This document shows, one piece after another, positions 1 through 25,477 of a stretch of DNA of 25,477 nt. Positions within the stretch are counted from its first letter, which is position 1. The number at the start of each line of letters is the position of its first letter. A program made the translations under genes and the position numbers. Source of the stretch: a virus. The notes under the pieces are model-generated. The model saw only the letters and a list, made by a program, of their open reading frames with translations. It had not been told where the DNA came from and searched no databases. The stretch is taken from UHGV virus genome UHGV-2038699. One strand, 5' to 3'.

Positions 1-549
1 TCAGCTAGCTGGAAACTTTTTATACAGAGTTGAGAGCCCTACTCCATACGTTTTTGATACGCTTTGTCGTGATTCACCGGTTGCCATCCGCTCCCCCATT
101 TCCCGCCATTGCTCATCCGTGAACTTAGGCCTGCGACCACCAACTCGCCCTTTTGCCCTGGCTACGGCCAGCCCTGCTAAGGTACGTTCGCTATTAAGAT
201 CAGATTCATATTGTGCTGCGGAAAGGATGTTACGAAAGTTATAGCGGCCGCTGGCTGTTTTGAGATCCACGCCATCGGTAATACTGCGGAAGTTGATACC
301 CTTTTCCTGTAACTGCTGGAACATCAACAGCGCATGCAGAACGTTGCGGCCTATCCTGTCCAGCTTCCAGACCACCAGTTCATCCCCCGGCTGCATAATG
401 GCGATCAGCCGTTTTAGAACCGGCCGATTCGATTTCCTCCCGCTGGCATGCTCTTCAAAAATTTTCTCACAACCCGCTGACTTGAGCGCCGTTAGTTGCA
501 ATTCAGTGTCCTGGTGGTTTGTTGATACTCGGGCATAACCGTAAATCAT
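1..549 (-). CDS. pin: Serine-recombinase DNA invertase (Pin/Gin/Hin/Cin family)
   Basis: Translation from the ATG at 549 begins MIYGYARVSTNHQD with the catalytic Ser context (YARVST) of small serine invertases; C-terminal HTH. AGGAG RBS upstream. The ORF track extends to 594 via a GTG, but the ATG at 549 fits the family N-terminus. Confidence 0.85.
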   Translation of the reverse strand: MIYGYARVSTNHQDTELQLTALKSAGCEKIFEEHASGRKSNRPVLKRLIAIMQPGDELVVWKLDRIGRNVLHALLMFQQLQEKGINFRSITDGVDLKTASGRYNFRNILSAAQYESDLNSERTLAGLAVARAKGRVGGRRPKFTDEQWREMGERMATGESRQSVSKTYGVGLSTLYKKFPAS

Positions 550-553
550 GGGA

Positions 554-580
554 TTTCTCCTGTTATGAAAACAGGAGAAA
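554..580. promoter_or_regulatory. Perfect 10-bp palindrome (TTTCTCCTGT / ACAGGAGAAA) overlapping the invertase RBS
   Basis: Arms at 554-563 and 571-580 are exact reverse complements around a 7-nt spacer; the arm on the mRNA contains the AGGAG Shine-Dalgarno. Function (operator or RBS-sequestering hairpin) is inferred. Confidence 0.4.
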
Positions 581-601
581 CGGCGAAGCATCACCAGATT
601 T

Positions 602-1090
602 TTGATGGTTATAAAAAAGGTTGGTTTGGGAGAAACGATAAATAAAGCCTCCGGAGCTATGCAGAAATCGGCTAATGGATCTGATATTTCTGATGTATCA
701 GCCTTCCGAAATGCGCTCCAGTTAGGGACCGCCGCAACACGAGATGTTGGAGCAGATAATGCCTCGAAGTTACTGGATTTAGACAGCTTCAGGTCAATGA
801 TGTCAGGGAATGGCTACATCTACATTCCATGCATTGCGACGACAGGAAACCCGGTGAAACTTATGTTGCAGTGGGGAACGGTGGCAACACAAAAGGGAGC
901 TGATGCTGGATATGCCTTACCATTTGCTTTTCCCTATGCAGGCTTATTTGCGACCGGAAACCGTGGAACATCTGGCTACAATGCCGCGATGAATGTGCGT
1001 ATTGCCAGCAGAACGCATATCAGTATTCAGAACTGGTCGCCATCCGGAGAGGGCACCGAAGATTGTTGTTTTATCGCGCTGGGGTATTAA
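602..1090 (+). CDS. Alternative tail-fibre C-terminal (variable) cassette, promoterless in this orientation
   Basis: The ORF opens on TTG directly at the crossover site and encodes VGLGE... in the same frame as LGLGE in the expressed fibre. No independent RBS or ATG start. Expected to be fused to the constant N-terminal part after inversion. Confidence 0.6.
   Translation: MMVIKKVGLGETINKASGAMQKSANGSDISDVSAFRNALQLGTAATRDVGADNASKLLDLDSFRSMMSGNGYIYIPCIATTGNPVKLMLQWGTVATQKGADAGYALPFAFPYAGLFATGNRGTSGYNAAMNVRIASRTHISIQNWSPSGEGTEDCCFIALGY
609..634. repeat. Invertase crossover site, left (hix/gix-like 26-bp site)
   Basis: TTATAAAAAAGG-TT-GGTTTGGGAGAA. The half-site GGTTTGGGAGAA and the central TT are identical to the reverse complement of the site at 2518-2543; overall resembles hix/gix sites as I recall them. 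Confidence 0.7.
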
Positions 1091-1092
1091 GA

Positions 1093-1509
1093 ATGAATAA
1101 ATTTTATAAAGGCTCTTTCTATCCGAAAGCACTAAAAGAGGTATATATCAGCGCCGGTTCATGGCCTGAAAATGGCGTTGATGTTGATGATGAAACAATG
1201 GCAATTTACACAGGCGTAGCACCAGAAGGTAAAACGCTGGGGGCTGACAAAGATGGTAATCCTGCGTGGATTGATATCCCGCCACTCTCCGCTGAACAAC
1301 AGATTATTCAGGCTGAACAGAAAAGAACGGTATTGCGTTCTATGGCTGATAAGGAAATAGTCTGGAGACAGGATGCTTTTGATGCGGAAATTGCGACGGC
1401 AGAAGAAACCGCCGCGTTGTCTGAATGGAAAAAATACCGGGTCTTGCTGATGCGCGTTGATACATCAAATCCCGTCTGGCCTACGCCTCCGGGGGAGCAG
1501 GCCAATTGA
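1093..1509 (+). CDS. Alternative tail fibre assembly chaperone (Tfa'), silent orientation
   Basis: ATG at 1093 follows the upstream stop (1088-1090) by 2 nt; C-terminus ...NPVWPTPPGEQAN parallels the expressed chaperone end (...INWPAPPEA). Convergent, overlapping 3' ends (1481-1509). Confidence 0.6.
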   Translation: MNKFYKGSFYPKALKEVYISAGSWPENGVDVDDETMAIYTGVAPEGKTLGADKDGNPAWIDIPPLSAEQQIIQAEQKRTVLRSMADKEIVWRQDAFDAEIATAEETAALSEWKKYRVLLMRVDTSNPVWPTPPGEQAN

Positions 1510-2074
1510 TATCCGGCGCGGTGCTGGTATCCGTTGCCGTCACTGCGTCAATGTAATCAAGCACGGCGTTAAGCCGGGTTGTTTCTGCCTGCGTCAGCTT
1601 CCGCCCGGCCTGTAATTTCAGCTGAATCAGGCTGATGGAAGCCATTGCAGCATCAATCAGTGACTGGCGCTGTGCTTCTGCCGCTTCTACTGCGGCACCG
1701 TGTTGTGCCTCAGTATCTGTCACCCATTTCTCACCATCCCATTTATCATATGGCGTTAACGGTGAAAGCGTGACATAACCGTTTTTGATGGCACCGATAT
1801 AATCCACTGTAACAGCAGCACCATTTTCGATTGAGTAAACAGTCTCATTGCGATGGTCTTCTTCATGGCTCCATCCCTTACCTGTAAATACTGCCACTCT
1901 TCCCGGAATGTTTTCGCCAGGGTCAATACCAGTGGAACAGGCGGGCATACTTACGCCAGTATTAATATATTCATCAGACCAGCCCGTATACTCAGATGTT
2001 TCAGCATCATAATAAAAACAACGCATATCGCCCGGCACTGTAGCCAGCCCATTTTCATCAAAAACAGGTTTCAT
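1481..2074 (-). CDS. Tail fibre assembly chaperone (Tfa / Mu U-like)
   Basis: Start ATG overlaps the fibre stop (TAATG); GAGGG RBS; sits directly downstream of the fibre gene; sequence and position typical of tail fibre assembly proteins. Confidence 0.7.
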   Translation of the reverse strand: MKPVFDENGLATVPGDMRCFYYDAETSEYTGWSDEYINTGVSMPACSTGIDPGENIPGRVAVFTGKGWSHEEDHRNETVYSIENGAAVTVDYIGAIKNGYVTLSPLTPYDKWDGEKWVTDTEAQHGAAVEAAEAQRQSLIDAAMASISLIQLKLQAGRKLTQAETTRLNAVLDYIDAVTATDTSTAPDINWPAPPEA

Positions 2075-2868
2075 TATTTAGCCCTCACCAGAAAGTTAAA
2101 TGCAATATTTCGCGGTCTGACAGCAACAAAATTCACACCATCACCCACAGAGTTACTGGTGAAATTAAATCGTGAAAATCCTGGCTGATTTCCGGCGATG
2201 CCATCATGAAAGTTAATTGCGTGTCCCGCACCTCCGCCTATATTCCCGGCAAACTGAGAAAAGTTTGTAGCTTCCTGCCAGCTTAATAATTCGCGACCAC
2301 CATCGGCACCTCGCCCGTCATCCCAGATACGAATGAAATCACCGCGGGCTTCAGGTAATACCAGTGAAGGAAACACTTTCGCCAGCACAGGGTAATCAGA
2401 GGCAGAAAATTTCGCCCCGTTGAACTTCAAAAACACCATACTGGACCAGCTGTCGATTACAGTATTTGGCATTGCAGCGGACGGCCAGAAGAACGGAACG
2501 CCAATAGCTGGAGCACCTTCTCCCAAACCAAGGTTTTCGAGAGCCGTTTTCACCGTGCCATCCGATTTGATATCGCCAAACGGATTCTTGCGGCTCAGGT
2601 ATTCAACAGCAAACCCCGATCCCAGCAATTCAACAAAACCGGGCAGATCACCATTATCAAGCACATCCCGTTGCGTTTTATCACTTACAAACTGGGCCAG
2701 AGCTGCAGCAATAAAGCTGGCCTGTCGAATAACCTTATTGACTTGCGCACTGGATGCTTTCCCTGCTGTAAATCCGGATATAAGCGCAGGCAACGCTTCC
2801 CATTCCTCCTGCGACATAACATTGGCATTCCGATCAGTTGCAAACGCTTTAAAGTCATTTTTCGCCAT
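2074..2868 (-). CDS. Side tail fibre protein: constant N-terminal part (2544-2868) plus variable C-terminal part inside the invertible segment
   Basis: C-terminus (...[13 protein letters not shown]...[18 protein letters not shown]...[12 protein letters not shown]) resembles lambda Stf / Mu S-type fibre C-termini. The crossover site lies in-frame at codons for ENLGLGE. Start at 2868 (TGATG overlap with upstream stop); an alternative ATG at 2886 gives 6 more residues. Confidence 0.7.
2518..2543. repeat. Invertase crossover site, right (inside the tail fibre gene)
   Basis: TTCTCCCAAACC-AA-GGTTTTCGAGAG. The first 14 nt are a perfect inverted match to 621-634; encodes LGLGE in the fibre reading frame. 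Confidence 0.7.
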
Positions 2869-3548
2869 CAGAGTAATACTCCCCATGCCCCTACATCAAA
2901 ACCACTGATGTATTCGTTATCAATATCAAACCCAAAGAATTTAGAACCCTCGGAAGGTGTTTCAACCGAAGGCGTTTCAACATCACCGGCCCATACGCCA
3001 GCTGATTTAACGGTGAGATAGCCCTGTTTGATAGCGGCGATCAGTTCGAGAGACACATCAGAAATATCAGTTTCAGGGAAAACCCAGACCGAAATCGTCA
3101 TGTCCTGGTTGTCGACGATCTGCATCCTCAGGCCTGAGCCTGCGGTAGCAGCGTCAAGGATGGGAGGCAGAGAGTCGTTCCGACCGTCCCAGTTGTTGAT
3201 AGCGATTTTCGCTTTCAGAATGATGCGGTACGTCTCATCGCTTAGAGTCGTATAGCCAGAATCAGGATCATATGGCCCTTGCCAGATGCCCTGGTCATAC
3301 CCAAGCCCGTCAGTGTCCCAGCTGAAATAAACTCCGCTAATTGGCTGGCTGACTATGCGACTGCGTCCGATCCACAGACCGAGGATGTCGAGCTGTACAC
3401 CGACAGCAGTATCGATATCGAAGGCTGTTATAAGCCCTGACATAGTGCTGGACACATCAATCAGCGGGCGGGTGCTCAGATCTATATGGTCAAAAAAGAG
3501 TGGCTTGGTAGCGTGGTAGTTAGTGATCAGTTCGGTGTATTTGCTCAT
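2868..3548 (-). CDS. Baseplate/tail protein (P2 gpI / Mu gp48 / e14 YmfQ-like position)
   Basis: 226 aa; ATGA start/stop overlap with the J-like gene upstream; lies between the baseplate J-like gene and the tail fibre as in Mu/e14-type tails. Family assigned mainly by synteny. Confidence 0.5.
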
Positions 3549-4744
3549 GAGGTCACCGTGATACTGATATTCGCGGTGCTACAGGACGCTGAAGCATCAT
3601 AGGCAATATCAATGTTTGATGCCGATACGCTGCCAGACGACTTACCGATCAGCAGGTCGGTAATATCGTAATAGCGGGCATTCCCGCCGCTCACAACGCC
3701 GAGGTTTGCCGGGGAATAAATACGGCTCAGCAGAACGTCGTCGCCAATTGTTAGGCCATTTATATAATCGGCAACAGCCTGTTTAATCTGCTCGCCGATT
3801 TGAGAGGTATAGCCGGTAAAAACTTTCAGGGTAATGGCTACGAAAATTGGCACATCGGTAGAGCGTGAAAAACTGATGACGTGAGGATTACCGTAAGTAT
3901 CCGGCACCGTGACAGAAGTTGTCCCGTAGGTTGCCGTTCCCTGTCCTTTATTCCCCCTGATGGTCTGGGCTATTTCGGTAACATCCCCACCATCGACGAT
4001 GGCGGAAATTGAGTGCGGCGGTAGCCCGTTGCTGTCTGTTGTTCCTGTGTCGTTCTCATACAACTTGTGACGTGTCACGCCAGCAACGTTAGCTATTGCA
4101 CCGTCGACACCTTCAAACGGTGTGATCGATGGTAGCGCGACGCTTTGCGACTGGCGGATACGTAACTCCGCATCAGTTTCTGCTGGAGTGCCTACAGTAG
4201 CTGCAGCAGGATTGGTTACCGAAACCCAGCCACGAGTCGGTGTGTTAATGGTGGTAATAGTCCCGGCCATCGCAGCAACCGAACCGCTATTCGCACATGT
4301 GGCCGTCACCAGCACAGTACCATCAACGCCGATCGCTACACTTGCGGGAAAATTCCAGATAATGCCGTTTTTATCCCGTGCGGAGCCATTCGTGATAGTC
4401 GTGCCTGCCGTACCGGTTAACAGAAGGTCAGCAGTAGAGTTTGTCGCTACTTTTCGCGTGATCCCGTTAATTTTCACATTGTTGCTAAGCGCTGCGGCCT
4501 GCGCTGTCGTCGGTGAAAAAGAGTTGTAGATCTCGATAGCGGTATTGTTAGCGTCATGCACCGCAAGAGCCACCAGCGCGACCATTTGCCCATCTTTGCT
4601 GTCTGGTTCGAGGTAGGCATCACTACCGTAAATCTGCCTGAAATAGCTGGTCAGTGTATCAAGGATTGTCTGGTAATCAGGCGCACTAATCCCCTGGGCG
4701 GTTACCGTTGCCGATAGCCCCAGCGTGTCGAGGTTCAAAGCCAT
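3545..4744 (-). CDS. Baseplate J-like protein (P2 gpJ / Mu gp47-like)
   Basis: 399 aa, tightly packed between the W-like and I-like genes; size and position match baseplate wedge J proteins. Confidence 0.6.
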   Translation of the reverse strand: MALNLDTLGLSATVTAQGISAPDYQTILDTLTSYFRQIYGSDAYLEPDSKDGQMVALVALAVHDANNTAIEIYNSFSPTTAQAAALSNNVKINGITRKVATNSTADLLLTGTAGTTITNGSARDKNGIIWNFPASVAIGVDGTVLVTATCANSGSVAAMAGTITTINTPTRGWVSVTNPAAATVGTPAETDAELRIRQSQSVALPSITPFEGVDGAIANVAGVTRHKLYENDTGTTDSNGLPPHSISAIVDGGDVTEIAQTIRGNKGQGTATYGTTSVTVPDTYGNPHVISFSRSTDVPIFVAITLKVFTGYTSQIGEQIKQAVADYINGLTIGDDVLLSRIYSPANLGVVSGGNARYYDITDLLIGKSSGSVSASNIDIAYDASASCSTANISITVTS

Positions 4745-5098
4745 TTATGCCTCGCTTGTTACAGTCGTCTGGCCGTAGATTGTGTCAATGGAGGAAGTGA
4801 AGGTGACGCGACGGCTGGTGCCGTCATAATTGGTATCGAAGGAAAGAATCGACAGAACGCCCGGTGTGTCCTGTATGCGTTCACGTATAGCCAGGATGTA
4901 GACGTCAGATCGCTGTTTACCAAGCACCGACTGAACATACGGCGTGCCTTCCGTCAGATCGAGAAACCACTGACCGCGCCACAGCTCGAAGCGGGTTTTT
5001 ACTGCCTGGGCGACACATTCCGGACTGTCGATAAGGAAAGTATCGTCACCCTGCCCGAAAGTGTAATCACCGTCGGTGTCTTCACGTCTGTATCGCAT
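4745..5098 (-). CDS. Baseplate wedge protein (gpW / gp25-like position)
   Basis: 117 aa; immediately upstream of the J-like gene (stop and start adjacent); size and synteny typical of W/gp25-type proteins. Confidence 0.5.
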   Translation of the reverse strand: MRYRREDTDGDYTFGQGDDTFLIDSPECVAQAVKTRFELWRGQWFLDLTEGTPYVQSVLGKQRSDVYILAIRERIQDTPGVLSILSFDTNYDGTSRRVTFTSSIDTIYGQTTVTSEA

Positions 5099-5101
5099 AA
5101 A

Positions 5102-5200
5102 TCACCACCAGCGTATAGCGCTAATAACGCTTGACAGACCGAATAAAAAGAACACGGCCCAGATGAGGAAGAATTTCCAGTTGGGTAGTTTTTCGCCCAT
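5102..5200 (-). CDS. Small hydrophobic protein, 32 aa (MGEKLPNWKFFLIWAVFFLFGLSSVISAIRWW), putative single-pass membrane peptide
   Basis: Not in the ORF track (below its 60-aa limit). ATG at 5200 with GGGAG RBS 9 nt upstream; stop 3 nt before the W start; one predicted TM helix. Confidence 0.4.
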   Translation of the reverse strand: MGEKLPNWKFFLIWAVFFLFGLSSVISAIRWW

Positions 5201-5274
5201 GACTCGCAACTCCCGTATCAGTTTGCTAAAATTAATCACATATTCTCCCTTGCTATCCTCAAGGTGCAGAAAGT

Positions 5275-5312
5275 AAAAAGCCCCGAAGTGTTAGCGCACC
5301 CGGGGCTTTTGT
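5275..5312. terminator. Bidirectional intrinsic-terminator-like hairpin between spike V and the small ORF
   Basis: GCCCCG...CGGGGC stem (5280-5285 / 5301-5306) flanked by an A-run on one side and a T-run on the other. Confidence 0.5.
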
Positions 5313-5326
5313 CTGTTTGGTAGTTT

Positions 5327-6067
5327 TTAATTAGGCGCGGTAGTATTCCCGCTGCCATTCTGCACACCGCCATGGGTATGCTGGATGAGGCTCTTTCCTC
5401 CAGCCTTCACATCGTTAGTCACCGTCACCGGCCCAAGCATCGTCGCAGTACCGCCACTTTCGCCCATTCCCTGAGACAGATTGCCATTAATCGTTACGTT
5501 GCCGTTCAGCGTGATAGTCGGGGATGTGATTGTCGTTCCACCTTCAGCCGTAGCCGTGAGCTGGCCCGGTGTTTGAACGGTGATGTTATGTCCTGCGGCA
5601 ACCTCTACGAACGCCGCACCATCATCGGTTCGCAGCTGCGCGGCGCTGGTACTGATACCGCTGATTTTCTGTGCTTGCGACTGCGGGCCAACGATGGCGA
5701 ACGCATCAGATAAGTCATGCTGTCGCGGATCGACGGTCTCCTGAACGCCGCCGCTCTGCCACCAGAAATCGATGCAACGGTCGGCAAAGATCAGCAGGCA
5801 CTCGTCGCCTTCTTTTACCGGAAAGGTCAGCGTGCAACCGCCGCCGCGCGGGAAGATAACCGGCACATCCACCAGCGGTTTTAATTCGGTGGAGCCATCG
5901 CCAACAATACCGCGAAGCGCTACCTCTACTGTGCAGGTAACAGTGTCAGGATCGAACGACTGAATGATGCCGGGCATCGCTACGCGCATCTGGGTAGACA
6001 CCGAATCGGCAATGGCCTGCGCGGTCTGCTGCTCACCCCCGATCTGTGATTGAGTTGGAATTGGCAT
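5327..6067 (-). CDS. Baseplate spike / assembly protein V (gp5-like OB-fold N-terminus, beta-helical C-terminus)
   Basis: N-terminal region (GIIQSFDPDTVTCTVEVAL...VPVIFPRGGGCTLTFPVKEGDECLLIF) matches the phage baseplate V family; C-terminal repetitive TITSPTITLNGNVTINGN and an HTHGG motif typical of spike tips. Confidence 0.75.
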   Translation of the reverse strand: MPIPTQSQIGGEQQTAQAIADSVSTQMRVAMPGIIQSFDPDTVTCTVEVALRGIVGDGSTELKPLVDVPVIFPRGGGCTLTFPVKEGDECLLIFADRCIDFWWQSGGVQETVDPRQHDLSDAFAIVGPQSQAQKISGISTSAAQLRTDDGAAFVEVAAGHNITVQTPGQLTATAEGGTTITSPTITLNGNVTINGNLSQGMGESGGTATMLGPVTVTNDVKAGGKSLIQHTHGGVQNGSGNTTAPN

Positions 6068-6078
6068 AAAACCCCCAT

Positions 6079-6101
6079 AAAAAAACCAGCCGAAGCTGGT
6101 T
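6079..6101 (-). terminator. Intrinsic terminator-like hairpin (CCAGC-cgaa-GCTGG followed by U7 on the minus-strand transcript) immediately upstream of the V RBS
   Basis: Stem 6086-6090 / 6095-6099, then a run of 7 A on the plus strand (6079-6085), i.e. U7 on the minus transcript; the V RBS (GGGGG) starts 2 nt after the U-tract. Confidence 0.55.
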
Positions 6102-6289
6102 TGGTATCAATTATCTCTTAGTAACTAAGCTACATCAGTGTGAAGTAAGGCTTTTCCGCTGCAATGGCACACATTCACAAGGTGTATTAGGATATGTTTG
6201 CAACAAGTAAGCATTGAAAATCAATTTCAGCCATGAAGCCGCCATAGAGTGGACCTGCACCATCGCATTATTGACTACAGGAGTAACAA

Positions 6290-6580
6290 ATGGGATTTAG
6301 ATTTCGTAAAAGAATCCGGATTGCGCCCGGACTCGCGATCAACATTAGTAAAAGCGGAGTAAGCACTTCAATTGGTGGTAAAGGTTCCACCATTAACATC
6401 GGAAAAAAAGGCGTAAAGATGACAAATGGCCTTCCCGGCACGGGGCTGTCGCATACCACTAACCTTTACTCTCCCGGGAAATCGACAGAAAAAAAACAAC
6501 TTACTCATAAGCAAAAAATAATTAGAAACATCCTGTTCGTAATTATTGTGTTTATTATAATTAAAGCTCAATATTTTTGA
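6290..6580 (+). CDS. DUF4236-like small membrane protein (N-terminal MGFRFRKRIRIAPGLAINISKSGVSTSIGGKG motif, C-terminal TM helix)
   Basis: ATG at 6290 with CAGGAG RBS 6 nt upstream; opposite strand to all structural genes; its own terminator follows; AT-rich relative to flanking genes; C-terminal hydrophobic segment ILFVIIVFIIII. Confidence 0.65.
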   Translation: MGFRFRKRIRIAPGLAINISKSGVSTSIGGKGSTINIGKKGVKMTNGLPGTGLSHTTNLYSPGKSTEKKQLTHKQKIIRNILFVIIVFIIIKAQYF

Positions 6581-6585
6581 CGCAT

Positions 6586-6617
6586 GCCCGCCTATCTGGC
6601 GGGCTATTTTACTTTTC
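6586..6617 (+). terminator. Intrinsic terminator of the DUF4236-like gene
   Basis: GCCCGCC-tatct-GGCGGGC stem-loop followed by TATTTTACTTTTC, 6 nt after the stop codon. Confidence 0.65.
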
Positions 6618-6954
6618 GGCAGTCGTATGTTGCATACTGACGCGGCGAATCCATGCTGGCTTGCAGCCACTGTGCGTTGAGAATGGCTTTGCCGTTGCGC
6701 TTGATGTACTCAAGCCCAACCCAGCGGCCGGGTTGATTAGTTGCAACCGTCCATTCCATCTTGAGATTTTGATAATCTTCCTTGGCTTTCAGAAAGGTCA
6801 TTTTCTGGTTTTCTGGCTTTACACCATTAATATGCATAAAACCATCATTACCTGCGGTGAGGCGATATGGCCCGCATTGGGTATCAGCCATTGCAGTTGA
6901 AGCTCCGACCAACGAAAGAACGGCTCCGCAGATAACATTCCTAATTTTTGTCAT
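6604..6954 (-). CDS. Secreted/periplasmic protein of unknown function, 116 aa, cleavable signal peptide, two Cys
   Basis: Starting at the ATG at 6954: MTKIRNVICGAVLSLVGASTAMA|DTQCGP (n-region K/R, hydrophobic core, AMA cleavage motif). Convergent with the DUF4236-like gene. The ORF track extends it to 7014, but that would overlap the hub gene. Confidence 0.6.
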   Translation of the reverse strand: MTKIRNVICGAVLSLVGASTAMADTQCGPYRLTAGNDGFMHINGVKPENQKMTFLKAKEDYQNLKMEWTVATNQPGRWVGLEYIKRNGKAILNAQWLQASMDSPRQYATYDCRKVK

Positions 6955-6955
6955 A

Positions 6956-8020
6956 TCACACCTGTACTTTTTGGAGCGTCGACTGACTATATAATTCACG
7001 ACTGCCACGCGCAAAGCACATCAAATCCATGTACCACGCCTGACCTCTGGTGTCGCCAGTATAGTCGATAGCTTTGACGATATAAACGCCATCCGTCGCA
7101 ATGCTGGCAGCCTGTGACGTCGTACCGGTCAGCACACGGTTGCCATTCTCTTCAGTTTCGGTGATACGCCCGGGCGACTGTGCGATTTCGCTATTACCGA
7201 GCGACGCGCGGTACACCGAAGCCTGATCGAGCTGGATAAGACCATTAATGCGGATGTTTGGGTTTATCAGGCACCGCACGTTTACGCCGCCGCCCATCGT
7301 CTGTTGCGGCATACCAATCAGGCCAGTATTGGCATTCAACACAATGGCTTCGTGAATATATTTATCCTCCGGCACCATCTGGACCTGACCATCCACCAGC
7401 TGCCATGTCGCTTTGCACTGCGCTGCAATATTATCCATCACGTTACGAGTGGATGAGTAAATCGCGCGGCCACGAGGAAACACGGTATCAGGAAAATCGC
7501 CGGTAATGCCCTGTGTCACGCCGAACACGTTGAAATCCTGCATCGTCGCCCGGTGCAGATCCGCAACGGTATAGCCAGCGGCAAGCGTAGTGATGGTAGT
7601 CGCGTAGAGGAACGCTTCATGATCTCCAATAGCCTGAATCAACACCCAGGAATCGGTAATGTTGTCCTTCCCGGTTACGGTAAAGCGAATATCACCGTCA
7701 AAAATCAGGCCGTAGTTCTGACCGTTCACCTGCCCTATCTGGTCTGGTGAAATCTCTCGGGCGACGCCGACCTGGCTCGCATCAACATCCGGCGCTATAC
7801 CGTCATACCCGGCAATGATGCGAATTTTGGCAAACTCCTGCCCCAGTATCTTGTTCGTGGTATCGGTCGAAAGGTTGTAAATTTTCACGTTCGCCACGCG
7901 CGGCCAGCGTGTGTCTGCCCACTCGATCTGGAACGTGACCTTAAAGTCAGACAGGGAAACGCCCTGCCCGTTCTGGTCCAACAGTTGCAGCTCAAAATGG
8001 CGCATCCAGTTAAGAGACAT
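6956..8020 (-). CDS. Baseplate hub / tail protein (P2 gpD / Mu gp44-like position)
   Basis: 354 aa, located between the tape-measure-proximal genes and spike V; assignment is by size and synteny only. Confidence 0.45.
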   Translation of the reverse strand: MSLNWMRHFELQLLDQNGQGVSLSDFKVTFQIEWADTRWPRVANVKIYNLSTDTTNKILGQEFAKIRIIAGYDGIAPDVDASQVGVAREISPDQIGQVNGQNYGLIFDGDIRFTVTGKDNITDSWVLIQAIGDHEAFLYATTITTLAAGYTVADLHRATMQDFNVFGVTQGITGDFPDTVFPRGRAIYSSTRNVMDNIAAQCKATWQLVDGQVQMVPEDKYIHEAIVLNANTGLIGMPQQTMGGGVNVRCLINPNIRINGLIQLDQASVYRASLGNSEIAQSPGRITETEENGNRVLTGTTSQAASIATDGVYIVKAIDYTGDTRGQAWYMDLMCFARGSRELYSQSTLQKVQV

Positions 8021-8022
8021 TT

Positions 8023-8328
8023 CTACTCCTGCACGAAAATGAGGTGGCTGTATGTGCCGAGGTTGGTTTTGGTGGGCTCGTCCGGTGCGCCTACATCGCA
8101 GCCAACGAGCAGCGCCCCGTTAATACCTAGTTGAGGATATTGCTCAAGAAGATTTACACCGGTTACCAGCGGCACGCCAGAAAGAAGCGCAGCACCGCCG
8201 CTATCCATCACGTCCATGATCCAGCCAGCCGCATCGCGCCAGATGATCCTGAGCGTATAGGTGGTATTGCCCAGCAAAACGCGGAACTGCTGATTGTCAG
8301 GAGAAAGCGGTATTTCGTTAAACTGCAT
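8023..8328 (-). CDS. Tail/baseplate assembly protein, hypothetical
   Basis: ATG at 8328 with GGGGGA RBS, 1 nt after the upstream stop; the track ORF extends to a TTG at 8364. Function unassigned. Confidence 0.4.
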   Translation of the reverse strand: MQFNEIPLSPDNQQFRVLLGNTTYTLRIIWRDAAGWIMDVMDSGGAALLSGVPLVTGVNLLEQYPQLGINGALLVGCDVGAPDEPTKTNLGTYSHLIFVQE

Positions 8329-8329
8329 A

Positions 8330-8932
8330 TCATCCCCCGAATGCTGATGTAACGCTTCCGCCAAGCTGGCTCAGCAAGGATTCGTTTGGCTGTGTAGTGG
8401 ATTTCGTCCCGGAATTTTGCACCGCCGATGTGCTGACGCCATCCTGCATATCTGATTTATCAGCAACACTAACGCTCTGCGTTTGCGACATGATCACTTC
8501 ACGCAGGGTAAGCGTGCAGTTCAGCACGTTTTCGCTGGTTTTGTCCGTTGTCACCTCGATGGCTCGCACCAGCATATTGCTGTACACCCGCTTTCCGGTC
8601 ACCACATCGAACGGCACCCGAGAGGACTGGAGATCCAGCAGTTGCTGATAGGTCTCTTTCGGGCTTAGTCCGGCGCTGAGGCCGATTGAAGATGTATCAA
8701 TGAAGTCCAGCAACGAACCGCCACCAGCGAAGCCGCATTCCATTGTGACTTCGCTGGGGCGCTTATACGCATGATCGGCGATGAAGCCCGAAGCGCTATT
8801 CGTTGTTGGCTTCTCCACCGGGTGCTCAGTAATTTCGAGCGCATCAGAATGCTTTTCGGAGACGACCACGCTGGGGATCAGCAGGCCAATTCGCCGGGAT
8901 TGCTGGCGAAAAATCGCTGATAAAATATCCAT
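8330..8932 (-). CDS. Tail protein, hypothetical (between tape measure and hub)
   Basis: 200 aa; ATG overlaps the tape-measure stop codon (translationally coupled). Confidence 0.4.
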   Translation of the reverse strand: MDILSAIFRQQSRRIGLLIPSVVVSEKHSDALEITEHPVEKPTTNSASGFIADHAYKRPSEVTMECGFAGGGSLLDFIDTSSIGLSAGLSPKETYQQLLDLQSSRVPFDVVTGKRVYSNMLVRAIEVTTDKTSENVLNCTLTLREVIMSQTQSVSVADKSDMQDGVSTSAVQNSGTKSTTQPNESLLSQLGGSVTSAFGG

Positions 8933-10944
8933 TATCTCGGTCCTGCGGGGAGTTGCTGGGTTAACTGTGAATTCACGCCCTTTTGACGGTCAACAGTCAA
9001 ACGGGCAGCTTCGCGAGGATCGGAAACGCCGTGGATGTTAATGTTCGTTTCCTGCTGAATCACCGGGGCGCTGGTGGGCATATTGCTCATTACTTTCGGA
9101 ATGTAATTGCGCGTTTCCTGCGGCATTAGCCCCATTCCATAACGCTTAACATTCCCGATCCCCCAGTTATATGATGCCAGTGCTTTGCTAAGGTCTCCGC
9201 CGTTCTGCCGCAACAGCTGGCTGAGGTACTTAGCGGCTGCCTGAGCTGACTTTTCCGGGTCGAATACATCATTCCCACGCAGGCCCATGTCGCGCGCCGT
9301 GCCATCCATAAACTGAAACAGTCCTTTCGCGCCTGCGCCGGATATGGCGAACTGGTTACCACCCGACTCGGTGATCGCCACGCTTTTCAACAGGCCAGCT
9401 GGCAGCTGATAAAGCGACTCCAGTTTATTGAACATTGGCCCCATCCAGTCGAGCAATACCTTACCCTGGGCTGTGGCTTGTGGGCGCTTCACTGACTGGG
9501 CGTATTGCTCCGGTTCAGCGCCTGGAATATCTGACTGAATATTCGCGCCATACACGGTATTGGGATTGCGGCCAAAATCGGTATTAAACCCCATCCAGCG
9601 GAGCGCATCTCCGATGTTTCCTTTGGTGTAGTCCCATGATGATTTAGCGCTTTCTTTAATATTATGCCTGTCGTCCACCAGATACCCGGCATAAATAGCC
9701 CACAGCTTCAGCCATGGCGGCATAGGTATTCCGGCTAACTTAGCAAATGCAGAGGTTATTTTGCTTAACCATACCCCTGCAATGAAGGTAGCCAAAATTT
9801 CCAGTGAGTTCTGCCACCCACCGACAGAATCTTTTAGCTCCAACAGCTTATCTCGCAGCCAGATAATTGCCTTTTTCGCCTTTTCTATTGCTGGTTCCCA
9901 CTTGCTCCAGTCAATCAGGCTTTTTCCGCCCTCTTTCCACGTCTGGTAATCGTCATAGAGTAATCCGATCGCCAGAATCAGCGTGGTGATAATTCCAATC
10001 GGGGATTTCAGGAACGCAGAATTAAGCAGACGCCATGCGACAAGTAGAGCACCGAATATTTTCAGCAGATTTTTACTGCCATCGTCAAGACGCTTCCACC
10101 AGTCGATGACAGAGCCAGCGCCCTGTATCAGCCGCCACGCCATTCTCGTGAATGCGTTCGCAAGCCAGATCACGCCGTTAATAACTCTGGTAAGCGTCTC
10201 TTCAATCTTCGGGAAATTGTCGAGGATGCGCCGCCGCAGGCTGTCCAGCGAACCAGCCAGGCCACCAGCGAGGTTTGAGCCGATCTTGTCCCGCATGATG
10301 CCGAACAGCGACGTAAGCCCGCGCATGGACGTCATGAATTTGTTGGACTGAACAGCCGCTTTATCAGCGTTGAACCCTGTCTTTTGCAGCATCGACTGGT
10401 AATCGGCGGTAAAGCCATTCATGCCGCGCCGCATCGCCATCAGCGTGTTTTCATCGATGCCAAGCATCTGCGCGTATTGCTTCGCGCGGTAATACGGCAT
10501 GTTGTTGAGCTTTTGCCCAACGCCAGTAAAGATGGCCGCAGTATCACGCATCTTTCCGCTGGCATCACGGGTCTGGACACCCAGGCGGTTCAGGAAGCCT
10601 TCCGCCCCCGGATTGCTACGCATGAACCCCGCCAGCCCTTCGAGGGAGGACATAGCCGACTCGGCGCTGGCACCGGTTTGCGATGCGGCATAGCCCAGCG
10701 CTTTGATGCCCTGGACGCTGGCCCCCGTCCGCTGGGATGCCCAGTAAATTTTATCCAGACCATTCGCGATCTGGGTGGTAAATCCGACAATGCTCAGCGC
10801 TGCGCCTTCCACCACCGCGCCGACCTTCAGAACGTTCGCGGTAACACCTTTCAGCACGGCTTCAAACTTATTAGCGCCAGCCTGATCGATATCGAATCCC
10901 AGCGAAACAAGGAAATCTTTAATCGTATCTGCGTTACCGCTCAT
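8932..10944 (-). CDS. Tail tape measure protein with C-terminal lytic transglycosylase (SLT) domain
   Basis: 670 aa, largest tail gene, downstream of chaperone/tube/sheath; internal hydrophobic segments; C-terminal motif SVAITESGGNQFAISGAGAKGLFQFM characteristic of SLT catalytic Glu-Ser region. Confidence 0.75.
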   Translation of the reverse strand: MSGNADTIKDFLVSLGFDIDQAGANKFEAVLKGVTANVLKVGAVVEGAALSIVGFTTQIANGLDKIYWASQRTGASVQGIKALGYAASQTGASAESAMSSLEGLAGFMRSNPGAEGFLNRLGVQTRDASGKMRDTAAIFTGVGQKLNNMPYYRAKQYAQMLGIDENTLMAMRRGMNGFTADYQSMLQKTGFNADKAAVQSNKFMTSMRGLTSLFGIMRDKIGSNLAGGLAGSLDSLRRRILDNFPKIEETLTRVINGVIWLANAFTRMAWRLIQGAGSVIDWWKRLDDGSKNLLKIFGALLVAWRLLNSAFLKSPIGIITTLILAIGLLYDDYQTWKEGGKSLIDWSKWEPAIEKAKKAIIWLRDKLLELKDSVGGWQNSLEILATFIAGVWLSKITSAFAKLAGIPMPPWLKLWAIYAGYLVDDRHNIKESAKSSWDYTKGNIGDALRWMGFNTDFGRNPNTVYGANIQSDIPGAEPEQYAQSVKRPQATAQGKVLLDWMGPMFNKLESLYQLPAGLLKSVAITESGGNQFAISGAGAKGLFQFMDGTARDMGLRGNDVFDPEKSAQAAAKYLSQLLRQNGGDLSKALASYNWGIGNVKRYGMGLMPQETRNYIPKVMSNMPTSAPVIQQETNINIHGVSDPREAARLTVDRQKGVNSQLTQQLPAGPR

Positions 10945-11121
10945 TGGCCGCTCTCCATTTATCTATCCGGGCGTCGTTATCCTCGCGCATGTCGAGGTAG
11001 TCATTGAGAAGCGCGATGCGGCAAAGATCTACCGCACCGCTGTTAAGGTCTTTCTGGTCAATATGGAAGGCAAGCGCCGGACGAAGAATAAAATCTTCAC
11101 CGCCCGGCAGGCTATTGAAGG

Positions 11122-11547
11122 TTATTCCGCTGGCGGGGTGGGCGTCTCGCTGGTAGGGAGTCCTTGCAAAAAATTTCCCAGAGAGTCGGCGACCACCCGC
11201 GCCACCAGTTGCAGCATGGTCAGCAGGTCGATATCGTCAAACGCCATTTCGCCATGCTGGCAGACCGGCACCCAGCCTTTCATGTGCTCGCGTGAAACAA
11301 CGGAAAGACAGGGGAACAGGATAGCGTCCACGTCGCCATCACTCAGATCGGACACAGCATTGGCAATCTTTGGCAGGATGGTAGCCATCGCGCCTTCGGT
11401 GTCTTTGCTGCTGATCTTCTCCTGAACGCTCCGGAAGTCAGAAACCATCCCGGCCAGAACCGGCAACAGCTTGCGGGACACCTTCAGCTGTTCGAAAACG
11501 CTGAGCTTTGCGGTGCGATATTTCACGCCTTTAATTTCGAATTCCAT
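11122..11547 (-). CDS. Tail assembly chaperone (lambda G-like role)
   Basis: 141 aa between tail tube and tape measure; acidic; followed by a 177-bp apparent gap that is covered by the -1 frame extension. Confidence 0.55.
   Translation of the reverse strand: MEFEIKGVKYRTAKLSVFEQLKVSRKLLPVLAGMVSDFRSVQEKISSKDTEGAMATILPKIANAVSDLSDGDVDAILFPCLSVVSREHMKGWVPVCQHGEMAFDDIDLLTMLQLVARVVADSLGNFLQGLPTSETPTPPAE
11167..11179 (-). promoter_or_regulatory. Putative programmed -1 ribosomal frameshift (slippery) site near the 3' end of the tail assembly chaperone gene
   Basis: mRNA reads GGG AAA UUU UUU G: heptamers A_AAU_UUU and U_UUU_UUG in the chaperone frame; the -1 frame stays open for a further ~65 codons to a stop at 10934-10936, overlapping the tape-measure start. 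Confidence 0.5.
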
Positions 11548-11550
11548 GCG

Positions 11551-11991
11551 TTAAAACTCCCCGAGAAGCTGGTCAATCTTGCCGCAGTCGAATACCCATG
11601 CGACGGTTCCGCCCTCTTTAGCGTTATTGAAATCAGGCTGTTTCTGGAATGCACACGAACGTGCAGTAGAAATATCACCCGATGCCGTGTTGCGAATGAC
11701 GATCACGTTATTGCCCCAGGTGGCAGAGGACTGGCTTTGCGCGTTATACGCCAGAGACAGCTTTTTATTCACCGGAGAGGTTTTGAGTAGCGTCACCGTA
11801 ATGGTGCCTGACTTATCGGCGTGCAGGCTGTGCATCACCTCGCCATCGGCACCGATGGTCATGGTGTTTTTGTTGCCGCCCATGGTCTGGGTGATACCTT
11901 CCTCAGAGTTCGCAGAACCCTGACCAAGATCGATAACGCCGGTCGGCCCGGTGAGCGACGCGGTTACATCGAGAAAAGAATAAGTTGCCAT
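11551..11991 (-). CDS. Tail tube protein
   Basis: 146 aa directly downstream of the sheath gene; synteny sheath-tube-chaperone-tape measure. Confidence 0.55.
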   Translation of the reverse strand: MATYSFLDVTASLTGPTGVIDLGQGSANSEEGITQTMGGNKNTMTIGADGEVMHSLHADKSGTITVTLLKTSPVNKKLSLAYNAQSQSSATWGNNVIVIRNTASGDISTARSCAFQKQPDFNNAKEGGTVAWVFDCGKIDQLLGEF

Positions 11992-12001
11992 TTATCGCTC
12001 C

Positions 12002-13162
12002 TTAGCGAACCACGTTGATCTGCACATCGGCATAATGAACTGCGCCAGCCAGCTTACAGGCCACCTGGATTAACGGTGCTTTGCGCGCTTCGCGGTCGGC
12101 CTGCGCCTGTTCGGACAGCGGTTGCGCATACACGTAATAGCCTTTGGTCAGCGTATCGCCGGAATTCAGCTGTCCGATAGGGCCACCATTCCACACGCCA
12201 GCAGCTACCAGACCGTTCGTGACGGACTGATCCATGGACTGTTCAACGTTGGAAAGCAGACGGGTCACACCGGCATCAGTCTGCGGAATTTTGGTGGTGC
12301 TGGTGTAAAGCAGGTTATAGAGGTTGGTCTGAACGTAGTTCTGCAACCAGTCGAGCCCGTGGCGCTCGTCGAAGAAGTCACCGTTCGCCATGACACCCTG
12401 TTGCAGGATCGCCGTGTCGTTGGCGTAGTACACGAATACGTTCGCATTCTTCGTATCCACCGCAGCCGCCTGGCCTACCGTCAACGTTTCGTAGGTTACG
12501 CTTGGTTCCTGTTTGAACTTCAGGGTAATGGTGGTATTGCTGCCGTTGAAATTGACAGTAAACGCACGACCGAAAGCAGAAACCGCTGCGTAAGGGCTGC
12601 TGGTGGAATACTGAATAAAGGTACGGGCATACTTGCCAGCCTTTAATTTCGACGCAACATCGGTCGTCGAAGTCGTGCTGATAATCTCGGCGTCGGCAGA
12701 GGTCACACCAAAGATACGGCTAAGGCTGGACGCTTCAATAAGTTTGGCGACCTCAATCACGTCATCAGCATCAAGCACATCGCCACCAGCGACAACATCA
12801 TCAGCGACAACCAGCCCATACCAGTTGGTATATTGCAGGCAGGCATTAACGGCTTGCACGATAGTTTCAGTATTTCCACTCTCGGAAGAACTCAGCGTCT
12901 TCGCCCAGCGACCAACATAAACCTGTGTCGGCTTCGGTGACTGGCTGAAGAAAACCTGCGCTGCTTTATATTCCGGGCTGTCGACACCGAAGTCTTCGCC
13001 AATGTCCTCAACGGAAGCATATAGGCGAGTACGTTCTGTCACCGGAATGACAGTGGAAGAGCCAAGGATTAGCAATGCGCCGAAGTTACGACCAGTAGCC
13101 GCTTTCGGCGAGATGATCACATCAACGTTTACAACGTTGGATACAGGTAAGCCCTGCGTCAT
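12002..13162 (-). CDS. Contractile tail sheath protein
   Basis: 386 aa, first gene of the tail block after the connector proteins; size and position typical; family (DUF3383-like) is from memory, not searched. Confidence 0.55.
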
Positions 13163-13165
13163 AGT

Positions 13166-13729
13166 TTATTCTCCAAAAAAGGTGACTGGCACTTCCACCA
13201 GCGATTTGATGCCATACTCGCGGACAACCTTCCGGCGCAGTCGCACCGTCATGTCGTAACGGCGAACCCATTGCTGGTTGATAAGTTCGGGGAAAGGGGT
13301 CAGAGCGGTATAGTCGCCAAGGGATAAACCAAGCGCGTTCAGCTCAGCATTGTTTTGCGGGACAGATATACCATCGCGAAAACGGGACGCATAAGACATA
13401 CCAGCCGGACCATAGAACGACGCCATGCACTCGAACGTTTCATGCCTCCAGAGCTGAGCGCCCTCTTCAGTCTGCCCGGTGAATGCAGGGTTGTTATCAA
13501 TGAGCAACCCGGTAACGCCAAACGCGCACCAGTTCGTTTCAACGGGTGGCAGTGGCGGCTGATTTTTCTGCCAGCGCGGACGAACCATTCCAGACGGCAA
13601 GCCGGAAACATTGCGCATCCACTGGCTTAGCAGCCTGTCGAGCGCTTCGTCATAAGCCGGATCGCCGCTGGTGGGTGTCAGCCAGCCGCGCTCTGTGCTG
13701 GTGTTATTGCTCAATGGGAGTTCCCCCAT
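13166..13729 (-). CDS. Head-tail joining / tail completion protein, hypothetical
   Basis: Start ambiguous: ATG at 13729 (chosen), GTG at 13771 (track), ATG at 13618. Part of the connector gene block. Confidence 0.35.
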   Translation of the reverse strand: MGELPLSNNTSTERGWLTPTSGDPAYDEALDRLLSQWMRNVSGLPSGMVRPRWQKNQPPLPPVETNWCAFGVTGLLIDNNPAFTGQTEEGAQLWRHETFECMASFYGPAGMSYASRFRDGISVPQNNAELNALGLSLGDYTALTPFPELINQQWVRRYDMTVRLRRKVVREYGIKSLVEVPVTFFGE

Positions 13730-14093
13730 CAAACGGCAGTAATTCACAATGAGCCTGGACGAAGCCAGCACCGTAAGCCGTATACGGGTCGACGAAGGTC
13801 ACACGATAATCACGGCCCTGATACGTCACGATATCGGCATCACGGCCAGTCTGTCCCTGCGTCAGTCGCTCAGTCGTCACAATCAGAATTGCACCGCTGA
13901 TCACCTGCCCTGCCTGCATACGGCGGTTTTCCAGAGAGCGATCAACAGTTACGACTCCGGCAAACTGCTTTTTAACTTCGCTGTCGCTGCCGATCCCATC
14001 CTCATCCACCGTTTGCACACGGCGTGTTACCCACAAATTGAAGTCGCAAAAATCGGGGTCAAAAAGCACATCTGTTACATCAAGAGTCGGCAT
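13704..14093 (-). CDS. Head-tail connector protein, hypothetical
   Basis: 129 aa; start overlaps the upstream stop; position between capsid and sheath. Confidence 0.4.
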   Translation of the reverse strand: MPTLDVTDVLFDPDFCDFNLWVTRRVQTVDEDGIGSDSEVKKQFAGVVTVDRSLENRRMQAGQVISGAILIVTTERLTQGQTGRDADIVTYQGRDYRVTFVDPYTAYGAGFVQAHCELLPFDGGTPIEQ

Positions 14094-14634
14094 CTTTATC
14101 CCTCACAATATGGGTAATAGCTCTGCGATATTGCCCGGTGTCGATTAGCGGTTTCACCAGATCGGTTCCAGGAGACTCACCAGCAGCGCGCCGCGCAAGT
14201 TCCTCTTTTGCCCCTTTGCGCCCACGGCGTGCGCGTGCTTCAACGGTGCTATCAGCAAGCGGTGTAAAGCCGGTAATGGTCATGTAACGCCTGACGCCAT
14301 TCGCGGCCAGCGTTCCGGCGCGGTTAAGCGCTCTTTCCGCACCCGCCGCATTTCCATCAAGCGCAGCCTGCGCCGCTGCTTTGAGCTGCGGCACCGTCTG
14401 TTCCTCTACCGATTTAACGCCTGGGATCAGGTGCGGGCGTGGGGGGATGTTTTGCGCTGGTGAGCCGTATTCGTTGACGTAACCGATCCCGGCATTACCA
14501 AACGGAACATCTTCACGCTCGCTGTCTGCTTCCGGGATACCCACCAGCACTTCTTTTTTACTGATGGATTTGAGCGCATCCAGAATGGCCTGAGCGTTAT
14601 CCACCCTCGTTGTTACACCGCTTTTGAAGCTCAT
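14080..14634 (-). CDS. Head-tail connector / head completion protein, hypothetical
   Basis: 184 aa; ATGA overlap with the upstream gene. Confidence 0.4.
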
Positions 14635-15038
14635 AGCTGGCGACCGCCCGCACCGAACATCGTGATCAGCTGATAAAATTCAGCGCCATATCGGGTGTTA
14701 TTCCAGAAGCCTGCGTCAGGGTTTAGCGTCGCGCTGGTGTCATAGCTGACGCTTACCTTGTCAACAGACTTGGAGGATTGAACACCATTGGTTGAACCGC
14801 CCGGGCCGCCAACCAGCATTGCCCGACTATCTGCCGCCCATAGCGTCATGTAGTGAGCCACGAACAACCCGGCAAAGTACGGAAACAAATCTTTGCCGGT
14901 GACGTTTTCGCTCAGCAGTTCATCGGCCAGATTCAGACGAAACTGGATTTGCGCTTCGGGATATTTGGCAGGGTCAGCAAACTGCGGGAAGTCGCGGCGA
15001 AAATCACTTACCGCTGGCAGACTTTGATTCTTTGGCAT
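14631..15038 (-). CDS. Head-tail connector protein (DUF4054-like)
   Basis: 135 aa following the capsid gene region; family recalled from sequence features, not searched. Confidence 0.45.
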
Positions 15039-15225
15039 TTTTTACCTCGTTACGCGCGTCTGTGGCTTTGCCAACGGATACTTCCGCGTGCGCACGAGTG
15101 AACCAGTGCGTGGCAACGTCTTCCTCCACTGCATGACGGCCTTTAACAAACTCGCGCCGCGAACCGTCGGGAAGCGTGAGCACAAACGGGGTATATACGT
15201 GTATTACTGCATTATTTTTTGCCAT
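15004..15225 (-). CDS. Small phage protein, 73 aa, unknown function
   Basis: ATG with AAGGA RBS 8 nt upstream; overlaps the next gene start by 35 nt; lysine-rich C-terminus. Confidence 0.45.
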
Positions 15226-15266
15226 CGGGTCATCCTTAATGGCCCCGCCAGGGGGCCATGTGGCTG

Positions 15267-16208
15267 TTAAATGCCATCAACGTACGAAATGGTTTCTTTG
15301 TACACTGGCTCAACCGCACCCAGCTTGCCGTAGTAGGTCGCAATCTGATACAGACCGCGATACTGGATAGGAACGCTCTGCAACGGCACCAGCGGATAGC
15401 GGACGTATTTTTTATCGTTGGTGTACGCAACCATGCGATCCTTATTCCCCACACCACGGCCTTTCAGCCATTTAACCGCGCGGATATTCAGCGGAACACC
15501 GTTCTGGTGATAGCTGATGGTGTTGGTCTGAAGGTACGTCAACAGGGACTGGTTACCCGCAGATGAAACGATGATGCTGGACAACAGAGCAAACTGCTCT
15601 GGCGGGATCAGCAAATCACGCGGAACCACAGAGTAACCGGAAGCGGCCCACGCATCAGACAGCACCTGGTTAATGCTTGCGCGGATTTCGTCCGGTGTTG
15701 AGGTTGCCCACGTTTTGGCAGCGTTGTTGACAGGAACACCGTTCAGGGTAACAAGGCCTTTCAGGTTTAATGCGGAATCGCCAACATACACCTGCTCGTC
15801 GTTGTCCATCTGCCATTTGAGCTGCATCCCGTCGTACTTCTGGGTGTCAATCGGGCGACCTACCTGCTGAGCTGCTGCCAGCTCTACAACGGTCCAGCCC
15901 AGTTCCATGCCCCAGAGATTCAGCGGGTTACCGGATTTGCCGATATCCACGTTTACGCCAGCAATAGCGGTTGAGTCTTTGCCTACCCAGTTTTTGCCAT
16001 TCGGATTTGCACCAGTACCCGCAGCGGCGAAGCTGGTATTCGTCCAGCTGGAAATGTCATCTGCGATAGAGACATCTTCACGCAACTGAATATCGCGGGT
16101 CCATGTGTACCCCACCAGTGGCAGGTTCAGAGTCTGGTCGAGTCGCTCCAGCTCTCCGATGAGAAAGGCACCAGAGCTGTCAACGGTTGCCTGATCAAAA
16201 GTAATCAT
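15267..16208 (-). CDS. Major capsid protein (DUF2184-type)
   Basis: 313 aa; position after the scaffold/protease and decoration-like genes and before the connector block. Confidence 0.6.
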   Translation of the reverse strand: MITFDQATVDSSGAFLIGELERLDQTLNLPLVGYTWTRDIQLREDVSIADDISSWTNTSFAAAGTGANPNGKNWVGKDSTAIAGVNVDIGKSGNPLNLWGMELGWTVVELAAAQQVGRPIDTQKYDGMQLKWQMDNDEQVYVGDSALNLKGLVTLNGVPVNNAAKTWATSTPDEIRASINQVLSDAWAASGYSVVPRDLLIPPEQFALLSSIIVSSAGNQSLLTYLQTNTISYHQNGVPLNIRAVKWLKGRGVGNKDRMVAYTNDKKYVRYPLVPLQSVPIQYRGLYQIATYYGKLGAVEPVYKETISYVDGI

Positions 16209-16219
16209 TCGTCTGTTCC

Positions 16220-16723
16220 TTAAATCTTCCAGGAAATTTCTGCATTGCCGTTAGCGTCACCGGCCCCTGTGAATTCGGCGTTGGTCAGCGCCACGTTTTT
16301 GCCACTGACGGACGTGGACATGAAACCGCCCAGCGGCACTTTGATGGATTCATCAGTGGAGACGACAACGTATACCGGGTCGCCTTTTTTGATGGTGCTG
16401 GCATCAAAATCAGAACCGAGATTAACGGTCATGTAGCCACGCTTCATGGCGTCACCCGGGAAGTTCTTATCCGTCCCCACCTGGCGAATCATGTCTGGCT
16501 GCGATGTGGTCGGATACGGACGAACGTAGATCCCCTTCACCTTGTCGGCGGTGTCACCGTCCGCCAGCGGCACGAAAAAGCCGTCAGCGTCATATTTGCC
16601 AGCCAGACCATAGGCAGCGAAGGCGTTAGCGGATTTAAGGATCACCGGTTCGACGGTTAAGTCCTGCGGGCGAGAGATAGCCCCGGCAATGCCAACAGGC
16701 ATCCGGTACAGATATGCAGTCAT
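16220..16723 (-). CDS. Head structural / decoration-like protein
   Basis: 167 aa between the DUF2213-type gene and the major capsid gene. Confidence 0.4.
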   Translation of the reverse strand: MTAYLYRMPVGIAGAISRPQDLTVEPVILKSANAFAAYGLAGKYDADGFFVPLADGDTADKVKGIYVRPYPTTSQPDMIRQVGTDKNFPGDAMKRGYMTVNLGSDFDASTIKKGDPVYVVVSTDESIKVPLGGFMSTSVSGKNVALTNAEFTGAGDANGNAEISWKI

Positions 16724-16727
16724 TGGA

Positions 16728-17948
16728 TTATCCTTTGCGGTTAGACCAGAAGTCGGCGTTTTGTTTGTTCAGGGAAGCGATGCTGGTCATGCCCATATTT
16801 GGACGTTGTGCATCGCCCGTGGTGCTGCGGGTGTTTCGCCCTTTGGCAATCTCAGACACGGCGTTAAACGCCATATCGACCGATTGCTTGGGCAATTTGC
16901 GTATATCCGCATCACCGACAACCTGGCGAACCAGTGTTTTGTCAGCGGCGGACAGCACATCACGTTTGAACGCGGTCGGTTTCACCTTACGGCTCAGATC
17001 GATACCCGGAACGATAACCTCGGCACGCCAGGCTGAGTCACCAGTAATCGTGGTTTCCTCTTCATCGTCCTCGCCGTCACCGGTCGGATTATCGTCAGGC
17101 TTATTGTCGTTATCGCCCGTCGCATTTCCTTCCAGCTTAGCCAGCAGGGCTTTGAGTAATGTTTTGAGGTTATCATCACTGTCGCCGGTTGGACCTCCAC
17201 CCATCTCTGGTGCTTTGTCCGGTAGTGGTTGCTGCGGGGACAGGTTGATGTTGAGATTAACGCCCTGCGGCAAATCCCCCTCATCTCCTGTAACCGATGC
17301 GGGAGCCGACTCCACCAGTTCGTTCATGGTGTCAGCGTCACCCGTTTTGATGGCCGTGCGCATGCGGGTCCACCAGCTTTTCTTTTGATTTGCCATTGTG
17401 TCTCTGTCTCCAATTGCACAACGATTTCCGGCTCTGCCTTTAGGGACAAGAGCCACATGGTTTCCGGTAATATCGACCTGCTGAGCCTTACCCGACTCAG
17501 CCTGTTTATATTCCGCGTCATAGCCACACGACACTTCGCGCAGGCCATCTTCGATAAGCTGAATAGCGCTTTCGTCTTTGACGATAAGGTCAGCCAGCAT
17601 CAAATCAGACTGGTCACCAGTCCCGCGCCGCACATTCTGAAGATGCCCGACAGCAAGCTCTTTCCAGTTCTCGGGATTTACCAGCCGCACATTCCCGTTT
17701 TCATCTTCAGGATGCAGGATCGTGATGCTCATCCCTTCGAATGAGGCGAGCGTGGCCGGATGGAATACCTGCTCAGGAGAACGCGTTACGACTATCTCAC
17801 CGAGCTTGTCGGGTTTGAGGTTTGGCAGTTCGGCAGCGCCGTAGAGCTGCTTACCCGTTCGACCTATCGGCACGTCTTTGCACAGCAGCGAGCCGTCAGC
17901 CAGCTGATAGCGGGTTTCCCCCAGCCGGGTATTGAAAAAATATTTCAT
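16728..17948 (-). CDS. DUF2213-type head protein (putative prohead protease/scaffold) with acidic low-complexity linker
   Basis: 406 aa; central D/E/G/N-rich stretch (GDNDNKPDDNPTGDGEDDEEETT); located between the Mu F-like and capsid genes. Confidence 0.55.
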   Translation of the reverse strand: MKYFFNTRLGETRYQLADGSLLCKDVPIGRTGKQLYGAAELPNLKPDKLGEIVVTRSPEQVFHPATLASFEGMSITILHPEDENGNVRLVNPENWKELAVGHLQNVRRGTGDQSDLMLADLIVKDESAIQLIEDGLREVSCGYDAEYKQAESGKAQQVDITGNHVALVPKGRAGNRCAIGDRDTMANQKKSWWTRMRTAIKTGDADTMNELVESAPASVTGDEGDLPQGVNLNINLSPQQPLPDKAPEMGGGPTGDSDDNLKTLLKALLAKLEGNATGDNDNKPDDNPTGDGEDDEEETTITGDSAWRAEVIVPGIDLSRKVKPTAFKRDVLSAADKTLVRQVVGDADIRKLPKQSVDMAFNAVSEIAKGRNTRSTTGDAQRPNMGMTSIASLNKQNADFWSNRKG

Positions 17949-17962
17949 GGTTTACCTGCGAT

Positions 17963-18736
17963 TCAGGCGAGATAAGAATGAGGGTTGGGGAAGACGATTT
18001 CTTTGTAACAGCGGCAGTTCGGCAGCTCACCAGCGTGACCGGTCATACCGTCAAGCGTTGGAGGTCGGCCCCATTCGACAAACTTACCTTCCATCTCCCG
18101 ATGAGAATGCCGGACGTCGCCATCTTCGGCTGTACGCCAGATATAACCATTCGAGCCGATTGACAGCGCACGCGCCTGATCGAGCGCGCCGGTTGCGCGT
18201 CCAAGCTCGGTACGGGCGATAAGGTTCGCTCGTGAGCGTGACACGTCACCGGACGCAGCTATCTCTTTCGCGAATGGCTCAGCGCGGCCACCAGTCACAA
18301 CGGCCTCGATGGCTTTGTTCTGAATGTCATACACCCGATCGGCGGCCTCAAGAGGTAGCGATTTGATGTACTTAATCTGCTCGGCAACGATGGATTTCAT
18401 CACCTGGCCTACCGGGGCGCGGTCAACCATGTTGCGCAGCTCTGCACTGATGTTCCGGCTGTGCTGACGCCACTGCTTTTCATTCTGGCGCGCAATGTCG
18501 GCGGTAAAGTTCTCAGCAACCTTCGTCGCCCAGGGGGTGATGATTTCGCTGTAGCGCTCCAGCGCATCCATTATTTCGGTGATGCTATCGTTTGAACCAT
18601 CGTAGCGACCATTTACGATATCCCCGACCGCCCGCGCTATCTGCCGTAGGCTCGTTCGATATCGGATCTCCGCCTGGCGGCTCTGGCGGGTTGTCGCCAA
18701 GTTCGCCGATGCCTGGCGGCGCTTCGTCTTCGGCAT
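17963..18736 (-). CDS. Head morphogenesis protein (Mu gpF / SPP1 gp7-like)
   Basis: C-terminal region with conserved H/C pattern (RHSHREM...PNCRCY) typical of Mu F-like proteins. The ATG at 18736 overlaps the portal 3' end by 152 bp; an alternative ATG at 18571 removes the overlap. Confidence 0.6.
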   Translation of the reverse strand: MPKTKRRQASANLATTRQSRQAEIRYRTSLRQIARAVGDIVNGRYDGSNDSITEIMDALERYSEIITPWATKVAENFTADIARQNEKQWRQHSRNISAELRNMVDRAPVGQVMKSIVAEQIKYIKSLPLEAADRVYDIQNKAIEAVVTGGRAEPFAKEIAASGDVSRSRANLIARTELGRATGALDQARALSIGSNGYIWRTAEDGDVRHSHREMEGKFVEWGRPPTLDGMTGHAGELPNCRCYKEIVFPNPHSYLA

Positions 18737-20054
18737 TCTCGATATCCTCGTCGGTAATGGATGCCCCGATGCCGGTGACGTCAGAGTTTTCGCGCAGGTC
18801 GGTCATCGCCGCCTTACGCGTCATCAATCCGTCGCCCAGCGCGGTACTGATCGCGTTGGTGGTGTTTACGGCCACCGTTGATCGGTCAACGTCTGACATT
18901 TGCCATAGCGGGTTAAACTCAAACGTGAAATCGTCCGGCAGCGGCTTTCCGAGTTCCGAGCGGTGCATAATGTCCAGTATCCGGCGCATCGGCAGCCGTA
19001 AGCGGCGCTCCTGCAATGAGCTCACCCGGTCGTAATAGTTGGCGAGGTCTGCATCACCAGTAGAGAAGCCTTTCGGGGATTGACCGAACAGGCGTACCAG
19101 CGGGATACCAACGGCACCGCTGATCTGCTCAGCAAACTGCGAAAGAATGTCATCCAGACCACTAAAGCTGTACTGGTGGGTTTCGAACTTATCCCGCGAG
19201 TCCATGAGCGTCATACCTTCATTGCTCTGGAACTGGCGGATCAGGTCGATGTTCTTCAGCAACGCTTCGAACGCCGGGCCTCCAAGCGCGATAAGCTCGC
19301 GCAACTTCTCCACGCTATAGGTACGCAGATGCGCTTTATAGACCAGCTGCGCCGCGCCGACAGTAGCGCTATCGAACGCAGTAAGCCGATCCCAGATACG
19401 CTCTACAACCGACATTCCCCATTCGTTTTCGGTCATCTTCTGCTGGAATGGCAGCGTGACGCCATCAAAGCGGATCAGGCGGCTGTGATGGATGCGCCAG
19501 GCCGGAATGCCCGTTGCGGTGGTCACCACGTCGTAAAACTCAGGCTTGCCGAGGTCCGGCCCCATCTCTTTAATGCGGCGTGTCAGCACCGGGTTAATCA
19601 TCCAGCGGTCGAGCGGGAGAATGCCCTTAAACTTGCCCTCGCCAATGGTTTCGAGTCGCAGCGGGGTCATTGGTGCTTGCCCCTCGATCATGATGAAGCC
19701 GACCGCGCCGCCGTAGAGGCGCGACCATTTCAGCACGTCGTTCAGCGCATCCCAGATCTGCAACTCATCCAGTTGCGCTTCGAGGGTGCCACGGTCTTTG
19801 GCGTCAATCTCCGAAGTGATGCGAATGCCCTTTCGGGTCATATCGTCCGGGATAGCGTCGACCGCTTCACCGATAACCCACGAACCGCGATATGACCATT
19901 CCACCAGCATGCGGTTGCGGCTGGTGAAGTTCGCCCGGTAGGTCGATGCTGAATGCTGGTTAGGCGTCTGCATCCCAACGCGGGCGACGAAGTTCTCGTA
20001 GCCGTCAGCGGTGGCCTGTGCCGTTCGCTGAGAGGATTGCTTGTTTCGTGCCAT
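18585..20054 (-). CDS. Portal protein (DUF1073-type)
   Basis: 489 aa immediately downstream of the large terminase, with ATGA overlap. Confidence 0.7.
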   Translation of the reverse strand: MARNKQSSQRTAQATADGYENFVARVGMQTPNQHSASTYRANFTSRNRMLVEWSYRGSWVIGEAVDAIPDDMTRKGIRITSEIDAKDRGTLEAQLDELQIWDALNDVLKWSRLYGGAVGFIMIEGQAPMTPLRLETIGEGKFKGILPLDRWMINPVLTRRIKEMGPDLGKPEFYDVVTTATGIPAWRIHHSRLIRFDGVTLPFQQKMTENEWGMSVVERIWDRLTAFDSATVGAAQLVYKAHLRTYSVEKLRELIALGGPAFEALLKNIDLIRQFQSNEGMTLMDSRDKFETHQYSFSGLDDILSQFAEQISGAVGIPLVRLFGQSPKGFSTGDADLANYYDRVSSLQERRLRLPMRRILDIMHRSELGKPLPDDFTFEFNPLWQMSDVDRSTVAVNTTNAISTALGDGLMTRKAAMTDLRENSDVTGIGASITDEDIENAEDEAPPGIGELGDNPPEPPGGDPISNEPTADSAGGRGYRKWSLRWFKR

Positions 20055-21676
20055 CAGGCCTGTCTCCCTAGCAGCTCCCAGATGTTCAGGGCTGAATTCA
20101 TTGGCGCGTAGCTGATCATCACCGAGTCGGCGAGGTTCGGCGACTTGGTGCCATCAGGCTGTTTATCAACAACGATTTTCCCCACGCCATTAATGGAGTA
20201 GGTCGGCTGCGACAGCTCAATGATGAGTTTGTCTTTGCTCGCCATGGCGCTGCTGATTGAGATGATTTCGTCCGGGTTGTAGGCCATGCCCTCAACCACG
20301 GCGCGATAGGTGTTCTGGAAAAGCTTGCGTAGCCACCACCAGCTTTGGGCCTTGGCGTTGGCGAAGAAGTCCTTGTTCAGGCGTGCGGCCTGTCCGTTGT
20401 CCCCGCGCACCGCTTCATCGTCCGGATCAAATACCGCGCCGCTACCACGAAACGGTGTGGCGAGTATTGACGGTCGTCGCGCAGCGTTACGCAGTTCGTT
20501 GATGGCGCGCGCATCGCCGCGAACGCCAGCACCCAGACCGTCCTCGTCGAAGCGAAACTCTTCGAGGTTGTCCTGTTCGCAAAAGCCGAAGACCTTCTCA
20601 ACAGACTGGTAAATGTCGCTGCCAACGCCGGACCATTCACGCACGTTCTCCAGAAGGAAGCCGTGACGGGTCGAAAAGGCATTTTTGTCCCGGCCTTCGT
20701 CGGCGACGTCCATCGCGCCCAGTCGCTTGCCCGTTGGCTGAATACCAAGTTTGATATGCGCGTCGACGGCAGCCTGTACCCAGTCGGACGGGATCAGGAC
20801 GCCTTCCGCAGATGCGCTGTAGTTCAGGTCAAGTTCCTGCGCCACCACCACCGGATTGTCGATTTTCTCGCACTCCCTGCGATACCACTCTTCATCCTTG
20901 CGCGGGTCATCTCGCCAGTGGAACGTGAATACTGGTATTTTTCCGCCGTGGCGCTTCTGCGCGAACGGGTTCGCCATGCCATTAACCGAGCTCAGGTCAA
21001 TACGGCAACGGGTGGTTTGCGACAGCGCCGCATCAATCAACAGAGGACGCTGGAGGAATGCAGCTTCATCCACCAGGTAGAGCGTGGTACGGTCACCACG
21101 TCCGATATTGTCGCCAGCCTCGCCTTTGATAACCGCGCCAGTATCTGGAAACTCAACGCGCATATACGGCGCATGCTTCTTCTCGTCCCACGAACCACGA
21201 AACTCTACAGGTAGTGTTTCCACGAACTTGCGCGCCTTCCAGAACAATGCTTTCGGGTCACCGGTGCTGTCGACGTATTCCTCTTTACGGGAGCCGAAAC
21301 CGATAACCATTTCTTTGTTGAAGAGACAAAGCGAGCAGGCCAGTCCGATCGCGGTCCAACTAAGTCCCATTTCACGGGATTTTTCGGTAATACCATTCTC
21401 CCGATTGCTCCAGCGTTCCATAATCCAGTGGATCCACTCCTCCTGCTTAGGGAAGAGTAAAAACGGAATGGTCACCGGCAGGCCATAATCAATATTACGC
21501 GGGTCCGTTGTCATGCCCCAGTCGATGATGAACTGAGCCGGATTGGTTCGGTAAAACTGTTTTAGTGCAGGCAATATTTCAGGATTCTGGCGAATGCGCT
21601 GTAGGCGTTCCATCCGCCATTCAAAAACCATCTGGTAATCAGGATGTTTAAAATCGAAGGGAAATGGTAACGGCAT
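20054..21676 (-). CDS. Terminase large subunit
   Basis: 540 aa downstream of the small terminase; Walker B-like LYLVDEAAF; size and position. Confidence 0.8.
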
Positions 21677-21678
21677 AC

Positions 21679-22230
21679 TTAGCCCATCATTTTTCTATAC
21701 GCCTCTGCAGCCTGCTCCGGCGTTAAGTTGGTAATTTCTGTTATGACTGGTCCTCCATCAGCGCCAGTAACTTCATTTTTGACGTTGTCTTTAAACGCCT
21801 GAACAGAAACATGACGCCCAAGCAATTCAAGATTTTTAACCTTATCAGGCCATTTGATTTTCTTCAGAAGTGCGGCGCTATCTGCAGATACCATCTCCAC
21901 GACATCCATTCCTGATAGCGTTGTGCGCCATACCTTAGGCCAGTCTTTGATGGGTTTTAGCTCACCGTTTTGCAGGAGAATGTCAAGCACATCCATCTGG
22001 TCGATTTCAATAAGGCGATTAAGTACATATTCTGCATTAATACCAACAAGATCATTGCGTTGCGCTTTCAGTTCGGCGATTCTTAACTTGATGTCAGGTT
22101 TTGACAGGTTTTCGGATGCGGTACGGTTAGCTGTCTTTGCGCTGTACCCCGCCCGAATAGCCGCTTGCGTGGCGTTTAAATCGATGAGGTACTCGCGACA
22201 GAACATTTCTTGCTTGTCGGTGAGTGCCAT
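21679..22230 (-). CDS. Terminase small subunit (Terminase_2-like)
   Basis: N-terminus [30 protein letters not shown] is characteristic of this small terminase family; AGGT RBS. Confidence 0.8.
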
Positions 22231-22252
22231 AAATTACCTTTAAGGATTTCAC

Positions 22253-22471
22253 ATGAGTGATGAATACAAACAGAAAATCGGCATTCCAGATGACCATACA
22301 CTGGAGCTTGTCTCTTCTAACTGGAAAGGAGCTCGAAAAGGTCAGGATACCGATGAATACCTTTACCGTGAGTTGGACGCTGCGGGAAATGTAGTGGCCA
22401 CTTATGAAATTAAAGATTCAACTTCTATATATCCACCATTCGGAAGATCTATCTCTTATAAGAAGGTCTAA
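22253..22471 (+). CDS. Hypothetical 72-aa protein, opposite strand to the late operon
   Basis: ATG with AAGGA RBS 7 nt upstream; start is only 22 bp from the divergent small-terminase start; hydrophilic, slightly acidic; no family recognised. Confidence 0.45.
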   Translation: MSDEYKQKIGIPDDHTLELVSSNWKGARKGQDTDEYLYRELDAAGNVVATYEIKDSTSIYPPFGRSISYKKV

Positions 22472-22962
22472 GCAACCAACTGACCAGCATGGCATTTCCG
22501 ATTGAACATTTACACGTCCAGGATAATGCCATGTCTATTCCACAGTTCTATCGTCACCTACCGATATTGGCGTGAACTACACGCACTTGACATCAGCAGG
22601 AGCGAAGTACGCCCCCTCCCGTCTAGGTCGCCAGCGGCACAAAGCCATTAACCAGCTCAGGCTGACGTCGTGGCATCTTGCCCGTTTACTCGCCGCCGTC
22701 GTTCGTATTCAGTTTGATGATGTAGATGTCGGACATTGAGAGCCTCTTTATCCGCTTGTGGGGATATCAGTTAAGTTATCCCGTGTAGGGTATAAGCCAT
22801 TGTCGAGACCACTCATTGAATGGCCTCTGCAATAACCGATGTCTTTCCATCAGTCCGCCACCACAAAGAATCTTTTTTGCCATCAGGCAGGAGGTTCATC
22901 TTTCAGTGGCTGCCAGTGTTATTTCCCCACTTACTGGCTTGGGTTGCTTCGCGGTACTGCCG

Positions 22963-23499
22963 TTAATTAGTGAGCCCGGGGATTACGGTTTGCCCGTGCT
23001 GTTCAAGGCGTTCAATTCTCGCCAGTAGCTGAGGCTTCTTAATTTTTCCCCAGCGATTGAGCAGGCGGCCAGACATACTGGCGACATCCTTCTCTTTCAT
23101 ATACTCCAGCATTATGGCGTTGCGTTCTGCTTCATAACTTTCGCTGTACTTACGGAGTTCTGCTGACATCCAGTTAAAGGCATTTATATAGGCCTCTTTA
23201 ACAGCGTCGGCTTTTGCGCCATTAAATCCCATGACCAGCATAACGAAGCCACTAAAGTCCATGCGGTAGTAAATCTGTTTCTTGTCGAAAATCCCTAACT
23301 CATTGATTTTTTCGGCAACGCAAAAATGCGCTCTCCGGAAATCTTCAGAGCAATGACAATTTTTCAGCGCCCTCAATACGTCCGCATGACGCTTACCAAA
23401 TGCCTTTGCGATCTGGAAGGTGTCAGTTACCGGTTGACCTTCTGCTGCGGTAACTAACTGGCGAAAGTCAAAGTCATGATTCACAATTAATTCATTCAT
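22963..23499 (-). CDS. Rha-family phage regulatory protein
   Basis: N-terminal motif ...TDTFQIAKAFGKRHADVLRAL typical of the Rha domain; ATG at 23499 chosen (track ORF extends to 23568). Confidence 0.6.
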   Translation of the reverse strand: MNELIVNHDFDFRQLVTAAEGQPVTDTFQIAKAFGKRHADVLRALKNCHCSEDFRRAHFCVAEKINELGIFDKKQIYYRMDFSGFVMLVMGFNGAKADAVKEAYINAFNWMSAELRKYSESYEAERNAIMLEYMKEKDVASMSGRLLNRWGKIKKPQLLARIERLEQHGQTVIPGLTN

Positions 23500-23650
23500 G
23501 GCGTTACCTGCTACTTCGAAATGAACCTTTGCCGCACAGGAAACCAGCCCACCGAGGCTCGCCAGCACTAACTGGTATCCTCAAAGGCCCATTCCAAAGG
23601 GTCAGGTTCGGTGGTTATTGTGCGCTGCGGTGCGCGGTGAAATACCTATA

Positions 23651-23676
23651 CAAAAACGCCCCGCATCTGCGAGGCA
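23651..23676 (-). terminator. Intrinsic terminator-like hairpin downstream of the lysis cassette
   Basis: On the minus transcript: GCCTCGC-agat-GCGGGGC followed by GUUUUU, about 40 nt after the Rz stop. Confidence 0.45.
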
Positions 23677-23717
23677 TTTTCCTGAAAGTCACTTGTTAAA
23701 TTTCAGTGAAATTAAAA

Positions 23718-24155
23718 TTATTTTAAGCACTGCGTCCTAATGTACTCCTGCAAGTAGTTAACCTGCGCGGTTATCCTGTCGATTCCACTTCGGAGACGGT
23801 AATAATTGAGTTCAGCATCTGCTGTAAGTCTTGGGCTTTCTCCATCGCCCATGCTGCTGGCTCCGGTCGTTGACTTTGCACAGGTGGCGGCGACTTGCAG
23901 GCGCTTACGCCCAGCAGAAACATCAGCACGGAGGCTTTCGATAGTCGCGTTAGCATCAGCAAGCTCCTTTGTATATCTGGCGTCGAGTTCTGCTACGTCA
24001 CGTTGACGCTTCTGCATGTCAGCGATGATGGATGCGGCCTTATCGCGCTGTTCTTTGTAGGCGATGGCGTTATCACGGTAATGATTAACAGCCCATAACA
24101 GGCAGACGATGATGCAGATAACCAGAGCGGAGATAATCGCGGTTACTCTGCTCAT
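23718..24155 (-). CDS. Rz: i-spanin Rz
   Basis: N-terminal TM anchor [19 protein letters not shown] and coiled-coil periplasmic domain; ATGA overlap with R; N-terminus close to lambda Rz as recalled. Confidence 0.85.
23771..23956 (-). CDS. Rz1: o-spanin Rz1 (lipoprotein, embedded in the +1 frame of Rz)
   Basis: ATG at 23956 with AAGGAG RBS; lipobox VSAC; proline-rich mature part; fully inside Rz in a different frame. Confidence 0.75.
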
Positions 24156-24628
24156 ACCTCAATCTCTCTGACCGTTCCGCCTGCTTCTTTGAATTTTGCA
24201 ATCAGGCTGTCAGCCTTATGCTCGAACTGACCATAACCAGCCCCCGGAAGTGAAGCCCAGATATTACTGCAACGGTCGATTGCCTGACGGATATCACCGC
24301 GATCAATCATCGGCAAAGCGCCACGCTCCTTAATCTGCTGCAGCGCAACAGCGTCCTGGCTTTTGGGAGAGAAGTCTTTCAGGCCAAGCTGCTTACGATA
24401 GGCATCCCACCAACGGGAAAGAAGCTGGTAACGTCCGGCTGCTGTTGATTTGAGTTTGGGGTTTAGCGTGACAAGTTTGCGAGGGTGATCTGAGTAATCA
24501 GTGAATAGCTCTCCGCCAACAATGACGTCATAACCATGATTTCTGGTTTTCTGACGTCCGTTATCAGTTCCCTCTGACCACGCCAGCATATCGAGGAACG
24601 CCTTACGTTGATTATTGATTTCCACCAT
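24152..24628 (-). CDS. R: Endolysin (lambda R-type lytic transglycosylase)
   Basis: 158 aa; [26 protein letters not shown]... is nearly the lambda R sequence as I recall it. Confidence 0.9.
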
Positions 24629-24935
24629 CTTCTACTCCGGCTTTTTTAGCAGCGAAGCGTTTGATAAGCGAACCAATCGAGTCAGTACCGATGTAGCCGA
24701 TGAACACGCTCGTTATATAAGCGAGATTGCTACTTAGTCCGGCGAAGTCGAGAAGGTCACGAATGAACCAGGCGATAATGGCGCACATCGTTGCGTCGAT
24801 TACTGTTTTTGTAAACGCACCGCCATTATATCTGCCGCGAAGGTACGCCATTGCAAACGCAAGGATTGCCCCGATGCCTTGTTCCTTTGCCGCGAGAATG
24901 GCGGCTAACAGGTCATGTTTTTCTGGCATCTTCAT
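24612..24935 (-). CDS. S: Class I holin (lambda S-type) with dual-start MKM motif
   Basis: 107 aa, three TM segments, begins [22 protein letters not shown] (lambda S107/S105 dual start); GGGGG RBS. Confidence 0.9.
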
Positions 24936-25177
24936 GTCTTACCCCCAATAAGGGGATTTGCTCTATTTAATTAGGAATAAGGTCGATTACTGATAGAACA
25001 AATCCAGGCTACTGTGTTTAGTAATCAGATTTGTTCGTGACCGATATGCACGGGCAAAACGGCAGGAGGTTGTTAGCGCGACCTCCTGTCACCCGCTTTC
25101 ACGAAGATCATGTGTAGAAGGCCGCAGCATAACTATCACTGATGAATTCAGGATAGCCAGTGGATACGGCTCAGTTA

Positions 25178-25253
25178 TGGTGCTGGTTAACGGACTTGAA
25201 CCGCTACCCATTCGCTTACAAGGCGACTGCTCTACCATTGGAGCTAAACCAGC
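25178..25253 (-). tRNA. tRNA gene, anticodon UGU (Thr) by manual folding
   Basis: 76 nt with encoded CCA; 7-bp perfect acceptor stem, D-loop with GG, T-loop TTCAAGT, anticodon loop CTTGTAA. Confidence 0.6.
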
Positions 25254-25258
25254 ATGTT

Positions 25259-25333
25259 TGGCGGGACAGCGTGGGCTCGAACCACGATAAGAAGGTTAAC
25301 AGCCTTCCGTAATGACCTTTATACGACTGACCC
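25259..25333 (-). tRNA. tRNA-like gene, anticodon GUU (Asn) by manual folding; possibly degenerate
   Basis: 75 nt with CCA; T-arm CGTGG-TTCGAGC-CCACG; anticodon arm GAAGG-CTGTTAA-CCTTC; one mismatch each in acceptor and D stems. Confidence 0.45.
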
Positions 25334-25379
25334 AAATAAAAAAAGCCACCGTTGCAACTTAAGAGTCACTAACGGCAGC
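25334..25379 (-). terminator. Intrinsic terminator (tR'-like) immediately downstream of the candidate late promoter
   Basis: On the minus transcript: GCUGCCGUU...AACGGUGGC stem followed by U7 (plus-strand A-run 25338-25344). Confidence 0.5.
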
Positions 25380-25389
25380 TTACCTTCTA

Positions 25390-25419
25390 ATTATGGCTAA
25401 ATGGATAATTGCATGTCAA
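25390..25419 (-). promoter_or_regulatory. Sigma70-type promoter (candidate late promoter pR'), -35 TTGACA / 18-nt spacer / -10 CATAAT
   Basis: On the minus strand, TTGACA (25419-25414) and CATAAT (25395-25390); sits upstream of the tRNAs and lysis genes, where lambdoid phages carry pR'. Confidence 0.5.
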
Positions 25420-25477
25420 GGCTTTTAACAGCAACATGCTTAACTTTCTCAACACGTTTACGCATTTTGAAAGCATT

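Follow-up and report, generated by a model that had tools for sequence, protein, structure and literature searches.

A probable Pin/Gin-type inversion switch of the tail fibre closing a myovirus late operon

At one end of the virus genome UHGV-2038699 a serine invertase gene lies next to two sets of tail-fibre tip and chaperone genes, and this arrangement raises the question of whether the phage can exchange one fibre tip for another. We analysed the whole 25.5 kb stretch of DNA (25,477 nucleotides, hereafter the window), of which the relevant features are collected in Table 1. We read the locus as a site-specific inversion switch of the Pin/Gin type that stands at the 3' terminus of a myovirus late operon, with a probability of about 0.8. 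A preliminary description had assigned the locus to the class of Mu G, P1 C and e14 P, and the invertase, the sites, the cassettes and the in-frame flip all showed this assignment to be right.

Table 1. Features of the putative switch region; positions are those of the window.
Feature	Position	Strand	Remarks
DNA invertase gene	1–549	−	182 aa; stop codon at 1–3; Resolvase and HTH_7 domains
Candidate proximal Fis site of the recombinational enhancer	515–529	−	GTATCAACAAACCAC; within the invertase gene
Invertase leader hairpin, 12 bp	553–581	−	3' arm holds Shine-Dalgarno AGGAG, 4 nt before ATG
Site L, invertase-proximal	609–634	+	outer half-site 609–620, core TT 621–622, inner half-site 623–634
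Sv' arm, silent alternative fibre C-terminus	635–1090	+	gp53-like C-terminal domain, PF21882, 1.4e-8
tfa', assembly chaperone for Sv'	1093–1509	+	138 aa; Caudo_TAP, 2.8e-31; PHROG 188
tfa, assembly chaperone for Sv	1481–2074	−	197 aa; Caudo_TAP, 2.1e-27; PHROG 105, 2.3e-83
Sv arm, fibre C-terminus in line with Sc as sequenced	2074–2517	−	tail-collar type; fibre aa 118–264
Site R, fibre-side	2518–2543	−	core at 2530–2531; minus strand codes ...E-N-L-G-L-G-E
Sc, constant fibre N-terminus	2544–2868	−	~112 aa; outside the invertible segment; PHROG 11303 and PHROG 1396 tail fibre N-terminal parts
DUF2612 baseplate wedge gene	2868–3548	−	PF11041, 2.9e-46; last constant gene of the late operon driving the fibre

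The invertase gene and its leader

The invertase gene beside the sites, as the preliminary description had it, proved to be complete. Its product matched PHROG 125 'DNA invertase' (2.3e-74) and aligned end to end with the Mu Gin structures 3uj3/4m6f (E = 2.5e-56), with the catalytic Ser9 kept (YARVSTNHQ). The protein has the build of the Hin/Gin/Cin/Pin family, that is, a length within ~180–195 aa, a catalytic N-terminal domain, the serine of the RVST motif and a C-terminal HTH. It was 54% (53.8%) identical to PinE and 48% to Gin; at the nucleotide level, identity was 99.7% to the HK225 invertase, 96% to that of mEp237 and 93% to phi80 pinL. The exact protein was found on 41 contigs. On these identities, we place the invertase in a divergent PinL-like branch of the Hin/Gin/Cin/Pin serine invertases, together with phi80 PinL and the invertases of HK225 and mEp237. 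A candidate assignment as an orthologue of PinE was rejected at 53.8% identity; the PinE of O157 differs from that of e14 at few positions.

In the Hin/Gin/Cin/Pin family, the invertase gene carries a Fis-dependent enhancer in its 5' portion, at ~100 bp from the closer of the two sites. In the window, a 15-mer of the form G...C within the invertase gene was equal to the homologous 15-mer of gin and pinE at 13 of 15 positions and lay 99.5 bp from the core of site L, and it may represent the proximal Fis site of such an enhancer. No convincing candidate for a distal Fis site was recognised in the invertase gene. Scoring with a home-made Fis consensus yielded several equally good pairs and was not relied on alone, and third-codon-position conservation showed no clear rise in the enhancer region.

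The RNA of positions 530–625 (minus strand) folded at −28 kcal/mol (z = −4.9). The leader hairpin within it is kept in the phi80 branch with a compensatory change of the end pair, and the phi80 record labels it IR3. This hairpin probably throttles translation of the invertase. When scanned for sigma-70 promoters, neither the invertase nor the arms gave a match.

Crossover sites, fibre cassettes and their known counterparts

Site L reads TTATAAAAAAGG TT GGTTTGGGAGAA, and the reverse complement of site R reads CTCTCGAAAACC TT GGTTTGGGAGAA. The preliminary description had reported two inverted 26-bp sites sharing a 12-bp half-site and a central TT, and we verified both their coordinates and their letters. 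On exact computation the sites aligned as inverted repeats with 20 of 26 positions equal, the identical core and inner half-site forming a perfect stretch of 14 nt. As is characteristic of the family, the sites are thus inverted, 26 bp long and made of 12-bp half-sites around identical 2-bp cores (TT/AA). The 14-mer, TTGGTTTGGGAGAA, was present exactly in both sites, and no further copy occurred elsewhere in the window; a third or cryptic site, which would be a sign of a Min-like shufflon, was looked for in the window and not found.

This 14-mer is the published crossover repeat of the e14 P segment, at which PinE and PinQ invert experimentally (PMC12529663). Both window sites include this mapped repeat without a mismatch, and site R matched the e14 site inside stfP/ycfK at all 26 positions. 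The gix site of Mu, TTATCCAAAACC TC GGTTTACAGGAA, differs in sequence and in core (TC versus TT here). The outer half-site of L agrees with its dyad partner at 6 of 12 positions. Similarity to other phages begins or ends at, or a few bases from, sites L and R. In some assemblies, among them GCA_019231645.1 and ERZ27296280, contigs break off at the sites. The same L site adjoins the same invertase in 25 IMG/VR contigs, and 85 complete E. coli genomes matched the invertase-plus-site query over at least 80% of its length, the alignments listed mostly running through 632–634. The window invertase would accordingly act on pix-type sites, a statement that we keep conditional because the protein is just 54% identical to PinE; PinQ, which is 38% identical to PinE, nonetheless uses pix-type sites. 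The class can be narrowed on this basis to e14-type pix sites that appear to be used by a phi80 PinL-like invertase.

The two sites are spaced 1883 bp apart, and between them Sv' and tfa' face tfa and Sv, in agreement with the ~1.9 kb and the two convergent sets of fibre C-terminus and chaperone noted earlier. The further claim that both arms are intact also stood: none of the four cassette genes is truncated, each has homologues along its full length, and inversion in silico kept the frame, converting the 264-aa fibre into one of 268 aa. As in Mu G-type segments, the N-terminus lies outside, each of the two C-termini has its own chaperone, and both fusions are in frame. The true ATG of the fibre is at 2868 and shares the letters ATGA with the stop codon of the DUF2612 gene upstream. 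Sv' continues the frame of GGT TTG GGA GAA in site L, and the L and R copies each lie in frame within the fibre ORFs. The Sv arm belongs to PHROG 3100 and PHROG 523 'tail collar fiber protein', and tfa, whose 3' end overlaps tfa' by 29 nt, was 96% (95.9%) identical to TfaE of O157 Sakai and 62% to TfaE of e14. The exact 264-aa fibre (Sc-Sv) was found on at least 23 contigs and the exact tfa' protein on 312. Searched against PDB sequences, the fibre matched T4 gp37 and a short tail fibre at E = 0.01–0.07, which we considered marginal and left aside. Either tip also occurs in other settings: a 268-aa fusion in E. coli (P0063) is 97% identical to the flipped fibre, strain KSC64, which lacks an invertase, has Sv' and tfa' in the expressed position, and Sv with tfa forms the fixed fibre tip of mEp043 and mEp213. 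Intact arms are no mark of distinction, as the Mu G segment also has both arm-plus-chaperone sets, and P1 does likewise.

Further upstream of the DUF2612 gene lie genes for baseplate J, hub, tape measure, sheath, capsid, portal, terminase and lysis. The upstream myovirus late operon is apparently complete, and the switch unit apparently forms its end. Relatives of the window prophage adjoin yciI.

The window resembles several known systems in different parts. The P segment of e14, a cryptic prophage of E. coli K-12, has the same 14-nt crossover repeat at both ends and the same layout, with Sc outside, two convergent arm-plus-Tfa cassettes, a 29-nt overlap of the convergent tfa genes and the invertase beside the silent arm, and it is similar in size (1797–1801 bp against 1883 bp). 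It differs in its invertase, in the outer half-site on the invertase side (TTTTCATAAACG versus TTATAAAAAAGG here), in its arms (41–47% identity, local only) and in the neighbouring baseplate gene (YmfQ/DUF2313), and it is a defective remnant, whereas the window keeps a whole late operon. The Sp1 remnant of O157:H7 (Sakai ECs_0280–0284, pinE) shares the inner half-site and core, and its fibre (ECs_0280) is 98.1% identical, as its tfa is 95.9%; unlike the window, it has a PinE-type invertase and L site, another cassette (yfdL/yfdK) and no virion genes, and its Sc abuts a replication-gene fragment. Phages phi80 and HK225 share the leader hairpin and a place next to the attP for yciI, but only one site is left in them, phi80 also keeping a fibre fragment, so that they hold a relic and not a switch. 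The Mu G segment follows the same logic of Sc/Sv and Sv', U and U', with 26-bp sites and a 2-bp core, but at ~3 kb it is larger, its fibres are much longer, and Gin, despite the full-length alignment, is 48% identical. The P1 C segment with Cin and the p15B Min multiple-inversion system are serine-invertase fibre switches of the same family; Min has six crossover sites and many isoforms, in contrast to the two sites of the window.

We established the parts, their integrity, the conservation of frame and the identity of the site with that of e14; the mechanism that we propose for them follows the invertase family. Sc would be transcribed with the baseplate genes and would obtain its C-terminus and matching chaperone from the cassette that faces it, which in the orientation as sequenced would give Sv with tfa and the 264-aa fibre. 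Dimers of the invertase, presumably active on L and R with the aid of Fis and the enhancer, would bind both sites, make cuts with 2-nt overhangs at the central TT, rotate and rejoin the ends. The 1883-bp segment would be turned over, and the N-L-G-L-G-E codons common to both arms would join Sc in frame to Sv', with tfa' behind it. From a population of lysogens, two virion types with different receptor-binding tips would then emerge. That the tips recognise different receptors, and hence that specificity alternates, is suggested solely by their being unrelated in sequence.

Orientation of the segment in this element and in its relatives

Three contigs carried this cassette pair (the window, L015 and L064), all in the same orientation. 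The exact flipped fusions of 268 aa and 274 aa were absent among ~15 billion proteins. A megablast search of complete E. coli genomes with the flipped Sc-Sv' junction gave no record covering at least 80%, the best matches being fibres of 299 aa that carry an insertion of 31 aa and belong to a prophage lacking an invertase. JGI metagenome contigs, scanned with a degenerate exact pattern, yielded 0 matches to either L junction; even the junction as sequenced was missing, so the source is not in that collection. Overall, the failure to find a flipped copy has little power, since just three contigs hold this cassette pair.

The uniform orientation and the missing fusion would also be expected if the switch were intact in structure and effectively locked, its invertase and L site having ceased to recombine at a useful rate, with the Sv tip alone in use and Sv' and tfa' as silent cargo. 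We consider this unlikely. It would gain from the weak outer half-site of L and from the lack of a recognisable distal Fis site, and locking does occur in the family, as shown by the close relative AR_0118 with its mutated R inner half-site and truncated tfa. However, the core and inner half-site are canonical in both sites of the window, no ORF shows the decay to be expected of silent cargo, and three contigs, possibly of one strain, carry no statistical power.

The relatives also argue against locking, in that the identical L site stands beside the invertase across dozens of prophages with arm pairs in both arrangements. The same invertase (99–100% nt identity) and L site were joined to many arm pairs, all starting right after GGTTTGGGAGAA, and the same arm types occurred on either side across PinL-branch elements. 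One cassette pair of 1843 bp, with the same invertase and L site, was found in both orientations (L039 versus L033 and L073, 94.5% identity). No near-clonal pair of opposite orientation was found in the PinL branch among yciI-side prophages or in searches with native and flipped G3/10 constructs; the opposite pairs that this search returned were diverged, at 94.5% over the full segment and 93–95% at partial coverage.

Sp1 is known in both orientations among complete genomes. Comparison of the Sakai remnant with that of an 86-24 derivative revealed a clean inversion with breakpoints inside the 26-bp sites. Among complete genomes, 156 covered the Sc-Sv junction query, and O157:H7 made up only some of these; the alternative junction was covered in 88, of which all twelve listed were at the Sp1-type locus and most were named O157:H7. 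This clean flip within a lineage was seen for a PinE-type element and not for the branch of the window invertase. In e14, both orientations coexist in K-12 cultures (PMC4272514). We infer that the element in the window switches as well.

Other readings and significance

An inversion switch need not serve the virion. The e14 element has the same crossover repeat, and its inversion creates StfE2, which blocks T2 adsorption (PMC12529663); the Sv arm of the window is 41% identical to the StfE arm. By analogy, the segment could mainly serve the lysogen, one orientation yielding an adsorption-blocking protein derived from the fibre and the flip acting as a defence switch. We regard this as very improbable, because the fibre gene closes a complete late operon, its start overlapping the stop before it, and should therefore be silent in a lysogen, because no sigma-70-like promoter was found before either arm, and because a role in the virion accounts for every part, including the two chaperones. 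Finally, a static mosaic assembled by horizontal exchange around a chance repeat, without site-specific recombination, can be dismissed: by itself, an inverted repeat of 14 nt could arise by chance in 25 kb (by our own rough estimate ~1 pair is expected per 25-kb window), but the 26/26 identity of R to a proven recombination site, the published crossover 14-mer, the in-frame copies at the arm boundaries, the adjacent dedicated invertase, the breaks in similarity at the sites and the inversion breakpoints of relatives exactly in such sites refute it.

A broader idea, which we offer as speculation and think improbable, is that the invertase, the L site and the attP (yciI) form a portable end-module common to unrelated temperate phages, the phi80/HK225-type siphoviruses on one side and this myovirus on the other. 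Besides inversion, the pix sites would then provide joints at which co-resident prophages swap fibre-tip cassettes, perhaps through the action of invertases in trans, like that of PinQ on e14, and the system would be a population-level exchange hub rather than a two-state toggle, which might affect the phage sensitivity of lysogens as StfE2 does.

The inversion switch that we favour is intact but in no way unusual, since thousands of E. coli genomes carry this textbook mechanism. Invertible fibre switches have been familiar from the time of Mu G, P1 C and e14 P onwards, so that the present one adds little to the mechanism, and its main value lies in annotation and practical work. The window holds the intact form of a PinL-type unit that phi80, a laboratory contaminant phage, retains just as a relic; it links the PinL invertase branch to e14-type pix sites; and the comparisons document wide exchange of fibre tips at the crossover site among E. 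coli prophages. Anyone predicting or engineering phage host range should take both orientations into account when reading the fibre genes of such prophages.

The invertase, its two sites and the segment between them

The preliminary description read positions 1-2868 as a complete host-range switch by DNA inversion; the analysis confirms the observation and supports that interpretation. A complete serine invertase gene lies beside two 26-bp sites in inverted orientation, L (invertase-proximal) and R (fibre-side). Its Gin-like product has Resolvase and HTH_7 domains (domain search), aligns with the Mu Gin structures 3uj3 and 4m6f from residue 1 to 181 (E = 2.5e-56) with the catalytic serine present (YARVS9T), and is already on record in exactly this form (protein look-up).

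Features of the element and blocks of similarity to other phages, in window coordinates
Feature	Position	Strand	Remarks
Invertase gene	1-549	minus	complete serine recombinase, 182 aa; stop codon at 1-3
Candidate Fis 15-mer	515-529		GTATCAACAAACCAC
Invertase-leader hairpin	553-581	minus	perfect, 12 bp
Site L	609-634	plus	TTATAAAAAAGG TT GGTTTGGGAGAA; 72 bases upstream of invertase ATG
Sv' (silent arm)	635-1090	plus	gp53-like C-terminal domain
tfa' (chaperone for Sv')	1093-1509	plus	Caudo_TAP match
tfa (chaperone for Sv)	1481-2074	minus	Caudo_TAP match
Sv (current arm)	2074-2517	minus	current fibre C-terminus
Site R	2518-2543	minus	reverse complement CTCTCGAAAACC TT GGTTTGGGAGAA
HK225 similarity	1-632
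vB_EcoM-640R3 similarity	621-1762
Phage 500465-2 similarity	1477-2542
mEp043 and mEp213 similarity	1942-2545
Tape measure gene	8932-10944	minus	670 aa

On exact computation L and R aligned as inverted repeats, matching at 20 of 26 positions and sharing, as had been claimed, the core TT and an identical inner 12-bp half-site. No further copy of the shared 14-mer occurred in the 25.5-kb window, and a search of the window for a third, cryptic recombination site found none. The outer half-site of L is a poor dyad partner (6/12 positions); hixR has a similar asymmetry. Chance offers one account of the repeats, a 14-nt inverted repeat alone being expected, by rough estimate, about once per 25 kb. 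Several comparisons argue against it. Site R is identical at all 26 positions to the site within stfP/ycfK of the e14 prophage of E. coli K-12, and the pinE-proximal site of e14 reads TTTTCATAAACG TT GGTTTGGGAGAA. In experiments, PinE and PinQ inverted the 1797-bp e14 P segment at an inverted repeat that is this very 14-mer (PMC12529663), and K-12 cultures hold both e14 orientations side by side (PMC4272514). Reversal of 621-2531 in silico kept the reading frame, the present Sc-Sv fibre having 264 aa and the alternative Sc-Sv' fibre 268 aa. Lastly, similarity to other phages begins or ends at, or a few bases from, L and R. Judged by sequence, these results together show that L and R are real recombination sites and not chance repeats.

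The sites are 1883 bp apart and enclose four genes, the two convergent sets of fibre tip and chaperone that had been described. The true start codon of the fibre gene, at 2868, shares the tetranucleotide ATGA with the stop codon of the DUF2612 baseplate wedge gene upstream. Its constant N-terminus, Sc, is ~112 aa long and lies outside the segment; codon 113 contains the core dinucleotide, and translation of the inner half-site gives G-L-G-E. At least 23 E. coli contigs encode an Sc-Sv fibre of exactly this sequence, and protein look-up also retrieved the exact tfa and tfa' proteins. A 268-aa protein from a more distant prophage (P0063, in a cluster of 42 sequences) is 97% identical to the flipped fusion over its full length. 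Because a related, invertase-less prophage in strain KSC64 expresses Sv' with tfa' as its fixed fibre tip, and Sv with tfa forms the side-fibre tip of the lambdoid phages mEp043 and mEp213, both cassettes are, by these comparisons, working modules; the claim that both arms are intact is borne out. The 3' ends of tfa and tfa' overlap by 29 nt (1481-1509), exactly as do the chaperone genes of e14 (tfaP/tfaE) and of the Sp1 remnant in O157:H7 Sakai. Inside the segment, DNA-level conservation between e14 and the window is limited to this overlap and the start of tfa.

Orientation of the element and inversion in its relatives

The cassette pair was found in three contigs (the window, L064 from IMG/VR, and L015, an ENA metagenome contig 100% identical to the window over 1273-8868), all in one orientation. 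The exact flipped Sc-Sv' fusion was absent from ~15 billion proteins by exact look-up, and megablast found no complete E. coli genome covering 80% or more of the flipped Sc-Sv' junction. A pattern scan of JGI metagenome contigs gave zero matches to the L junctions, the current-orientation junction being absent there too. Short-read contigs with the window fibre often end at or near the sites: L011 (8153), 6 nt inside the L site; L052, 41 nt beyond an Sc-Sv' junction; and L012 (8140), L015 (window 1273), L051 and L072. Such ends may mean that the sample contained both orientations, or simply that several prophages have repeats in common.

Relatives, including the Sp1 remnant described below, provide good indirect evidence that such elements flip. 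The identical L site occurred in 25 IMG/VR contigs, 23 of them with the invertase at 99-100% nucleotide identity; 85 complete E. coli genomes carry a window-type invertase, and most of the matches listed extend through the L site. Many different arm pairs are joined to this invertase, each beginning directly after GGTTTGGGAGAA, and arm types that lie next to L in some prophages lie next to R in others. A whole cassette pair of 1843 bp was found in both orientations (contig L039 versus L033 and E. coli G3/10, 94.5% identity), and native and flipped G3/10 constructs, used as search queries, gave a like picture for prophages at yciI. These sequence comparisons show that inversion occurred at these sites in the history of the invertase branch, as distinct from a flip within a clone. 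A within-lineage flip may be represented by three human isolates with genomes of similar size, in which a match to the G3/10 invertible segment, at 97% identity, lies at about the same chromosomal position on opposite strands: EC12 (NZ_CP060933.1, ~1.471 Mb) versus EC15 and EC18 (NZ_CP060919.1, NZ_CP060914.1, ~1.474 Mb). G3/10 itself (NZ_CP060075.1) carries near-identical invertible segments in two different prophages (2075872-2077752 and 2830425-2833119, 99.8% identity); in the copy on the yciI side, the annotation marks both tfa genes as frameshifted. E. coli AR_0118 (L001), the closest relative among complete genomes, has a fibre-side site (L001 5143-5168) that reads CTCTCGAAAACC TT CAATTGGGAGAA, with three changes beside the core, and an expressed-arm tfa (L001 4484-4717) shortened to 77 aa; its switch is probably locked.

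The Sp1 remnant of O157:H7, with fibre and tfa 98.1% and 95.9% identical to those of the window and a PinE-type invertase unlike the window's, varies in orientation between complete genomes. What separates Sakai from an 86-24 derivative there is a clean inversion of the 1.9-kb segment, with breakpoints within the 26-bp sites and flanks 100% and 99.98% identical. The Sc-Sv junction query was covered to at least 80% in 156 complete genomes, of which O157:H7 strains made up only a part, and the alternative Sc-yfdL-type junction in 88. Among the matches listed for the latter, all 12 of 12 lay at an Sp1-type locus beside a fragment of a phage replication gene, which is the arrangement in the 86-24 derivative (where the alternative fusion is annotated as frameshifted), and most strains were named O157:H7.

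Proposed mechanism and control

By analogy with the Hin/Gin family, the model for such inversion (PMC3798978), invertase dimers would bind L and R and make double-strand cuts at the central TT, one subunit pair would rotate 180 degrees, and religation of the ends would complete the inversion. Since the late operon outside the segment would drive fibre transcription, a flip would alter only the C-terminus and chaperone after Sc. Such a system would be expected to have a Fis-bound enhancer towards the 5' end of the invertase gene. There, the candidate 15-mer agrees at 13/15 positions with the homologous sequence in gin and pinE, and its centre lies 99.5 bp from the L core, the distance reported for Hin being roughly 100 bp (PMC3798978). 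Consensus scoring and comparison with gin and pinE revealed no recognisable distal Fis site in the invertase gene.

The leader hairpin (-28 kcal/mol, z = -4.9) holds the Shine-Dalgarno AGGAG in its 3' arm, 4 nt before the ATG, and probably keeps invertase translation low. It is retained in the phi80 branch, where it is annotated as IR3, through a compensatory end-pair change; PinE-type leaders have an analogue, but a weaker one.

Relation to known switches

In its working the unit resembles Mu G/Gin and P1 C/Cin and, most closely, e14 P/PinE, in keeping with the class first proposed. With 54% identity to PinE and 48% identity to Gin, the invertase is not an orthologue of PinE. Its branch-mates, by nucleotide identity, are phi80 PinL (93%), the invertase of the lambdoid phage HK225 (99.7%) and that of mEp237 (96%). 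In phi80 (L077, 2361-3137) and HK225 (L078, 2364-3132) the invertase adjoins attP, with target yciI, and one recombination site is left, phi80 additionally retaining a fibre fragment; in the window, therefore, the unit left as a relic in phi80 is seen intact. Relatives of the window prophage in E. coli genomes are likewise next to yciI, the invertase being at the end of the prophage, and window 1-634 seems to be an end-module common to a myovirus and siphoviruses. Since baseplate J, hub, tape measure, tube, sheath, major capsid, portal, terminase and lysis genes lie upstream on one strand, the switch sits at the end of an apparently complete myovirus late operon. The closest phage records are Citrobacter phage Omnitron, the E. 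coli vB_EcoM-6xxR phages and Salmonella phage SEN34. The C-terminal part of the tape measure (residues ~470-665) matches transglycosylase, endolysin and lytic tail protein families.

We put the probability that the element works, or worked until very recently, as a fibre switch at about 80%. Fibre switches are a well-known kind of device, to which the window element adds another example.

Follow-up and report, generated by a model that had tools for sequence, protein, structure and literature searches.

The window analysed here, a stretch of 25,477 bp, carries at its left end a prophage tail-fibre inversion module on the minus strand. An open reading frame at its margin encodes a DNA invertase with the Pfam domains Resolvase (5.6e-39) and HTH_7 (1.5e-09); among solved structures, its best relative is Mu Gin (3uj3, 2.5e-56). 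The invertases of phi80 (pinL), HK225, and mEp237 are 98.9-99.5% identical to it, with an amino acid identity of 98.9% for phi80 pinL. Two inverted crossover sites bound an invertible segment of about 1.9 kb, which according to the open reading frame layout encodes two alternative tail-fibre C-termini and their assembly genes. Judged from the sequence by its protein domains, its crossover sites, and its exchangeable fibre ends, the module is a Din-family (Gin/Cin/Pin/Hin) invertase system. Its main features are the following:

1-549, minus strand: DNA invertase gene, pinL type, 182 aa (open reading frame; ATG at 549-547, stop codon TGA at 3-1)
460-531, minus strand: putative recombinational enhancer in the 5' part of the invertase gene, assigned by homology only
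609-634: proximal crossover site, reading TTCTCCCAAACC AA CCTTTTTTATAA on the minus strand; inverted repeat with 2518-2537
2518-2543: distal crossover site within the tail-fibre gene, TTCTCCCAAACC AA GGTTTTCGAGAG; inverted repeat

The putative enhancer corresponds in alignment to +19..+90 of P1 cin, where an enhancer is annotated. Homology among relatives stops at the proximal crossover site, and an E. coli prophage adjoining yciI-tonB is 99.9% identical to the inversion-module region. The tail-fibre operon and the invertase gene are co-directional, and the open reading frame layout gives no evident terminator between them.

Two further observations were made in this region. A 24-nt inverted repeat (88% complementary) connects the silent tail-fibre C-terminal segment (676-699) with a DUF2612 baseplate gene (3052-3075), and both copies encode a ...DISDVS... 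peptide. In addition, a sub-threshold Rfam match to IS009 (RF02111; 39.7 bits compared to a gathering threshold of 117, E 4.8e-07) covers 1293-1469 on the plus strand, within a tail-fibre assembly gene of the invertible segment.

Structure of the invertase leader

A perfect palindrome at 554-580 lies between the proximal crossover site and the invertase start codon, as the first-pass annotation had described. The plus strand reads TTTCTCCTGTT ATGAA AACAGGAGAAA, and an inverted-repeat search returned arms of 11 nt (554-564 and 570-580), which are 100% complementary and enclose a 5-nt loop. The palindrome had been described as a 10-bp repeat with a 7-nt spacer, which is one pair short. In the minus-strand transcript, 5'-G UUUCUCCUGUU UUCAU AACAGGAGAAA UCCC AUG, an additional G581·U553 pair closes the hairpin, referred to here as H2, and extends it to 12 pairs. 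The Shine-Dalgarno (SD) sequence AGGAG (561->557) is located within the 3' arm, in agreement with the earlier description, and is separated from the ATG by 7 nt (AAAUCCC), of which 4 lie outside the stem. The elements of the leader are, in order of position:

550-553, minus strand: spacer UCCC, 4 nt, between hairpin and ATG (4-6 nt and variable in sequence among relatives)
554-564, minus strand: 3' arm of H2, AACAGGAGAAA, with the SD AGGAG at 561->557
565-569, minus strand: loop of H2, UUCAU (UUCAC, UUUAC, or UUUAU in relatives)
570-580, minus strand: 5' arm of H2, UUUCUCCUGUU, anti-SD, non-coding
581-596, minus strand: small hairpin H1, GGUGA UGCU UCGCC, -6.7 kcal/mol, directly 5' of H2
587-615, minus strand: predicted weak sigma-70 promoter from a weight-matrix scan (-35 TTTATA at 615-610, 17-nt spacer, -10 GATGCT at 592-587)

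Apart from H2, no perfect hairpin in the window combines a stem of 9 bp or more with a loop of 3-10 nt. By chance, stems of 11 bp or more are expected 0.033 times per window, as determined from 300 dinucleotide-preserving shuffles.

RNA folding of the invertase 5' UTR had been proposed as a check of SD sequestration, and its outcome agrees with that proposal. The 121-nt leader folds at -28.8 kcal/mol compared to -16.2 +/- 3.0 kcal/mol for shuffled sequences (z = -4.25), and the H2 stem, including the closing G·U pair, has an energy of -15.4 kcal/mol. The SD is fully paired (probability of being unpaired 0.00), a value that was not reached once when the upstream sequence was shuffled 200 times, even though shuffled leaders still pair the purine-rich SD to some extent (mean probability unpaired about 0.2). 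Opening the region from -20 to +13 is predicted to cost 19.5 kcal/mol, the highest value among the 28 putative genes of the window (median 10.8), and transversion of the 5' arm of H2 in silico lowered this cost to 8.8 kcal/mol. In the predictions, SD occlusion persisted for transcription starts down to about -28. The predicted leader thus has its SD paired in a stable stem close to the start codon, as expected for an SD-sequestering leader hairpin.

RNA thermometers of the fourU or ROSE type cover the SD with an imperfect stem that opens between about 30 and 42 °C. Such a thermometer was rejected in view of the perfect stem of H2, which retains -13.9 kcal/mol at 42 °C and -6.4 kcal/mol at 70 °C. 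Rfam covariance models searched over positions 1-3000 (E <= 1) gave no match overlapping the leader.

H1 is conserved across the leader class, and H1 and H2 stack coaxially in the minimum free energy structure. One pair of H1 (19-28 in the alignment) occurs as C-G (14), U·G (5), or U-A (1). The U·G step points to a function at the level of RNA, because it pairs only in the minus-strand (sense) RNA. The predicted promoter overlaps this hairpin: its -35 element is located at the outer end of the crossover site and its -10 element in the H1 loop, so that transcription would begin at the base of H2, about 31 nt ahead of the ATG. In most variants of the leader class this site is again the top-scoring one, with the -10 element as GATNYT. 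A scan for consensus promoters called none on the invertase strand, leader included, and in the Cappable-seq supplements no start was matched near e14 pinE. Transcripts that start at the base of H2 or further upstream, as well as read-through from the tail-fibre operon, would contain the full hairpin, and the 5' arm would be transcribed in each case.

Two other signals in the leader region were inspected. An in-frame GTG/ATG in the H1 loop (589-594 on the minus strand; ATG at 591-589) was rejected as a start. Its use would lengthen the invertase by 14-15 aa, with translation passing through the hairpin, but other leader variants do not conserve it and the phi80 type has a different frame, so it is probably unused. 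On the plus strand, a promoter-like site at 522-549 (TTGATA, 16-nt spacer, AATCAT) is antisense to the first invertase codons and faces the palindrome, with the invertible segment beyond it. RNA initiated here would be complementary to the leader. This site may be a coding accident, because its hexamers complement conserved codons (ATGATT, GTATCAA) and such sites are fewer than in shuffles.

A predicted start at the base of H2 would put the hairpin flush with the 5' end of the mRNA. Together with the coaxial stacking of H1 and H2, this would suit an element that chiefly serves mRNA 5'-end stability or processing, either as a 5'-terminal stem-loop against RNase E or as a stacked H1-H2 substrate of RNase III, with SD occlusion being incidental. 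We regard such a role as very unlikely, since it leaves the coincidence of stem and SD unexplained, both here and in three unrelated invertase leaders described below. Moreover, the stacked helix of about 17 pairs is short for RNase III, and the transcription start is itself a prediction.

The first-pass annotation had also suggested that H2 terminates transcripts coming out of the invertible segment. This proposal did not hold and H2 was rejected as an intrinsic terminator: only 4 of its 11 pairs are G-C, the stem is followed by UCCCAUGA on the minus strand and by CGGCGAAG on the plus strand, so that a U-tract is lacking on either strand, and the terminator scan did not call it. At the leader the scan flagged only H1, which is followed by GUUUCUCCUGUUUU and owes its terminator-like appearance to the U-rich 5' arm of H2 alone. 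A plus-strand terminator formed by H1 was likewise rejected, as the wobble becomes a C·A mismatch on that strand in the window variant and the downstream T-run is not conserved.

A broader version of this idea treats H1 (596-581) and H2 jointly as a transcriptional insulator or terminator, resembling the left end of IS200. Late transcripts of the tail-fibre operon cross the silent half of the segment in antisense, and the two hairpins would keep them out of the invertase gene. The co-directional layout with no terminator evident in between and the terminator-like signal at H1 speak for such an element, and IS200 indeed has both a terminator hairpin and a stem-loop that sequesters the SD (PMC4513863). 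The signals themselves fit poorly, however. H2 with its few G-C pairs runs into UCCCAUGAUUUACGG, H1 comprises only 5-6 bp at -6.7 kcal/mol with an interrupted U-tract, and the scan found 3 terminator-like sites compared to 3.7 in shuffled sequences. In addition, the antisense RNA upstream, roughly 900 nt that are not translated, would probably be open to Rho anyway. We therefore consider an insulator quite unlikely.

Conservation of the palindrome

We analyzed the distribution of the element in IMG/VR. The pattern TTCTCCTGTT-N5-AACAGGAGAA occurred in 90 contigs, and all 90 copies were located 4-6 nt before the ATG of a MIYGY invertase; the element is tied exclusively to the invertase gene. Among 93 IMG/VR loci collected via the gene start alone, the perfect palindrome was present in 79. 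Four loci had one mismatch in the 5' arm, with the SD-covering part of the stem still paired, while the remaining 10 had unrelated leaders. The hairpin is kept in Escherichia, Trabulsiella, Kluyvera, Pseudocitrobacter, Shimwellia, and Apirhabdus.

Pairwise identity and invariant columns were determined over 18 distinct leaders:

5' arm of H2: 98% pairwise identity, 9/11 columns invariant
3' arm of H2: 99% pairwise identity, 10/11 columns invariant
4-fold synonymous sites of the same genes: 50% identity, 0/43 invariant
Upstream of H1: 62% identity, 2/16 columns invariant
H1 loop: 58% identity, 0/4 columns invariant
Spacer to the ATG: 74% identity, 0/5 columns invariant

Conserved arms and freely varying positions interleave at a scale of 5-10 nt. 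Synonymous sites are near saturation, yet conservation of the non-coding 5' arm matches that of the SD-bearing arm. The contrast between 98-99% identity in the arms and 50% at synonymous sites therefore indicates that the non-coding 5' arm of H2 is under strong purifying selection.

Short inverted repeats do arise by chance, and a functionless repeat of this kind has to be considered for any palindrome. In the present case the shuffle count given above, the invariance across genera against the background of synonymous divergence, and the single gene position shared by all copies effectively refute a chance origin, to which we assign next to no probability.

Covariation in H2 is minimal. Eight of the 11 pairs never vary, and only one pair (32-58 in the alignment) changes on both sides, by a compensatory replacement of U-A by C-G. 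What is conserved in the arms is therefore their sequence as well as their pairing. This invariance is partly explained by the 3' arm, since its AACAGGAGA is an old SD context, common to Mu gin, which forces its complement. By its 98% identity, the compensatory pair in H2, and the C-G/U·G/U-A series in H1, the anti-SD arm is under selection for pairing, with the covariation itself being weak.

Conservation in sequence beyond the needs of pairing is the main argument for a different function of the palindrome, namely as a double-stranded DNA site for a dimeric protein that represses transcription of the invertase gene. Candidate proteins are the invertase, for which the site could be an autoregulatory operator or a pseudo-crossover site, and a phage or host regulator. 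Related serine recombinases, the Tn3 and gamma-delta resolvases, autoregulate by binding res and thus provide a precedent. Like the Din-family sites (gix, hix, cix, pix), the palindrome has dyad symmetry and a comparable length (25 compared to 26 bp), and its outer hexamers TTCTCC/GGAGAA are also found at the outer end of the crossover half-site TTCTCCCAAACC. A TTCTCC match is expected of any anti-SD, however, and the Din-family sites differ in their two 12-bp half-sites with the inner motif AAACC, their 2-bp crossover core, and the spacing of their arms. As the palindrome has TGTTTT/AAAACA as inner sequences, contains neither AAACC nor a core dinucleotide, and has its ACAGG motifs 5 bp closer than in the symmetrised gix site, we rejected its identity as a crossover or pseudo-crossover site. 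Several observations rather point to RNA: the leaders of P1 cin and of the mEpX1 type cover the SD using G·U pairs, which would be mismatches in DNA; natural variants mutated in one arm have lost the symmetry but not the pairing of the SD; and the U·G pair of the neighbouring H1 is valid in sense RNA only. The palindrome was moreover found at the invertase gene only. Of the protein-binding option in the first-pass annotation, the arm conservation is what stands, and we consider a protein site unlikely overall.

The palindrome could also act as DNA within the invertasome or as an invertase operator, with SD occlusion being half the story. It is located midway in a stretch of about 100 bp that leads from the crossover site to the putative Fis-bound enhancer (about 460-531), and the distance between crossover site and hairpin is fixed and indel-free. 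An AT-centred 11-bp palindrome in this place could extrude a cruciform or form a bending or HU-binding hinge, aiding the tight loop required by such a geometry. A role of this kind would explain both the conservation of the arms at the level of sequence and the fixed distance; we regard it as a long shot.

Comparison of individual genomes revealed mosaic combinations of leader and coding sequence. The leader of phi80 belongs to another subtype than that of the window, despite the 98.9% identity of the invertases. SKA5 (locus L256) is a leader/coding mosaic relative to phi80 (L001): it has a phi80-type leader with 1 nt difference, while its invertase gene, leader included, matches the DNA of the window at only 73% identity. 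In phage phi458 (L258), an IS1 is inserted beside the module and the annotated invertase is a fragment of only 93 aa; the leader hairpin is intact.

Proposed translational control of the invertase and known systems

Of the three functions initially offered for the palindrome, a throttle on translation through sequestration of the SD is best supported by the folding and conservation analyses, and we consider it probable that H2 is a constitutive cis-acting translational throttle on the invertase. According to this model, the palindrome would be the DNA template of a very stable hairpin in the invertase 5' leader (about -15 kcal/mol), with the 3' arm as the SD region and the 5' arm as a dedicated anti-SD. 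H2 would throttle translation because the hairpin must melt before the 30S subunit can bind. Transcripts with both arms, originating from the weak promoter of the gene or from tail-fibre read-through, would yield very little invertase, and the low level of invertase would keep inversion of the tail-fibre segment rare. From the difference in opening energy of ~10.7 kcal/mol, we estimate that translation could be cut by two or more orders of magnitude. We infer the throttling, and with it a limit on inversion frequency, from a leader whose transcription start is predicted.

The amount of invertase determines how fast tail fibres are switched, and this inversion in turn sets the host range of a phage population. 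Limits on the supply of Din-family invertases have been described far less than the chemistry of recombination. If the proposed function is correct, H2 would provide a simple, mutable handle on switching frequency in widespread enterobacterial prophages, among them phi80, HK225, mEp237, and many Myoviridae-type prophages, and it would be relevant to the reuse of pinL- or Gin-type invertases as genetic switches.

We compared the leader to those of other invertase and recombinase genes, as had been suggested at the outset for the gin/hin/pin leaders. The picture is mixed. The P1 cin leader occludes its SD by a 9-bp stem of unrelated sequence with two G·U pairs (shuffle p 0.005), and occlusion was also found in the e14-type pin leader (p 0.025-0.03) and the mEpX1-type leader (p 0.05). 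It was absent in the leaders of Mu gin, P7 cin, and the MIIGY class. Several hairpins of the e14/P2 type were no better than shuffles (p 0.1-0.5). In 116 diverse metagenomic leaders of MIYGY..RVST recombinases, the median probability of an unpaired SD was 0.42; 3.4% fell below 0.05, and one of these was the H2 element itself. By these predictions, SD occlusion is no general trait of serine recombinase leaders. A formal covariation analysis between the window class and the e14/P2-type leaders was abandoned, as the polypurine and polypyrimidine arms shift register. A literature search returned nothing relevant on leader control, autoregulation, or promoters of gin, cin, or pin.

The e14-, P2-, and Mu-type leaders share the motif TGGCAT(C/G)AT, which fits an extended -10 element (TGnTATAAT). 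It was located in e14 pinE (L100, ~4650-4685), pro483 (L101, ~1165-1200), Mu gin (L083, ~4055-4092), and the loci L102-L255. This motif is directly followed by the anti-SD in the e14 and P2 types. Mu gin has the same SD context as the window, AAACAGGAGA (L083, 4078-4088), without a local 5' arm. Some 55 nt further upstream, the gix half-site UUUCCUGU (gixR, L083, 4012-4020) forms the complement of ACAGGAGA; the predicted fold of Mu gin places its GUG start, and not its SD, in a stem.

SD occlusion by a leader hairpin is a familiar type of control, and H2 opens no new kind of mechanism. The repeat itself is already marked in the phi80 record (GenBank JX871397), in which the same element is annotated as IR3, a repeat_region with 11-bp arms directly upstream of pinL (L001, 3055-3065 and 3071-3081). 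Its core TTCTCCTGTT / AACAGGAGAA is identical to that of the window, whereas the outermost pair is C-G instead of U-A, the loop is UUUAC, and the spacer to the ATG is 6 nt long. In contrast to the window, phi80 keeps only a relic tail-collar fragment and not a working invertible segment. The record gives IR3 no function, and our literature search returned none either.

Within the same invertase family, P1 cin offers a parallel of different sequence. Its stem GCUUGCUAU / AUAGUGAGC holds the annotated ribosome-binding site 'GAG' in the 3' arm. The record also predicts a promoter, P1cin, whose -10 element stops 5 nt short of the stem. The P1 cin stem is weaker than H2 (-10 kcal/mol) and unrelated to it in sequence, and the 3' end of the gene, not the leader, adjoins the crossover site.

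Transposons have related devices. Fold-back inhibition of read-through transcripts has reportedly been described for IS10 and IS50 (Davis, Simons & Kleckner 1985; Schulz & Reznikoff 1991). In these elements, transcripts initiated outside remain untranslated because their translation initiation region is paired with a complementary segment upstream; the promoter of the element starts inside the structure and its own transcripts escape. The window class differs from this arrangement, since with a start predicted at the hairpin base all transcripts would be blocked. Leaders of the e14/P2 and mEpX1 types may fit the IS10 pattern better. In the e14/P2 type, the extended -10-like motif would put the start downstream of the anti-SD, so that own-promoter transcripts may lack the anti-SD, with only read-through being blocked.

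By analogy, the leader of the IS200 transposase would be the closest tested counterpart of H2. The SD of IS200 tnpA is sequestered in a stem-loop. This strongly lowers translation as well as transposition, and disruption of the stem raises both; a separate terminator hairpin at the left end guards against impinging transcription (PMC4513863). Both leaders belong to a recombinase whose expression has to be kept very low, cover a near-consensus SD with a stem-loop, and have a second hairpin directly upstream. The enzymes are different, an HUH transposase in IS200 and a serine invertase in the window, and the IS200 stem is longer and imperfect, whereas H2 is perfect. IS200 is further assisted by the antisense RNA art200 and Hfq, neither of which is known for the window leader. 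Overall, if H2 acts as proposed, invertases and transposases would converge on SD occlusion in the leader as a means of self-restraint.

What the first reader, a model, noticed from the sequence alone, without database searches (positions are those of the whole stretch)
2518..2543. Crossover site lies in-frame inside the fibre gene and encodes the same pentapeptide in both arms
In the expressed arm the site encodes ...[10 protein letters not shown]|GAP...; the silent cassette begins VGLGE|TINKAS... in the same frame relative to the site. Inversion would therefore make a seamless fusion of the constant ~108-residue N-terminus (2544-2868) to an unrelated C-terminal domain (...QNWSPSGEGTEDCCFIALGY). 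The two variable domains look non-homologous, suggesting a real receptor change rather than a subtle variant.
Basis: seen in the sequence. Interest (0 to 1): 0.5.

Follow-up and report, generated by a model that had tools for sequence, protein, structure and literature searches.

The report
Invertible tail-fibre host-range switch (Pin type)
This is an ordinary, well-known kind of phage DNA switch: an invertase flips a 1.9-kb segment so that the prophage's tail-fibre gene swaps one receptor-binding tip, and its helper protein, for an unrelated one.

Summary
Window 2518-2543 is a 26-bp invertase crossover site (TTCTCCCAAACC AA GGTTTTCGAGAG) inside the tail-fibre gene (2074-2868, minus strand). 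It is 26/26 identical to the fibre-internal site of the E. coli e14 P segment. Its partner lies at 609-634, beside a Gin-like serine invertase gene (1-549).

In-silico inversion of 621-2531 gives no frameshift or stop. The 264-aa fibre becomes a 268-aa fibre with the same first 117 residues. One correction: the silent arm encodes VGLGE, not LGLGE. The crossover falls on the TT of that codon, so the product keeps LGLGE.

The two variable ends show no detectable sequence similarity. One is collar/gp37-like and the other gp53-like, and each has its own assembly-chaperone gene.

Natural proteins two residues from the predicted fusion exist. One E. coli assembly (L027) carries the same four-gene segment at 96.8% identity in the opposite orientation, with breakpoints inside the sites.

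This is the Mu G / P1 C / e14 P design, already known, so interest is low. One caveat remains. The invertase is a divergent allele (52-55% identical to Gin and PinE) lacking four of six residues reported as conserved in Fis-dependent invertases. Its own activity is not shown.

The parts
1..549 (-). Serine DNA invertase gene (182 aa). ATG at 547-549; the stop codon forms the first three bases of the window.
   Evidence: Pfam Resolvase (E 5.6e-39) plus HTH_7. Aligns end to end with Gin structures 3UJ3 and 4M6F (E 2.5e-56), with the catalytic Ser9 in YARVSTNHQ. 55% identical to PinE and 52% to Gin. DNA is 99.7% identical to the phage HK225 invertase and 93% to phi80 pinL.
553..577 (-). Hairpin in the invertase mRNA leader (12-bp stem in the RNA fold). 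Its 3' arm contains the Shine-Dalgarno AGGAGA.
   Evidence: RNA fold z = -4.5 to -5.45, with 0 of 200 shuffles folding as well. The equivalent repeat is annotated IR3 upstream of pinL in the phi80 record. A regulatory role is inferred only.
609..634 (.). Invertase-proximal crossover site, TTATAAAAAAGG TT GGTTTGGGAGAA. The core TT is at 621-622.
   Evidence: The identical site sits next to the same invertase allele in E. coli AR_0118 (L001) and Citrobacter phage Omnitron (L002).
621..2531 (.). Invertible segment, 1911 bp from core dinucleotide to core dinucleotide.
   Evidence: In-silico inversion. The natural opposite isomer is in L027: the native window aligns as two HSPs, with 1922 bp reversed, and the junctions fall inside the 26-bp sites.
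635..1090 (+). Silent variable cassette V2 (151 aa, gp53-like C-terminal domain). An upstream ORF start exists at 602/605.
   Evidence: Pfam Gp53-like_C, E 1.3e-8. Its start aligns to Mu S' in PDB 8JU3. It is found fused and expressed in L003, L004, L006-L009, L025, L027 and L028.
1093..1509 (+). tfa2, the tail-fibre assembly chaperone that belongs to V2 (138 aa).
   Evidence: Pfam Caudo_TAP, E 2.8e-31. Its C-terminal part is 43% identical to Mu U. It starts 2 nt after the V2 stop.
1481..2074 (-). tfa1, the tail-fibre assembly chaperone that belongs to V1 (197 aa). Its 3' end overlaps tfa2 by 29 nt.
   Evidence: Pfam Caudo_TAP, E 2.1e-27. 62% identical to e14 TfaE. Its ATG overlaps the fibre stop (TAATG).
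2074..2517 (-). Expressed variable cassette V1 (147 aa, collar/gp37-like) plus the stop codon.
   Evidence: Pfam Collar, E 0.008, below the curated cut-off. T4 gp37 tip 2XGF, E 0.011, including the C-terminal NIAFNxxVR motif. 40% identical to the variable part of e14 StfE. Found silent beside the same invertase allele in L018.
2518..2543 (.). Fibre-internal crossover site, TTCTCCCAAACC AA GGTTTTCGAGAG. The core is at 2530-2531. On the coding strand it encodes (A)LENLGLGE.
   Evidence: It is 26/26 identical to the site inside e14 stfP in E. coli K-12. The e14 P segment is shown experimentally to invert at TTGGTTTGGGAGAAGG repeats (PMC12529663; PMC4272514).
2544..2868 (-). Constant N-terminal part of the tail-fibre gene, presumably the baseplate-attachment end.
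   Evidence: Both isomers share a 117-aa prefix. The region is 96-99% identical in loci that carry different cassettes. The start ATG overlaps the stop of the upstream wedge gene (TGATG).
2868..3548 (-). Baseplate wedge gene (DUF2612 / Phage_Wedge1) immediately upstream. It shows that the fibre is the last gene of a complete myovirus tail module.
   Evidence: Pfam DUF2612, E 2.9e-46. The rest of the window encodes terminase, portal, capsid, sheath, tube, tape measure, hub, spike and baseplate J.

Best explanation
This is a Pin/Gin-type invertible tail-fibre segment (a 'shufflon-less' two-state host-range switch) at the end of the late operon of an E. coli-type myovirus prophage.

How it works:
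1. The serine invertase encoded at 1-549 binds the two inverted 26-bp sites, 609-634 and 2518-2543.
2. It cuts both at the central AA/TT dinucleotide and exchanges the strands, which inverts 621-2531.
3. The promoter-distal site lies in frame inside the fibre gene. Codons 1-112 and the upstream late promoter therefore stay fixed, while the C-terminal receptor-binding part and the chaperone gene behind it are exchanged.
4. Orientation A, as sequenced, gives a 264-aa fibre with a collar/gp37-like tip plus tfa1.
5. Orientation B gives a 268-aa fibre with a gp53-like tip plus tfa2.

Status of each step:
- Shown here: the sites, the frame, the two ORFs, the distinct domain families, the natural occurrence of the predicted fusion protein, and a natural opposite isomer of the segment.
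- Inferred from the family: cleavage at the core, expression of only the fused cassette, a change of receptor and host range, and activity of this particular invertase allele.
For: - **Repeat.** The exact 14-nt inverted repeat occurs twice in the window and 0 times in shuffles.
- **Site identity.** The fibre-internal site is 26/26 identical to the e14 stfP site. It is also related to Mu gix, TTCCTGTAAACCGAGGTTTTGGATAA, which encodes IQNLGLQE in Mu S.
- **In-silico products.** Inversion gives seamless 264-aa and 268-aa proteins.
- **Invertase.** It aligns full-length to Gin (E 2.5e-56) with the catalytic Ser9 present.
- **Chaperones.** Each cassette has its own Caudo_TAP gene.
- **Natural fusion proteins.** Natural 268-aa proteins are 97-99% identical to the predicted fusion. 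P0125 differs at 2 residues.
- **Natural opposite isomer.** In L027 the inverted window aligns as one 2285-bp HSP at 96.85%. The native window aligns only with 1922 bp reversed.
- **Half-sites travel with their flank.** The constant-side half CTCTCGAAAACC stays with the fibre N-terminus. The cassette-side halves GGTTTGGGAGAA (V1, V2) and CAATTGGGAGAA (V3) stay with their cassettes. This holds across L001, L007, L008 and the window, and places the exchange at the central dinucleotide.
- **Both cassettes occur in both states.** V1 is silent in L018 and V2 is expressed in at least nine loci.
- **Experimental precedent.** The e14 P segment inverts at the same repeat sequence, catalysed by PinE, PinQ and PinR (PMC12529663; PMC4272514).
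Against: - **No direct evidence for this genome.** No reads or sister assemblies of this exact prophage show both orientations.
- **Divergent invertase.** It is 52-55% identical to Gin and PinE. It differs at 4 of 6 positions that PMC3798978 reports as conserved in Fis-dependent invertases: Hin K51 -> A, Q151 -> E, R154 -> E, L155 -> R.
- **Enhancer not found.** The motif scan for a Fis-binding enhancer inside the gene was inconclusive.
- **Odd outer half-site.** The invertase-side half of the proximal site (CCTTTTTTATAA) departs from the GGTTTT... half-site pattern.
- **The natural opposite isomer uses another invertase.** L027 sits beside a pinE-type invertase, not this allele. A search for the flipped isomer of the AR_0118 segment next to this allele found none among complete E. 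coli genomes.
- **Receptor specificities are unknown.** Both structure predictions failed.
Confidence: 0.88

Rival explanations
1. The switch is a frozen relic. The architecture is that of an invertible segment, but in this prophage it no longer flips by itself. Either the divergent invertase allele is inactive or poorly activated, or the invertase-proximal site is too degenerate. The fibre would then effectively be fixed in orientation A unless another Pin acts in trans.
For: - The invertase lacks 4 of 6 residues reported as conserved for Fis/enhancer activation.
- No enhancer was identified.
- The outer half of site L is atypical.
- No opposite isomer was found next to this allele.
- A related prophage carries a truncated recombinase (L022), and others have no invertible segment at all (L021, L023).
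- A strong hairpin occludes the invertase Shine-Dalgarno sequence.
Against: - The invertase ORF is intact and has the catalytic serine.
- The allele is 99.6-99.8% conserved next to three different silent cassettes: the window, L001 and L018. That pattern fits ongoing use.
- Site R is identical to a site proven to invert in e14.
- Invertases of this family act in trans on each other's sites. PinE, PinQ and PinR all invert e14 P (PMC12529663).
Confidence: 0.1
2. The repeat is only a seam of homologous recombination. On this reading the conserved NLGLGE-coding motif is a hotspot where fibre modules are swapped by general recombination between prophages. The inverted copy near the invertase would be a leftover of such an event and not a functional crossover site.
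For: - Cassette boundaries across many genomes coincide with the site. Matches in E. coli genomes start at gene position 327, one base inside the 26-bp site.
- V1 occurs behind at least four different N-terminal constant regions, giving protein lengths of 241, 246, 249, 264 and 279 aa.
Against: - An intact serine invertase gene lies 60 bp from the site.
- The site has the family's 12-2-12 layout and is identical to the experimentally used e14 site.
- A clean natural inversion isomer has its breakpoints inside the sites.
- The two processes are not exclusive. Module shuffling at these sites is itself a described property of this family (own knowledge: Sandmeier, Iida and Arber, 1992).
Confidence: 0.02
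3. The invertase-proximal 'silent' ORF (602/605-1090, 161-162 aa, gp53-like) is expressed as a free protein that protects the lysogen by blocking adsorption of other phages. This is what was reported for StfE2 of e14 after P-segment inversion. The switch would then also serve host defence.
For: - The ORF has its own ATG at 605 and carries a Gp53-like_C domain.
- StfE2, the e14 protein reported to block T2 adsorption, is likewise the invertase-proximal chimera carrying a gp53-like domain (PMC12529663).
Against: - No promoter-like site or Shine-Dalgarno sequence precedes the ORF.
- V2 has no detectable similarity to the variable part of e14 StfP. The only BLASTP match of fibre B to StfP covers residues 92-129, around the junction.
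- The prophage here looks complete, so a phage host-range role is sufficient.
Confidence: 0.05

Closest known systems
e14 P segment with PinE (E. coli K-12: stfP-tfaP / tfaE-stfE, pinE)
   Same: - Same gene order: constant fibre part, cassette plus tfa, tfa plus cassette, invertase.
- The fibre-internal site is 26/26 identical, and the 14-nt repeat core is the same as the published e14 repeats.
- tfa1 is 62% identical to TfaE, and V1 is 40% identical to the StfE variable part.
- The convergent tfa genes overlap by 29 nt in both.
   Different: - e14 is a defective lambdoid remnant; here the switch ends a complete myovirus late operon.
- The segment is 1911 bp against 1797 bp.
- The invertase is only 55% identical to PinE.
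- The invertase-side half-site differs: CCTTTTTTATAA against CGTTTATGAAAA.
- V2 is not the e14 StfP tip.
Phage Mu G segment with Gin (S-U / U'-S')
   Same: - Same logic: a constant Sc part, an in-frame gix site encoding IQNLGLQE (here LENLGLGE), two variable tips each with its own chaperone, and the invertase gene just outside the segment.
- The start of V2 aligns to Mu S' in PDB 8JU3 (E 3e-5).
- The C-terminal part of tfa2 is 43% identical to Mu U.
   Different: - Mu has a longer constant part (about 169 aa), longer cassettes, a 3-kb segment and a GA core dinucleotide.
- Gin carries the conserved Fis-contact residues that this invertase lacks.
Prophage Sp1 remnant of E. coli O157:H7 Sakai (ECs_0280-ECs_0284: tail fibre, tfaE, yfdK, yfdL, pinE)
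   Same: The fibre A gene is 98% identical over its full length. tfa1 is 95% identical. It has the same fibre-internal site type and an adjacent invertase.
   Different: The silent cassette (yfdL/yfdK) and the invertase (pinE type) differ, and the Sakai copy sits in a decayed lambdoid prophage.
Phage P1 C segment with Cin, and the p15B Min multiple-inversion system (own knowledge, not tested here)
   Same: Same invertase family and the same principle of in-frame crossover sites in tail-fibre genes.
   Different: p15B has six crossover sites and many isomers. Only two sites are found in this window.
Salmonella Hin / hix flagellar switch (own knowledge plus PMC3798978)
   Same: Homologous serine invertase and 26-bp sites with a 2-bp core.
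   Different: Hin flips a promoter and lies inside its own segment. Here the flip recombines coding sequence, and the invertase gene lies outside the segment.

Membership tests
Invertible tail-fibre segment of the Mu G / P1 C / e14 P type | A small serine recombinase (Resolvase catalytic domain plus C-terminal HTH) is encoded next to the segment | tested here: met
   Pfam Resolvase plus HTH_7. Full-length alignment to Gin 3UJ3, E 2.5e-56, with Ser9 present.
Invertible tail-fibre segment of the Mu G / P1 C / e14 P type | Two 26-bp crossover sites in inverted orientation with the same central dinucleotide | tested here: met
   Sites at 609-634 and 2518-2543, with an AA/TT core and 14 nt identical. 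Site R is 26/26 identical to the e14 site.
Invertible tail-fibre segment of the Mu G / P1 C / e14 P type | One site lies in frame inside the fibre gene, so that inversion exchanges the C-terminal part behind a constant N-terminus | tested here: met
   In-silico inversion gives 264-aa and 268-aa ORFs. Natural proteins match the predicted fusion.
Invertible tail-fibre segment of the Mu G / P1 C / e14 P type | Each variable cassette is followed by its own tail-fibre assembly (Tfa/U-type) gene | tested here: met
   Both genes are Caudo_TAP, E 2e-27 and 3e-31, and only about 25% identical to each other.
Invertible tail-fibre segment of the Mu G / P1 C / e14 P type | Both orientations occur in nature | tested here: met
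   L027 carries the same segment inverted, with breakpoints in the sites. This was not shown for this exact prophage or this invertase allele.
Invertible tail-fibre segment of the Mu G / P1 C / e14 P type | The two orientations give different host range or receptor use | not testable with these tools
   The only support is the lack of similarity between V1 and V2. Adsorption or plating assays are needed.
Fis/enhancer-dependent DNA invertase subclass (Hin, Gin, Cin, Pin) | A recombinational enhancer with two Fis sites in the 5' part of the invertase gene | tested here: inconclusive
   A degenerate Fis-motif scan gave no strict matches in this gene, Mu gin or pinE, and loose matches without a consistent spacing.
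Fis/enhancer-dependent DNA invertase subclass (Hin, Gin, Cin, Pin) | Conserved enhancer/Fis-contact residues: Hin K47, K/R48, K/R51, Q151, R154, L155 (PMC3798978) | tested here: not met
   By gap-free alignment to Gin, the window has K46, R47, A50 and E150, E153, R154, so 4 of 6 differ. The helix-E start is also divergent: GRYNFRNILSAAQYE against GRFFFHVMGALAEME. The architecture is therefore filed under the family, but Fis dependence of this enzyme is not claimed.

The most novel reading that the evidence does not exclude
The invertase (the phi80 pinL / HK225 lineage) may be a distinct sub-lineage of tail-fibre invertases. It may have lost the canonical Fis/enhancer contacts. It may instead be controlled differently, for example by the strong Shine-Dalgarno-occluding leader hairpin at 553-577, while still using e14-type crossover sites.
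Probability: 0.15. Interest if true: 0.35.

Novelty: already known. Interest (0 to 1): 0.1.

Why it matters
It matters mainly for annotation. The 'silent' cassette ORFs and the fused fibre should be annotated as the two states of one gene. Databases currently call them 'phage tail protein', a pseudogene, or even 'integrase'. Assemblies of this region can represent either isomer.

Biologically, the switch lets a lysogen population release phage with two receptor specificities. This is a well-documented bet-hedging device. Nothing here changes that picture. The only open point is how the divergent invertase allele is activated.

Tried and rejected
- **Structure prediction.** AlphaFold2 models of fibre A (alignment A1, 20 sequences) and of the natural fibre-B homologue P0125 (A3, 14 sequences) reached mean pLDDT of only 34.8 and 34.3. 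They were unusable, so no fold search was run.
- **Fis-site scan** of the invertase gene: inconclusive.
- **NCBIfam** gave only sub-threshold recombinase matches for the invertase and nothing for the fibre or tfa proteins.
- **Flipped AR_0118-type segment** next to this invertase allele: none found in complete E. coli genomes.
- **Further crossover sites**, which would indicate a Min-like multiple-inversion system: none. The only other hit has 3 mismatches, at 21543, as expected by chance.
- **Review PMC4384473** is not held in the library.
- **Exact prophage.** No complete E. coli genome carries it. The best structural-module matches are 92-96% identical.

Full report
**1. What is in the sequence**

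The left 3.6 kb of the window holds, in order:
- a serine recombinase gene (1-549, minus strand);
- a promoterless ORF for a gp53-like domain (602/635-1090, plus strand);
- a Caudo_TAP gene (1093-1509, plus strand);
- a second, convergent Caudo_TAP gene (1481-2074, minus strand);
- a 264-aa fibre gene (2074-2868, minus strand), whose ATG overlaps the stop of a DUF2612 baseplate-wedge gene (2868-3548).

The rest of the window is a complete myovirus late module on the minus strand. It encodes terminase, portal, capsid, sheath, tube, tape measure with an SLT domain, Dit-like protein, Pam3-gp18-like plug, gp41-like hub, spike, sheath initiator and baseplate J. The fibre is therefore the last gene of a plausible functional tail operon.

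**2. The sites**

Window 2518-2543 is TTCTCCCAAACC AA GGTTTTCGAGAG. Window 609-634 is its inverted partner; the reverse complement reads TTCTCCCAAACC AA CCTTTTTTATAA. The shared 14-mer occurs exactly twice in the window and never in 100 shuffles. No further copies exist, so this is a two-state switch and not a multiple-inversion system.

The layout is two 12-bp half-sites around a 2-bp core, as in the Hin/Gin family. The fibre-internal site is 26/26 identical to the site inside stfP of the e14 element of E. coli K-12. It is clearly related to Mu gix, TTCCTGTAAACC GA GGTTTTGGATAA.

**3. Frame and in-silico inversion**

On the coding strand the site reads (G)CT CTC GAA AAC CTT GGT TTG GGA GAA = ALENLGLGE. 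The silent arm reads AAG GTT GGT TTG GGA GAA = KVGLGE. The arms therefore share GLGE and the last two bases of the preceding codon. The core dinucleotide is the TT of that codon, so exchange there leaves CTT intact.

Inverting 621-2531 yields a 268-aa ORF with the same first 117 residues, followed by TINKAS...CCFIALGY.

In both orientations the fused cassette is followed at once by its own chaperone gene. For V1/tfa1 the stop and start overlap (TAATG). For V2/tfa2 there is a 2-nt gap.

**4. Are the two tips unrelated?**

| Test | Result |
|---|---|
| BLASTP, V1 against V2 | best E 0.86 |
| hhalign of the two family alignments | only the constant N-terminus aligns; the match ends at LGLGE |
| V2, Pfam | Gp53-like_C, E 1.3e-8 |
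| V2 start against PDB | residues 110-148 of fibre B align to 167-205 of the Mu S/S' structure 8JU3 (IQNLGLQETVNQASGALQQNQNGADI; profile E 2.9e-5) |
| V1, Pfam | Collar, E 0.008, below threshold |
| V1 against PDB | T4 gp37 tip 2XGF, E 0.011, including the terminal NIAFNxxVR motif |
| V1 against e14 | 40% identical to the variable part of StfE |

The two tips therefore fall in different families at sequence level. Fold-level confirmation failed, because both AlphaFold2 models had pLDDT of about 34. A change of receptor is inferred, not shown.

**5. Evidence that the inversion really happens**

- *The predicted product exists.* A cluster of 268-aa E. coli and Salmonella proteins is 97-99% identical to the in-silico fusion. 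P0125 differs at 2 residues and has the identical constant part and junction.
- *The opposite isomer of the whole segment exists.* In E. coli assembly GCA_046601045.1 (L027), the in-silico inverted window aligns as one colinear 2285-bp HSP at 96.85%, running const-V2-tfa2-tfa1-V1-site. The native window aligns only as two HSPs with 1922 bp reversed, and the junctions lie inside the 26-bp sites.
- *Half-sites stay with their flanks across loci.* CTCTCGAAAACC always stays with the constant part. GGTTTGGGAGAA travels with V1 and V2. CAATTGGGAGAA travels with a third cassette, V3. The invertase-side halves stay with the invertase. This places the exchange at the central dinucleotide.
- *Each cassette is seen in both states.* V1 is expressed here, in O157 Sakai Sp1 and in L010-L017, and silent beside the same invertase allele in strain 21AR0133 (L018). 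V2 is silent here and in AR_0118, and expressed in at least nine loci.
- *The same repeat is proven experimentally in e14.* TTGGTTTGGGAGAAGG flanks the e14 P segment. Inversion there has been shown by whole-genome sequencing and PCR and is catalysed by PinE, PinQ and PinR (PMC12529663; PMC4272514).

**6. Mechanism and what remains inferred**

The enzyme aligns end to end with Gin (3UJ3, E 2.5e-56) and has the catalytic serine. The expected mechanism is that of the family. Dimers bind each site, a synaptic tetramer forms, both sites are cut at the 2-bp core, subunits rotate, and the ends are religated. That mechanism is established knowledge for Hin and Gin (PMC3798978) and was not tested here.

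The caveat is that this allele is divergent.
- It is 55% identical to PinE and 52% to Gin. Its closest relatives are the invertases of phages HK225 and phi80 (pinL).
- By gap-free alignment it has Ala where Hin has K51. It has Glu, Glu and Arg where Hin has Q151, R154 and L155. PMC3798978 reports these positions as conserved among Fis-dependent invertases.
- The start of helix E is also unusual.
- I could not identify an enhancer.
- I found no opposite isomer next to this allele.

Self-catalysed switching in this prophage is therefore likely but not shown. Trans-action by other Pin enzymes of the host is a realistic alternative.

**7. Context in related prophages**

Structural modules 92-96% identical to this one occur in at least 26 complete E. 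coli genomes. Their distal ends differ:
- a fixed fibre with no invertase (L021, L023);
- an invertible segment with a truncated recombinase (L022);
- other cassette pairs (L001, L007, L010).

V1 is found behind several different constant regions, giving proteins of 241-279 aa. The crossover site is thus also a seam for modular exchange between phages. This is a described property of the family.

**8. Verdict**

The feature is the classical Mu G / P1 C / e14 P type of invertible tail-fibre switch. Its crossover site is identical to that of e14, and its cassettes are already common in E. coli genomes. Novelty: already known. Interest: low.

Noticed in passing
window 553-577 (minus strand), between the invertase ATG (549) and site L (609): A strong hairpin (12-bp stem, UUUCUCCUGUUU-UCAUA-ACAGGAGAAA) sits in the invertase leader. 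Its 3' arm contains the Shine-Dalgarno sequence (z = -4.5 to -5.45, 0 of 200 shuffles fold as well). pinE-type leaders pair their SD more weakly, and Mu gin shows no clear hairpin. The phi80 record annotates the equivalent repeat as IR3. It may throttle invertase translation.
   Followed up: partly
window 1-549 (invertase protein residues 50, 104-115, 150-154): The invertase differs from Gin, PinE and Hin at residues reported as conserved for Fis/enhancer activation: K51A, Q151E, R154E and L155R in Hin numbering. The start of helix E also differs (GRYNFRNILSAAQYE against GRFFFHVMGALAEME). This allele is 99.6-99.8% conserved in E. coli AR_0118 and 21AR0133, beside yciI-tonB.
   Followed up: partly
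window 6068-6955: A cargo slot interrupts the baseplate genes, between the spike (5327-6067) and the gp41-like hub (6956-8020). It holds a DUF4236 ORF on the opposite strand (6290-6580) and a 115-136-aa ORF with a signal-peptide-like N-terminus (6604-7014, no Pfam hit). Related prophages carry other genes at this position, such as a YafO toxin in L017 and a DUF2335 protein in L003.
   Followed up: no
window 1481-1509: The two convergent tfa genes overlap by 29 nt. Both C-terminal WP(A/T)PP motifs are encoded on opposite strands of the same near-palindromic DNA (CCTCCGGGGGAG). e14 tfaP/tfaE have the same 29-nt overlap.
   Followed up: no
database entries for the V1 cassette and L018 4400-4858: Many V1-bearing fibre proteins (246-249 aa) are named 'integrase' in NCBI records. 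Silent cassettes are annotated as N-terminally truncated pseudogenes or as separate 'phage tail protein' ORFs of about 164 aa. These are systematic mis-annotations of invertible-segment states.
   Followed up: no
L001 (E. coli AR_0118) and L018 (21AR0133), next to yciI-tonB: The same invertase allele sits directly beside yciI-tonB in both strains, and in the phi80 record pinL lies next to attP. From my own knowledge, not tested here, this is the classical phi80 attachment region. The invertase end of these prophages may therefore share a phi80-type integration module, although the window's tail genes are of myovirus type.
   Followed up: no

Follow-up and report, generated by a model that had tools for sequence, protein, structure and literature searches.

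The 0.9 kb between the baseplate hub gene and the spike V gene in the window (the whole 25,477-nt stretch of virus genome UHGV-2038699 that we analysed) is probably best explained, with the mechanism and role proposed below included, as an accessory-gene hotspot of lambdoid SEN34-like temperate myoviruses of Enterobacterales. It is built in three layers: a fixed gene (phrog_3443) that follows the hub gene, a replaceable slot, which here holds a DUF4236 gene on the opposite strand, and a conserved terminator ahead of the spike. The anatomy of this region, its conservation, the mobility of the cargo and the covariation within the hairpin are direct observations. The naive reading counted the signal-peptide gene and the terminator as cargo, and it has to be corrected: both belong to the backbone. 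As a phage hotspot for accessory genes, the hub/spike slot is of an ordinary kind, precisely bounded by the last ~15 codons of the hub gene and the U-run before the spike. Phage hotspots like this slot have been a productive source of new defence genes. The family is common, with SEN34-like prophages in ~1% of complete E. coli genomes and also in Klebsiella, Salmonella, Serratia, Hafnia and others.

Layout of the hub-spike junction

Every feature described in the initial annotation was recovered at its position by coordinate, profile, hairpin and GC checks (Table 1). The AT-rich stretches are real as well: GC is 0.395–0.43 at 6100–6400 and 0.395 at 6400–6600, compared with 0.55–0.595 in the flanking genes. 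The same annotation had placed the whole ~0.9 kb outside any conserved module, which fails for about 40% of it because the phrog_3443 gene and the V-side hairpin are kept across relatives. The order hub, phrog_3443, slot and V was found in ~90 loci surveyed from E. coli genomes, six other species and 80 IMG/VR contigs, and the slot (6068–6603) is the sole variable part between hub and V.

Table 1. Features at and around the hub-spike junction (window positions).
Feature	Position	Strand	Evidence
Spike V gene	5327-6067	(-)	Pfam spike N-terminal domain, E 1e-41; GpV Apex motif
V RBS, GGGGG	6072-6076	(-)	
Hairpin AAACCAGC-UUCG-GCUGGUUU + U7	6079-6102 (hairpin 6083-6102, U7 6079-6085)	(-)	Consensus scan
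Non-coding region upstream of cargo	6103-6289	(+)	Leader conserved from 6236 (cassette-variant alignment)
DUF4236 cargo gene, 96 aa	6290-6580	(+), antisense to tail operon	Pfam PF14020, E 1.8e-20
Terminator-like hairpin GCCCGCC-TATCT-GGCGGGC + T-rich tail	6586-6604, with tail to 6616	(+)	Consensus scan
phrog_3443 gene, ~10 kDa beta-barrel product, predicted secreted	6604-6954	(-)	phrog_3443, E 4.4e-46
Baseplate hub gene	6956-8020	(-)	phrog_196 baseplate hub, E 1e-82; Pfam E217_GP41, weak match
Promoter-like TTTATA-17-TATACT in hub 3' end, candidate only	7058-7086	(-)	Consensus scan

The 3' part of the hub gene comprises a near-invariant block of ~90 nt followed by ~15 C-terminal codons that vary, and this variation follows the phrog_3443 allele. 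The promoter consensus scan returned two sites where 3.4 are expected by chance. In the candidate inside the hub gene, neither hexamer varies among 69 relatives; this is uninformative because the enclosing coding block is equally invariant, and we therefore dropped the site as evidence.

A replaceable slot with exchanged cargo

Across relatives, the slot ranges from 62 bp, when empty (loci L009 and L039), to 1714 bp, with a GC of 0.34–0.49 and at least 25 different contents, mostly small uncharacterised cargos that rotate through it. Besides the DUF4236 gene, relatives carry, for example, toxin-antitoxin pairs of the Phd/Doc kind, a P22-type Ant/Arc pair, weak HEPN-like pairs and an EACC1 protein, none of which matched PADLOC convincingly beyond hints at E ~1e-3 (HEPN_IX, SngB). 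Of the 53 E. coli genomes with the prophage region, 19 have the DUF4236 cassette in the slot, and toxin-antitoxin pairs, unrelated genes or nothing were found in the others. E. coli I3, WEM25 and 873.10 are examples of strains with the cassette. In 24 loci with diverged flanks, the DUF4236 protein is 96–100% identical, with phrog_3443 at only 59–75% and V at 53–74% identity. The suspicion that accessory cargo is carried here is thus borne out for the DUF4236 gene, which moves horizontally through a true hotspot. Unrelated low-GC cassettes would be swapped by recombination between the conserved flanks.

A comparison with relatives whose hub and spike genes adjoin, proposed in the initial annotation, was made. 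The two genes overlap without any insert in Providencia phage PSTCR3, and other genes occupy the junction in SEN34, Hafnia yong1 and Burkholderia Magia. The insert is dispensable for this baseplate type, because the PSTCR3 hub and spike genes overlap.

The two genes had also been taken for one island, that is, a single accessory unit acting as a two-component defence or exclusion system bracketed by terminators. They are indeed convergent neighbours in a region of low GC, both are uncharacterised and both products appear directed to the envelope, one by a signal peptide and the other by a membrane helix. Against this, the phrog_3443 gene stands directly after the hub gene in all ~90 loci, whatever the cargo and also beside empty slots, and it is coupled to the hub gene across a 1-nt gap. 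The DUF4236 gene is paired with phrog_3443 alleles of 59–100% identity, including those of 59–75%, and occurs without phrog_3443 in lambda-like, Pantoea-type and C. difficile phages. Moreover, the right-hand terminator lies between the two genes rather than around them. The synteny survey largely refuted a two-gene system, and the reading as one unit is scarcely credible.

The conserved hairpin ahead of spike V

The hairpin with its U7 tract, 2 nt from the V RBS, had been regarded as the island boundary. It was found in all 46 distinct slot ends, the two empty 62-bp slots included, and it is therefore a feature of the backbone: judged by its sequence, an intrinsic-terminator-like element and not a cassette edge. 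Its usual form is a GC-rich stem of 7–8 bp, frequently with a UUCG loop, and a run of U6–8. In the alignment, 98.4% of cells are paired compared with 28–64% in slid controls; compensatory C:G>A:U and C:G>G:C changes occur at two pairs, and none of 500 shuffles reached the covariation score. The terminator consensus scan is not above chance in this region (five sites against 3.4 expected), so the case for this hairpin, as for the one at 6586–6604, is made by position and conservation and not by site count.

An element abutting the RBS so closely could instead serve mainly in RNA stability or processing, regulate the translation of V, or be a mere recombination joint. The T-run and the V RBS are nearly invariant in relatives, and homology restarts exactly at the hairpin, at window position 6085 in the case of Citrobacter phage Omnitron, as a joint would have it. 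However, compensatory changes maintain the pairing rather than the sequence, which a pure recombination joint would not need, the element has the shape of a canonical intrinsic terminator, and in one locus (L071) the cargo is flanked by two copies of the hairpin. We consider a main function other than termination unlikely and keep to the terminator-like reading. The idea that an sRNA ends at this hairpin was rejected: the Rfam match to isrK at 6080–6162 on the minus strand scores 23.4 bits against a gathering cut-off of 50, is driven by the terminator and contains non-canonical pairs, and the fold z-score is 0.23.

The phrog_3443 gene belongs to the backbone

The phrog_3443 gene is a fixed backbone gene, translationally coupled to the hub gene, and not cargo: its ATG lies 1 nt past the hub stop codon. 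The profile match spans the full length (residues 8–116 against profile positions 6–114 of 115). Homologues fall into 79 clusters, the majority nameless and the named ones all from Enterobacterales; a remote search among 1.84 billion representatives yielded 59 clusters only, and three long matches proved to be Flg_new or WD40 repeat artefacts. The N-terminal signal-peptide-like segment terminates in AMA|D. Among homologues, this N-terminus varies in sequence, stays hydrophobic and ends in A-x-A, and C27 and C112 are invariant. An AF2 model (pLDDT 83) has eight strands, and no fold or sequence match was found, the best BFVD match having an E of 0.024 and a TM of 0.46. Avidin/streptavidin-like beta-barrels are a candidate for its fold and family. 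The product is most likely a Sec-exported small beta-barrel with a conserved cysteine pair, and Sec export together with that pair places its action most likely in the periplasm, outside the virion.

Its place between hub and spike is also what one would expect of a structural or assembly part of the baseplate, such as a chaperone or a plug-associated protein whose hydrophobic N-terminus stays uncleaved. The place is invariant, translation is coupled to that of the hub, and the gene is kept in every relative down to ~56% hub identity, SEN34 and Klebsiella phages included; the SEN34 paper reports no virion proteomics. We nevertheless give this structural reading little credence. The N-terminus always runs from basic to hydrophobic to A-x-A, as is characteristic of Sec signal peptides, each end of the mature chain has one of the two invariant cysteines close by, and depositors labelled homologues as secreted or exported. 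PSTCR3, Magia, and Bordetella and Acinetobacter phages do without the gene despite homologous hubs, and its alleles (59–100% identical) diverge far more than the hub (~96%).

The DUF4236 gene and its product

Profile searches, also suggested earlier, confirmed PF14020 for the cargo protein (73.6 bits against a gathering cut-off of 27; residues 3–55 on profile positions 1–54 of 55), and PADLOC-DB v2 gave no model match at E <= 0.01 for either this or the phrog_3443 protein. The earlier impression that no characterised system is present holds: Pfam, NCBIfam, PHROGs and PADLOC returned no characterised exclusion or defence family, only DUF4236 or families of unknown function, and there is essentially no literature on DUF4236, with a single paper naming the family. 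The protein consists of the domain (residues 1–58), a linker and a predicted C-terminal transmembrane helix (73–95), and its AF2 model (pLDDT 79) combines a six-strand meander with that helix. The same architecture recurs in 192 homologues, and the hydrophobic C-terminus is conserved family-wide. It is probably a tail-anchored inner-membrane protein with a single C-terminal helix, its basic N-terminal beta-meander facing the cytoplasm.

The gene looks independently transcribed. The part of this earlier claim that stands comprises the opposite strand, the low GC, an AGGAG Shine-Dalgarno sequence at 6279–6283, 6 nt ahead of the ATG, and a terminator-like hairpin of its own, which is conserved in all DUF4236 cassette variants and whose tail overlaps the last phrog_3443 codons. 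A convincing sigma-70 promoter is the part that did not emerge: a strict plus-strand scan of 5000–8200 found no promoter-like site, and a relaxed scan of 6068–6292 gave one weak, low-scoring site, ATGGCA-18-TAGGAT. From 6236 onwards, the leader and coding region share 75% identity over 209 nt with the cassette of a Leclercia lambda-like siphovirus prophage.

The genomic context suggests how such a gene could be expressed. A 96.6%-identical prophage in E. coli 873.10 encodes CI, Cro, CII and N; it further has a nin region and, ahead of its holin gene, a gene for an antitermination protein. The phage is lambdoid and, with this Q-type antiterminator observed in a close relative outside the window, fits the classical moron model. 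We infer the timing of cargo expression, together with membrane topology and exclusion function, as follows. In a lysogen, the cargo gene would be transcribed from its own promoter, and operon-strand transcripts would stop at the V-side hairpin, so that the spike and the downstream baseplate genes would be silent. After induction, Q-modified RNA polymerase would pass through the hairpin, and head-on late transcription would then dampen the antisense cargo gene. The DUF4236 protein would provide a prophage-expressed envelope function, for example a block at the inner membrane to the entry of a superinfecting genome, as with HK97 gp15.

Comparison with known systems

Terminator-bearing inserts are tolerated in the late operon of lambda because Q-modified polymerase reads through them; lambda bor and lom are morons under such Q-antiterminated late transcription and are expressed in lysogens. 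The arrangement here differs from bor and lom in that the backbone terminator is conserved even without cargo, and in that Q is encoded outside the window, where it was observed only in the close relative. The moron concept is defined in PMC3594210, which describes HK97 gp15 as a tail-operon moron and inner-membrane exclusion protein. By its sequence features, the window cassette is a classical moron in the sense of Juhala and Hendrix: it is extra DNA relative to collinear relatives (empty 62-bp slots, other cargo, or the PSTCR3 overlap), its base composition deviates (slot GC 0.41 against 0.55–0.595), and it carries a predicted terminator of its own, hairpin and T-rich tail, in all variants.

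HK97 gp15 is the closest parallel. According to the accounts reviewed in PMC3594210 (Juhala et al. 2000; Cumby et al. 2012), it is prophage-expressed and blocks genome entry. Like the predicted cargo product here, it is a small single-pass inner-membrane protein encoded inside a lambdoid tail operon, with a base composition unlike that of its neighbours and a terminator of its own, and it is absent in close relatives. However, gp15 is YebO-like, whereas the DUF4236 protein combines a beta domain with a C-terminal anchor; the two have no sequence relationship, and the cargo here is antisense to the operon, unlike gp15. Searches of Pfam, NCBIfam, PHROGs and PADLOC revealed no sequence or profile homology of DUF4236 to HK97 gp15/YebO, P22 SieA or T4 Imm. 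The protein does share a trait of exclusion proteins, being a predicted small membrane-anchored product of prophage accessory DNA in a hotspot. Exclusion is the activity of gp15 and could extend to the DUF4236 protein by analogy; that protein might be a prophage-expressed inner-membrane superinfection-exclusion factor of the same kind.

For the secreted phrog_3443 protein, other analogues could be considered. T4 Sp and Imm, T5 Llp, and Cor of phi80 and N15 are periplasmic or membrane envelope proteins that act on incoming phages and are often encoded beside tail or receptor-binding genes. The phrog_3443 product might be an analogue of these, although it has no lipobox and no sequence or fold match to any of them. 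Cor and SieA are mentioned as exclusion proteins in PMC3594210.

As a hotspot, the slot resembles the P2 Z/fun and tin/old regions, phage accessory and defence hotspots according to Rousset et al. 2022 as cited in doi 10.1101/2024.10.15.618418. Within that description, the two share a fixed place between conserved structural genes and an exchange of unrelated cargo among relatives; the cargo here comprises toxin-antitoxin pairs, conflict-system domains and membrane proteins. The slot differs from those of P2 in lying at the hub/spike junction of SEN34-like lambdoid myoviruses and in its very small cassettes, mostly one or two genes in less than 1.7 kb, with no convincing PADLOC match.

DUF4236 in other phages

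Small DUF4236 proteins recur in the hub-V slot of SEN34-like phages from Hafnia, Klebsiella and E. coli at only 51–64% protein identity. The genes also lie at the H-M and K-I junctions of lambda-like phages; myoviruses at a greater distance have them immediately upstream of V, and C. difficile phiCD111 has one between its tail chaperone and tape measure genes. Tail neighbours could be recognised at 70 IMG/VR loci, and at 65 of these the gene is antisense to the tail genes; the sample is biased, drawn as it was from the 80 loci closest in similarity to the query, many of them near-identical copies. The domain is further encoded by large virulent phages that infect Klebsiella and Brevundimonas, and the role therefore need not be bound to lysogeny.

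These occurrences could be read as a function in the lytic cycle, with the protein modulating lysis or the holin, helping injection or tail-tip assembly, or anchoring assembly to the membrane. Repeated placement beside tape-measure and tail-tip genes of unrelated tail types, sometimes in the sense direction, and the presence in virulent phages would agree with such a role. It appears quite improbable, since the gene is dispensable among close E. coli prophages, the prevailing antisense orientation opposes late expression, and a separate, complete cassette of holin, endolysin and lysis-protein genes is present at ~23.7–24.9 kb.

Returning to the exclusion reading, we may venture a wider generalisation, possible but on the doubtful side. 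The anchored small DUF4236 proteins might form a widespread class linked to tail modules that acts at the cytoplasmic membrane against incoming phage genomes. On that view, they would make up a new family for superinfection exclusion, inherited together with genes for the tape measure, tail tip or baseplate by myoviruses and siphoviruses whose hosts are Gram-negative as well as Gram-positive. Separately, and as part of the same tentative proposal, the phrog_3443 barrel might be a second, periplasmic factor for exclusion or lysis protection whose alleles diversify rapidly. DUF4236 is a nearly unstudied Pfam family that recurs in the tail modules of unrelated phages, with more than 560 matches in IMG/VR, and at 96 aa the cargo protein is easily cloned.

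Organization of the hub-spike region

All features that the initial annotation had described between the hub and spike V genes of the lambda-like prophage, namely the ORFs, hairpins, RBS and low GC content (about 0.40–0.43 inside the region vs. 0.55–0.60 in the flanks), were located in the window. A terminator consensus scan returned five sites vs. 3.4 expected from shuffled sequences and thus no overall enrichment, so the case for both hairpins rests on their position and conservation.

Features of the tail and baseplate genes around the hub-spike junction
Feature	Position	Strand	Evidence or remarks
Tape measure, SLT domain	8932–10944	-	
Dit-like protein	8330–8932	-	
Plug	8023–8364	-	
Hub	6956–8020	-	
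Signal-peptide-like ORF, 116 aa	6604–6954	-	Convergent with DUF4236 ORF
Hairpin, then T-rich tail	6586–6604	+	
DUF4236 ORF, 96 aa	6290–6580	+	Pfam DUF4236, E 1.8e-20; AGGAG 6 nt upstream of ATG
Hairpin and U7	6083–6102	-	2 nt from GGGGG RBS of V
Spike V	5327–6067	-	
Sheath-initiator/W-like protein	4745–5098	-	
Baseplate J	3545–4744	-	

A variable slot next to a conserved gene for a predicted secreted protein

The region is carried by 53 of 5426 complete E. coli genomes, to which we added 6 loci from other species and 80 from IMG/VR; across all of these loci, for which the conserved gene or its surroundings served as seed, the gene order is hub, phrog_3443 (the signal-peptide gene), slot and V. 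The initial annotation had proposed a two-gene accessory island at 6068–6955, but the signal-peptide gene occurs in every surveyed locus whatever the cargo. This gene is backbone, not cargo, and the true variable unit is the slot at 6068–6603.

The phrog_3443 gene starts (ATG at 6954) 1 nt past the hub stop codon (6956–6958), and its SD overlaps the hub end. Its product matches phrog_3443 with an E-value of 4e-46, as do the genes found at this position in further E. coli prophages. A protein search returned 79 clusters, of which the named ones are all from Enterobacterales and none contains a Pfam domain, and a profile search run exhaustively over 1.84 billion representatives yielded only 59. 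The three long matches in the latter were repeat-protein artefacts. In the alignment, the N-terminus varies in sequence, yet always runs from basic to hydrophobic to A-x-A; the mature start D-x-Q-C-G is conserved, and the cysteines C27 and C112 are invariant. We conclude that the product is a predicted Sec-exported, probably disulfide-bonded, periplasmic beta-barrel of unassigned function.

The slot ranges from 62 to 1714 bp, the 62-bp form being empty (a Rahnella genome and one viral contig), with a GC content of 0.34–0.49 and unrelated contents of at least 25 kinds. Among these contents are Phd/Doc toxin-antitoxin pairs of two kinds, a P22-type antirepressor accompanied by an Arc-like repressor, an EACC1-domain protein of 116 aa encoded antisense, and several signal-peptide and three-helix membrane proteins without a family match. 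A pair of about 260 and 125 aa, found in four diverged variants (IMG/VR loci L082, L041, L081 and L073), has weak HEPN-like signals and no Pfam family, and may be a toxin-antitoxin or defence pair that is as yet uncharacterised. The smaller protein matched PADLOC HEPN_IX weakly (E about 1e-3) in both versions scanned (L082 and L073), and the motif R-N/H-E-A-D-Y is common to the L082, L041 and L081 cargo. The EACC1 cargo of locus L003 (E. coli G3/10, NZ_CP060075.1; locus 1228–1831), also present in L008, L017, L058 and others, scored 24.5 bits against Pfam EACC1 (Effector Associated Constant Component 1; gathering score 23.6); RefSeq annotates there only a 53-aa hypothetical protein on the opposite strand.

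Mosaicism begins on the left about 50 nt before the hub stop, at the transition from a near-invariant block of 90 nt to variable C-terminal codons of hub, and ends on the right at the U-run and RBS before V. The hub block (7010–7100) is almost invariant in 69 relatives despite many upstream hub substitutions, and probably serves as the module's left recombination anchor; a promoter-like TTTATA-17-TATACT sits within it. The last 15 or so hub codons are highly variable and co-vary with the phrog_3443 allele.

A backbone hairpin before V

The hairpin before V had been read as one bracket of the island. A GC-rich hairpin, T6-8 and then ATGGRGTTTTT-ATG were found, however, at all 46 distinct slot ends, both empty slots included. 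Since the hairpin is kept with antisense cargo and without cargo, it serves the backbone and marks no island edge. In a 28-sequence alignment, 98.4% of the cells of the 7-pair helix are paired, vs. 28–64% when the 3' partners are slid. Compensatory double changes occur at two pairs (C:G to A:U in DUF4236 cassettes and C:G to G:C in the type of the phage Omnitron), and none of 500 shuffles matched the covariation score. The hairpin has the form of an intrinsic terminator and is under selection for pairing. In L071 (IMGVR_UViG_3300003320_000063), the conserved hairpin and T-run occur twice, right after phrog_3443 and before V, flanking a 785-bp cargo. Cassette insertion downstream of the terminator, with duplication of the latter, thus seems possible. 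A candidate for the prophage sRNA isrK at 6080–6162 (-) was rejected (Rfam 23.4 bits vs. gathering score 50); the match is mostly explained by the terminator hairpin, and the region gains no predicted folding stability over shuffled sequences.

E. coli 873.10 carries a 96.6%-identical prophage between torT and torS. This relative is lambdoid: it has CI/Cro/CII, N and a nin region, and immediately before its holin, endolysin and lysis genes it encodes an antitermination protein. In lambdoid late operons, intrinsic terminators are read through by Q-modified polymerase. Such an operon is the setting in which morons, extra DNA that otherwise collinear relatives lack, were first defined (PMC3594210). 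During lysogeny, the hairpin would thus keep any operon-strand transcription from V and from the baseplate and fibre genes beyond it, and after induction transcription would ignore it. Late transcription would meet the DUF4236 gene head-on because this gene is antisense. Promoter scans found no convincing sigma-70 site upstream of the DUF4236 gene; its leader from 6236 is conserved, even as far as a cassette in a lambda-like prophage of Leclercia.

The DUF4236 cassette and its possible function

The DUF4236 cassette (variants of 497, 525 and 536 bp) fills the slot in 24 surveyed loci and occurs in 19 of the 53 E. coli genomes. Its protein is 96–100% identical where phrog_3443 and V are only 59–75% and 53–74% identical to the window versions, so the cassette moves horizontally, independently of its neighbours. 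The family shares one architecture of a basic N-terminus, a Gly/Ser/Thr-rich domain of about 55 residues, a variable linker and a C-terminal hydrophobic helix, past which Vibrio and Photobacterium versions have extra SH3 domains. The positive-inside rule would place the DUF4236 domain on the cytoplasmic side. A structural model (pLDDT 79) shows a six-strand meander and a helix, with only generic structural neighbours; in the searched literature, a single paper mentions the domain, and only in passing. In Photobacterium damselae chromosomes (L108–L110), the 167-aa proteins with SH3 after the membrane helix are encoded in non-phage islands, adjoining an AAA_22 ATPase, a NERD-domain protein or an HTH-2TM protein.

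In Hafnia, Klebsiella and E. coli phages, this slot is filled, in antisense orientation, by homologues that are only 51–64% identical. Others lie at the H/M or K/I junctions of lambda-like siphoviruses (Leclercia and Pseudomonas syringae), beside the tape measure gene of one Pantoea prophage, or immediately upstream of V in myoviruses that are more distant. In C. difficile phiCD111 (L199, NC_028905.1, 10552–11193), the gene lies between the tail chaperone and tape measure genes, the position of the HK97 gp15 moron, an inner-membrane exclusion protein. Recognisable tail genes adjoin the DUF4236 gene in 70 of the 80 most similar IMG/VR loci, with antisense orientation in 65 of these 70, counts that are indicative only because the sample is similarity-ranked and redundant. 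Our best guess, a tentative one somewhat more apt to be wrong than right, is that the protein might act at the membrane against incoming phages, as HK97 gp15 does. If so, being linked to tail modules would let exclusion specificity stay in step with the type of tail. A strictly lysogeny-linked reading is weakened by the presence of the domain in large virulent phages (about 140 kb in Klebsiella and 350 kb in Brevundimonas).

Comparison with known hotspots

The hotspot is real; the island and bracket readings fail. As a site for morons, it fits the concept of Juhala, Hendrix and Cumby (PMC3594210) and also resembles the hotspots of P2, but differs from both in the hub/spike junction, the phage lineage, the backbone terminator and the adjoining conserved secreted protein. 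In the comparison with relatives proposed initially, the hub and spike genes overlap in Providencia phage PSTCR3, and other genes occupy the junction in SEN34, Hafnia yong1 and Burkholderia Magia. Relatives devoid of an insert show that neither phrog_3443 nor the DUF4236 gene is required for this baseplate type. The value of the region lies in a mapped hotspot, a catalogue of small uncharacterised cargos and the DUF4236 lead.

A second mini-slot of 228 bp (5099–5326) with lower GC content lies between the V stop (5327) and the W ATG (5098). It carries a terminator-like hairpin at about 5307–5270 (-), followed by an RBS and a 45-aa single-helix ORF (5102–5239, -) with 84% identity to SEN34 gp23. 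The relative in E. coli 873.10 lacks this insert, its V and W genes being directly adjacent.

Follow-up and report, generated by a model that had tools for sequence, protein, structure and literature searches.

The window analyzed here (the whole 25,477-nt stretch of virus genome UHGV-2038699) carries lysis, head and tail genes that all lie on the minus strand between 24935 and position 1, with tail-fibre genes near position 1; this strand is referred to below as the late strand. The genes for the baseplate hub and for the baseplate central spike V, the latter labelled 'phage baseplate assembly protein V' by NCBI in Escherichia coli relatives, are separated by a slot which in the window holds a gene for a 116-aa protein and a gene with a DUF4236 domain (Table 1). 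The GC content at positions 6100–7000 is 39–46%, compared with 53–59% in both flanks. The 116-aa protein has a signal-peptide-like N-terminus (MTKIRNVICGAVLSLVGASTAMA) and two cysteines, Pfam and PADLOC gave no match for it, and a role as a periplasmic factor for exclusion or conversion is conceivable. At about 100 related loci, its gene almost invariably opens the slot, and it is missing from loci that are free of cargo. The DUF4236 gene, which was unmatched in PADLOC, is located on the strand opposite to the late genes in 11 of 11 islands. Its own terminator and the stop codon of the convergent 116-aa gene overlap. A U-tract follows the terminator stem on the plus strand only and not on the late strand, so this terminator should not halt late transcription. 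The same convergent layout recurs in a divergent island of Serratia fonticola (L025). Between the DUF4236 gene and the hairpin that precedes V there are 188 nt without a recognizable feature. A consensus promoter scan detected no site in this spacer (6102–6289) on either strand and none between the hairpin and V, and a promoter of the DUF4236 gene could not be located in the spacer by eye.

Table 1. Positions of the genes and signals discussed in the text, listed in the direction of late transcription
Feature	Position	Strand	Evidence and remarks
3′ end of phage-21-type Q antiterminator gene	25397..25477	minus	99% identity to Sf6 gene 59 and BTP1 q
Late promoter PR′	25389..25419	minus	TTGACA-18-CATAAT with AATTATCC/ATTTAGCC; sequence match
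tR′ leader terminator	25335..25380 (T-run from 25344)	minus	−20.2 kcal/mol, U7; overlaps region annotated as qut in Sf6
tRNA-Thr(UGU) and tRNA-Asn(GUU), head of late operon	25178..25333	minus	Rfam
Post-lysis terminator, ahead of terminase and all head genes	23650..23683 (T-run from 23656)	minus	−19.8 kcal/mol
Baseplate hub gene, 354 aa, upstream border of slot	6956..8020	minus	phrog_196 baseplate hub, 1e-82; weak Pfam hub match
116-aa protein gene (phrog_3443), first gene of slot	6604..6954	minus	Start 1 nt past hub stop
Terminator of DUF4236 gene	6586..6604	plus	GCCCGCC UAUCU GGCGGGC and UAUUUUACUU
DUF4236 accessory gene, 96 aa	6290..6580	plus (opposite to late operon)	Pfam DUF4236, 1.8e-20; annotated in E. 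coli relatives
Intrinsic-terminator-like hairpin and U7 tract before V	6079..6102 (T-run from 6085)	minus	−11.3 kcal/mol; sequence, fold, pairing kept in relatives with compensatory changes
GGGGG, Shine-Dalgarno-like, of V	6072..6076	minus	2 nt past U-tract, 4 nt ahead of AUG
Baseplate central spike gene V, 246 aa	5327..6067	minus	Pfam spike N-terminal domain, 1e-41; GpV Apex motif
Post-V terminator, directly after V stop	5271..5310 (T-run from 5279)	minus	−20.4 kcal/mol, U5
45-aa membrane-protein-like ORF, GTG start	5102..5239	minus	Same size and position as SEN34_23

On the late strand, positions 6102 to 6079 read AAACCAGC-UUCG-GCUGGUUU and run into seven U residues in total (6085–6079). In the core of the stem, CCAGC (6099–6095) pairs with GCUGG (6090–6086) and the loop is UUCG (6094–6091). 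An optional extension, in which A6102–A6100 pair with U6085–U6083, produces a stem of 8 bp with a GC core of 5 bp. Downstream of the U-run, the sequence continues with AU, the GGGGG of V, UUUU and the AUG at 6067–6065, so that 11 nt lie between the end of the U-run and the start codon of V. In relatives, GGAG or GGGG occupies the same place before V. The first-pass annotation had placed a hairpin with U7 at 2 nt from the ribosome-binding site of V, and its coordinates and description agree with the sequence. It had also called the hairpin a strong terminator. A 26-nt fragment that comprises the hairpin folds with −11.3 kcal/mol (z = −4.44), and none of 200 shuffled sequences folded equally well; the term is relative, as the other three intergenic terminators of the late strand reach approximately −20 kcal/mol. 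In a pattern and consensus scan, the hairpin ranked first among terminator-like sites of the late strand between 4500 and 8500. Over the late strand of the whole window, a hairpin of −10 kcal/mol or lower that is followed by at least seven T residues occurs twice (mean of 0.1 in 60 dinucleotide shuffles), and hairpins with T-runs of all kinds occur at five sites (1.7 ± 1.3 in dinucleotide shuffles). Folding of wider contexts of 66 and 223 nt was unremarkable (z = −1.0 and −1.4, respectively) and did not point to a structured leader, antiterminator or riboswitch. The GC-rich stem-loop followed by a U-tract, its intergenic position, and the preservation of pairing rather than of sequence are all those of a Rho-independent terminator.

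Conservation of the hairpin and turnover of the cargo

The comparison with relatives covered 160 loci that encode V homologs, drawn from viral contigs and a collection of species-representative genomes, in each of which V, the hub gene and the 116-aa gene were located. Upstream of the V homologs, 132 different stretches of 70 nt were distinguished in Enterobacterales genomes and viral contigs. A hairpin with a T-run is absent from all 19 regions (0 of 19) in which the hub–V gap is shorter than 40 nt; it is present in 12 of the 15 whose gap is 40–119 nt and in 91 of the 93 whose gap is 120 nt or longer (three of these 91 matches are doubtful, with the hairpin located 37–47 nt from the ATG). In the good cases, which represent about 100 distinct relatives with hairpin and T-run, the stem ends 15–23 nt ahead of the ATG of V, and the T-run is 5–9 nt long (6–7 nt in 88 of 104). 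This spacing is fixed across V identities of 52–100%. When 48 diverse sequences were aligned with MAFFT, 88.8% of the cells were paired, compared with 37–55% when the partners are slid. Five of the eight stem pairs have changed on both sides (CG, UA, AU and GC), 0 of 500 shuffles attained the observed score, and the same helix was predicted independently by RNAalifold. Part of the apparent covariation could reflect repeated replacement by non-homologous terminators. The conservation in relatives rules out a chance origin of the hairpin.

The hairpin is also present at loci that contain no cargo, in Salmonella, Pseudescherichia, Enterobacter, Buttiauxella, Rouxiella, Erwinia and Kalamiella; there the intergenic region comprises about 80–90 nt and is essentially the hairpin alone. 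In E. coli prophages, the hairpin and T7 stand immediately before a conserved ATGGRGTTTTTATG, with stems of either CCAGC/GCTGG or CCCGC/GCGGG, and the content between hub and V differs: DUF4236, a 53-aa protein, a pair of 70-aa and 185-aa proteins, or a Phd/Doc toxin-antitoxin pair that ends 58 nt ahead of V. Islands range from 0 to about 2.8 kb, and their ORFs fall into 64 clusters. Counted by strand, 145 cargo ORFs are on the late strand and 47 on the opposite one (44 and 9 clusters, respectively). As the cargo is mostly on the late strand, the hairpin is in most relatives also the physical end of the cargo transcription units. The observed architectures are hub and V abutting, hub-terminator-V, hub-116aa-V, hub-116aa-terminator-V and hub-116aa-cargo-terminator-V, the last of which is found in the window.

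Hairpins that are identical in stem and loop lie beside islands of varied size (82 to 1841 nt for the CCGCC/ACCC variant). When 50 pairs of loci with the same hairpin and different islands were compared, identity broke off 2–4 nt ahead of the GC core in 41 of them and was about 33% beyond that point. Only the CCAGC variant, which is the one in the window, is strictly tied to one cargo, DUF4236. The occurrence of identical hairpins beside different islands, together with the break at the foot of the stem, indicates that the hairpin is the first element of the V-side backbone. Judged from these comparisons of sequence, it caps a slot for accessory genes (morons), in which the cargo is swapped upstream of the stem. 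The genes in the slot resemble morons in being present or absent among relatives at this position and in their deviating base composition. They depart from the definition in that the terminator neither belongs to the inserted gene nor moves with it, and we therefore describe the hairpin as a backbone insulator that caps a cargo slot and not as the terminator of a DUF4236 moron.

A further motif, CCTGAYRTTTGATCAGTAA, lies directly 5′ of the hairpin at several loci (L004, L019, L025, L042, L072, L091, L109, L110, L129, L162 and phage yong1, in which it is at about 37680–37700 of L170). Each of its three frames has a stop codon (TGA, TGA and TAA), the loci carry different cargo, and their V identities are 54–97%. 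The motif is absent from the window.

Q module and terminators of the late operon

At its right end (25170–25477), the window has 99% identity to a segment that is found in Shigella phage Sf6 and in Salmonella phage BTP1. The Sf6 annotation of this segment lists the 3′ end of a phage-21-like Q gene, PR′, qut, tR′, tRNA-Asn and tRNA-Thr, with PR′ described as 'nearly identical to phage 21 late promoter'. The window includes no more than the final 81 nt of the Q gene, the ORF of which runs off its end. The promoter elements TTGACA-18-CATAAT are located at 25419..25390, and the AATTATCC/ATTTAGCC string at PR′ corresponds to the proposed Q-binding element (QBE) of phage L (PMC8022706). The order of a Q-dependent lambdoid late operon, with Q followed by PR′ with a Q-binding site and then by tR′, is thus found here. 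The late control region is mosaic: it is of the phage-21/Sf6/BTP1 type in the window, and of the lambda type (Q and PR′) in the closest E. coli prophage (L167, NZ_CP061754.1). The tRNA-like segment of the latter also differs, and its homology with the window resumes at about 25180. NZ_CP061754.1 was for its lambda-type Q and PR′ dropped as a guide to the Q of the window, and Sf6 and BTP1 were taken instead. The L167 prophage (3070230–3074143 for the locus compared) is integrated beside torS, which is the site that has been reported for prophage Gally of E. coli LF82 (10.1101/2022.10.28.514194).

All complete relatives are lambdoid. In SEN34 (Salmonella, Brunovirus) and yong1 (Hafnia), an annotated Q gene is located just upstream of the lysis genes, and both have the hairpin before V. 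Klebsiella phage Mulock, which also has this hairpin, encodes a hypothetical protein at the position of Q, followed by a leader terminator and tRNA genes. In Providencia phage PSTCR3, Q is present, hub and V overlap, and there is no hairpin. The presence of Q thus did not discriminate between relatives with and without the hairpin, and the case of PSTCR3 indicates that the hairpin is dispensable for this type of phage.

A dedicated scan of the late strand identified four clean intergenic terminators: tR′, the post-lysis terminator, the hairpin before V and the post-V terminator (Table 1). The post-lysis terminator is located between the spanin gene and the genes that lead to terminase, so that the packaging, head and tail genes of the operon all lie behind a terminator. 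The post-V terminator and the 45-aa ORF form one insertion between V and the next baseplate gene. Of 153 relatives, 134 have V and this next gene overlapping; the insertion, of 228–240 nt, is found in about 15 relatives, and two have the small gene and no terminator. Since the post-V terminator of the window precedes the 45-aa ORF, V is bracketed by terminators. It follows from the further terminators on the late strand that the late operon as a whole, and not only V, depends on read-through.

Possible functions of the hairpin

The distance of 11 nt between the U-run and the AUG leaves V without room for a promoter of its own, so transcription must reach it by read-through of the hairpin, as the first-pass annotation had stated. 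Of the two explanations that it offered, Q-type antitermination is supported by the context, i.e. by the Q 3′ end, PR′, qut and tR′ in the window and by the lambdoid relatives, including SEN34 and yong1 with their annotated Q. Its framing in terms of V and the island has to be modified: V does need read-through, but the hairpin belongs to the conserved backbone and is not specific to this island, and terminators also stand before the terminase and head genes.

Q-loaded polymerase 'ignores terminators', and complexes of the Q21 type generally block hairpin formation (10.1101/651190). In the lytic cycle, polymerase that is loaded with phage-21-type Q at PR′/qut would become terminator-resistant and would pass tR′, the post-lysis terminator, the hairpin before V and the post-V terminator, so that V and the downstream baseplate and fibre genes would be made. 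Polymerase without Q would halt at the hairpin before V. Such polymerase could come from cargo promoters (e.g. of a toxin-antitoxin operon), from cryptic promoters or from upstream in a repressed prophage. According to the classical description, a moron has a promoter and a terminator of its own and is expressed while the prophage is repressed (PMC3594210). For the terminators inside the late operon of phage L, it was stated that their roles 'are not known', and two roles were suggested, one of which is to stop spurious transcription that is not antiterminated (PMC8022706). The hairpin is probably a backbone Rho-independent terminator at a moron slot of a Brunovirus-like lambdoid myovirus prophage, which is read through by Q-loaded polymerase and insulates V. 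We infer termination activity, read-through and insulation as the selected function, the read-through from the mechanism of Q21 (10.1101/651190). The likeliest role of the hairpin is that of an insulator against the entry of non-antiterminated transcription into the baseplate genes. Counterpoints are that no credible late-strand promoter, and thus no moron promoter, could be demonstrated in the island of the window, and that DUF4236, its main cargo gene, is directed away from V. The cargo-free relatives also keep the hairpin, and blocking transcripts from the cargo is therefore not the whole reason for its presence.

In a more far-reaching version of this proposal, the hairpin would predate the cargo and would be kept by selection as a 'firewall and docking point', which would turn the hub–V junction into a safe harbor for accessory genes; we consider this possible but rather doubtful. 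If it were true, swaps of cargo would always be resolved at the foot of the stem, and constitutive transcription of the cargo would never enter the baseplate genes. Terminators inside Q-controlled late operons would then create moron hotspots and would not be baggage that is brought by the morons.

A different function would be attenuation, in which part of the late transcripts are ended at the hairpin even in the presence of Q, which would keep the mRNA dose of the V, wedge and fibre genes below that of the upstream head, sheath, tube and hub genes. The persistence of the hairpin in cargo-free loci and its fixed position at the hub–V junction would fit this role, partial termination has been named as a possible role of intra-operon terminators (PMC8022706), and the hairpin, at −11 kcal/mol, is weaker than tR′ at −20 kcal/mol. 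Attenuation is nonetheless unlikely, as complexes of the Q21 type generally block the formation of hairpins (10.1101/651190), a similar terminator also precedes genes that have to be strongly expressed, those for terminase and the major capsid protein, and relatives in which hub and V overlap do without the hairpin.

The hairpin could also terminate an unannotated late-strand transcript of the island, for which the candidates are a small RNA or small ORF at 6102–6289, an antisense RNA of DUF4236 from near 6571..6542 or an mRNA of the 116-aa gene from near 7086..7058. The constant association of the CCAGC stem with DUF4236 would fit this reading. A 42-aa unannotated ORF (6131–6262, minus strand) lies between the start of DUF4236 and the hairpin and ends about 35 nt before the stem, and two weak promoter-like sites are present on the late strand. 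These sites, at 7086..7058 and 6571..6542, are 9-of-12 matches, which are no commoner than in shuffled sequences, and no convincing sigma-70 promoter was found on the late strand of the island. The spacer at 6102–6289 is devoid of promoter-like sites, and the hairpin has the same position when the slot is empty. The 42-aa ORF is missing from the divergent DUF4236 island of Serratia and was dropped as a gene. In a search of the window at gathering thresholds, Rfam returned the two tRNAs only; sub-threshold matches at 6080–6162 to isrK, Trp leader and rsmX (23.4, 23.3 and 19 bits, against thresholds of 50, 41 and 56) were rejected, their permissive alignments being based on the terminator alone. 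The 42-aa ORF and the isrK and Trp leader matches are probably meaningless, and we regard termination of an island transcript as quite unlikely.

Stable intercistronic hairpins can stabilize or process mRNA in other operons, and the hairpin before V might likewise protect the 3′ end of the upstream mRNA or act as a 5′ stabilizer of V mRNA after cleavage. The second of these roles, which had been the other explanation in the first-pass annotation (a 5′-stabilizing or processing element), found no support in our analysis. The hairpin does adjoin the ribosome-binding site of V. A 5′ stabilizing hairpin of the ompA type is located at the extreme 5′ end of the mRNA, which requires a start or cleavage site just upstream; on the late strand, no promoter-like site was detected within 6102–6289, and no known processing signal was recognized just 5′ of the stem. 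The T-run of 5–9 nt is conserved together with the stem, and it is needed for termination and not for a stability hairpin, and the 223-nt leader is not unusually structured. A role in stability or processing is thus very improbable. Finally, the hairpin is most improbably a neutral relic of past moron insertions that has no function of its own and is tolerated as Q makes it invisible: some relatives manage without it and cargo-free loci could be deletion remnants, but compensatory changes maintain the pairing, the T-run is retained, the spacing to V does not vary across the range of V identities, and breakpoints respect the foot of the stem.

Comparison with known systems

For lambdoid late operons under the control of Q, a moron slot with an intrinsic terminator is a known and ordinary kind of arrangement, and the accepted picture of Q antitermination is unchanged by the insulating terminator that we propose. 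The hairpin provides a well-replicated example of an intra-operon terminator, with about 100 distinct relatives, covariation and empty slots as controls. The slot itself is a recombination-prone site of Brunovirus-like Enterobacterales prophages, occupied by toxin-antitoxin pairs, DUF4236 and secreted small proteins, and could be mined for genes of lysogenic conversion or defence.

In phage L, too, Rho-independent terminators are predicted within a late operon that has only one promoter, and this phage shares with the window the phage-21-type Q-binding element string and the tRNA genes at the head of the operon (PMC8022706). Its terminator follows the procapsid module, whereas in our case the terminator precedes V and evidence from conservation and covariation is added for one site. 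The logic of an insulator that is overridden by an antiterminator has been shown experimentally in Tn916, in which the terminator T1 keeps the genes of the element silent against read-in while the element is integrated, and the processive antiterminator canT of the element overrides it once the element is active (PMC11658703). Tn916 differs from the window in being an ICE of Gram-positive bacteria, its antiterminator is probably an RNA and not a Q protein, and there is no homology between the two.

In P22-like phages, too, an accessory region lies in a late operon with a Q-type antiterminator (gp23), directly upstream of an essential tail gene that would be reached only by antiterminated late transcription. 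Expression of the P22 tail protein is reportedly controlled by transcription termination, as described by Berget, Poteete and Sauer in 1983. The accessory region in question, the variable immI/ant moron region in front of the tailspike gene (PMC2629481, PMC8022706), would be the nearest functional parallel known to us. The virion modules are unrelated (a podovirus tailspike in P22-like phages and a myovirus baseplate spike here), and no sequence homology is expected.

The genes in the slot also have much in common with the morons of lambdoid phages, such as HK97 gene 15 in the tail operon, for which the concept was introduced by Juhala and Hendrix: these are likewise genes of lower GC content between conserved late genes, they vary among related phages, and they are followed by a factor-independent terminator through which the late operon is read (PMC3594210). 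In contrast to these morons, the terminator described here is linked to the downstream backbone gene V and is common to empty slots and to many cargos. It shows that an intra-operon terminator can be a conserved backbone element that caps a slot, and is not necessarily brought along by each moron.

What the first reader, a model, noticed from the sequence alone, without database searches (positions are those of the whole stretch)
6290..6580. DUF4236-like membrane protein encoded antisense to the late operon
The N-terminal 35 residues (MGFRFRKRIRIAPGLAINISKSGVSTSIGGKG) match my memory of the DUF4236 signature, and the C-terminus is one strongly hydrophobic helix followed by a short tail. It has a strong RBS and a dedicated terminator and would be transcribed against late transcription, which suggests expression in the lysogen. 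I know of no assigned function for this domain.
Basis: partly seen in the sequence, partly recalled or inferred. Interest (0 to 1): 0.7.

Follow-up and report, generated by a model that had tools for sequence, protein, structure and literature searches.

The report
Prophage DUF4236 tail-anchored membrane gene
A small, real prophage gene of the uncharacterised DUF4236 family sits backwards inside the tail-gene operon and encodes a membrane-anchored protein; its function is untested, but its position suggests it helps the lysogen keep out other phages.

Summary
ORF 6290..6580 (+) encodes a 96-aa protein that matches Pfam DUF4236 over the full model (E 1.8e-20, 73.6 bits, cutoff 27). It has an AGGAG ribosome-binding site, its own intrinsic terminator and a C-terminal transmembrane helix. 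It lies antisense between the baseplate hub and central spike genes of a lambdoid-type late operon.

It is a real gene: pS 0.32 against pN 0.02, and 38.8% GC against 53-57% in the flanking genes. RefSeq already names it 'DUF4236 domain-containing protein' (WP_000506880.1).

- The N-terminal domain is predicted as a six-stranded, very basic beta-meander with no informative fold match.
- The family is large, with about 13,000 representatives at 50% identity. The short relatives listed by the two searches are mostly domain, linker and C-terminal anchor.
- In viral contigs, 18 of 25 sequence clusters sit in tail modules next to tape-measure, hub, spike or tip genes. Most are antisense and lie beside small exported proteins.

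No sigma-70 promoter was found above chance, and no function is published. The best guess, with low confidence, is a lysogen-expressed inner-membrane exclusion or defence factor, analogous in logic to HK97 gp15 and not homologous to it. Interest is moderate.

The parts
6279..6283 (+). Shine-Dalgarno AGGAG, 6 nt upstream of the ATG
   Evidence: Read from the sequence. The block TTGACTACAGGAG plus the ATG is the only upstream stretch conserved between the E. coli and Klebsiella-phage versions.
6290..6580 (+). DUF4236 ORF, 96 aa plus stop; identical to RefSeq WP_000506880.1
   Evidence: Pfam 73.6 bits; pS 0.318 against pN 0.020; GC 38.8% against 53-57% in the flanking genes.
6296..6469 (+). Coding region for the DUF4236 domain (Pfam residues 3-55; predicted six-strand antiparallel beta-meander, residues 7-60). 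Residues 1-60 carry 10 K/R and no D/E.
   Evidence: The invariant residues P13, G14, N18, K21, G29, G32, P49, G50 and G52 are present.
6470..6505 (+). Coding region for a variable, low-confidence linker (residues 61-72)
   Evidence: The pLDDT dips to 58 in this block. Its length and sequence vary among homologues.
6506..6574 (+). Coding region for the C-terminal transmembrane helix (residues 73-95), a tail anchor
   Evidence: AlphaFold2 helix 73-95 at pLDDT 86-95; hydropathy 2.57. Of 175 short homologues, 161 have a single C-terminal transmembrane segment.
6586..6614 (+). Intrinsic terminator for the + strand transcript (GCCCGCC-TATCT-GGCGGGC, then a T-rich tail). On the - strand the same hairpin has no U tract.
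   Evidence: -17 kcal/mol. Conserved among the E. coli copies.
6068..6278 (+). AT-rich (41% GC) upstream region where a promoter would have to lie; none identified
   Evidence: No + strand sigma-70 match. Best match 8 of 12, no better than shuffles. The region tolerates 11-bp and 34-bp indels among E. coli copies.
6083..6102 (-). Strong intrinsic terminator on the late-operon strand, immediately upstream of the gpV start; it marks the end of the accessory slot
   Evidence: Related phages keep a terminator at the same place with different stem sequences.
6604..6954 (-). Neighbouring late-strand gene: a 116-aa secreted protein with two cysteines (signal peptide, predicted 8-stranded beta-barrel). 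It is the constant occupant of the slot.
   Evidence: (phrog_3443).
5327..6067 (-). Central spike (gpV-type) gene flanking the slot
   Evidence: Pfam spike N-terminal domain at E 1.1e-41 plus the Apex motif.
6956..8020 (-). Baseplate hub gene (E217 gp41-like) flanking the slot
   Evidence: Pfam PF22759 at 26.7 bits, just under the cutoff of 27. The position is conserved in relatives.

Best explanation
The ORF is a genuine accessory ('moron'-type) gene of a lambdoid prophage with a contractile tail. It encodes a tail-anchored inner-membrane protein with three parts: an N-terminal DUF4236 domain that stays in the cytoplasm (a six-stranded, strongly basic beta-meander), a short variable linker, and a C-terminal transmembrane helix with almost nothing beyond it. 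The gene has its own ribosome-binding site and its own terminator, and it is much more AT-rich than its surroundings. It is nested antisense in the late operon between the baseplate hub and the central spike.

Most likely mechanism (inferred, not shown): the gene is transcribed at a low level from the repressed prophage. During lytic growth it is damped by converging, antiterminated late transcription, following the logic of a noncontiguous operon. The protein acts at the cytoplasmic face of the inner membrane as a superinfection-exclusion or anti-phage factor. Its target would be the step at which an incoming tail (tape measure, hub, spike) opens a channel and delivers DNA. This is the same logic as the HK97 gp15 moron, without homology to it.

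Shown here: gene reality, family membership, predicted architecture, moron anatomy, and recurrent placement in tail modules. Inferred: N-in topology, expression in the lysogen, and exclusion activity.
For: Family and architecture:
- Pfam DUF4236 at 73.6 bits.
- AlphaFold2 at pLDDT 82.8 gives six strands (7-60) and a helix (73-95).
- Residues 1-60 carry 10 K/R and no D/E. Across homologues the domain net charge averages +9.3.
- Of 175 short homologues, 161 have one C-terminal transmembrane segment, and 149 of those have 10 or fewer residues after it.
- K/R residues are more frequent before the helix than after it. Vibrio versions place an SH3_3 domain after the helix. Both are consistent with an N-in topology.

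Real gene and moron anatomy:
- pS 0.318 against pN 0.020.
- GC 38.8% (GC3 38%) against 53-57% (GC3 62%) in the flanking genes.
- Dedicated + strand terminator.
- Present in 29 of 5426 complete E. coli genomes.
- The same slot holds other genes in E. coli G3/10 and Citrobacter phage Omnitron.

Recurrent context:
- The same antisense slot holds a DUF4236 gene in Hafnia prophages (58% aa identity) and in the temperate Klebsiella phages RCIP0034 and GZ7 (about 62% over residues 1-75, about 50% full length).
- The best 80 IMG/VR loci fall into 25 clusters, and 18 lie in tail modules. Sixteen were placed by flanking markers and two by Pfam. Of the sixteen, 13 are antisense to the flanking tail genes.
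- The slots are spike|hub, hub|TMP, gpM|TMP, gpK|gpI and chaperone|TMP. Two further clusters lie in lysogeny modules.
- Neighbours are repeatedly small secreted proteins, lipoproteins or N-anchored proteins.

Precedents:
- HK97 gp15 is a moron between the tail chaperone and tape-measure genes, and an inner-membrane exclusion protein expressed from the prophage (PMC3594210).
- The phi80 defence gene taiEcA is antisense inside the Q late operon, is expressed in the lysogen and is reduced by Q (PMC11364771).
- In phage 80alpha the inhibitor gene ith-1 is nested antisense in the cI operon that carries the defence gene tha-1, forming a noncontiguous operon (PMC11087260).
- The window has the tRNA-holin-lysozyme-Rz layout that follows Q in Klebsiella phage GZ7.
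Against: - No promoter was found upstream. None was found on the + strand, and the best match (8 of 12) was equalled by 153 of 200 shuffles. The upstream region is poorly conserved.
- There is no match to any PADLOC defence model and no functional PHROG or NCBIfam annotation.
- The conserved domain is predicted to be cytoplasmic, which is an unusual side of the membrane for blocking entry.
- Other DUF4236 proteins occur in virulent and jumbo phages, on a plasmid-like contig, in cassette arrays and in chromosomal contexts. A tail-specific exclusion role therefore cannot be general to the family.
- Tail regions are known insertion hot-spots for morons of many kinds, so position alone is weak evidence of function.
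- The 80 loci analysed are those closest to the query and are not a random sample of the family.
Confidence: 0.4

Rival explanations
1. A membrane-acting toxin or abortive-infection module. The tail-anchored protein depolarises or perturbs the inner membrane when triggered or over-produced. It is kept in check by antisense transcription, either from late read-through or from a dedicated antisense RNA that ends at the - strand terminator at 6102..6083.
For: - It is a small, very basic protein with one hydrophobic helix.
- A promoter-like site on the - strand at 6571..6542 (9 of 12) and a strong - strand terminator at 6102..6083 would bracket an antisense RNA of about 450 nt covering the whole ORF.
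- One SH3-type relative lies next to a HEPN AbiU2 gene.
- Relatives occur in cassette arrays (integron-like, by my inference) and on a plasmid-like contig.
Against: - The 9 of 12 promoter match is within chance for this AT-rich stretch: 2 sites found against a shuffle mean of 1.9.
- The - strand terminator is conserved in related phages that lack DUF4236, so it belongs to the slot and not to this gene.
- The conserved part of the family is the 55-aa soluble domain, not the helix, unlike type I toxins.
- There is no PADLOC hit.
Confidence: 0.15
2. A function in the phage's own lytic cycle. Examples are a membrane-associated helper or regulator of genome delivery, tail or baseplate assembly, or lysis timing, expressed early or constitutively and not specifically in the lysogen.
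For: - The gene is repeatedly placed next to tape-measure, hub, spike and tip genes in unrelated tail types.
- It is co-oriented with the tail genes in 3 of 16 clusters and in phiCD38-2.
- DUF4236 genes also occur in virulent and jumbo phages that have no lysogenic state.
Against: - It is antisense to the tail operon in 13 of 16 clusters, which is a poor design for co-expression with tail genes.
- It is dispensable: closely related phages such as the isolated Citrobacter phage Omnitron lack it.
- It has a foreign base composition.
Confidence: 0.15
3. A lysogenic-conversion factor unrelated to phage-phage conflict. The envelope-associated protein would change host physiology, for example stress tolerance, envelope properties or host colonisation, in the way lambda Bor and Lom do.
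For: - It has moron anatomy.
- It lies next to genes for secreted proteins and lipoproteins.
- Chromosomal, non-prophage relatives exist.
- Two clusters sit in lysogeny modules.
Against: - Its predicted functional domain is cytoplasmic, not surface-exposed.
- The strong bias toward TMP, hub and spike slots, as opposed to the ends of tail operons, has no obvious explanation under this reading.
Confidence: 0.15
4. A non-functional or spurious ORF, such as a shadow of antisense sequence or a decaying remnant.
For: No promoter was detected. The gene is short.
Against: - The Pfam match is at E 1.8e-20.
- The pN/pS ratio is about 0.06.
- The protein is identical across prophages whose DNA differs by 5-8%.
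- It has a strong ribosome-binding site and a terminator.
- It is conserved in the same slot at 50-60% identity in other genera.
Confidence: 0.02

Closest known systems
Pfam PF14020 / DUF4236 (uncharacterised domain family)
   Same: Full-length match to the model above the curated cutoff, all invariant residues present, and the domain at the extreme N-terminus as in 240 of 257 relatives. RefSeq already uses this name for the identical protein.
   Different: Nothing structural differs. The family has no known function, so membership says nothing about mechanism. This member is the minimal architecture of domain, linker and C-terminal anchor. Others add SH3_3, TM2, FtsK-gamma or long helical C-termini.
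HK97 gp15 moron (inner-membrane superinfection-exclusion protein; PMC3594210)
   Same: A small inner-membrane protein encoded by an add-on gene inside the tail operon next to the tape-measure gene. Some DUF4236 genes occupy exactly that chaperone|TMP slot. It is expressed from the prophage and blocks genome entry in a tail-dependent way.
   Different: There is no sequence relationship. gp15 is YebO-like, whereas this protein matches only DUF4236 at E<=1. The predicted topology is also different (C-terminal anchor). Exclusion activity has not been tested here.
phi80 taiEcA/atiEcA and 80alpha tha-1/ith-1 noncontiguous operons (PMC11364771, PMC11087260)
   Same: A gene nested antisense within a long phage operon, next to a co-oriented small gene. 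In those systems the arrangement ties expression of an anti-phage gene to the lysogeny-lysis switch.
   Different: Those proteins are soluble (Tai about 26 kDa; Tha is a HEPN RNase) and unrelated in sequence. The co-oriented neighbour here is periplasmic and also occurs without DUF4236, so a defence and counter-defence pair is not supported.
Classical inner-membrane exclusion proteins (P22 SieA, T4 Imm)
   Same: Phage-encoded inner-membrane proteins thought to block DNA entry (from established knowledge; SieA in PMC10883804, listed).
   Different: There is no homology, they have different membrane topologies, and they are not encoded in tail modules.

Membership tests
Pfam DUF4236 (PF14020) | HMM score above the curated gathering threshold over most of the model | tested here: met
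   73.6 bits against a cutoff of 27; E 1.8e-20; model positions 1-54 of 55.
Pfam DUF4236 (PF14020) | Conserved P/G-rich signature (PGxxxN...KSG...G..G...PG.G) | tested here: met
   Invariant columns M1, P13, G14, N18, K21, G29, G32, P49, G50 and G52 are all present in the window protein.
Pfam DUF4236 (PF14020) | Domain located at the extreme N-terminus of the protein | tested here: met
   The PGxxxN motif starts at residue 13 in 240 of 257 relatives, including this one. Profile hits start at residue 1 in most of the 150 listed representatives.
Moron (Juhala/Hendrix sense, as summarised in PMC3594210) | Nucleotide composition different from the surrounding genes | tested here: met
   38.8% GC (GC3 38%) against 53-57% (GC3 about 62%) for gpV, hub and TMP.
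Moron (Juhala/Hendrix sense, as summarised in PMC3594210) | Present in some and absent from other closely related phage genomes | tested here: met
   Absent from E. coli G3/10 and Citrobacter phage Omnitron, which share the flanking hub and spike genes at about 93% identity. Present in 29 of 5426 E. coli genomes.
Moron (Juhala/Hendrix sense, as summarised in PMC3594210) | Own terminator | tested here: met
   A + strand hairpin of 7 G-C pairs plus a T tract at 6586-6614.
Moron (Juhala/Hendrix sense, as summarised in PMC3594210) | Own promoter | tested here: inconclusive
   No + strand sigma-70-like site. Best match 8 of 12, equalled in 153 of 200 shuffles. The Klebsiella orthologue has a 10 of 12 site (5 of 200 shuffles).
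Moron (Juhala/Hendrix sense, as summarised in PMC3594210) | Expressed from the repressed prophage | not testable with these tools
   This needs RNA or protein data from a lysogen.
Tail-anchored inner-membrane protein | A single transmembrane helix at the extreme C-terminus, no N-terminal signal sequence, and the bulk of the protein in the cytoplasm | tested here: met
   Met by prediction only. Hydropathy 2.57 at residues 77-93; AlphaFold2 helix 73-95; basic, non-hydrophobic N-terminus. K/R bias before the helix and SH3_3 after the helix in Vibrio relatives. Actual insertion and topology were not tested.
HK97 gp15 / YebO family | Sequence homology to gp15/YebO | tested here: not met
   The Pfam scan at E<=1 returned DUF4236 only. 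gp15 is described as YebO-like. No direct pairwise comparison was run.
Known anti-phage defence systems (PADLOC-DB v2) | Match to any model of a defence-system protein | tested here: not met
   No families matched at E<=10 for this protein or for its neighbour.
Noncontiguous operon | A gene on the opposite strand nested between genes of one operon | tested here: met
   All flanking late genes are on the - strand. It is the only credible antisense gene in the late operon of Klebsiella phage GZ7.
Noncontiguous operon | Overlapping convergent transcripts that regulate each other | not testable with these tools
   This needs strand-specific transcript mapping with and without induction.
Type I toxin-antitoxin | A very small hydrophobic toxin with a dedicated cis-antisense RNA | tested here: inconclusive
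   At 96 aa with a conserved soluble domain it is atypical. The - strand promoter-like site at 6571..6542 is only 9 of 12 and within chance.

The most novel reading that the evidence does not exclude
DUF4236 plus a C-terminal anchor defines a large, unrecognised class of phage-borne inner-membrane exclusion or defence proteins. They are planted, usually antisense, beside the tape-measure, hub, spike or tip genes of unrelated tail types. The conserved, highly basic cytoplasmic beta-meander would intercept the incoming genome, or the cytoplasmic end of the tail-derived channel, on the inner face of the membrane. Late transcription would switch it off during the phage's own lytic cycle.
Probability: 0.2. 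Interest if true: 0.75.

Novelty: new member of a known kind. Interest (0 to 1): 0.45.

Why it matters
DUF4236 is a large family, with about 13,000 representatives at 50% identity, and it has no function assigned. I found no published study of it in the held library. This locus is a clean, minimal and experimentally tractable E. coli example.

The comparative pattern found here turns a 'domain of unknown function' into a specific hypothesis: genome-entry exclusion or defence, coupled to the lysogeny-lysis switch. The pattern has four elements:
- a tail-anchored architecture;
- a very basic domain predicted to be cytoplasmic;
- repeated insertion, mostly antisense, next to the genes that build the membrane-penetrating end of the tail;
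- neighbouring genes for small exported proteins.

Simple plating and DNA-entry assays could test this. If it is wrong, the locus is an ordinary prophage accessory gene.

Tried and rejected
- **Solved structures by sequence:** only noise, best E 0.48.
- **Foldseek against BFVD:** returned only other DUF4236 proteins.
- **PADLOC and NCBIfam:** no hits. PHROGs hits were all 'unknown function'.
- **Literature:** 'DUF4236' appears in one paper, in passing. The 'PF14020' hits are unrelated Plasmodium gene identifiers.
- **Promoter search:** nothing above chance upstream. A TGGCAC motif at 6165 resembles half of a sigma-54 site, but the -12 element is absent, so I rejected it by eye.
- **Obligate pair with the secreted neighbour:** rejected, because the neighbour occurs without DUF4236 in G3/10 and Omnitron and the two proteins are predicted to lie on opposite sides of the membrane.
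- **Invertible switch between the two convergent genes:** suggested by the chimeric protein P0114. Rejected because there are no meaningful inverted repeats at the junctions and the only contig looks like a misassembly of unrelated phage parts.
- **The - strand terminator at 6102..6083 as part of a DUF4236-specific antisense unit:** rejected, because equivalent terminators precede gpV in relatives that lack DUF4236.
- **Structure of the neighbour:** a generic 8-stranded beta-barrel that does not indicate a function.
- **Homo-oligomer or complex prediction:** could not be run with the tools available.

Full report
**1. The observation**

The + strand ORF at 6290..6580 exists exactly as described: ATG start, 96 aa, N-terminus MGFRFRKRIRIAPGLAINISKSGVSTSIGGKG. 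Pfam-A gives a single hit, PF14020 DUF4236. It aligns residues 3-55 to model positions 1-54 of 55, at E 1.8e-20 and 73.6 bits against a curated cutoff of 27.

- An AGGAG ribosome-binding site sits 6 nt before the ATG.
- Five nucleotides after the stop codon there is a hairpin of 7 G-C pairs followed by a T-rich tail, with a hairpin energy of -17 kcal/mol.
- The last 20 or so residues are strongly hydrophobic, with a 17-aa Kyte-Doolittle mean of 2.57.
- All neighbouring genes are on the - strand and are tail genes: a gpV-type central spike (5327..6067; Pfam N-terminal domain at E 1e-41 plus the Apex motif), a 116-aa ORF (6604..6954) and an E217 gp41-like baseplate hub (6956..8020).

**2. It is a real, selected gene that is already annotated**

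The cassette occurs in 29 of 5426 complete E. coli genomes. NCBI's pipeline names the identical protein WP_000506880.1 'DUF4236 domain-containing protein'.

Between the window and a diverged E. coli copy there are 21.5 synonymous and 4.5 non-synonymous differences, giving pS 0.318 and pN 0.020. Three other copies differ only synonymously.

The ORF has 38.8% G+C (GC3 38%), against 53-57% (GC3 about 62%) for the spike, hub and tape-measure genes. This is the compositional signature of an add-on gene.

**3. The prophage**

The window runs, on the - strand, through tRNA-Asn and tRNA-Thr, a lambda S-type holin, lysozyme, Rz/Rz1, a Rha-like gene, terminase, head genes, a DUF3383 sheath, tube, an SLT-bearing tape measure, baseplate and tail fibres.

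Klebsiella phage GZ7 has the same late-gene order. It is plainly temperate and lambdoid, with integrase, CI, Cro, CII, O/P and the Q antiterminator directly upstream of its tRNAs and lysis genes. Its DUF4236 gene is the only credible opposite-strand gene in the late operon.

I therefore infer a Q-type, antiterminated late operon for the window as well. I cannot show it, because Q would lie outside the window.

**4. Anatomy of the slot**

Between the hub and the spike there is an accessory slot.

- Its constant occupant is the 116-aa secreted protein with two cysteines. This gene starts one base after the hub stop codon.
- The second position is variable. It holds the antisense DUF4236 gene in E. 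coli, in Hafnia (58% aa identity) and in Klebsiella phages (about 62% over residues 1-75, about 50% full length). It holds a 53-aa - strand ORF in E. coli G3/10. It holds a 128-aa secreted-protein ORF in Citrobacter phage Omnitron.
- The slot ends with a strong - strand intrinsic terminator right in front of the spike gene's ribosome-binding site (6102..6083). Relatives keep a terminator at this spot with different stem sequences. It therefore belongs to the slot and not to DUF4236.
- The 6586-6604 hairpin has a U tract only on the + strand. It should stop the DUF4236 transcript but not late transcription.

No sigma-70-type promoter stands out upstream of the ORF, and that region tolerates 11-bp and 34-bp indels.

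**5. The protein**

AlphaFold2 with a 55-sequence alignment (mean pLDDT 82.8) predicts six antiparallel strands (residues 7-60), a low-confidence linker and a helix (73-95).

- Residues 1-60 carry ten K/R and no D/E. Across relatives the domain net charge averages +9.3.
- Gly and Pro mark the turns, and nine turn or signature residues are invariant.

The family is large: 13,011 representatives at 50% identity with E<=1e-3, and 9,033 at E<=1e-10. Among the 257 relatives listed by the two searches:

- 175 are 80-125 aa long. Of these, 161 have exactly one transmembrane segment at the C-terminus, and 149 of those have 10 or fewer residues after it.
- 72 of the 76 longer ones also have a hydrophobic segment.
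- The signature starts at residue 13 in 240 of 257.

Vibrio versions place an SH3_3 domain after the helix, and K/R residues are enriched before the helix. Both fit an N-in topology, meaning a cytoplasmic DUF4236 domain on a C-terminal anchor. This is prediction, not measurement.

**6. Where relatives sit**

I checked the contexts of independent relatives.

- Leclercia lambda-like prophage: between the tape measure and gpM, antisense.
- Pseudomonas syringae B728a: between gpK and gpI.
- A siphovirus group: between the tail chaperone and the tape measure.
- C. difficile phiCD38-2 gp15: between the chaperone and the tape measure.
- A Pasteurella phage: a DUF4236-TM2 protein near a baseplate hub gene.

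A scan of IMG/VR found at least 514 relatives. The best 80 loci fall into 25 clusters at 70% identity.

- Sixteen clusters (67 loci) are flanked by recognisable tail markers. Thirteen of these are antisense and three co-oriented.
- Two more clusters are next to tail genes, as shown by Pfam.
- Two clusters are in lysogeny modules, beside a CI-like repressor or an integrase.
- One lies between the portal and the large terminase, antisense.
- One lies beside a HEPN AbiU2 gene.
- Three are unresolved.

The neighbours in the tail slots are repeatedly small exported proteins of unrelated sequence: secreted proteins, lipoproteins or N-anchored proteins.

More distant relatives occur on a plasmid-like contig, next to an IS element, in a cassette array (integron-like, by my inference) and in chromosomal contexts. 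They also occur in virulent and jumbo phages.

There are two caveats. The 80 loci are the ones nearest the query. I also did not measure the background frequency with which any accessory gene lands in tail modules.

**7. Mechanism**

Nothing is published on DUF4236 in the held library, and it matches no curated defence model. The best-supported reading combines two precedents.

- First, HK97 gp15 is the original moron. It lies between the tail chaperone and the tape measure, inserts into the inner membrane, is expressed from the prophage and blocks genome entry in a tail-dependent manner (PMC3594210).
- Second, genes nested antisense in phage operons couple anti-phage functions to the lysogeny-lysis switch. 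Phi80 taiEcA is antisense in the Q late operon, is made in the lysogen and is reduced when Q is expressed (PMC11364771). The 80alpha tha-1/ith-1 pair behaves similarly (PMC11087260).

By analogy, the DUF4236 protein would be made in the lysogen, sit in the inner membrane with its basic sheet on the cytoplasmic face, and interfere with genome delivery by incoming phages. Late transcription would run over it when the prophage is induced.

I give this about 0.4 overall. I rate the structural and genetic description much more secure (about 0.9) than the exclusion function (about 0.3). These component figures are my own judgement.

The rivals are:
- a membrane toxin or abortive-infection module (0.15);
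- a role in the phage's own lytic cycle (0.15);
- a host-fitness conversion factor (0.15);
- a spurious ORF (0.02, effectively excluded).

**8. Comparison, novelty and verdict**

The protein is a bona fide member of DUF4236, since every defining feature tested was met. It is not a member of the gp15/YebO family or of any known defence family. Any resemblance to those is one of logic only.

It meets the moron criteria of composition, patchy distribution and own terminator. The promoter criterion is inconclusive, and prophage expression is untestable here.

The gene itself is already in databases under the DUF name, so this is a new member of a known kind. The added value lies in the family-level regularities: the tail-anchored architecture, the strongly basic domain predicted to be cytoplasmic, and the mostly antisense placement beside genes for the membrane-penetrating end of the tail. 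These give an uncharacterised family a concrete, cheap test.

Interest is 0.45. This is a tidy, testable lead, not a surprise.

Noticed in passing
[not shown]
   Followed up: partly
window 6083..6102 (-); L002 about 2235-2262; L015 about 1385-1415; L017 about 5893-5915: A strong intrinsic terminator on the late-operon strand sits immediately upstream of the spike (gpV) ribosome-binding site. It is kept in related phages with different stem sequences. This implies that late transcription must read through it by antitermination, or that gpV has its own promoter.
   Followed up: partly
L002 2279..2665 (-); L015 1458..1619 (-); L018 6418..6894 (-): The hub-spike slot holds alternative cargo in relatives. 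Citrobacter phage Omnitron has a 128-aa secreted protein and E. coli G3/10 has a 53-aa ORF in place of DUF4236. One Hafnia prophage has a different 158-aa secreted protein in place of the usual neighbour.
   Followed up: partly
window 6542..6571 (-): A promoter-like site (TTGAGC-18-AATAAT, 9 of 12) lies on the - strand inside the 3' end of the DUF4236 ORF. With the terminator at 6102..6083 it could give an antisense RNA of about 450 nt, but the match is within chance for this AT-rich stretch.
   Followed up: no
window 1..2074: This looks like an invertible tail-fibre segment. A tail-fibre C-terminal fragment (602..1090, Gp53-like_C) and a tail-fibre assembly gene (1063..1509) lie on the + strand, opposite a second assembly gene (1481..2074) on the - strand. 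The near-identical prophage in E. coli 873.10 carries a frameshifted recombinase next to this region (L001 6895..7460).
   Followed up: no
window 22253..22471 (+): A second opposite-strand ORF (72 aa, no Pfam match) lies between the small terminase and a Rha/ORF11CD3-type gene in the late region. It may be another nested antisense accessory gene.
   Followed up: no
window 25178..25333 (-): tRNA-Thr(TGT) and tRNA-Asn(GTT) lie just upstream of the holin gene. Klebsiella phage GZ7 has the same arrangement, with its tRNAs directly after the Q antiterminator gene (L109 14938..16059).
   Followed up: partly
L108 3001..3201 (protein P0114): A 66-aa database protein fuses DUF4236 residues 1-39 to the last 27 residues of the neighbouring secreted protein, which is on the opposite strand in the window. 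The only contig mixes unrelated phage modules, and no inverted repeats flank the junction in the window. It is probably a misassembly and not a real inversion.
   Followed up: partly
L011 6001..6504; L073 2944..3534: Vibrio-type relatives have the architecture DUF4236, transmembrane helix, SH3_3. One sits in an array of small same-strand cassettes (integron-like, by my inference). Another lies beside a HEPN AbiU2 gene.
   Followed up: partly
L021 6409..6744; L005 3857..4240; L019 6783..7175; L008 6568..6804: In unrelated siphovirus tail modules, the gene next to DUF4236 encodes a small lipoprotein (lipoboxes LAGC and MAGC) or an N-anchored periplasmic protein with paired cysteines. None of these is similar in sequence to another.
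   Followed up: partly

What the first reader, a model, noticed from the sequence alone, without database searches (positions are those of the whole stretch)
6604..6954. Small secreted two-cysteine protein as a candidate moron
Clear Sec signal peptide with AMA|D cleavage motif and a ~93-aa mature domain with Cys near both ends (likely disulfide). It is co-oriented with the late genes but not part of the conserved baseplate set. Small periplasmic phage proteins often act as exclusion factors, inhibitors or receptor blockers. A functional pairing with the convergent membrane protein is speculation.
Basis: partly seen in the sequence, partly recalled or inferred. Interest (0 to 1): 0.6.

Follow-up and report, generated by a model that had tools for sequence, protein, structure and literature searches.

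The report
Secreted prophage protein beside baseplate hub
This is a real gene for a small protein that a lambda-like E. coli prophage exports to the periplasm; it is an accessory gene lodged between two tail genes rather than a tail part, and its function is untested, with blocking of phage entry the best guess.

Summary
On the minus strand, 6954 to 6604 encodes a 116-aa protein with a typical Sec signal peptide (…TAMA|DTQC…). The 93-aa mature domain has two invariant cysteines.

The gene is real: dN/dS is about 0.1, and all 100 related loci where the reading frame could be reconstructed carry an intact copy. AlphaFold predicts a confident eight-stranded beta-barrel (pLDDT 88).

It has no detectable relation to YebF, MliC/PliC or Ivy, and matches only PHROG 3443 (unknown function). 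The best fold matches are generic avidin- or lipocalin-like barrels.

The gene always sits directly after the baseplate hub gene of SEN34-like lambdoid myoviruses. Homologous tails without it exist, so it is not a baseplate part.

It is not a sporadic moron either. It is fixed in this lineage and heads a moron-like unit:
- a promoter-like element inside the 3' end of the hub gene;
- the gene itself;
- a hypervariable cargo slot (48 ORF families in 100 loci; DUF4236 in this window);
- a terminator just before the spike gene, present in 100 of 100 loci.

Old, diverged alleles are shuffled among near-identical phage backbones, and some relatives are outer-membrane lipoprotein fusions.

The function is inferred, not shown. 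A periplasmic binder acting at phage entry (superinfection exclusion) is the most likely reading. Interest is moderate.

The parts
6604..6954 (-). Gene for the 116-aa exported protein (PHROG 3443). The end coordinate includes the stop codon.
   Evidence: dN/dS about 0.1; intact in 100 of 100 loci.
6886..6954 (-). Codons 1-23: Sec (SPase I) signal peptide MTKIRNVICGAVLSLVGASTAMA, with predicted cleavage after AMA.
   Evidence: Read directly from the sequence. 53 divergent presequences keep the n/h/c architecture and A-x-A|D. SignalP was not available.
6607..6885 (-). Mature 93-aa domain: predicted eight-stranded beta-barrel with invariant Cys4 and Cys89 in the first and last strands.
6959..6963 (-). 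Shine-Dalgarno AGGTG. The hub stop codon TGA (6958-6956) lies one base before the ATG.
   Evidence: Sequence. The same tight hub-to-gene junction (12 nt or less) is seen in all 85 loci compared.
7058..7086 (-). Sigma-70 promoter-like element TTTATA-17 nt-TATACT inside the 3' end of the hub gene, about 100 nt upstream of the ATG. Putative.
   Evidence: It scores 9 or more of 12 in 78% of 82 distinct upstream sequences, against 2% of 1089 background windows. The four-fold-degenerate Thr codon ACT that ends the -10 is kept in 85 of 86 sequences, while spacer codons vary freely. The evidence is confounded by a conserved peptide motif, and activity is untested.
6956..8020 (-). Baseplate hub gene (Mu gp44 / E217 gp41-like), the constant upstream neighbour.
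   Evidence: PHROG 196 at E = 1e-82; PF22759.
6586..6604 (+). GC-rich hairpin with a T-run only on the plus strand. It is the terminator of the convergent DUF4236 gene and abuts the stop codon of the small gene.
6290..6580 (+). Convergent DUF4236 membrane-protein gene: the variable cargo in this window, not a partner of the small gene.
   Evidence: PF14020 at E = 2e-20. Present in 19 of the 85 loci. One of 48 cargo families.
6075..6102 (-). Intrinsic terminator (8-bp stem, T-run) about 16 nt before the spike gene ATG. It closes the hub-small gene-cargo block.
   Evidence: An equivalent hairpin plus T6-8 lies upstream of the spike gene in 100 of 100 loci, with compensatory stem changes.
5327..6067 (-). 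Baseplate spike gene (gpV-like, with Apex motif), the constant downstream boundary.
   Evidence: PF18352 at E = 1e-41; PF18946.

Best explanation
SHOWN. The gene encodes a Sec-exported soluble periplasmic protein of 93 aa. It is predicted to form an eight-stranded beta-barrel closed by a conserved cysteine pair. It is a lineage-specific accessory gene inserted between the baseplate hub and spike genes of SEN34-like lambdoid myoviruses of Enterobacterales. It is under purifying selection, and old, diverged alleles are swapped by recombination among otherwise near-identical phages.

INFERRED (expression). The gene heads a moron-type transcription unit. This runs from a promoter-like element in the 3' end of the hub gene, through the gene and a variable cargo, to a conserved terminator just before the spike gene. 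Because the phage has a Q antiterminator, late transcripts would read through that terminator. The protein would then be made late in infection and probably also from the resting prophage.

INFERRED (function, the committed guess). It acts as a periplasmic binder at the cell envelope. It would block a step of phage entry after outer-membrane penetration, or block an outer-membrane receptor from the periplasmic side. That would exclude superinfecting phages and spare progeny from dead-end adsorption. This is the job done by T4 Spackle, T5 Llp, phi80/N15 Cor and HK97 gp15, all of which are unrelated proteins.

Confidence is about 0.85 for the anatomy, about 0.5 for prophage expression, and about 0.35 for the exclusion function.
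For: Export:
- Signal-peptide architecture is kept across 53 unrelated presequences.
- The cysteine pair is invariant.
- Relatives at the same slot are lipoproteins with a lipobox and no Asp at +2, so they are probably outer-membrane anchored. They carry the same barrel at their C-terminus.

Fold: pLDDT 88, eight strands.

Accessory rather than structural:
- In Acinetobacter phage A785.1 the hub gene is followed directly by the spike gene.
- Hafnia phage yong1 (hub 64% identical) has an unrelated, non-secreted ORF in the slot.
- A Serratia prophage has a different lipoprotein there.
- The gene lies in a low-GC island.
- The canonical Pam3, E217 and Mu-type baseplate genes are all separately present in the window.

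Moron-type unit:
- A terminator precedes the spike gene in 100 of 100 loci.
- The promoter-like element shows synonymous-site conservation.
- The prophage encodes N and Q antiterminators.
- Three of 100 loci have no cargo between the gene and the spike gene; L031 has a gap of only 66 nt.

Selection and mosaicism:
- dN/dS is about 0.1.
- dS is saturated in 52% of pairs, against about 0.18 for the flanking hub and spike N-terminal regions.
- Among phages with 95% or more identical hub N-terminal regions, median identity of the mature protein is 0.79, against 0.95-0.99 for neighbouring genes.

Context: the adjacent slot carries toxin-antitoxin and defence-type genes (Phd/Doc, T5orf172, ClpP-like) and other secreted proteins.

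Precedent (my own knowledge, not a tool result): Cor, Llp, Spackle and HK97 gp15 are small envelope proteins, several of them encoded within or next to tail genes, that block entry.
Against: No experiment and no homology links the family to any exclusion protein. PADLOC, Pfam, NCBIfam and PHROGs give no functional hit.

Near-universal presence at a fixed slot, with translational coupling to the hub gene, would equally fit a role in the phage's own lytic cycle.

Among closely related phages, the allele co-varies only with the physically adjacent hub C-terminus (rho 0.39). It does not co-vary with the tape-measure SLT domain, the plug or the spike C-terminus. No phage-borne partner is therefore indicated.

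The promoter evidence is confounded by a conserved peptide motif, and 22% of sequences lack a good match.

SignalP was not run, and the disulfide was not measured.
Confidence: 0.45

Rival explanations
1. A periplasmic helper for the phage's own lytic cycle rather than an exclusion factor. For example, it could tune host peptidoglycan enzymes or the envelope before lysis, or neutralise a periplasmic host factor that would damage ejected DNA or progeny.
For: The gene is fixed in position, translationally coupled to the hub gene, and present in nearly every member of the lineage. That pattern resembles a core gene more than a dispensable moron. It lies inside the Q-dependent late operon. It is under purifying selection.
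Against: A complete holin, endolysin and Rz lysis cassette is present elsewhere in the window. Viable relatives lack the gene. The conserved terminator and promoter-like element suggest expression that is separable from late genes. Deep allelic diversity on identical backbones is unusual for a housekeeping helper.
Confidence: 0.2
2. A small-ligand-binding barrel of the avidin or calycin type that sequesters or carries a small molecule in the periplasm. This would make it a host-fitness or lysogenic-conversion factor.
Confidence: 0.12
3. A periplasmic inhibitor of a peptidoglycan hydrolase. A more specific version is an inhibitor of the lytic-transglycosylase (SLT) domain on the tape-measure protein of an incoming phage, in the manner of Spackle.
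Against: Membership of MliC/PliC, Ivy and YebF failed at both sequence and fold level. The small-protein allele does not co-vary with the SLT domain (rho 0.07). No inhibitor motif was identified.
Confidence: 0.1
4. A virion or baseplate component, or a tail-assembly factor, whose hydrophobic N-terminus is not a cleaved signal peptide.
For: It is embedded in the baseplate gene block, coupled to the hub gene, and conserved across the lineage.
Against: The signal-peptide pattern, with an A-x-A site, is conserved through 53 divergent presequences. Lipoprotein-fusion variants exist. Homologous tails lack the gene. There is no match to any structural PHROG or Pfam family. Tail assembly takes place in the cytoplasm (established knowledge).
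Confidence: 0.05

Closest known systems
Lambdoid morons that encode envelope proteins (lambda bor and lom; HK97 gp15, a superinfection-exclusion moron in the tail gene block)
   Same: A small gene lodged between late or tail genes of a lambdoid prophage. It has low GC, its own promoter-like element, and a downstream terminator that Q-modified polymerase would read through. The product is targeted to the envelope.
   Different: There is no sequence or fold relation. This gene is fixed at one slot across a whole lineage instead of being sporadic, and it is translationally coupled to the hub gene. The product is a soluble periplasmic barrel, not a membrane protein or (in this window) a lipoprotein. 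Function is untested.
T4 Spackle (gp61.3), a periplasmic inhibitor of the tail-spike lysozyme
   Same: A protein of about 100 aa with a signal peptide, made by a phage and located in the periplasm. It offers a possible logic of neutralising the wall-degrading activity of an incoming tail, which here would be the tape-measure SLT domain.
Cor (phi80, N15, T1) and Llp (T5), outer-membrane lipoproteins that block the FhuA receptor
   Same: Small phage-encoded envelope proteins, some encoded among tail genes. Family members at this slot exist as lipoprotein fusions that are probably sorted to the outer membrane.
   Different: The window's protein has no lipobox. There is no homology, and the receptor of this phage is unknown.
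Avidin / streptavidin-like (calycin) eight-stranded barrels
   Different: The Pfam Avidin model does not match. The barrel is shorter (93 aa). The cysteine partner differs (last strand rather than beta6). Conservation of biotin-contact residues is not shown.
MliC/PliC, Ivy and YebF
   Same: Small periplasmic or secreted enterobacterial proteins with a signal peptide and, in most cases, a disulfide.

Membership tests
Sec/SPase I-exported periplasmic protein | N-terminal signal peptide with a basic n-region, a hydrophobic core, and small residues at -3 and -1. | tested here: met
   Sequence; family-wide heuristics on 53 presequences. SignalP and wet-lab confirmation are not available.
Sec/SPase I-exported periplasmic protein | No lipobox, so not a lipoprotein. 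| tested here: met
   No [LVI][ASTVI][GAS]C motif at the end of the hydrophobic core in the window's protein. Fusion relatives do have one: LSGC, LVSC and VTGC.
Moron in the sense of Juhala and Hendrix (an autonomous promoter-gene-terminator unit inserted between phage genes) | Absent from otherwise homologous gene arrays. | tested here: met
   The hub gene is followed directly by the spike gene in Acinetobacter phage A785.1. Unrelated genes fill the slot in Hafnia phage yong1, Burkholderia phage BgManors32 and Serratia prophage L092. Within its own lineage, however, the gene is nearly universal.
Moron in the sense of Juhala and Hendrix (an autonomous promoter-gene-terminator unit inserted between phage genes) | A downstream intrinsic terminator. 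| tested here: met
   Minus strand 6102-6083 plus T-run; conserved in 100 of 100 loci. It lies after the cargo slot, not directly after the gene.
Moron in the sense of Juhala and Hendrix (an autonomous promoter-gene-terminator unit inserted between phage genes) | Its own promoter, active in the lysogen. | tested here: inconclusive
   A 9-of-12 sigma-70 match at 7086-7058 is conserved, with synonymous-site constraint. Activity cannot be tested with these tools.
Moron in the sense of Juhala and Hendrix (an autonomous promoter-gene-terminator unit inserted between phage genes) | Base composition that differs from the flanking genes. | tested here: met
   GC 0.41-0.48 across 6100-6950, against about 0.54 in the flanks.
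Conserved baseplate component | Homology to a known structural family, or presence in all homologous baseplates. | tested here: not met
   The only match is PHROG 3443, of unknown function. The gene is absent from homologous tails.
MliC/PliC lysozyme inhibitors | A match to PF09864 or to E. coli MliC, or fold similarity above generic barrels. | tested here: not met
   [not shown]
Ivy | A match to the Ivy family or to E. coli Ivy. | tested here: not met
   [not shown]
YebF | A match to PF13995 or to E. coli YebF. | tested here: not met
   [not shown]
Avidin/streptavidin family | An eight-stranded up-and-down barrel. | tested here: met
   [not shown]
Avidin/streptavidin family | Family-level sequence signature (PF01382). 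| tested here: not met
   No hit in 32 members at E of 1 or less. Only a local hairpin match was found.
Avidin/streptavidin family | The set of biotin-contact residues, and biotin binding itself. | tested here: inconclusive
   Three aromatic positions align. The N-terminal contact residues were not aligned by any tool. Binding cannot be tested here.
Known superinfection-exclusion or anti-phage defence proteins | Homology to a described family (Cor, Llp, Spackle, Imm, Sie, or PADLOC models). | tested here: not met
   PADLOC gives 0 hits at E of 1 or less. PHROGs and Pfam give no such family.
Known superinfection-exclusion or anti-phage defence proteins | Reduces infection by incoming phage. | not testable with these tools
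   Requires plating-efficiency, adsorption and DNA-entry assays.

The most novel reading that the evidence does not exclude
The family is a new class of periplasmic beta-barrel entry blockers carried by temperate myoviruses. It would exist as anciently diverged specificity alleles, in soluble or outer-membrane-anchored form, that are swapped between near-identical phages. It would mark the fixed edge of a previously undescribed defence-gene hotspot between the baseplate hub and spike genes.
Probability: 0.25. Interest if true: 0.65.

Novelty: new member of a known kind. Interest (0 to 1): 0.42.

Why it matters
Prophage-encoded envelope proteins that stop other phages at the entry step are few and mostly unrelated to each other. 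They matter for phage therapy and for competition among prophages.

This family is common: 507 viral contigs and many Enterobacterales genomes, including E. coli, Klebsiella, Salmonella, Serratia and Yersinia. It is small and predicted to fold confidently, so it should be easy to test.

Its fixed position also gives a simple landmark for an accessory-gene hotspot with 48 cargo families in 100 loci, including toxin-antitoxin and defence-type genes. That hotspot could be mined in SEN34-like prophages.

If the protein turns out to have no exclusion role, the result still stands as a well-defined conserved hypothetical periplasmic protein with an unusual pattern of allele shuffling.

Tried and rejected
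- Pfam, NCBIfam and PADLOC on the protein gave no hits. Pfam on 32 family members gave nothing below E = 0.1.
- A profile search of PDB sequences gave only weak avidin and nanobody matches.
- Foldseek against PDB and BFVD gave nothing below E = 0.1. The AFDB library was unavailable.
- hhalign against E. coli YebF, MliC and Ivy was negative.
- An exhaustive HMM search of 1.8 billion representatives found only 60 hits. The four large proteins among them are repeat artefacts (Flg_new, WD40).
- A search for a co-varying phage partner found only the adjacent hub C-terminus, which linkage explains most simply.
- The idea of rapid positive selection was rejected. dN/dS is about 0.1 with saturated dS, which indicates old alleles moved by recombination.
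- Pairing with DUF4236 was rejected.
- A spanin or lysis role was rejected, because a full lysis cassette lies elsewhere in the window.
- Literature searches (SEN34 and relatives, STY106x locus tags, periplasmic superinfection exclusion) found nothing on this protein.
- The unrelated signal-peptide ORF in the same slot of Burkholderia phage BgManors32 is not homologous.

Full report
OBSERVATION

The ORF lies on the minus strand, with ATG at 6954 and stop at 6606-6604, and encodes 116 aa: MTKIRNVICGAVLSLVGASTAMA|DTQCGPY…ATYDCRKVK. The hub gene's TGA ends one base before the ATG, and an AGGTG lies 5 nt upstream. RefSeq annotates the same ORF in a 99%-identical E. coli prophage, as a hypothetical protein.

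SignalP was not available, so I used the family as the test. From 100 related loci I reconstructed 53 distinct presequences. They share almost no sequence. Apart from a few fusion or truncated cases, they keep K/R at the start, an uncharged run of about 16 residues, A (or V/G/S) at -3, A at -1, and usually D at +1. That pattern is the signature of a cleaved Sec signal peptide.

C27 and C112 are invariant in all alignments.

IS IT A GENE?

Yes.
- PHROG 3443 (unknown function) matches at E = 4e-46.
- 79 protein clusters, all Enterobacterales where named, match in the 5.8-billion-protein collection.
- Only 60 representatives match in the exhaustive search of 1.8 billion proteins. The few large hits are repeat artefacts.
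- 507 IMG/VR contigs encode a relative.
- Every one of the 100 loci analysed has an intact ORF.
- Pairwise dN/dS of the mature part is about 0.1.

FOLD AND FAMILY

AlphaFold2 with a 50-sequence alignment gives a confident all-beta model (pLDDT 88.1, pTM 0.75) with eight strands. The two cysteines lie in the first and last strands.

- No Pfam hit for the protein or for any of 32 relatives.
- hhalign against E. coli YebF 1.4%, MliC 6% (signal peptide only) and Ivy 0.8%.
- PADLOC and NCBIfam are also empty.

CONTEXT

The window is the late region of a lambdoid myovirus prophage of the SEN34 type. All the following genes are on the minus strand:
- holin, endolysin and Rz;
- terminase and head genes;
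- sheath (DUF3383) and tube (KPP10 Orf10);
- chaperone;
- tape-measure protein with a C-terminal SLT domain;
- Dit-like protein;
- Pam3 gp18-type plug;
- hub;
- the small gene, followed on the plus strand by the convergent DUF4236 gene;
- gpV spike;
- gp25-like protein;
- baseplate J;
- DUF2612;
- fibre genes, beyond which lies a resolvase-family invertase gene.

The near-identical E. coli prophage sits next to torS. It carries int/xis, a LexA-type repressor, cII, and N and Q antiterminators. The SEN34 paper describes the same combination of lambdoid regulation and myovirus morphology (PMC5261728).

POSITION

In all 85 loci first compared, the gene starts within 12 nt of the hub stop codon. 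These loci comprised annotated phages (SEN34, Mulock, Klebsiella prophages, vB_EcoM-683R1), the near-identical E. coli prophage and 80 IMG/VR contigs.

Starting instead from the hub protein, 19 of the 20 species genomes where the slot could be read have the gene there.
- Two of those 19 (Enterobacter bugandensis, Phytobacter ursingii) carry it as the C-terminal domain of a lipoprotein of about 290 aa.
- The one exception, Serratia sp. PL17, has a 379-aa lipoprotein with the same N-terminal domain but a different C-terminus.

More distant tails show that the gene is not required by this baseplate design.
- Hafnia phage yong1 (hub 64% identical) has an unrelated non-secreted ORF in the slot.
- Burkholderia phage BgManors32 has an unrelated secreted ORF on the other strand.
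- In Acinetobacter phage A785.1 the spike gene follows the hub gene directly.

The gene is therefore a lineage-specific insertion. It is accessory to the tail but fixed within its lineage.

A MORON-LIKE UNIT

The region 6100-6950 is a GC trough, 0.41-0.48 against about 0.54 in the flanks.

Downstream of the gene lies a slot of 66-1718 nt. In 100 loci it holds 48 unrelated ORF families:
- DUF4236, always convergent, was found in 19 of the 85 loci and clustered as 16 cargo ORFs;
- Phd/Doc toxin-antitoxin pairs;
- a T5orf172 protein;
- a ClpP-like protease;
- several other proteins with signal peptides;
- three loci have no cargo.

The slot always ends with a canonical intrinsic terminator 10-25 nt before the spike ATG. 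This holds in 100 of 100 loci, and the stems differ by compensatory changes. In the window it lies at 6102-6083 on the minus strand.

Upstream, inside the 3' end of the hub gene, TTTATA-17 nt-TATACT (7086-7058) is the best sigma-70 match. A match of 9 or more of 12 is present in 78% of 82 distinct upstream sequences, against 2% of background windows. This element overlaps a conserved peptide (VYIVKAIDYT), so conservation alone proves little. However, the four-fold-degenerate Thr codon that supplies the final T of the -10 is ACT in 85 of 86 sequences, and the Tyr codons are TAT in 84-85 of 86. Codons in the spacer vary freely.

Because the phage uses Q antitermination, late transcripts should pass the terminator. 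Without Q, a transcript from this promoter would cover only the small gene and any co-oriented cargo. This is the classic moron arrangement. Promoter activity is not shown.

EVOLUTION

Among phages whose hub N-terminal regions are 95% or more identical, the mature protein has a median pairwise identity of 0.79 (minimum 0.64). The hub N-terminal region, spike N-terminal region, gp25-like protein, baseplate J and the SLT domain are at 0.95-0.99.

Synonymous divergence of the small gene is saturated in 52% of those pairs, against a dS of about 0.18 for the flanks. dN/dS stays near 0.1. The alleles are therefore old and are moved by recombination into young backbones. This is not rapid positive selection.

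The plug, the hub C-terminus and the spike C-terminus are also mosaic. The small-protein allele co-varies only with the adjacent hub C-terminus (rho 0.39, Mantel p of 0.003 or less). It does not co-vary with the tape-measure protein, the plug or the spike tip. Linkage explains this most simply, so no phage-borne partner is indicated.

MECHANISM

Shown:
- the protein is exported;
- it is a conserved disulfide-capable barrel;
- it is an accessory gene at a fixed slot;
- it is under purifying selection with allele shuffling;
- it lies next to a cargo hotspot bounded by a conserved terminator.

Inferred: expression both late in infection and from the prophage.

Committed guess, at about 0.35: it is a periplasmic binder that interferes with phage entry. 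It could bind the tail tip or tape-measure protein once it reaches the periplasm, or bind an outer-membrane receptor from inside. The probably outer-membrane-anchored lipoprotein variants fit the second option. This is what Spackle, Llp, Cor and HK97 gp15 do using unrelated proteins (my own knowledge).

Rivals:
- a helper for the phage's own lytic cycle (0.2);
- an avidin- or calycin-like ligand binder (0.12);
- a peptidoglycan-hydrolase inhibitor (0.1);
- a virion component (0.05).

VERDICT

The protein belongs to an uncharacterised family, so it is a new member of a known kind: a prophage accessory envelope protein. Interest is moderate, at 0.42.

Noticed in passing
window 6075-6102 (minus strand); 100 related loci: A canonical intrinsic terminator lies 10-25 nt upstream of the gpV spike start codon in 100 of 100 related loci, whatever lies upstream. 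Stems differ by compensatory changes. It splits the late tail operon and would need Q antitermination to be read through.
   Followed up: yes
window 6068-6603; slot between the small gene and gpV in loci L001-L106: This is a hypervariable accessory-gene hotspot. It holds 48 unrelated ORF families in 100 loci, on either strand. They include Phd/Doc toxin-antitoxin pairs, a T5orf172 protein, a ClpP-like protease and several other signal-peptide proteins. Three loci are empty.
   Followed up: partly
window 6290-6580 (plus strand), terminator 6586-6604: A convergent DUF4236 gene with a C-terminal hydrophobic tail and its own terminator. It is 96-100% identical across the 19 loci that carry it, although their small-protein alleles are only 62-74% identical to the window's. 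It therefore moves independently. Late transcription must run antisense through it.
   Followed up: partly
L089 5099-5989; L097 5075-5938; L092 5068-6207; proteins P0081, P0096, P0138-P0157: At the same slot some prophages encode a lipoprotein. It has a cysteine-rich N-terminal domain of about 190 aa with no Pfam match, fused either to the barrel or, in Serratia sp. PL17, to a different C-terminal domain. None has Asp at +2, so outer-membrane sorting is likely.
   Followed up: partly
window 7058-7086 (minus strand): A promoter-like TTTATA-17 nt-TATACT embedded in hub codons VYIVKAIDYT. The synonymous sites inside the two hexamers are nearly invariant (Thr ACT in 85 of 86), while spacer codons vary.
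   Followed up: partly
window 1-2886: A resolvase-family invertase (1-594, minus strand) lies next to two oppositely oriented sets of tail-fibre C-terminus and fibre-assembly genes (602-1509 plus strand; 1481-2886 minus strand). This looks like a Mu G-segment or P1 C-segment type invertible host-range switch.
   Followed up: no
window 25181-25253 and 25262-25333 (minus strand): Two tRNA genes lie upstream of the holin gene. In the near-identical E. coli prophage this is the gap between the Q antiterminator gene and the lysis cassette.
   Followed up: no
window 5327-5680 (spike C-terminus), 6956-7210 (hub C-terminus), 8023-8364 (plug): Among otherwise 95-99% identical phages, the spike C-terminal half is bimodal (about 0.4 or about 0.9 identity). 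The last 84 aa of the hub and the plug protein are also mosaic. The parts of the tail tip that meet the cell envelope are the ones being exchanged.
   Followed up: partly
L112 3493-3951 (Burkholderia phage BgManors32): A distant relative of this tail carries an unrelated 152-aa signal-peptide protein on the opposite strand in the same hub-spike slot. Secreted cargo at this junction may therefore be a wider theme.
   Followed up: partly
[not shown]
   Followed up: partly

Follow-up and report, generated by a model that had tools for sequence, protein, structure and literature searches.

Analysis of a 25,477-nucleotide viral genome (UHGV-2038699; the whole of this stretch is referred to below as the window) indicates that the chaperone gene of this phage very probably yields a short and a long tail assembly chaperone by means of a −1 programmed frameshift of the lambda G/GT type. 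The earlier note on this DNA had proposed just such a frameshift, lambda G/GT-like and extending the chaperone, and every defining feature of such a frameshift that could be tested computationally was found in the sequence. We are likewise confident that the region represents the recoding cassette for the tail assembly chaperone in a temperate phage with a contractile tail. The principle of chaperone frameshifting has been known since 1993-2004, and, as judged from sequence, the frameshift described here is of a known and widely conserved kind that is well supported by the relatives of this phage; the chief value of the finding lies in annotation.

The window shares 97.8% identity with Citrobacter phage Omnitron, and E. 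coli also harbours the same prophage. On the minus strand, the tail genes follow one another in the order sheath (13162..12002), tube (11991..11551), G (11547..11122), T, and tape measure (10944..8932), an order also found in 17 phage loci. The sheath gene encodes a protein of 386 aa that matches Pfam DUF3383 (E = 1e-101) and phrog_205, "tail sheath" (E = 1.7e-128); since this gene is present, the prophage is shown to be of the contractile-tail (myovirus) type. The tail tube gene, directly 5′ of the chaperone gene, encodes 146 aa (Pfam PF11681, E = 5.8e-60), and its product is labelled DUF3277 family protein in RefSeq. The tape measure protein (670 aa; phrog_2276, "tail length tape measure protein," E = 5e-222) has an SLT lytic transglycosylase domain at its C terminus (Pfam SLT, E = 3e-25, residues 504 to 604); its ATG at 10944-10942 is overlapped by the end of T, and a Shine-Dalgarno sequence, GGAG, was read from the sequence at 10956-10953. 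A promoter and terminator scan showed nothing relevant within the gap that separates the chaperone and tape measure genes. Three plus-strand ORFs (11063..11425, 10384..11007, and 11004..11156) have no Pfam match and were rejected as antisense artefacts.

By standard translation, the G ORF encodes 141 aa in the 0 frame and ends at a TAA at 11124-11122. It scores 114.9 bits against Pfam Phage_TAC_15 (PF21822; cutoff, 22), and the predicted fold of the G part is structurally similar to solved tail assembly chaperones (HK97 gp10, 2OB9, and YqbN, 3KLU, type); by Pfam, PHROG, and predicted fold, then, G is a tail assembly chaperone. The end of this gene at 11122 and an apparent 177-bp gap before the tape measure gene (11121..10945) had been noted earlier, and both coordinates are correct. 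An open −1 frame of 100 codons (11236..10937) closes at TAA 10936-10934, 11 nt beyond the tape measure ATG, so that exact retranslation agrees with the earlier description of a frame running open to a stop that overlaps the tape measure start. The T segment itself, the −1-frame extension (10934..11173, minus strand), comprises about 78 residues plus this stop, and the homology search that had been suggested for it returned Pfam DUF6889 (PF21829; E = 7.4e-12; 45.3 bits against a cutoff of 23.9) and phrog_4364 (E = 1.3e-17). No ATG, GTG, or TTG ORF of at least 20 aa was present in the T frame of the window; without a start codon, the T domain can therefore be reached only from the G frame. The proposed frameshift would also explain the gap, which corresponds to the T half of the chaperone.

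The slippery run, GGGAAAUUUUUUG, lies at 11167..11179 on the minus strand, where it was read directly and its phase was verified. As the earlier note had claimed, slippery heptamers precede the stop in the chaperone frame: the 0-frame codons CUG (11181-11179), GGA (11178-11176), AAU (11175-11173), UUU (11172-11170), and UUG (11169-11167) contain three overlapping in-phase heptamers, G_GGA_AAU (11179-11173), A_AAU_UUU (11176-11170), and U_UUU_UUG (11173-11167), situated 49 to 55 nt upstream of the 0-frame stop. From the slip site to that stop (11122..11166, minus strand), the DNA is dual coding, reading ARTPYQRDAHPASG in the −1 frame and QGLPTSETPTPPAE in the 0 frame. The slippery run is more than chance: because only 12 in-phase X_XXY_YYZ heptamers occur per 10,898 codons outside the site in 80 related genes (0.0011 per codon), about 0.04 would be expected in the 37-codon overlap. 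A_AAU_UUU falls in the H_HHU_UUY class, one of those rated most efficient in E. coli (PMC4066793); G_GGA_AAU and U_UUU_UUG are outside the E. coli high-efficiency class.

In the mechanism that we propose, most ribosomes would stop at 11124-11122 and release the 141-aa G, and a minority would slip back one nucleotide on the run at 11179-11167. The likeliest slip would be that of tRNA-Asn and tRNA-Phe on A_AAU_UUU, with the flanking G_GGA_AAU or U_UUU_UUG as possible alternative sites, and shifted ribosomes would read on to the TAA at 10936-10934 to give a G-T fusion, modelled at 204 aa. Simultaneous slippage predicts a junction peptide of ...SLGNFFAR... or ...SLGNFLAR..., which differs from the ...SLGKFFAR... 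of a plain −1 conceptual translation; the predicted tryptic junction peptide VVADSLGNFFAR corresponds to a shift on G_GGA_AAU or A_AAU_UUU, and VVADSLGNFLAR corresponds to a shift on U_UUU_UUG. By analogy with lambda gpG/gpGT, G units would form a coat on the tape measure protein, the tail tube protein would be recruited by the rare T domain, and tube and sheath would then polymerise to the measured length; neither G nor the G-T fusion would be retained in the virion.

Conservation among relatives was consistent with this arrangement. An in-phase X_XXY_YYZ heptamer is found at the same aligned LG-x-F codons in 76 of 80 species-level relatives, and wrong-phase heptamers number 35 and 40 in the two other phases (80 species genomes). 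Its version varies by lineage, all of those found being slippery (GGGAAAT, AAATTTT, TTTTTTG/C/T/A [including TTTTTTT], GGGTTTT, CCCTTTT, and GGGCCCT); a canonical heptamer is absent from the remaining 4 relatives and from phages vB_E192a and ZHS, and the T ORF of phage ZHS has its own ATG. In three genomes (L122, L155, and L173), a −1-frame stop lies directly 5′ of the U-run, and the shift is therefore pinned to the U-run. The T domain is in the −1 frame at all 17 annotated phage loci and in the 80 species genomes, and tblastn with the modelled fusion retrieved 40 phage records, from Enterobacteria, Acinetobacter, Burkholderia, Ralstonia, and Bordetella, each of which (40/40) matched as two pieces in different frames. 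The −1 frame persists across gamma- and beta-proteobacterial phages with 28 to 40% G identity. Within the overlap, conservation is higher in the −1 frame (0.55) than in the 0 frame (0.34; 58 sequences). Among 62 distinct genes, synonymous diversity is 0.45 to 0.69 along the gene, 0.18 at G124, and 0.00 at N125 and F126, and 0-frame synonymous diversity is 0.02 to 0.07 at codons 127 to 130; the drop begins exactly at the heptamers. A first scan of IMG/VR gave near-identical loci only and is informative solely on the stability of the T-run: T6 was kept in 78 of 80 such loci, and the −1 ORF of 81 codons was intact in 79 of 80.

A downstream stem-loop or pseudoknot, which the earlier note had suggested looking for, was not found in the window or the enteric clade. 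In the window, no stimulatory stem-loop begins 1 to 12 nt beyond the slip site (longest uninterrupted stem, 4 bp), stems 1 to 12 nt after the U-run in the enteric clade are no better than those of shuffled sequence, alifold on 62 enteric sequences gave essentially no consensus structure (−0.6 kcal/mol), and an Rfam scan of 10800-11400 gave no match at E ≤ 1. RNAfold of the 107 nt 3′ of the U-run returned −34 kcal/mol (z = −2.7), a candidate that was rejected as its stems start at least 16 nt downstream; these stems are not kept even in the closest relatives. A fold spanning the slip site (141 nt; z = +0.13) was also rejected as structure. On the 5′ side, the sole candidate for a Shine-Dalgarno-like element, GGUGGUC (11198-11192), ending 12 nt before G_GGA_AAU, could pair with 16S GAUCACC; the same nucleotides encode Val-Val, and only V118 is somewhat lower in synonymous variation (0.29). 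Because the enteric clade shows no RNA stimulator, the triple-slippery U-rich run probably works alone there.

In non-enteric relatives, a covarying hairpin follows the heptamer at a distance of 6 nt. We tentatively suggest that a single chaperone family (Phage_TAC_15 plus DUF6889) may have interchanged two recoding solutions, one a hairpin with a single heptamer and the other a triple run without a hairpin. The non-enteric solution (beta-proteobacterial, Acinetobacter, and other lineages) would consist of a single X_XXU_UUU, a 6-nt spacer, and a covarying hairpin of 6 to 9 bp; in the enteric solution, the hairpin might have been lost, and the 13-nt triple-overlapping run ending in U6 may need no stimulator. 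The enteric triple run could give two junction isoforms, …NFFA… and …NFLA….

Several annotations treat DUF6889 as a separate small gene with its own start in the 177-bp gap, with no frameshift involved: PGAP predicts a 27-aa "DUF6889 family protein" in E. coli CX12, small coding sequences are called here in phages yong1, GZ7, ST340, BgManors32, PSTCR3, and ZHS, and database entries for DUF6889 of 46 to 75 aa exist. The PGAP call, however, begins at ATC, and the annotated lengths are inconsistent, with conserved residues lost. In addition to the missing start in the T frame of the window, no potential start codon occurs from the slip site up to the conserved LPxGED motif in 56 of 76 loci, and in loci that do have one its position is scattered rather than conserved. 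Conservation of the −1 frame, moreover, starts at the slip site, within the G ORF, and we consider a separate gene highly improbable. It is also very unlikely that the two frames are joined by transcriptional slippage, in which RNA polymerase would add an extra U on T6 and some mRNAs would join G and T. T6 or longer is always present in the enteric clade, and one Logan contig has T7 in place of T6, which makes an in-frame fusion of 213 aa reading ...SLGNFFAYTPYQ..., both of which would fit such slippage; the T7 contig was counted towards the frameshift reading as well. Efficient programmed transcriptional slippage, however, requires A/T runs of about 8 to 9 or more, and the run here falls short of this. 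Relatives in which CCCTTTT (T4) or GGGAAAT is the sole heptamer keep the two-frame layout, and homopolymer slippage on either of these alone is implausible; the motif is invariably in the ribosomal X_XXY_YYZ phase, and the non-enteric covarying hairpin, 6 nt past the heptamer, has the geometry of a ribosomal stimulator.

Without any recoding, the −1 ORF would be either a frame in decay or one open by chance, and the gap would be non-coding spacer. The support for a frameshift in the Phage_TAC_15 plus DUF6889 family is all comparative, and the T ORF is truncated or aberrant in 2 of the 80 genomes (L119 and L142), but the −1 frame has significant Pfam and PHROG matches, it averages 0.60 pairwise identity among 58 enteric relatives, and it persists in the diverged gamma- and beta-proteobacterial phages described above. 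The conservation data have in effect already refuted this reading, and we give it almost no credence.

With the G/GT-type frameshift as the preferred reading, DUF6889 is the T domain, which annotation pipelines have mistaken for a small gene in its own right. Both the 177-bp gap and the calls of a stand-alone "DUF6889 family protein," which affect E. coli, Klebsiella, Salmonella, and many phage records, correspond to the T half of a frameshifted chaperone, and Pfam DUF6889 can be assigned a function: encoded in the −1 frame, it forms the C-terminal domain of the Phage_TAC_15 tail assembly chaperones. Some miscalled T halves go by the name of "lytic transglycosylase" or "NTP pyrophosphohydrolase." No papers came up in a literature search for "DUF6889." The family is also a natural system in which a single heptamer stimulated by a hairpin can be compared with an extended slippery run free of structure.

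The lambda gpG/gpGT frameshift was reportedly described by Levin in 1993 and by Xu, Hendrix, and Duda in 2004, 2013, and 2014 and is reviewed in PMC5009743. Lambda and the window are alike in several respects. In both, the gene pair is flanked by the tail tube and tape measure genes, the T ORF lacks a start codon, and no RNA stimulator is obvious; G carries a GGGAAA-type heptamer close to its 3′ end, opening in each case with G_GGA_AA, on which a −1 shift occurs in lambda and is predicted in the window, giving a short protein and one extended at its C terminus. Unlike lambda, the window phage has a contractile tail, and its slip site is a 13-nt triple heptamer ending in U6, whereas that of lambda is a single G_GGA_AAG; neither lambda G nor lambda T shows detectable similarity in sequence, the families in the window being Phage_TAC_15 and DUF6889. 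Of the features that characterize the G/GT type (Xu et al. 2004), those that can be read from sequence, namely, position, a −1 overlap without a start, an in-phase heptamer, and conservation in diverged relatives, are all found in the window; the definition further calls for a short and a long protein that are produced in a fixed ratio and are each required for tail assembly. E. coli dnaX and IS911/IS3 have in common with the window tandem tRNA slippage (predicted in the window) on X_XXY_YYZ on the bacterial ribosome, but they add a Shine-Dalgarno-like element about 10 to 14 nt 5′ of the heptamer and, on its 3′ side, a hairpin or pseudoknot, whereas no downstream structure was found in the window; a downstream stem-loop of their type, about 5 to 9 nt 3′ of the heptamer, is absent in the window and present in non-enteric relatives.

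Closer comparisons are available among phages. True homologues occur in Klebsiella phage Mulock (CPT_Mulock_014/015; 56% identity to the modelled fusion) and Burkholderia phage Magia (gp15/gp16; ~37% identity), where they are labelled "tape measure chaperone frameshift product" (PMC7883833). Gene order in both is as in the window, and GenBank annotates the same −1 frameshift, itself a prediction. Mulock carries an identical GGGAAATTTTTTG; Magia has C_CCU_UUU and then, 6 nt downstream, a 9-bp stem-loop that is absent in the window. Chaperone frameshifts in myoviruses include gpE/gpE+E' of phage P2 and poly-U sites in Pakpunavirus and FelixO1-like phages, and GTTTTT U-rich slippery motifs have been reported as conserved in myovirus chaperone genes (PMC5009743; PMC12846349). 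The P2 gpE/gpE+E' type resembles the window in its contractile tail and in a −1 frameshift in the chaperone gene 5′ of the tape measure gene; the protein families differ. G-T frameshifting is widely conserved in long-tailed phages (PMC5009743).

The minus strand is the coding strand for all genes in the chaperone part of the window, where a temperate phage with a contractile tail has its tail module. The module encodes a tail sheath protein (13162..12002; DUF3383, E=1e-101; phrog_205), a tail tube protein (11991..11551; PF11681, E=6e-60), the tail assembly chaperone G (11547..11122; Phage_TAC_15 PF21822, E=4e-33; phrog_1688, E=3e-57), a tape measure protein (TMP; 10944..8932; phrog_2276, E=5e-222) and Dit-like, Pam3_gp18-like and E217_gp41-like baseplate proteins (8932..6956). 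At its C terminus TMP has an SLT lytic transglycosylase domain (residues 504-604, E=3e-25), and because of this domain the TMPs of relatives are annotated merely as "transglycosylase SLT domain-containing protein." Citrobacter phage Omnitron shares 97.8% identity with the region, and prophages in 37 complete E. coli genomes share 98-99%. A Foldseek search of the PDB with an AlphaFold2 model of G (pLDDT 82.9) gave no significant match.

The G open reading frame (141 amino acids) ends in TAA at 11124-11122 and the TMP frame (670 amino acids) begins with ATG at 10944-10942, which confirms the 177-bp, apparently non-coding gap described in an earlier note. That note had also placed slippery heptamers in the chaperone frame before the G stop, followed by an open -1 frame overlapping the TMP start; on rereading and six-frame translation, all of its coordinates and sequence statements proved correct. 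The 0-frame codons on the minus strand are CUG (11181-11179) GGA AAU UUU UUG (11169-11167) CAA, and the 13-nt run GGGAAAUUUUUUG contains three overlapping heptamers, all in X_XXY_YYZ phase: G_GGA_AAU (11179-11173), A_AAU_UUU (11176-11170), and U_UUU_UUG (11173-11167). The -1 frame runs without a stop for 100 codons, starting at 11236 and ending at a TAA (10936-10934) that lies 11 nt past the TMP start. Within 10934-10956 (minus strand), the TMP ATG overlaps the final four codons of this -1-frame extension, T, and the TMP Shine-Dalgarno sequence GGAG (10956-10953) sits within T coding sequence. TMP shares its frame with G; ribosomes completing G-T therefore terminate 8 nt inside the TMP gene, which may permit translational coupling.

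The homology search suggested in the earlier note was informative: when translated, the 81 residues of the -1 frame hit both Pfam DUF6889 (E=7e-12; 45.3 bits, cutoff 23.9) and phrog_4364 (E=1e-17). DUF6889 has been mistaken for a gene of its own; it is the T domain of the Phage_TAC_15 chaperones. Phage records carry small CDS calls of variable length at T, or no CDS. In E. coli CX12 (L001:1735-1818, corresponding to window 10934-11017), RefSeq/PGAP calls a 27-amino-acid "DUF6889 family protein" whose first codon is ATC, and database entries for the T frame (P0121-P0146) are 46-75 amino acids long, some named "lytic transglycosylase" or "NTP pyrophosphohydrolase." These short calls and misleading names arose because the frameshift was not modelled.

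A tblastn search with the modelled fusion matched 40 phage records, each as two pieces in different frames, from Klebsiella, Escherichia, Hafnia, Salmonella, Yersinia, Ralstonia, Bordetella, Burkholderia, Acinetobacter, Providencia, and Edwardsiella. T was always in the -1 frame in 17 of the phage loci and 80 species-representative genomes, and in 76 of these 80 an in-phase heptamer falls on the same aligned codons, those for the L-G-x-F motif that closes the TAC_15 domain. Away from the site there are 12 in-phase heptamers in 10,898 codons, and 35 and 40 in the two wrong phases. The two-frame layout and the conserved heptamers support the earlier interpretation of the site as the conserved chaperone frameshift of tailed phages. 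The combinations found were GGGAAAT + AAATTTT + TTTTTTG (40 genomes), CCCTTTT (10), TTTTTTG only (5), GGGAAAT + AAATTTT + TTTTTTT (5), AAATTTT + TTTTTTG (4), GGGAAAT + AAATTTT + TTTTTTG + TTTGGGC (3), TTTTTTT only (2), AAATTTT + TTTTTTC (2), GGGAAAT + AAATTTT (2), and GGGAAAT + AAATTTT + TTTTTTA, GGGAAAT only, and GGGCCCT + CCCTTTT (1 each); the four genomes with no canonical heptamer have single-mismatch forms (G_CCU_UUU, U_CCU_UUU, GUCUUUUU).

Loci without a canonical heptamer are L094:595-1274 (Edwardsiella phage ZHS), L098 (Burkholderia phage vB_E192a), L160, L168, L169, and L174, and site sequences in such relatives include GAU UUU AUG, U_UCU_UUU, and G_CCU_UUU. In ZHS, T has an ATG of its own (MMENEDILYRP...); a single-tRNA slip on U_UUU or independent initiation may operate in these lineages. 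In three genomes (L122, L155, and L173) a -1-frame stop codon lies directly 5' of the U-run, so that a shift is possible only on U_UUU_UUN. Two aberrant genomes (L119:1070-1200 and L142), Enterobacter sp. R1, with T shortened to 41 codons, and Izhakiella australiensis, in which T continues into unrelated sequence, suggest decaying prophages.

Near-identical IMG/VR copies keep T6 in 78/80 cases and an intact 81-codon -1 frame in 79/80. One Logan assembly (SRR23924998 contig, L083:1893-1912) has GGGAAATTTTTTTG instead of T6, and because of this T7 its G and T form a single in-frame 213-amino-acid protein (P0004, 16 member sequences) reading ...SLGNFFAYTPYQ..., exactly the junction predicted from slippage. 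A natural fusion allele and a homopolymer sequencing error would both account for this T7.

Synonymous variation was computed over 62 distinct G genes of enteric type as the fraction of same-amino-acid pairs with different codons; it stands at 0.51 overall and, through the G body, at 0.45-0.69 per 5-codon window. It drops from the first heptamer, not upstream, to 0.18 at G124, 0.00 at N125 and F126, and 0.02-0.07 to codon 130, and recovers only partially up to the G stop. Within the overlap, mean pairwise identity is 0.55 for the -1 peptide (FFARTP[RY]QRD...) versus 0.34 for the 0-frame tail (QELPTSET...). Third positions of the 0 frame are first positions of the -1 frame, so the near-absence of synonymous change is accounted for by conservation of the -1 peptide, and an RNA element is unnecessary.

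A downstream stem-loop or pseudoknot had been suggested, and none was found at the usual distance in the window or the enteric clade. In the window, stems beginning 1-12 nt past the U-run reach at most 4 uninterrupted bp, enteric stems at this distance are no better than in shuffled sequence, alifold gave no consensus structure for the clade, and Rfam had no match. A -34 kcal/mol fold downstream of the window U-run starts at least 16 nt away and is not conserved. A GC-rich inverted repeat (CCGGGCGGAGAAGA...UCUCCGCCCGG) encoding the T-frame motif LPGGED-ILRP is degenerate in the window (11077-11107, minus strand), is far stronger in L116, L124, L132, L133, L141, L145, and L157, and reaches -50 to -63 kcal/mol over 132 nt in some enteric clades (shuffle z to -5, downstream 100 nt); lying ~65 nt past the slip site and ~14 nt past the 0-frame stop, it is too distant for a classical stimulator. 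Upstream, GGUGGUC (11192-11198, minus strand) ends 12 nt before the first heptamer and complements the 16S 3' end (GAUCACC) with one G.U pair, and could be a Shine-Dalgarno-like stimulator; it also encodes Val-Val and is marginally constrained, with reduced synonymous variation only at codon V118 (0.29).

Among non-enteric relatives (Burkholderia, Cupriavidus, Acinetobacter, a Methylophilaceae MAG, and an Acidobacteriaceae MAG), 17/18 have 6-9 uninterrupted pairs with the stem starting exactly 6 nt after NNNUUUU, a spacing at which the enteric clade has no hairpin. Pair 3 varies in a compensatory manner (G-C, C-G, U-A, A-U, G.U) and pair 6 is G-C or C-G; the stem looks like a frameshift-stimulating hairpin. 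It follows C_CCU_UUU or A_AAU_UUU at L162:1088-1116, L099:1035-1063, L172:1157-1195, and 14 other non-enteric loci.

Three rival explanations are, even jointly, improbable. Were DUF6889 translated independently as a separate gene, a start codon would be needed, but the T frame of the window has no ATG/GTG/TTG frame of at least 20 amino acids, and 56/76 usable relatives lack any possible start from the slip site up to the conserved LPxGED motif, with start positions scattered across 45 codons in the others; conservation of the -1 peptide within the G overlap and the ATC start of the CX12 annotation also argue against it. Transcriptional slippage on T6 could make the same fusion, but T4-only and GGGAAAT-only lineages exist, and the heptamer-spacer-hairpin arrangement of non-enteric relatives, a textbook cassette, supports ribosomal over transcriptional slippage across the whole family. 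That the -1 frame is simply non-functional sits poorly with its DUF6889 match, the two-frame tblastn matches, and its conservation in the overlap.

Under ribosomal frameshifting, a minority of ribosomes would shift to -1 on 11179-11167, yielding a G-T fusion of 204 amino acids whichever heptamer slips. Slippage on G_GGA_AAU or A_AAU_UUU gives the same protein (...SLGNFFAR...), and on U_UUU_UUG, ...SLGNFLAR.... A systematic E. coli study placed V_VVA_AAR and H_HHU_UUY among the most efficient slippery motifs (PMC4066793); A_AAU_UUU and the C_CCU_UUU of Burkholderia lineages belong to this class, and G_GGA_AAU and U_UUU_UUG fall outside it. Five Erwinia-type genomes retain U_UUU_UUG alone, and the Bordetella/Achromobacter lineage has G_GGA_AAU alone. 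By analogy with lambda (PMC5009743), G would coat TMP, T would recruit the tube protein, and frameshift efficiency would set the G:GT ratio.

Two by-products are a T function for DUF6889 within Phage_TAC_15 chaperones, correcting its separate-gene annotation, and an apparent exchange of hairpin-dependent and hairpin-free sites inside one family. The frameshift itself is of low surprise: G/GT-type chaperone frameshifts are general in long-tailed phages (PMC5009743), and poly-U slip sites have been reported in other myophage chaperone genes (PMC12846349). The Klebsiella phage Mulock homologue has an identical GGGAAATTTTTTG with the frameshift already annotated, as is that of Burkholderia phage Magia (PMC7883833), and the evidence supports the window site as a G/GT-type chaperone frameshift of this known kind.

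Follow-up and report, generated by a model that had tools for sequence, protein, structure and literature searches.

Phage λ carries, between its lysis genes and its terminase, the moron bor, whose product is an outer-membrane lipoprotein. The concept of the phage moron reportedly goes back to Juhala and Hendrix. Among small phage proteins, λ Ral and T4 Stp, which acts on EcoprrI/PrrC, modulate type I restriction-modification (R-M) or R-M-linked abortive infection (Abi), T4 Dmd serves as an antitoxin substitute, and Tad2 and Acb2 act as sponges. Genes for counter-defence in temperate phages usually belong to the early class. In type II R-M systems, the controller (C) genes occupy a position divergent from the methylase gene.

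The window, i.e. the whole stretch of 25,477 nucleotides analysed here (virus genome UHGV-2038699), corresponds to the late region of a lambdoid prophage of E. coli and is described here along the minus strand. The genes for tRNA-Thr and tRNA-Asn (25178-25333) come first, followed in order by those for holin, lysozyme and Rz (24935-23718), by a Rha-family gene (23568-22963) and by terS (21679-22230), which encodes the small terminase subunit (Terminase_2, Pfam E=7e-40; PHROG 51). Beyond terS lie the genes for a 540-aa large terminase (TerL), the portal, and head and tail proteins. The two tRNAs are the only Rfam matches at gathering level, and a scan of 22150-23000 gave no Rfam match even at E up to 1. 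Head-to-head with terS, on the plus strand, lies an open reading frame of 72 aa (22253-22471) with an ATG start and a TAA stop. We refer to this frame, and to its protein family, as X. In near-identical E. coli prophages PGAP labels it a hypothetical protein (WP_053903632.1).

The divergent spacer between X and terS measures 22 bp (22231-22252) and holds both Shine-Dalgarno boxes: AAGGA for X at 22242-22246, 6 nt before its ATG, and AAAGGT for terS on the minus strand, the complement of 22236-22241, 5 nt before the terS ATG. A preliminary description of this DNA had correctly located both ribosome-binding sites in the spacer and had called them overlapping; the two boxes in fact abut. The spacer core ACCT(T/A)TAAGGA is common to all loci in which X abuts terS. 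The same description saw no plausible plus-strand gene other than X in the right half of the window, and PGAP indeed calls no other there in a near-identical prophage. In some genomes PGAP annotates a second plus-strand ORF of 55 aa (22572-22739). Since it runs antisense to a decayed minus-strand gene, it is probably spurious rather than a real gene.

X is a genuine protein-coding gene under strong purifying selection. A word-indexed search returned 26 homologues with 58-99% identity from E. coli, Cronobacter, Yersinia and metagenomes, and an exhaustive profile search gave a family of 115 clusters at 50% identity, 54 of which have E up to 1e-10. Synonymous sites are saturated among the phage-borne copies (pS 0.70-0.93), whereas pN is 0.05-0.21; the frame is thus conserved, as it should be if X is the gene that the preliminary description took it for. 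In the clade associated with R-M systems, dN/dS is 0.02-0.2. DNA similarity between loci either starts at the X ATG or continues from terS, and it ends at the X stop codon.

The X protein has a mass of 8.2 kDa, a pI of 5.2 and a GRAVY of -0.8, and contains no hydrophobic segment, in line with its earlier characterization as hydrophilic. A membrane-bound or secreted conversion factor was ruled out, as X has neither a signal peptide nor a transmembrane segment. Its earlier placement outside any known family also holds: searches against Pfam, PHROGs and NCBIfam gave no match at E up to 1 or 0.1, and no defence-protein model of PADLOC-DB 2.0 matched X or its homologues from the R-M clade, the C5-methylase clade and viruses. 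X shows no similarity to the Ral, ArdA, Ocr or KlcA models and matches no known anti-restriction or anti-defence family (ArdA, Ocr, KlcA/ArdB, Ral and others) by profile or by fold. A profile search against PDB sequences produced at most OspA-type β-repeat noise (E at least 0.004). Matches of the X profile in the giant repeat proteins P0068, P0100, P0117 and P0124 were rejected as spurious β-repeat matches; these proteins contain MucBP or other repeats, not X.

An AlphaFold2 model of X built from 25 sequences (pLDDT 85.2) has a helix at residues 2-9 and strands at residues 16-28, 31-41, 47-58 and 64-71. The predicted fold, one helix and a four-stranded antiparallel sheet, is of a generic cystatin/NTF2-like kind, and a Foldseek search of the model against PDB and BFVD gave no significant match (best E=0.01). 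Two motifs of the family are invariant, RKGQDTD and DSTSxYPPFGR. The invariant residues R28, G30, D32, D34, D55, T57, S58, P61, P62, F63 and R65 sit in the β1-β2 and β3-β4 turns, which in a meander come to lie at the same end of the sheet and therefore suggest one binding site. Judged from strand topology rather than from the model coordinates, the two loops plausibly form a single putative site. The motifs are unchanged whatever the partner protein of X, which argues for a common ligand rather than for partner-specific contacts.

X is a horizontally mobile prophage cargo gene, a moron, in a recurrent divergent slot abutting terS. In the prophage of E. coli ET650 (L044), 11 bp separate the terS ATG from sequence that matches window positions 22747-22963 at 96% identity. 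As terS is joined to position 22747 there, the segment 22231-22746 represents an insertion relative to the phage of ET650. The right-hand junction of the slot (22747-22962), which the empty site retains, is a conserved intergenic stretch downstream of the Rha-family gene. Further E. coli prophages, with terS DNA that is ~96-97% identical, have unrelated plus-strand genes 20-27 bp from the terS start; these alternative cargoes include a 182-aa ORF (L045) and a YodC/DUF2158 gene together with a DUF6953 gene (L046). X is carried by 16 of 5,426 complete E. coli genomes. The flanks of the slot are found in ~2,470 E. coli genomes, and window positions 22761-22962 match most of those. The G+C content of X is 40.6%, compared with 46% for terS, 55% for terL and 52.3% for the window. 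X accordingly combines presence or absence at one junction among relatives with a deviant base composition, as expected of a moron. The proposal that X is a counter-oriented accessory gene is thus upheld by the empty site, the alternative cargoes, the low G+C content, and the constancy of slot and orientation. X is a gene of an ordinary kind, but its family is unnamed.

Slot and orientation recur from phage to phage. X lies on the plus strand amid minus-strand terminase and/or lysis genes in 28 of 30 IMG/VR contigs; in 16 of these it abuts a Terminase_2 terS at a distance of 21-22 nt, and the TerS proteins of these are 61-100% identical. The same arrangement is seen in Cronobacter phage phiES15, where X is unannotated, in a Pantoea genome, in 12 metagenome loci, and in the genome or assembly loci L006-L016, of which L006-L011 are assembly-derived prophage loci. 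By inspection, X occupies the same lysis-terminase slot in a further locus (L058), beside a different TerS of 328 aa. The terminases next to X are of at least four types, comprising Terminase_2 with at least two types of TerL, Nu1/GpA, and the 328-aa TerS. Copies of X that lie away from terS are equipped with promoter-like boxes and textbook intrinsic terminators, namely an extended -10 box AATAAT and a GCGCCCC...GGGGCG stem followed by a T-run in L008, and TATAAT and a GCCCCT...AGGGGC stem followed by TTTT in L006. None of the X-carrying phage loci contains an obvious partner effector. Prophages related to the X carriers hold defence genes elsewhere, e.g. KwaA and putAbiC. Among plasmids, X was matched in a P1-like phage-plasmid and in a truncated PIN_8-X island next to AbiH; none of the plasmid matches lies in a leading region.

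The spacer of 22 bp is too short for a promoter, so that a promoter of X, if there is one, would have to lie inside terS. The first 30 codons of terS (22141-22230, minus strand) are abnormally conserved at synonymous sites: across eight diverged loci, pS is 0.17-0.21 in this stretch and 0.6-0.97 in the remainder of the gene. As a control, codons 131-140 of terS are invariant at the protein level (pN 0.01) yet have a pS of 0.97, so that the constraint at the 5' end of terS acts on the DNA itself. Some 50 nt of this stretch accompanied X into L058, where they lie upstream of the unrelated TerS. A scan of 21600-23100 for consensus sigma-70 promoters found no site, and a relaxed scan upstream of X found weak candidates only, TTGTCG-15-TACCTT and TGcCATAAA. 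The latter lies over the terS start codon and reads CATAAT in L054 and L078. The deduction in the preliminary description that the promoter must lie inside terS therefore stands as a matter of logic, given the spacer length and the conserved terS 5' end, but a convincing sigma-70 promoter did not emerge. The conserved stretch is a candidate for an embedded plus-strand promoter; it could equally be explained by a pac site, by translation initiation or RNA structure, or by a recombination joint.

On its other side, X is followed 16 nt after the stop codon by a plus-strand hairpin (22488-22533) with arms at 22488-22496 and 22525-22533 and a 28-nt loop. It is the sole inverted repeat of at least 8 nt in 22150-23000 and folds in six loci. 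The arms read CATGGCAT/ATGCCATG in the terS-abutting clade; in L061 one compensatory change gives ATGGCAC/GTGCCAT, and U-runs are present in L059 and L061. A best-hairpin search, run without a shuffle control, gave a hairpin of at least 6 bp within ~70 nt of the stop codon for every X copy examined, and within 25 nt for most. Next to the hairpin lies a minus-strand pseudogene of a 67-aa late-operon gene (22538-22736), which has acquired three in-frame stops and one frameshift; in a tblastn comparison, the intact homologue from L058 matches it with 70-78% identity over two frames, with internal stops. The hairpin is a probable terminator between the convergent X and decayed minus-strand genes. 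Together, hairpin and pseudogene account for what the insertion contains besides X.

In bacteria, the X family sits in immune loci, where its partners or fused effectors vary and its set of motifs does not. One setting is the head of a type I R-M operon, in which a half-size HsdS (192 aa), a DUF2188 protein (81 aa) and X precede HsdM, followed by HsdS and HsdR. Of 28 species-level genomes returned by a pattern scan, 23 contain the fixed module of half-size HsdS, DUF2188, X and HsdM, and these represent at least 13 named genera; the module is also present in 28 of 63 metagenome loci. Its hosts include Vibrio, Pseudoalteromonas, Marinomonas, Acinetobacter, Pseudomonas, Alteromonas, Colwellia and Nitrincola, among others. 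HsdM of the module is ~90% identical across genera, which marks the module as a single system that has been transferred widely. In some cases, defence genes have been inserted between its genes. The DUF2188 partner is very basic (pI 10.4) and matches the PADLOC candidate PDC-S16 (E about 1e-29). The literature searched contains nothing on PDC-S16 and mentions DUF2188 only in passing as defence-linked, as in a prediction cited in a preprint (bioRxiv 10.1101/2022.04.27.489752). X of Pseudidiomarina (L039) has a type IV-like HNH gene on one side and an AbiJ-like gene on the other, and lies upstream of a second, unrelated type I system with an HsdM of 38% identity.

Elsewhere the association is with other methylases, with Abi genes or with nucleases. 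X is divergent from a C5 cytosine methylase, at a distance of ~60-90 nt, in four loci (L152, L148, L080 and L147), and other X loci contain three further N6_N4 methylases. The X stop codon overlaps the start of an AbiC-like gene (~350 aa) in L152 and L150, the latter with a Pycsar-like cyclase and a cNMP-TIR effector upstream; in L080 the downstream gene that overlaps X has no family match. X also forms the C-terminal 70 residues of a large family of ~381-aa PIN_8 (PF18476) proteins. These are widespread in Enterobacterales (Klebsiella, Citrobacter, Serratia, Proteus), Vibrio and Aeromonas and occur in other genera as well; sister PIN_8 proteins bear another C-terminus. The PIN_8-X fusions are single-gene units located beside a type II CBASS operon, in the Vibrio superintegron or near an AbiJ-domain gene. 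PIN_8 and DUF4935 have been listed as 'function unknown' (PMC5499597). As an integron cassette, X occurs in L018, together with an integrase and attC-like repeats, and in L041. A small Zn-ribbon ORF sometimes precedes the cassette copies, and a Zn-ribbon is fused to X in P0084 and P0097. Searches of the moron and integron literature gave nothing specific, and, judging by the libraries and papers searched, neither the family nor its association with R-M, Abi and PIN_8 seems to have been described.

These ties to bacterial R-M, Abi and nuclease loci point to a role in phage-host conflict, and X is possibly a counter-defence gene rather than a classic host-benefit conversion gene. We tentatively favour a reading, at a little short of even chances, in which the phage protein is an effector-less copy of an immune sensor or regulator domain that modulates or blunts nuclease or Abi immunity of the host. 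X is an autonomous mobile moron in the lysis-terminase interval, inserted head-to-head against terS. The bacterial domain is a constant partner of variable immune effectors (DUF2188 at the type I R-M head, AbiC-like, AbiJ-like and PIN_8 proteins) and would act as the sensor or regulator module of nuclease or abortive-infection immunity, perhaps as a small binding module. The free phage copy may bind the same ligand or partner as the bacterial domain and would thereby modulate, most likely blunt, such systems to the benefit of phage or prophage. Transcription of the phage gene would be independent of the Q-dependent late operon. A more far-reaching proposal is that X founds a domain family not described before, a shared sensor or regulator that couples methylation immunity (type I R-M and C5 methylases) to swappable suicide or nuclease effectors (DUF2188, AbiC-like, AbiJ-like and PIN_8), and that temperate phages of Enterobacterales captured an effector-less copy, with its promoter in the first terminase codons, as a decoy or sponge that disarms such systems; we consider it unlikely, if well within reach.

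Several points speak against an effector-less copy that blunts immunity. No molecular activity is backed by experiment or by a characterised homologue, the predicted fold is a generic one, with the best Foldseek hit at E=0.01, the DNA upstream of X in the window holds no convincing promoter, and the phage loci are without an obvious partner effector. Temperate phages usually express counter-defence genes early, and a counter-oriented, terminator-bounded 'bor position' is the classic signature of a host-benefit gene expressed in the lysogen. Moreover, X resides stably in chromosomal R-M and Abi operons, so the domain works for defence in bacteria and the phage protein could be a defence accessory too. 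In the main rival reading, X is a moron for lysogenic conversion or defence, active while the prophage is repressed and guarding the lysogen against other phages and mobile elements, either by binding a component of the invading phage or by co-operating with host effectors as the bacterial homologues do. It is consistent with the hairpin-bounded slot between lysis genes and terminase, shared with λ bor, with the promoter-like boxes and canonical terminators around X in L006 and L008, with the KwaA and putAbiC genes held elsewhere by related prophages, and with the presence of bacterial homologues in integron cassettes and in islands of R-M, Abi, CBASS and Pycsar genes. However, a protein of 72 aa with neither an effector domain nor a partner gene, and matched by no PADLOC model, is unlikely to be a stand-alone defence, and bacterial X is nearly always paired with or fused to an effector, whereas phage X is not. 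On balance we regard such a lysogen-expressed defence accessory as somewhat unlikely, while taking it seriously.

The genomic neighbourhood of the bacterial copies also bears on two narrower alternatives. Two unrelated type I systems have X directly before hsdM. In four loci X and a C5 methylase gene diverge from an intergenic region of 60-90 nt, which places X where type II systems have their C gene, and the three N6_N4 methylases in X loci add to this pattern. A controller-like or Ral-like regulator of methylation-based immunity would fit: in bacteria it would time or tune the expression or activity of the methylase, the restriction enzyme or the Abi protein, and the phage copy would relieve restriction or enhance the modification of phage DNA. 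The absence of a helix-turn-helix or other DNA-binding signature from a fold of one helix and a four-stranded sheet, the PIN_8 fusions, integron cassettes and Zn-ribbon pairs with no adjoining methylase, and the dissimilarity to the Ral, ArdA, Ocr and KlcA models make this improbable. The second alternative, an orphan antitoxin or immunity protein, would neutralise the adjoining toxic effector in bacteria (DUF2188, an AbiC-like protein, or PIN_8 in cis), with the phage copy serving as an anti-addiction or anti-Abi antidote in the manner of T4 Dmd. X is small and acidic next to the very basic DUF2188 protein (pI 5.2 versus 10.4), it is translationally coupled to AbiC-like genes, and it is fused to a PIN nuclease. 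Yet its most conserved residues are the same with every type of partner, which is unexpected for contacts with unrelated toxins, it has no DNA-binding autoregulatory domain, and gene order varies, X being upstream of AbiC-like genes and downstream of DUF2188. No cognate toxin adjoins X in the window, where its neighbours are terS and the minus-strand pseudogene; the partners occur in bacterial loci only. An antitoxin is thus distinctly improbable. Finally, X is short, matches no family, has no detectable promoter in the window and lies tight against terS, as might a chance open frame, a non-functional remnant or a packaging accessory of the terminase. Against these readings stand the strong purifying selection with saturated synonymous sites, the 115 clusters, the confident predicted fold, and the occurrence of X beside unrelated terminases, away from terS and wholly outside phages. 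They are essentially excluded.

The genomic associations of the family, in the roughly 150 loci covered here, are unusually clean. One domain of ~70 residues is found at the head of type I R-M operons, in methylase/Abi pairs, in PIN_8 fusions and as a phage orphan, a pattern typical of components of phage-bacterium conflict. The family offers a modest but concrete lead on a function in such conflict. The recurrent divergent slot abutting terS, in which any promoter must overlap the terminase start, is useful for the annotation of prophage accessory genes.

Among described systems, λ bor-type morons resemble X in being small extra genes, present or absent at one site, on the strand opposite to the late operon, with a deviant base composition, a hairpin or terminator after the gene and, for some copies of X, promoter-like boxes of their own. 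In contrast to bor-type morons, X in the window lies so close to terS that a promoter does not fit between them, and none is detectable, and whereas Bor is an outer-membrane lipoprotein, X is predicted to be a soluble, acidic cytoplasmic protein. X shares with Ral and Stp the small size of a phage protein, and members of its family are physically linked to type I R-M operons and to Abi genes inside or next to these, but there is no similarity in sequence or fold and X is encoded in the late rather than the early region. The likeness to Dmd, Tad2 and Acb2 is one of analogy: X is an effector-less small phage protein homologous to a bacterial domain that is joined to effectors (PIN_8-X, DUF2188 with X, and X with AbiC-like proteins), and its fold matches none of the three. 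PDC-S16 is listed as a single-gene candidate, while X itself has no PADLOC model and is accompanied by no DUF2188 gene in the window. With R-M controller proteins, which contain a helix-turn-helix, the likeness is limited to gene position, as the X model consists of an N-terminal helix and four strands. Compared with cystatin/NTF2-like α+β roll proteins, X shows 5-15% identity, and the Foldseek E-values are not significant. The cystatin superfamily has a five-stranded sheet around a helix, whereas X has four strands in its 72 residues, and neither the QxVxG motif of cystatins nor the NTF2 pocket is evident in it.

The divergent slot against the small terminase gene (terS) also accommodates small plus-strand cargoes other than X, the 72-aa plus-strand gene that lies head-to-head with terS in the window. 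These comprise a 182-aa ORF without an assigned family (L045:3072-3620), a YodC/DUF2158 and DUF6953 pair (L046:1974-2440) and a 78-aa ORF (L006:4112-4868), and in all three loci the cargo starts 20-27 bp from the terS ATG. In a comparison that takes in phages from E. coli, Cronobacter and Pantoea as well as metagenomic phages, synonymous-site conservation across terS codons 1-30 (window 22141-22230) is three- to four-fold above that in the remainder of the gene. Candidate explanations for this conservation are a promoter embedded in the gene, a pac site, an RNA structure and a recombination joint. The large-terminase position is occupied by a 540-aa minus-strand gene (window 20054-21676), for which a Pfam search at E-values up to 0.001 gave no match, and which PGAP labels as 'hypothetical' or 'TerL protein' depending on the genome.

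Beside X lies a minus-strand pseudogene of a 67-aa late-operon gene (window 22538-22736), disrupted by three in-frame stops and one frameshift; its intact counterpart is found at L058:5283-5486, in a phage locus where X adjoins a different small terminase. The 55-aa plus-strand ORF antisense to this pseudogene (window 22572-22739), annotated by PGAP in some genomes, is probably spurious. Downstream of the Rha-family gene, an intergenic stretch of ~200 bp (window 22747-22962) is common to most of ~2,470 E. coli genomes and to the prophage of E. coli ET650, which is without the cargo segment. It contains a GGGATA-N10-TATCCC hairpin (window 22761-22782) and a minus-strand 35-aa ORF (window 22776-22883), and had no match in Rfam.

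A second counter-oriented cargo slot is located in the tail/baseplate module (window 6290-6900, plus strand), where a 96-aa DUF4236 gene (6290-6580; Pfam E=2e-20) is followed by a 107-aa ORF. In the related prophage of E. coli strain 1223, the matching region has a YafO-family toxin gene and a hypothetical gene, both on the minus strand (L088:5487-6477). Genes for tRNA-Thr(TGT) and tRNA-Asn(GTT) lie upstream of the holin on the minus strand (window 25178-25333), a placement found in many lambdoid prophages.

Directly upstream of X, two loci carry a small Zn-ribbon ORF with a CPYCGT motif (L018:5900-6000 and L039:5790-5984), and in proteins P0084 and P0097 X is fused to the same Zn-ribbon. The occurrence of both arrangements suggests that Zn-ribbon and X form a two-gene unit, fused in some cases. 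PIN_8-X, a PIN_8 nuclease with X as its C-terminal part, is followed by a Peptidase_C92 (YiiX/YebB-like) cysteine hydrolase gene in K. pneumoniae (L047:8226-9194) and, in truncated form, on Providencia plasmids (L090:5284-6252); the hydrolase may be a conserved partner of PIN_8-X. X is also part of a type I restriction-modification system, in which a conserved leader encoding a half-size HsdS, DUF2188 and X, in that order, precedes hsdM (L017, L019-L038, L042 and L043; for example, L003:5086-7921). This system is spread over at least 13 gammaproteobacterial genera with HsdM ~90% identical, and in some copies hsdM, hsdS and hsdR are separated by inserted defence genes, which vary (Bro-N, SLATT+SMODS). 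The DUF2188 protein of the leader corresponds to PDC-S16 of PADLOC.
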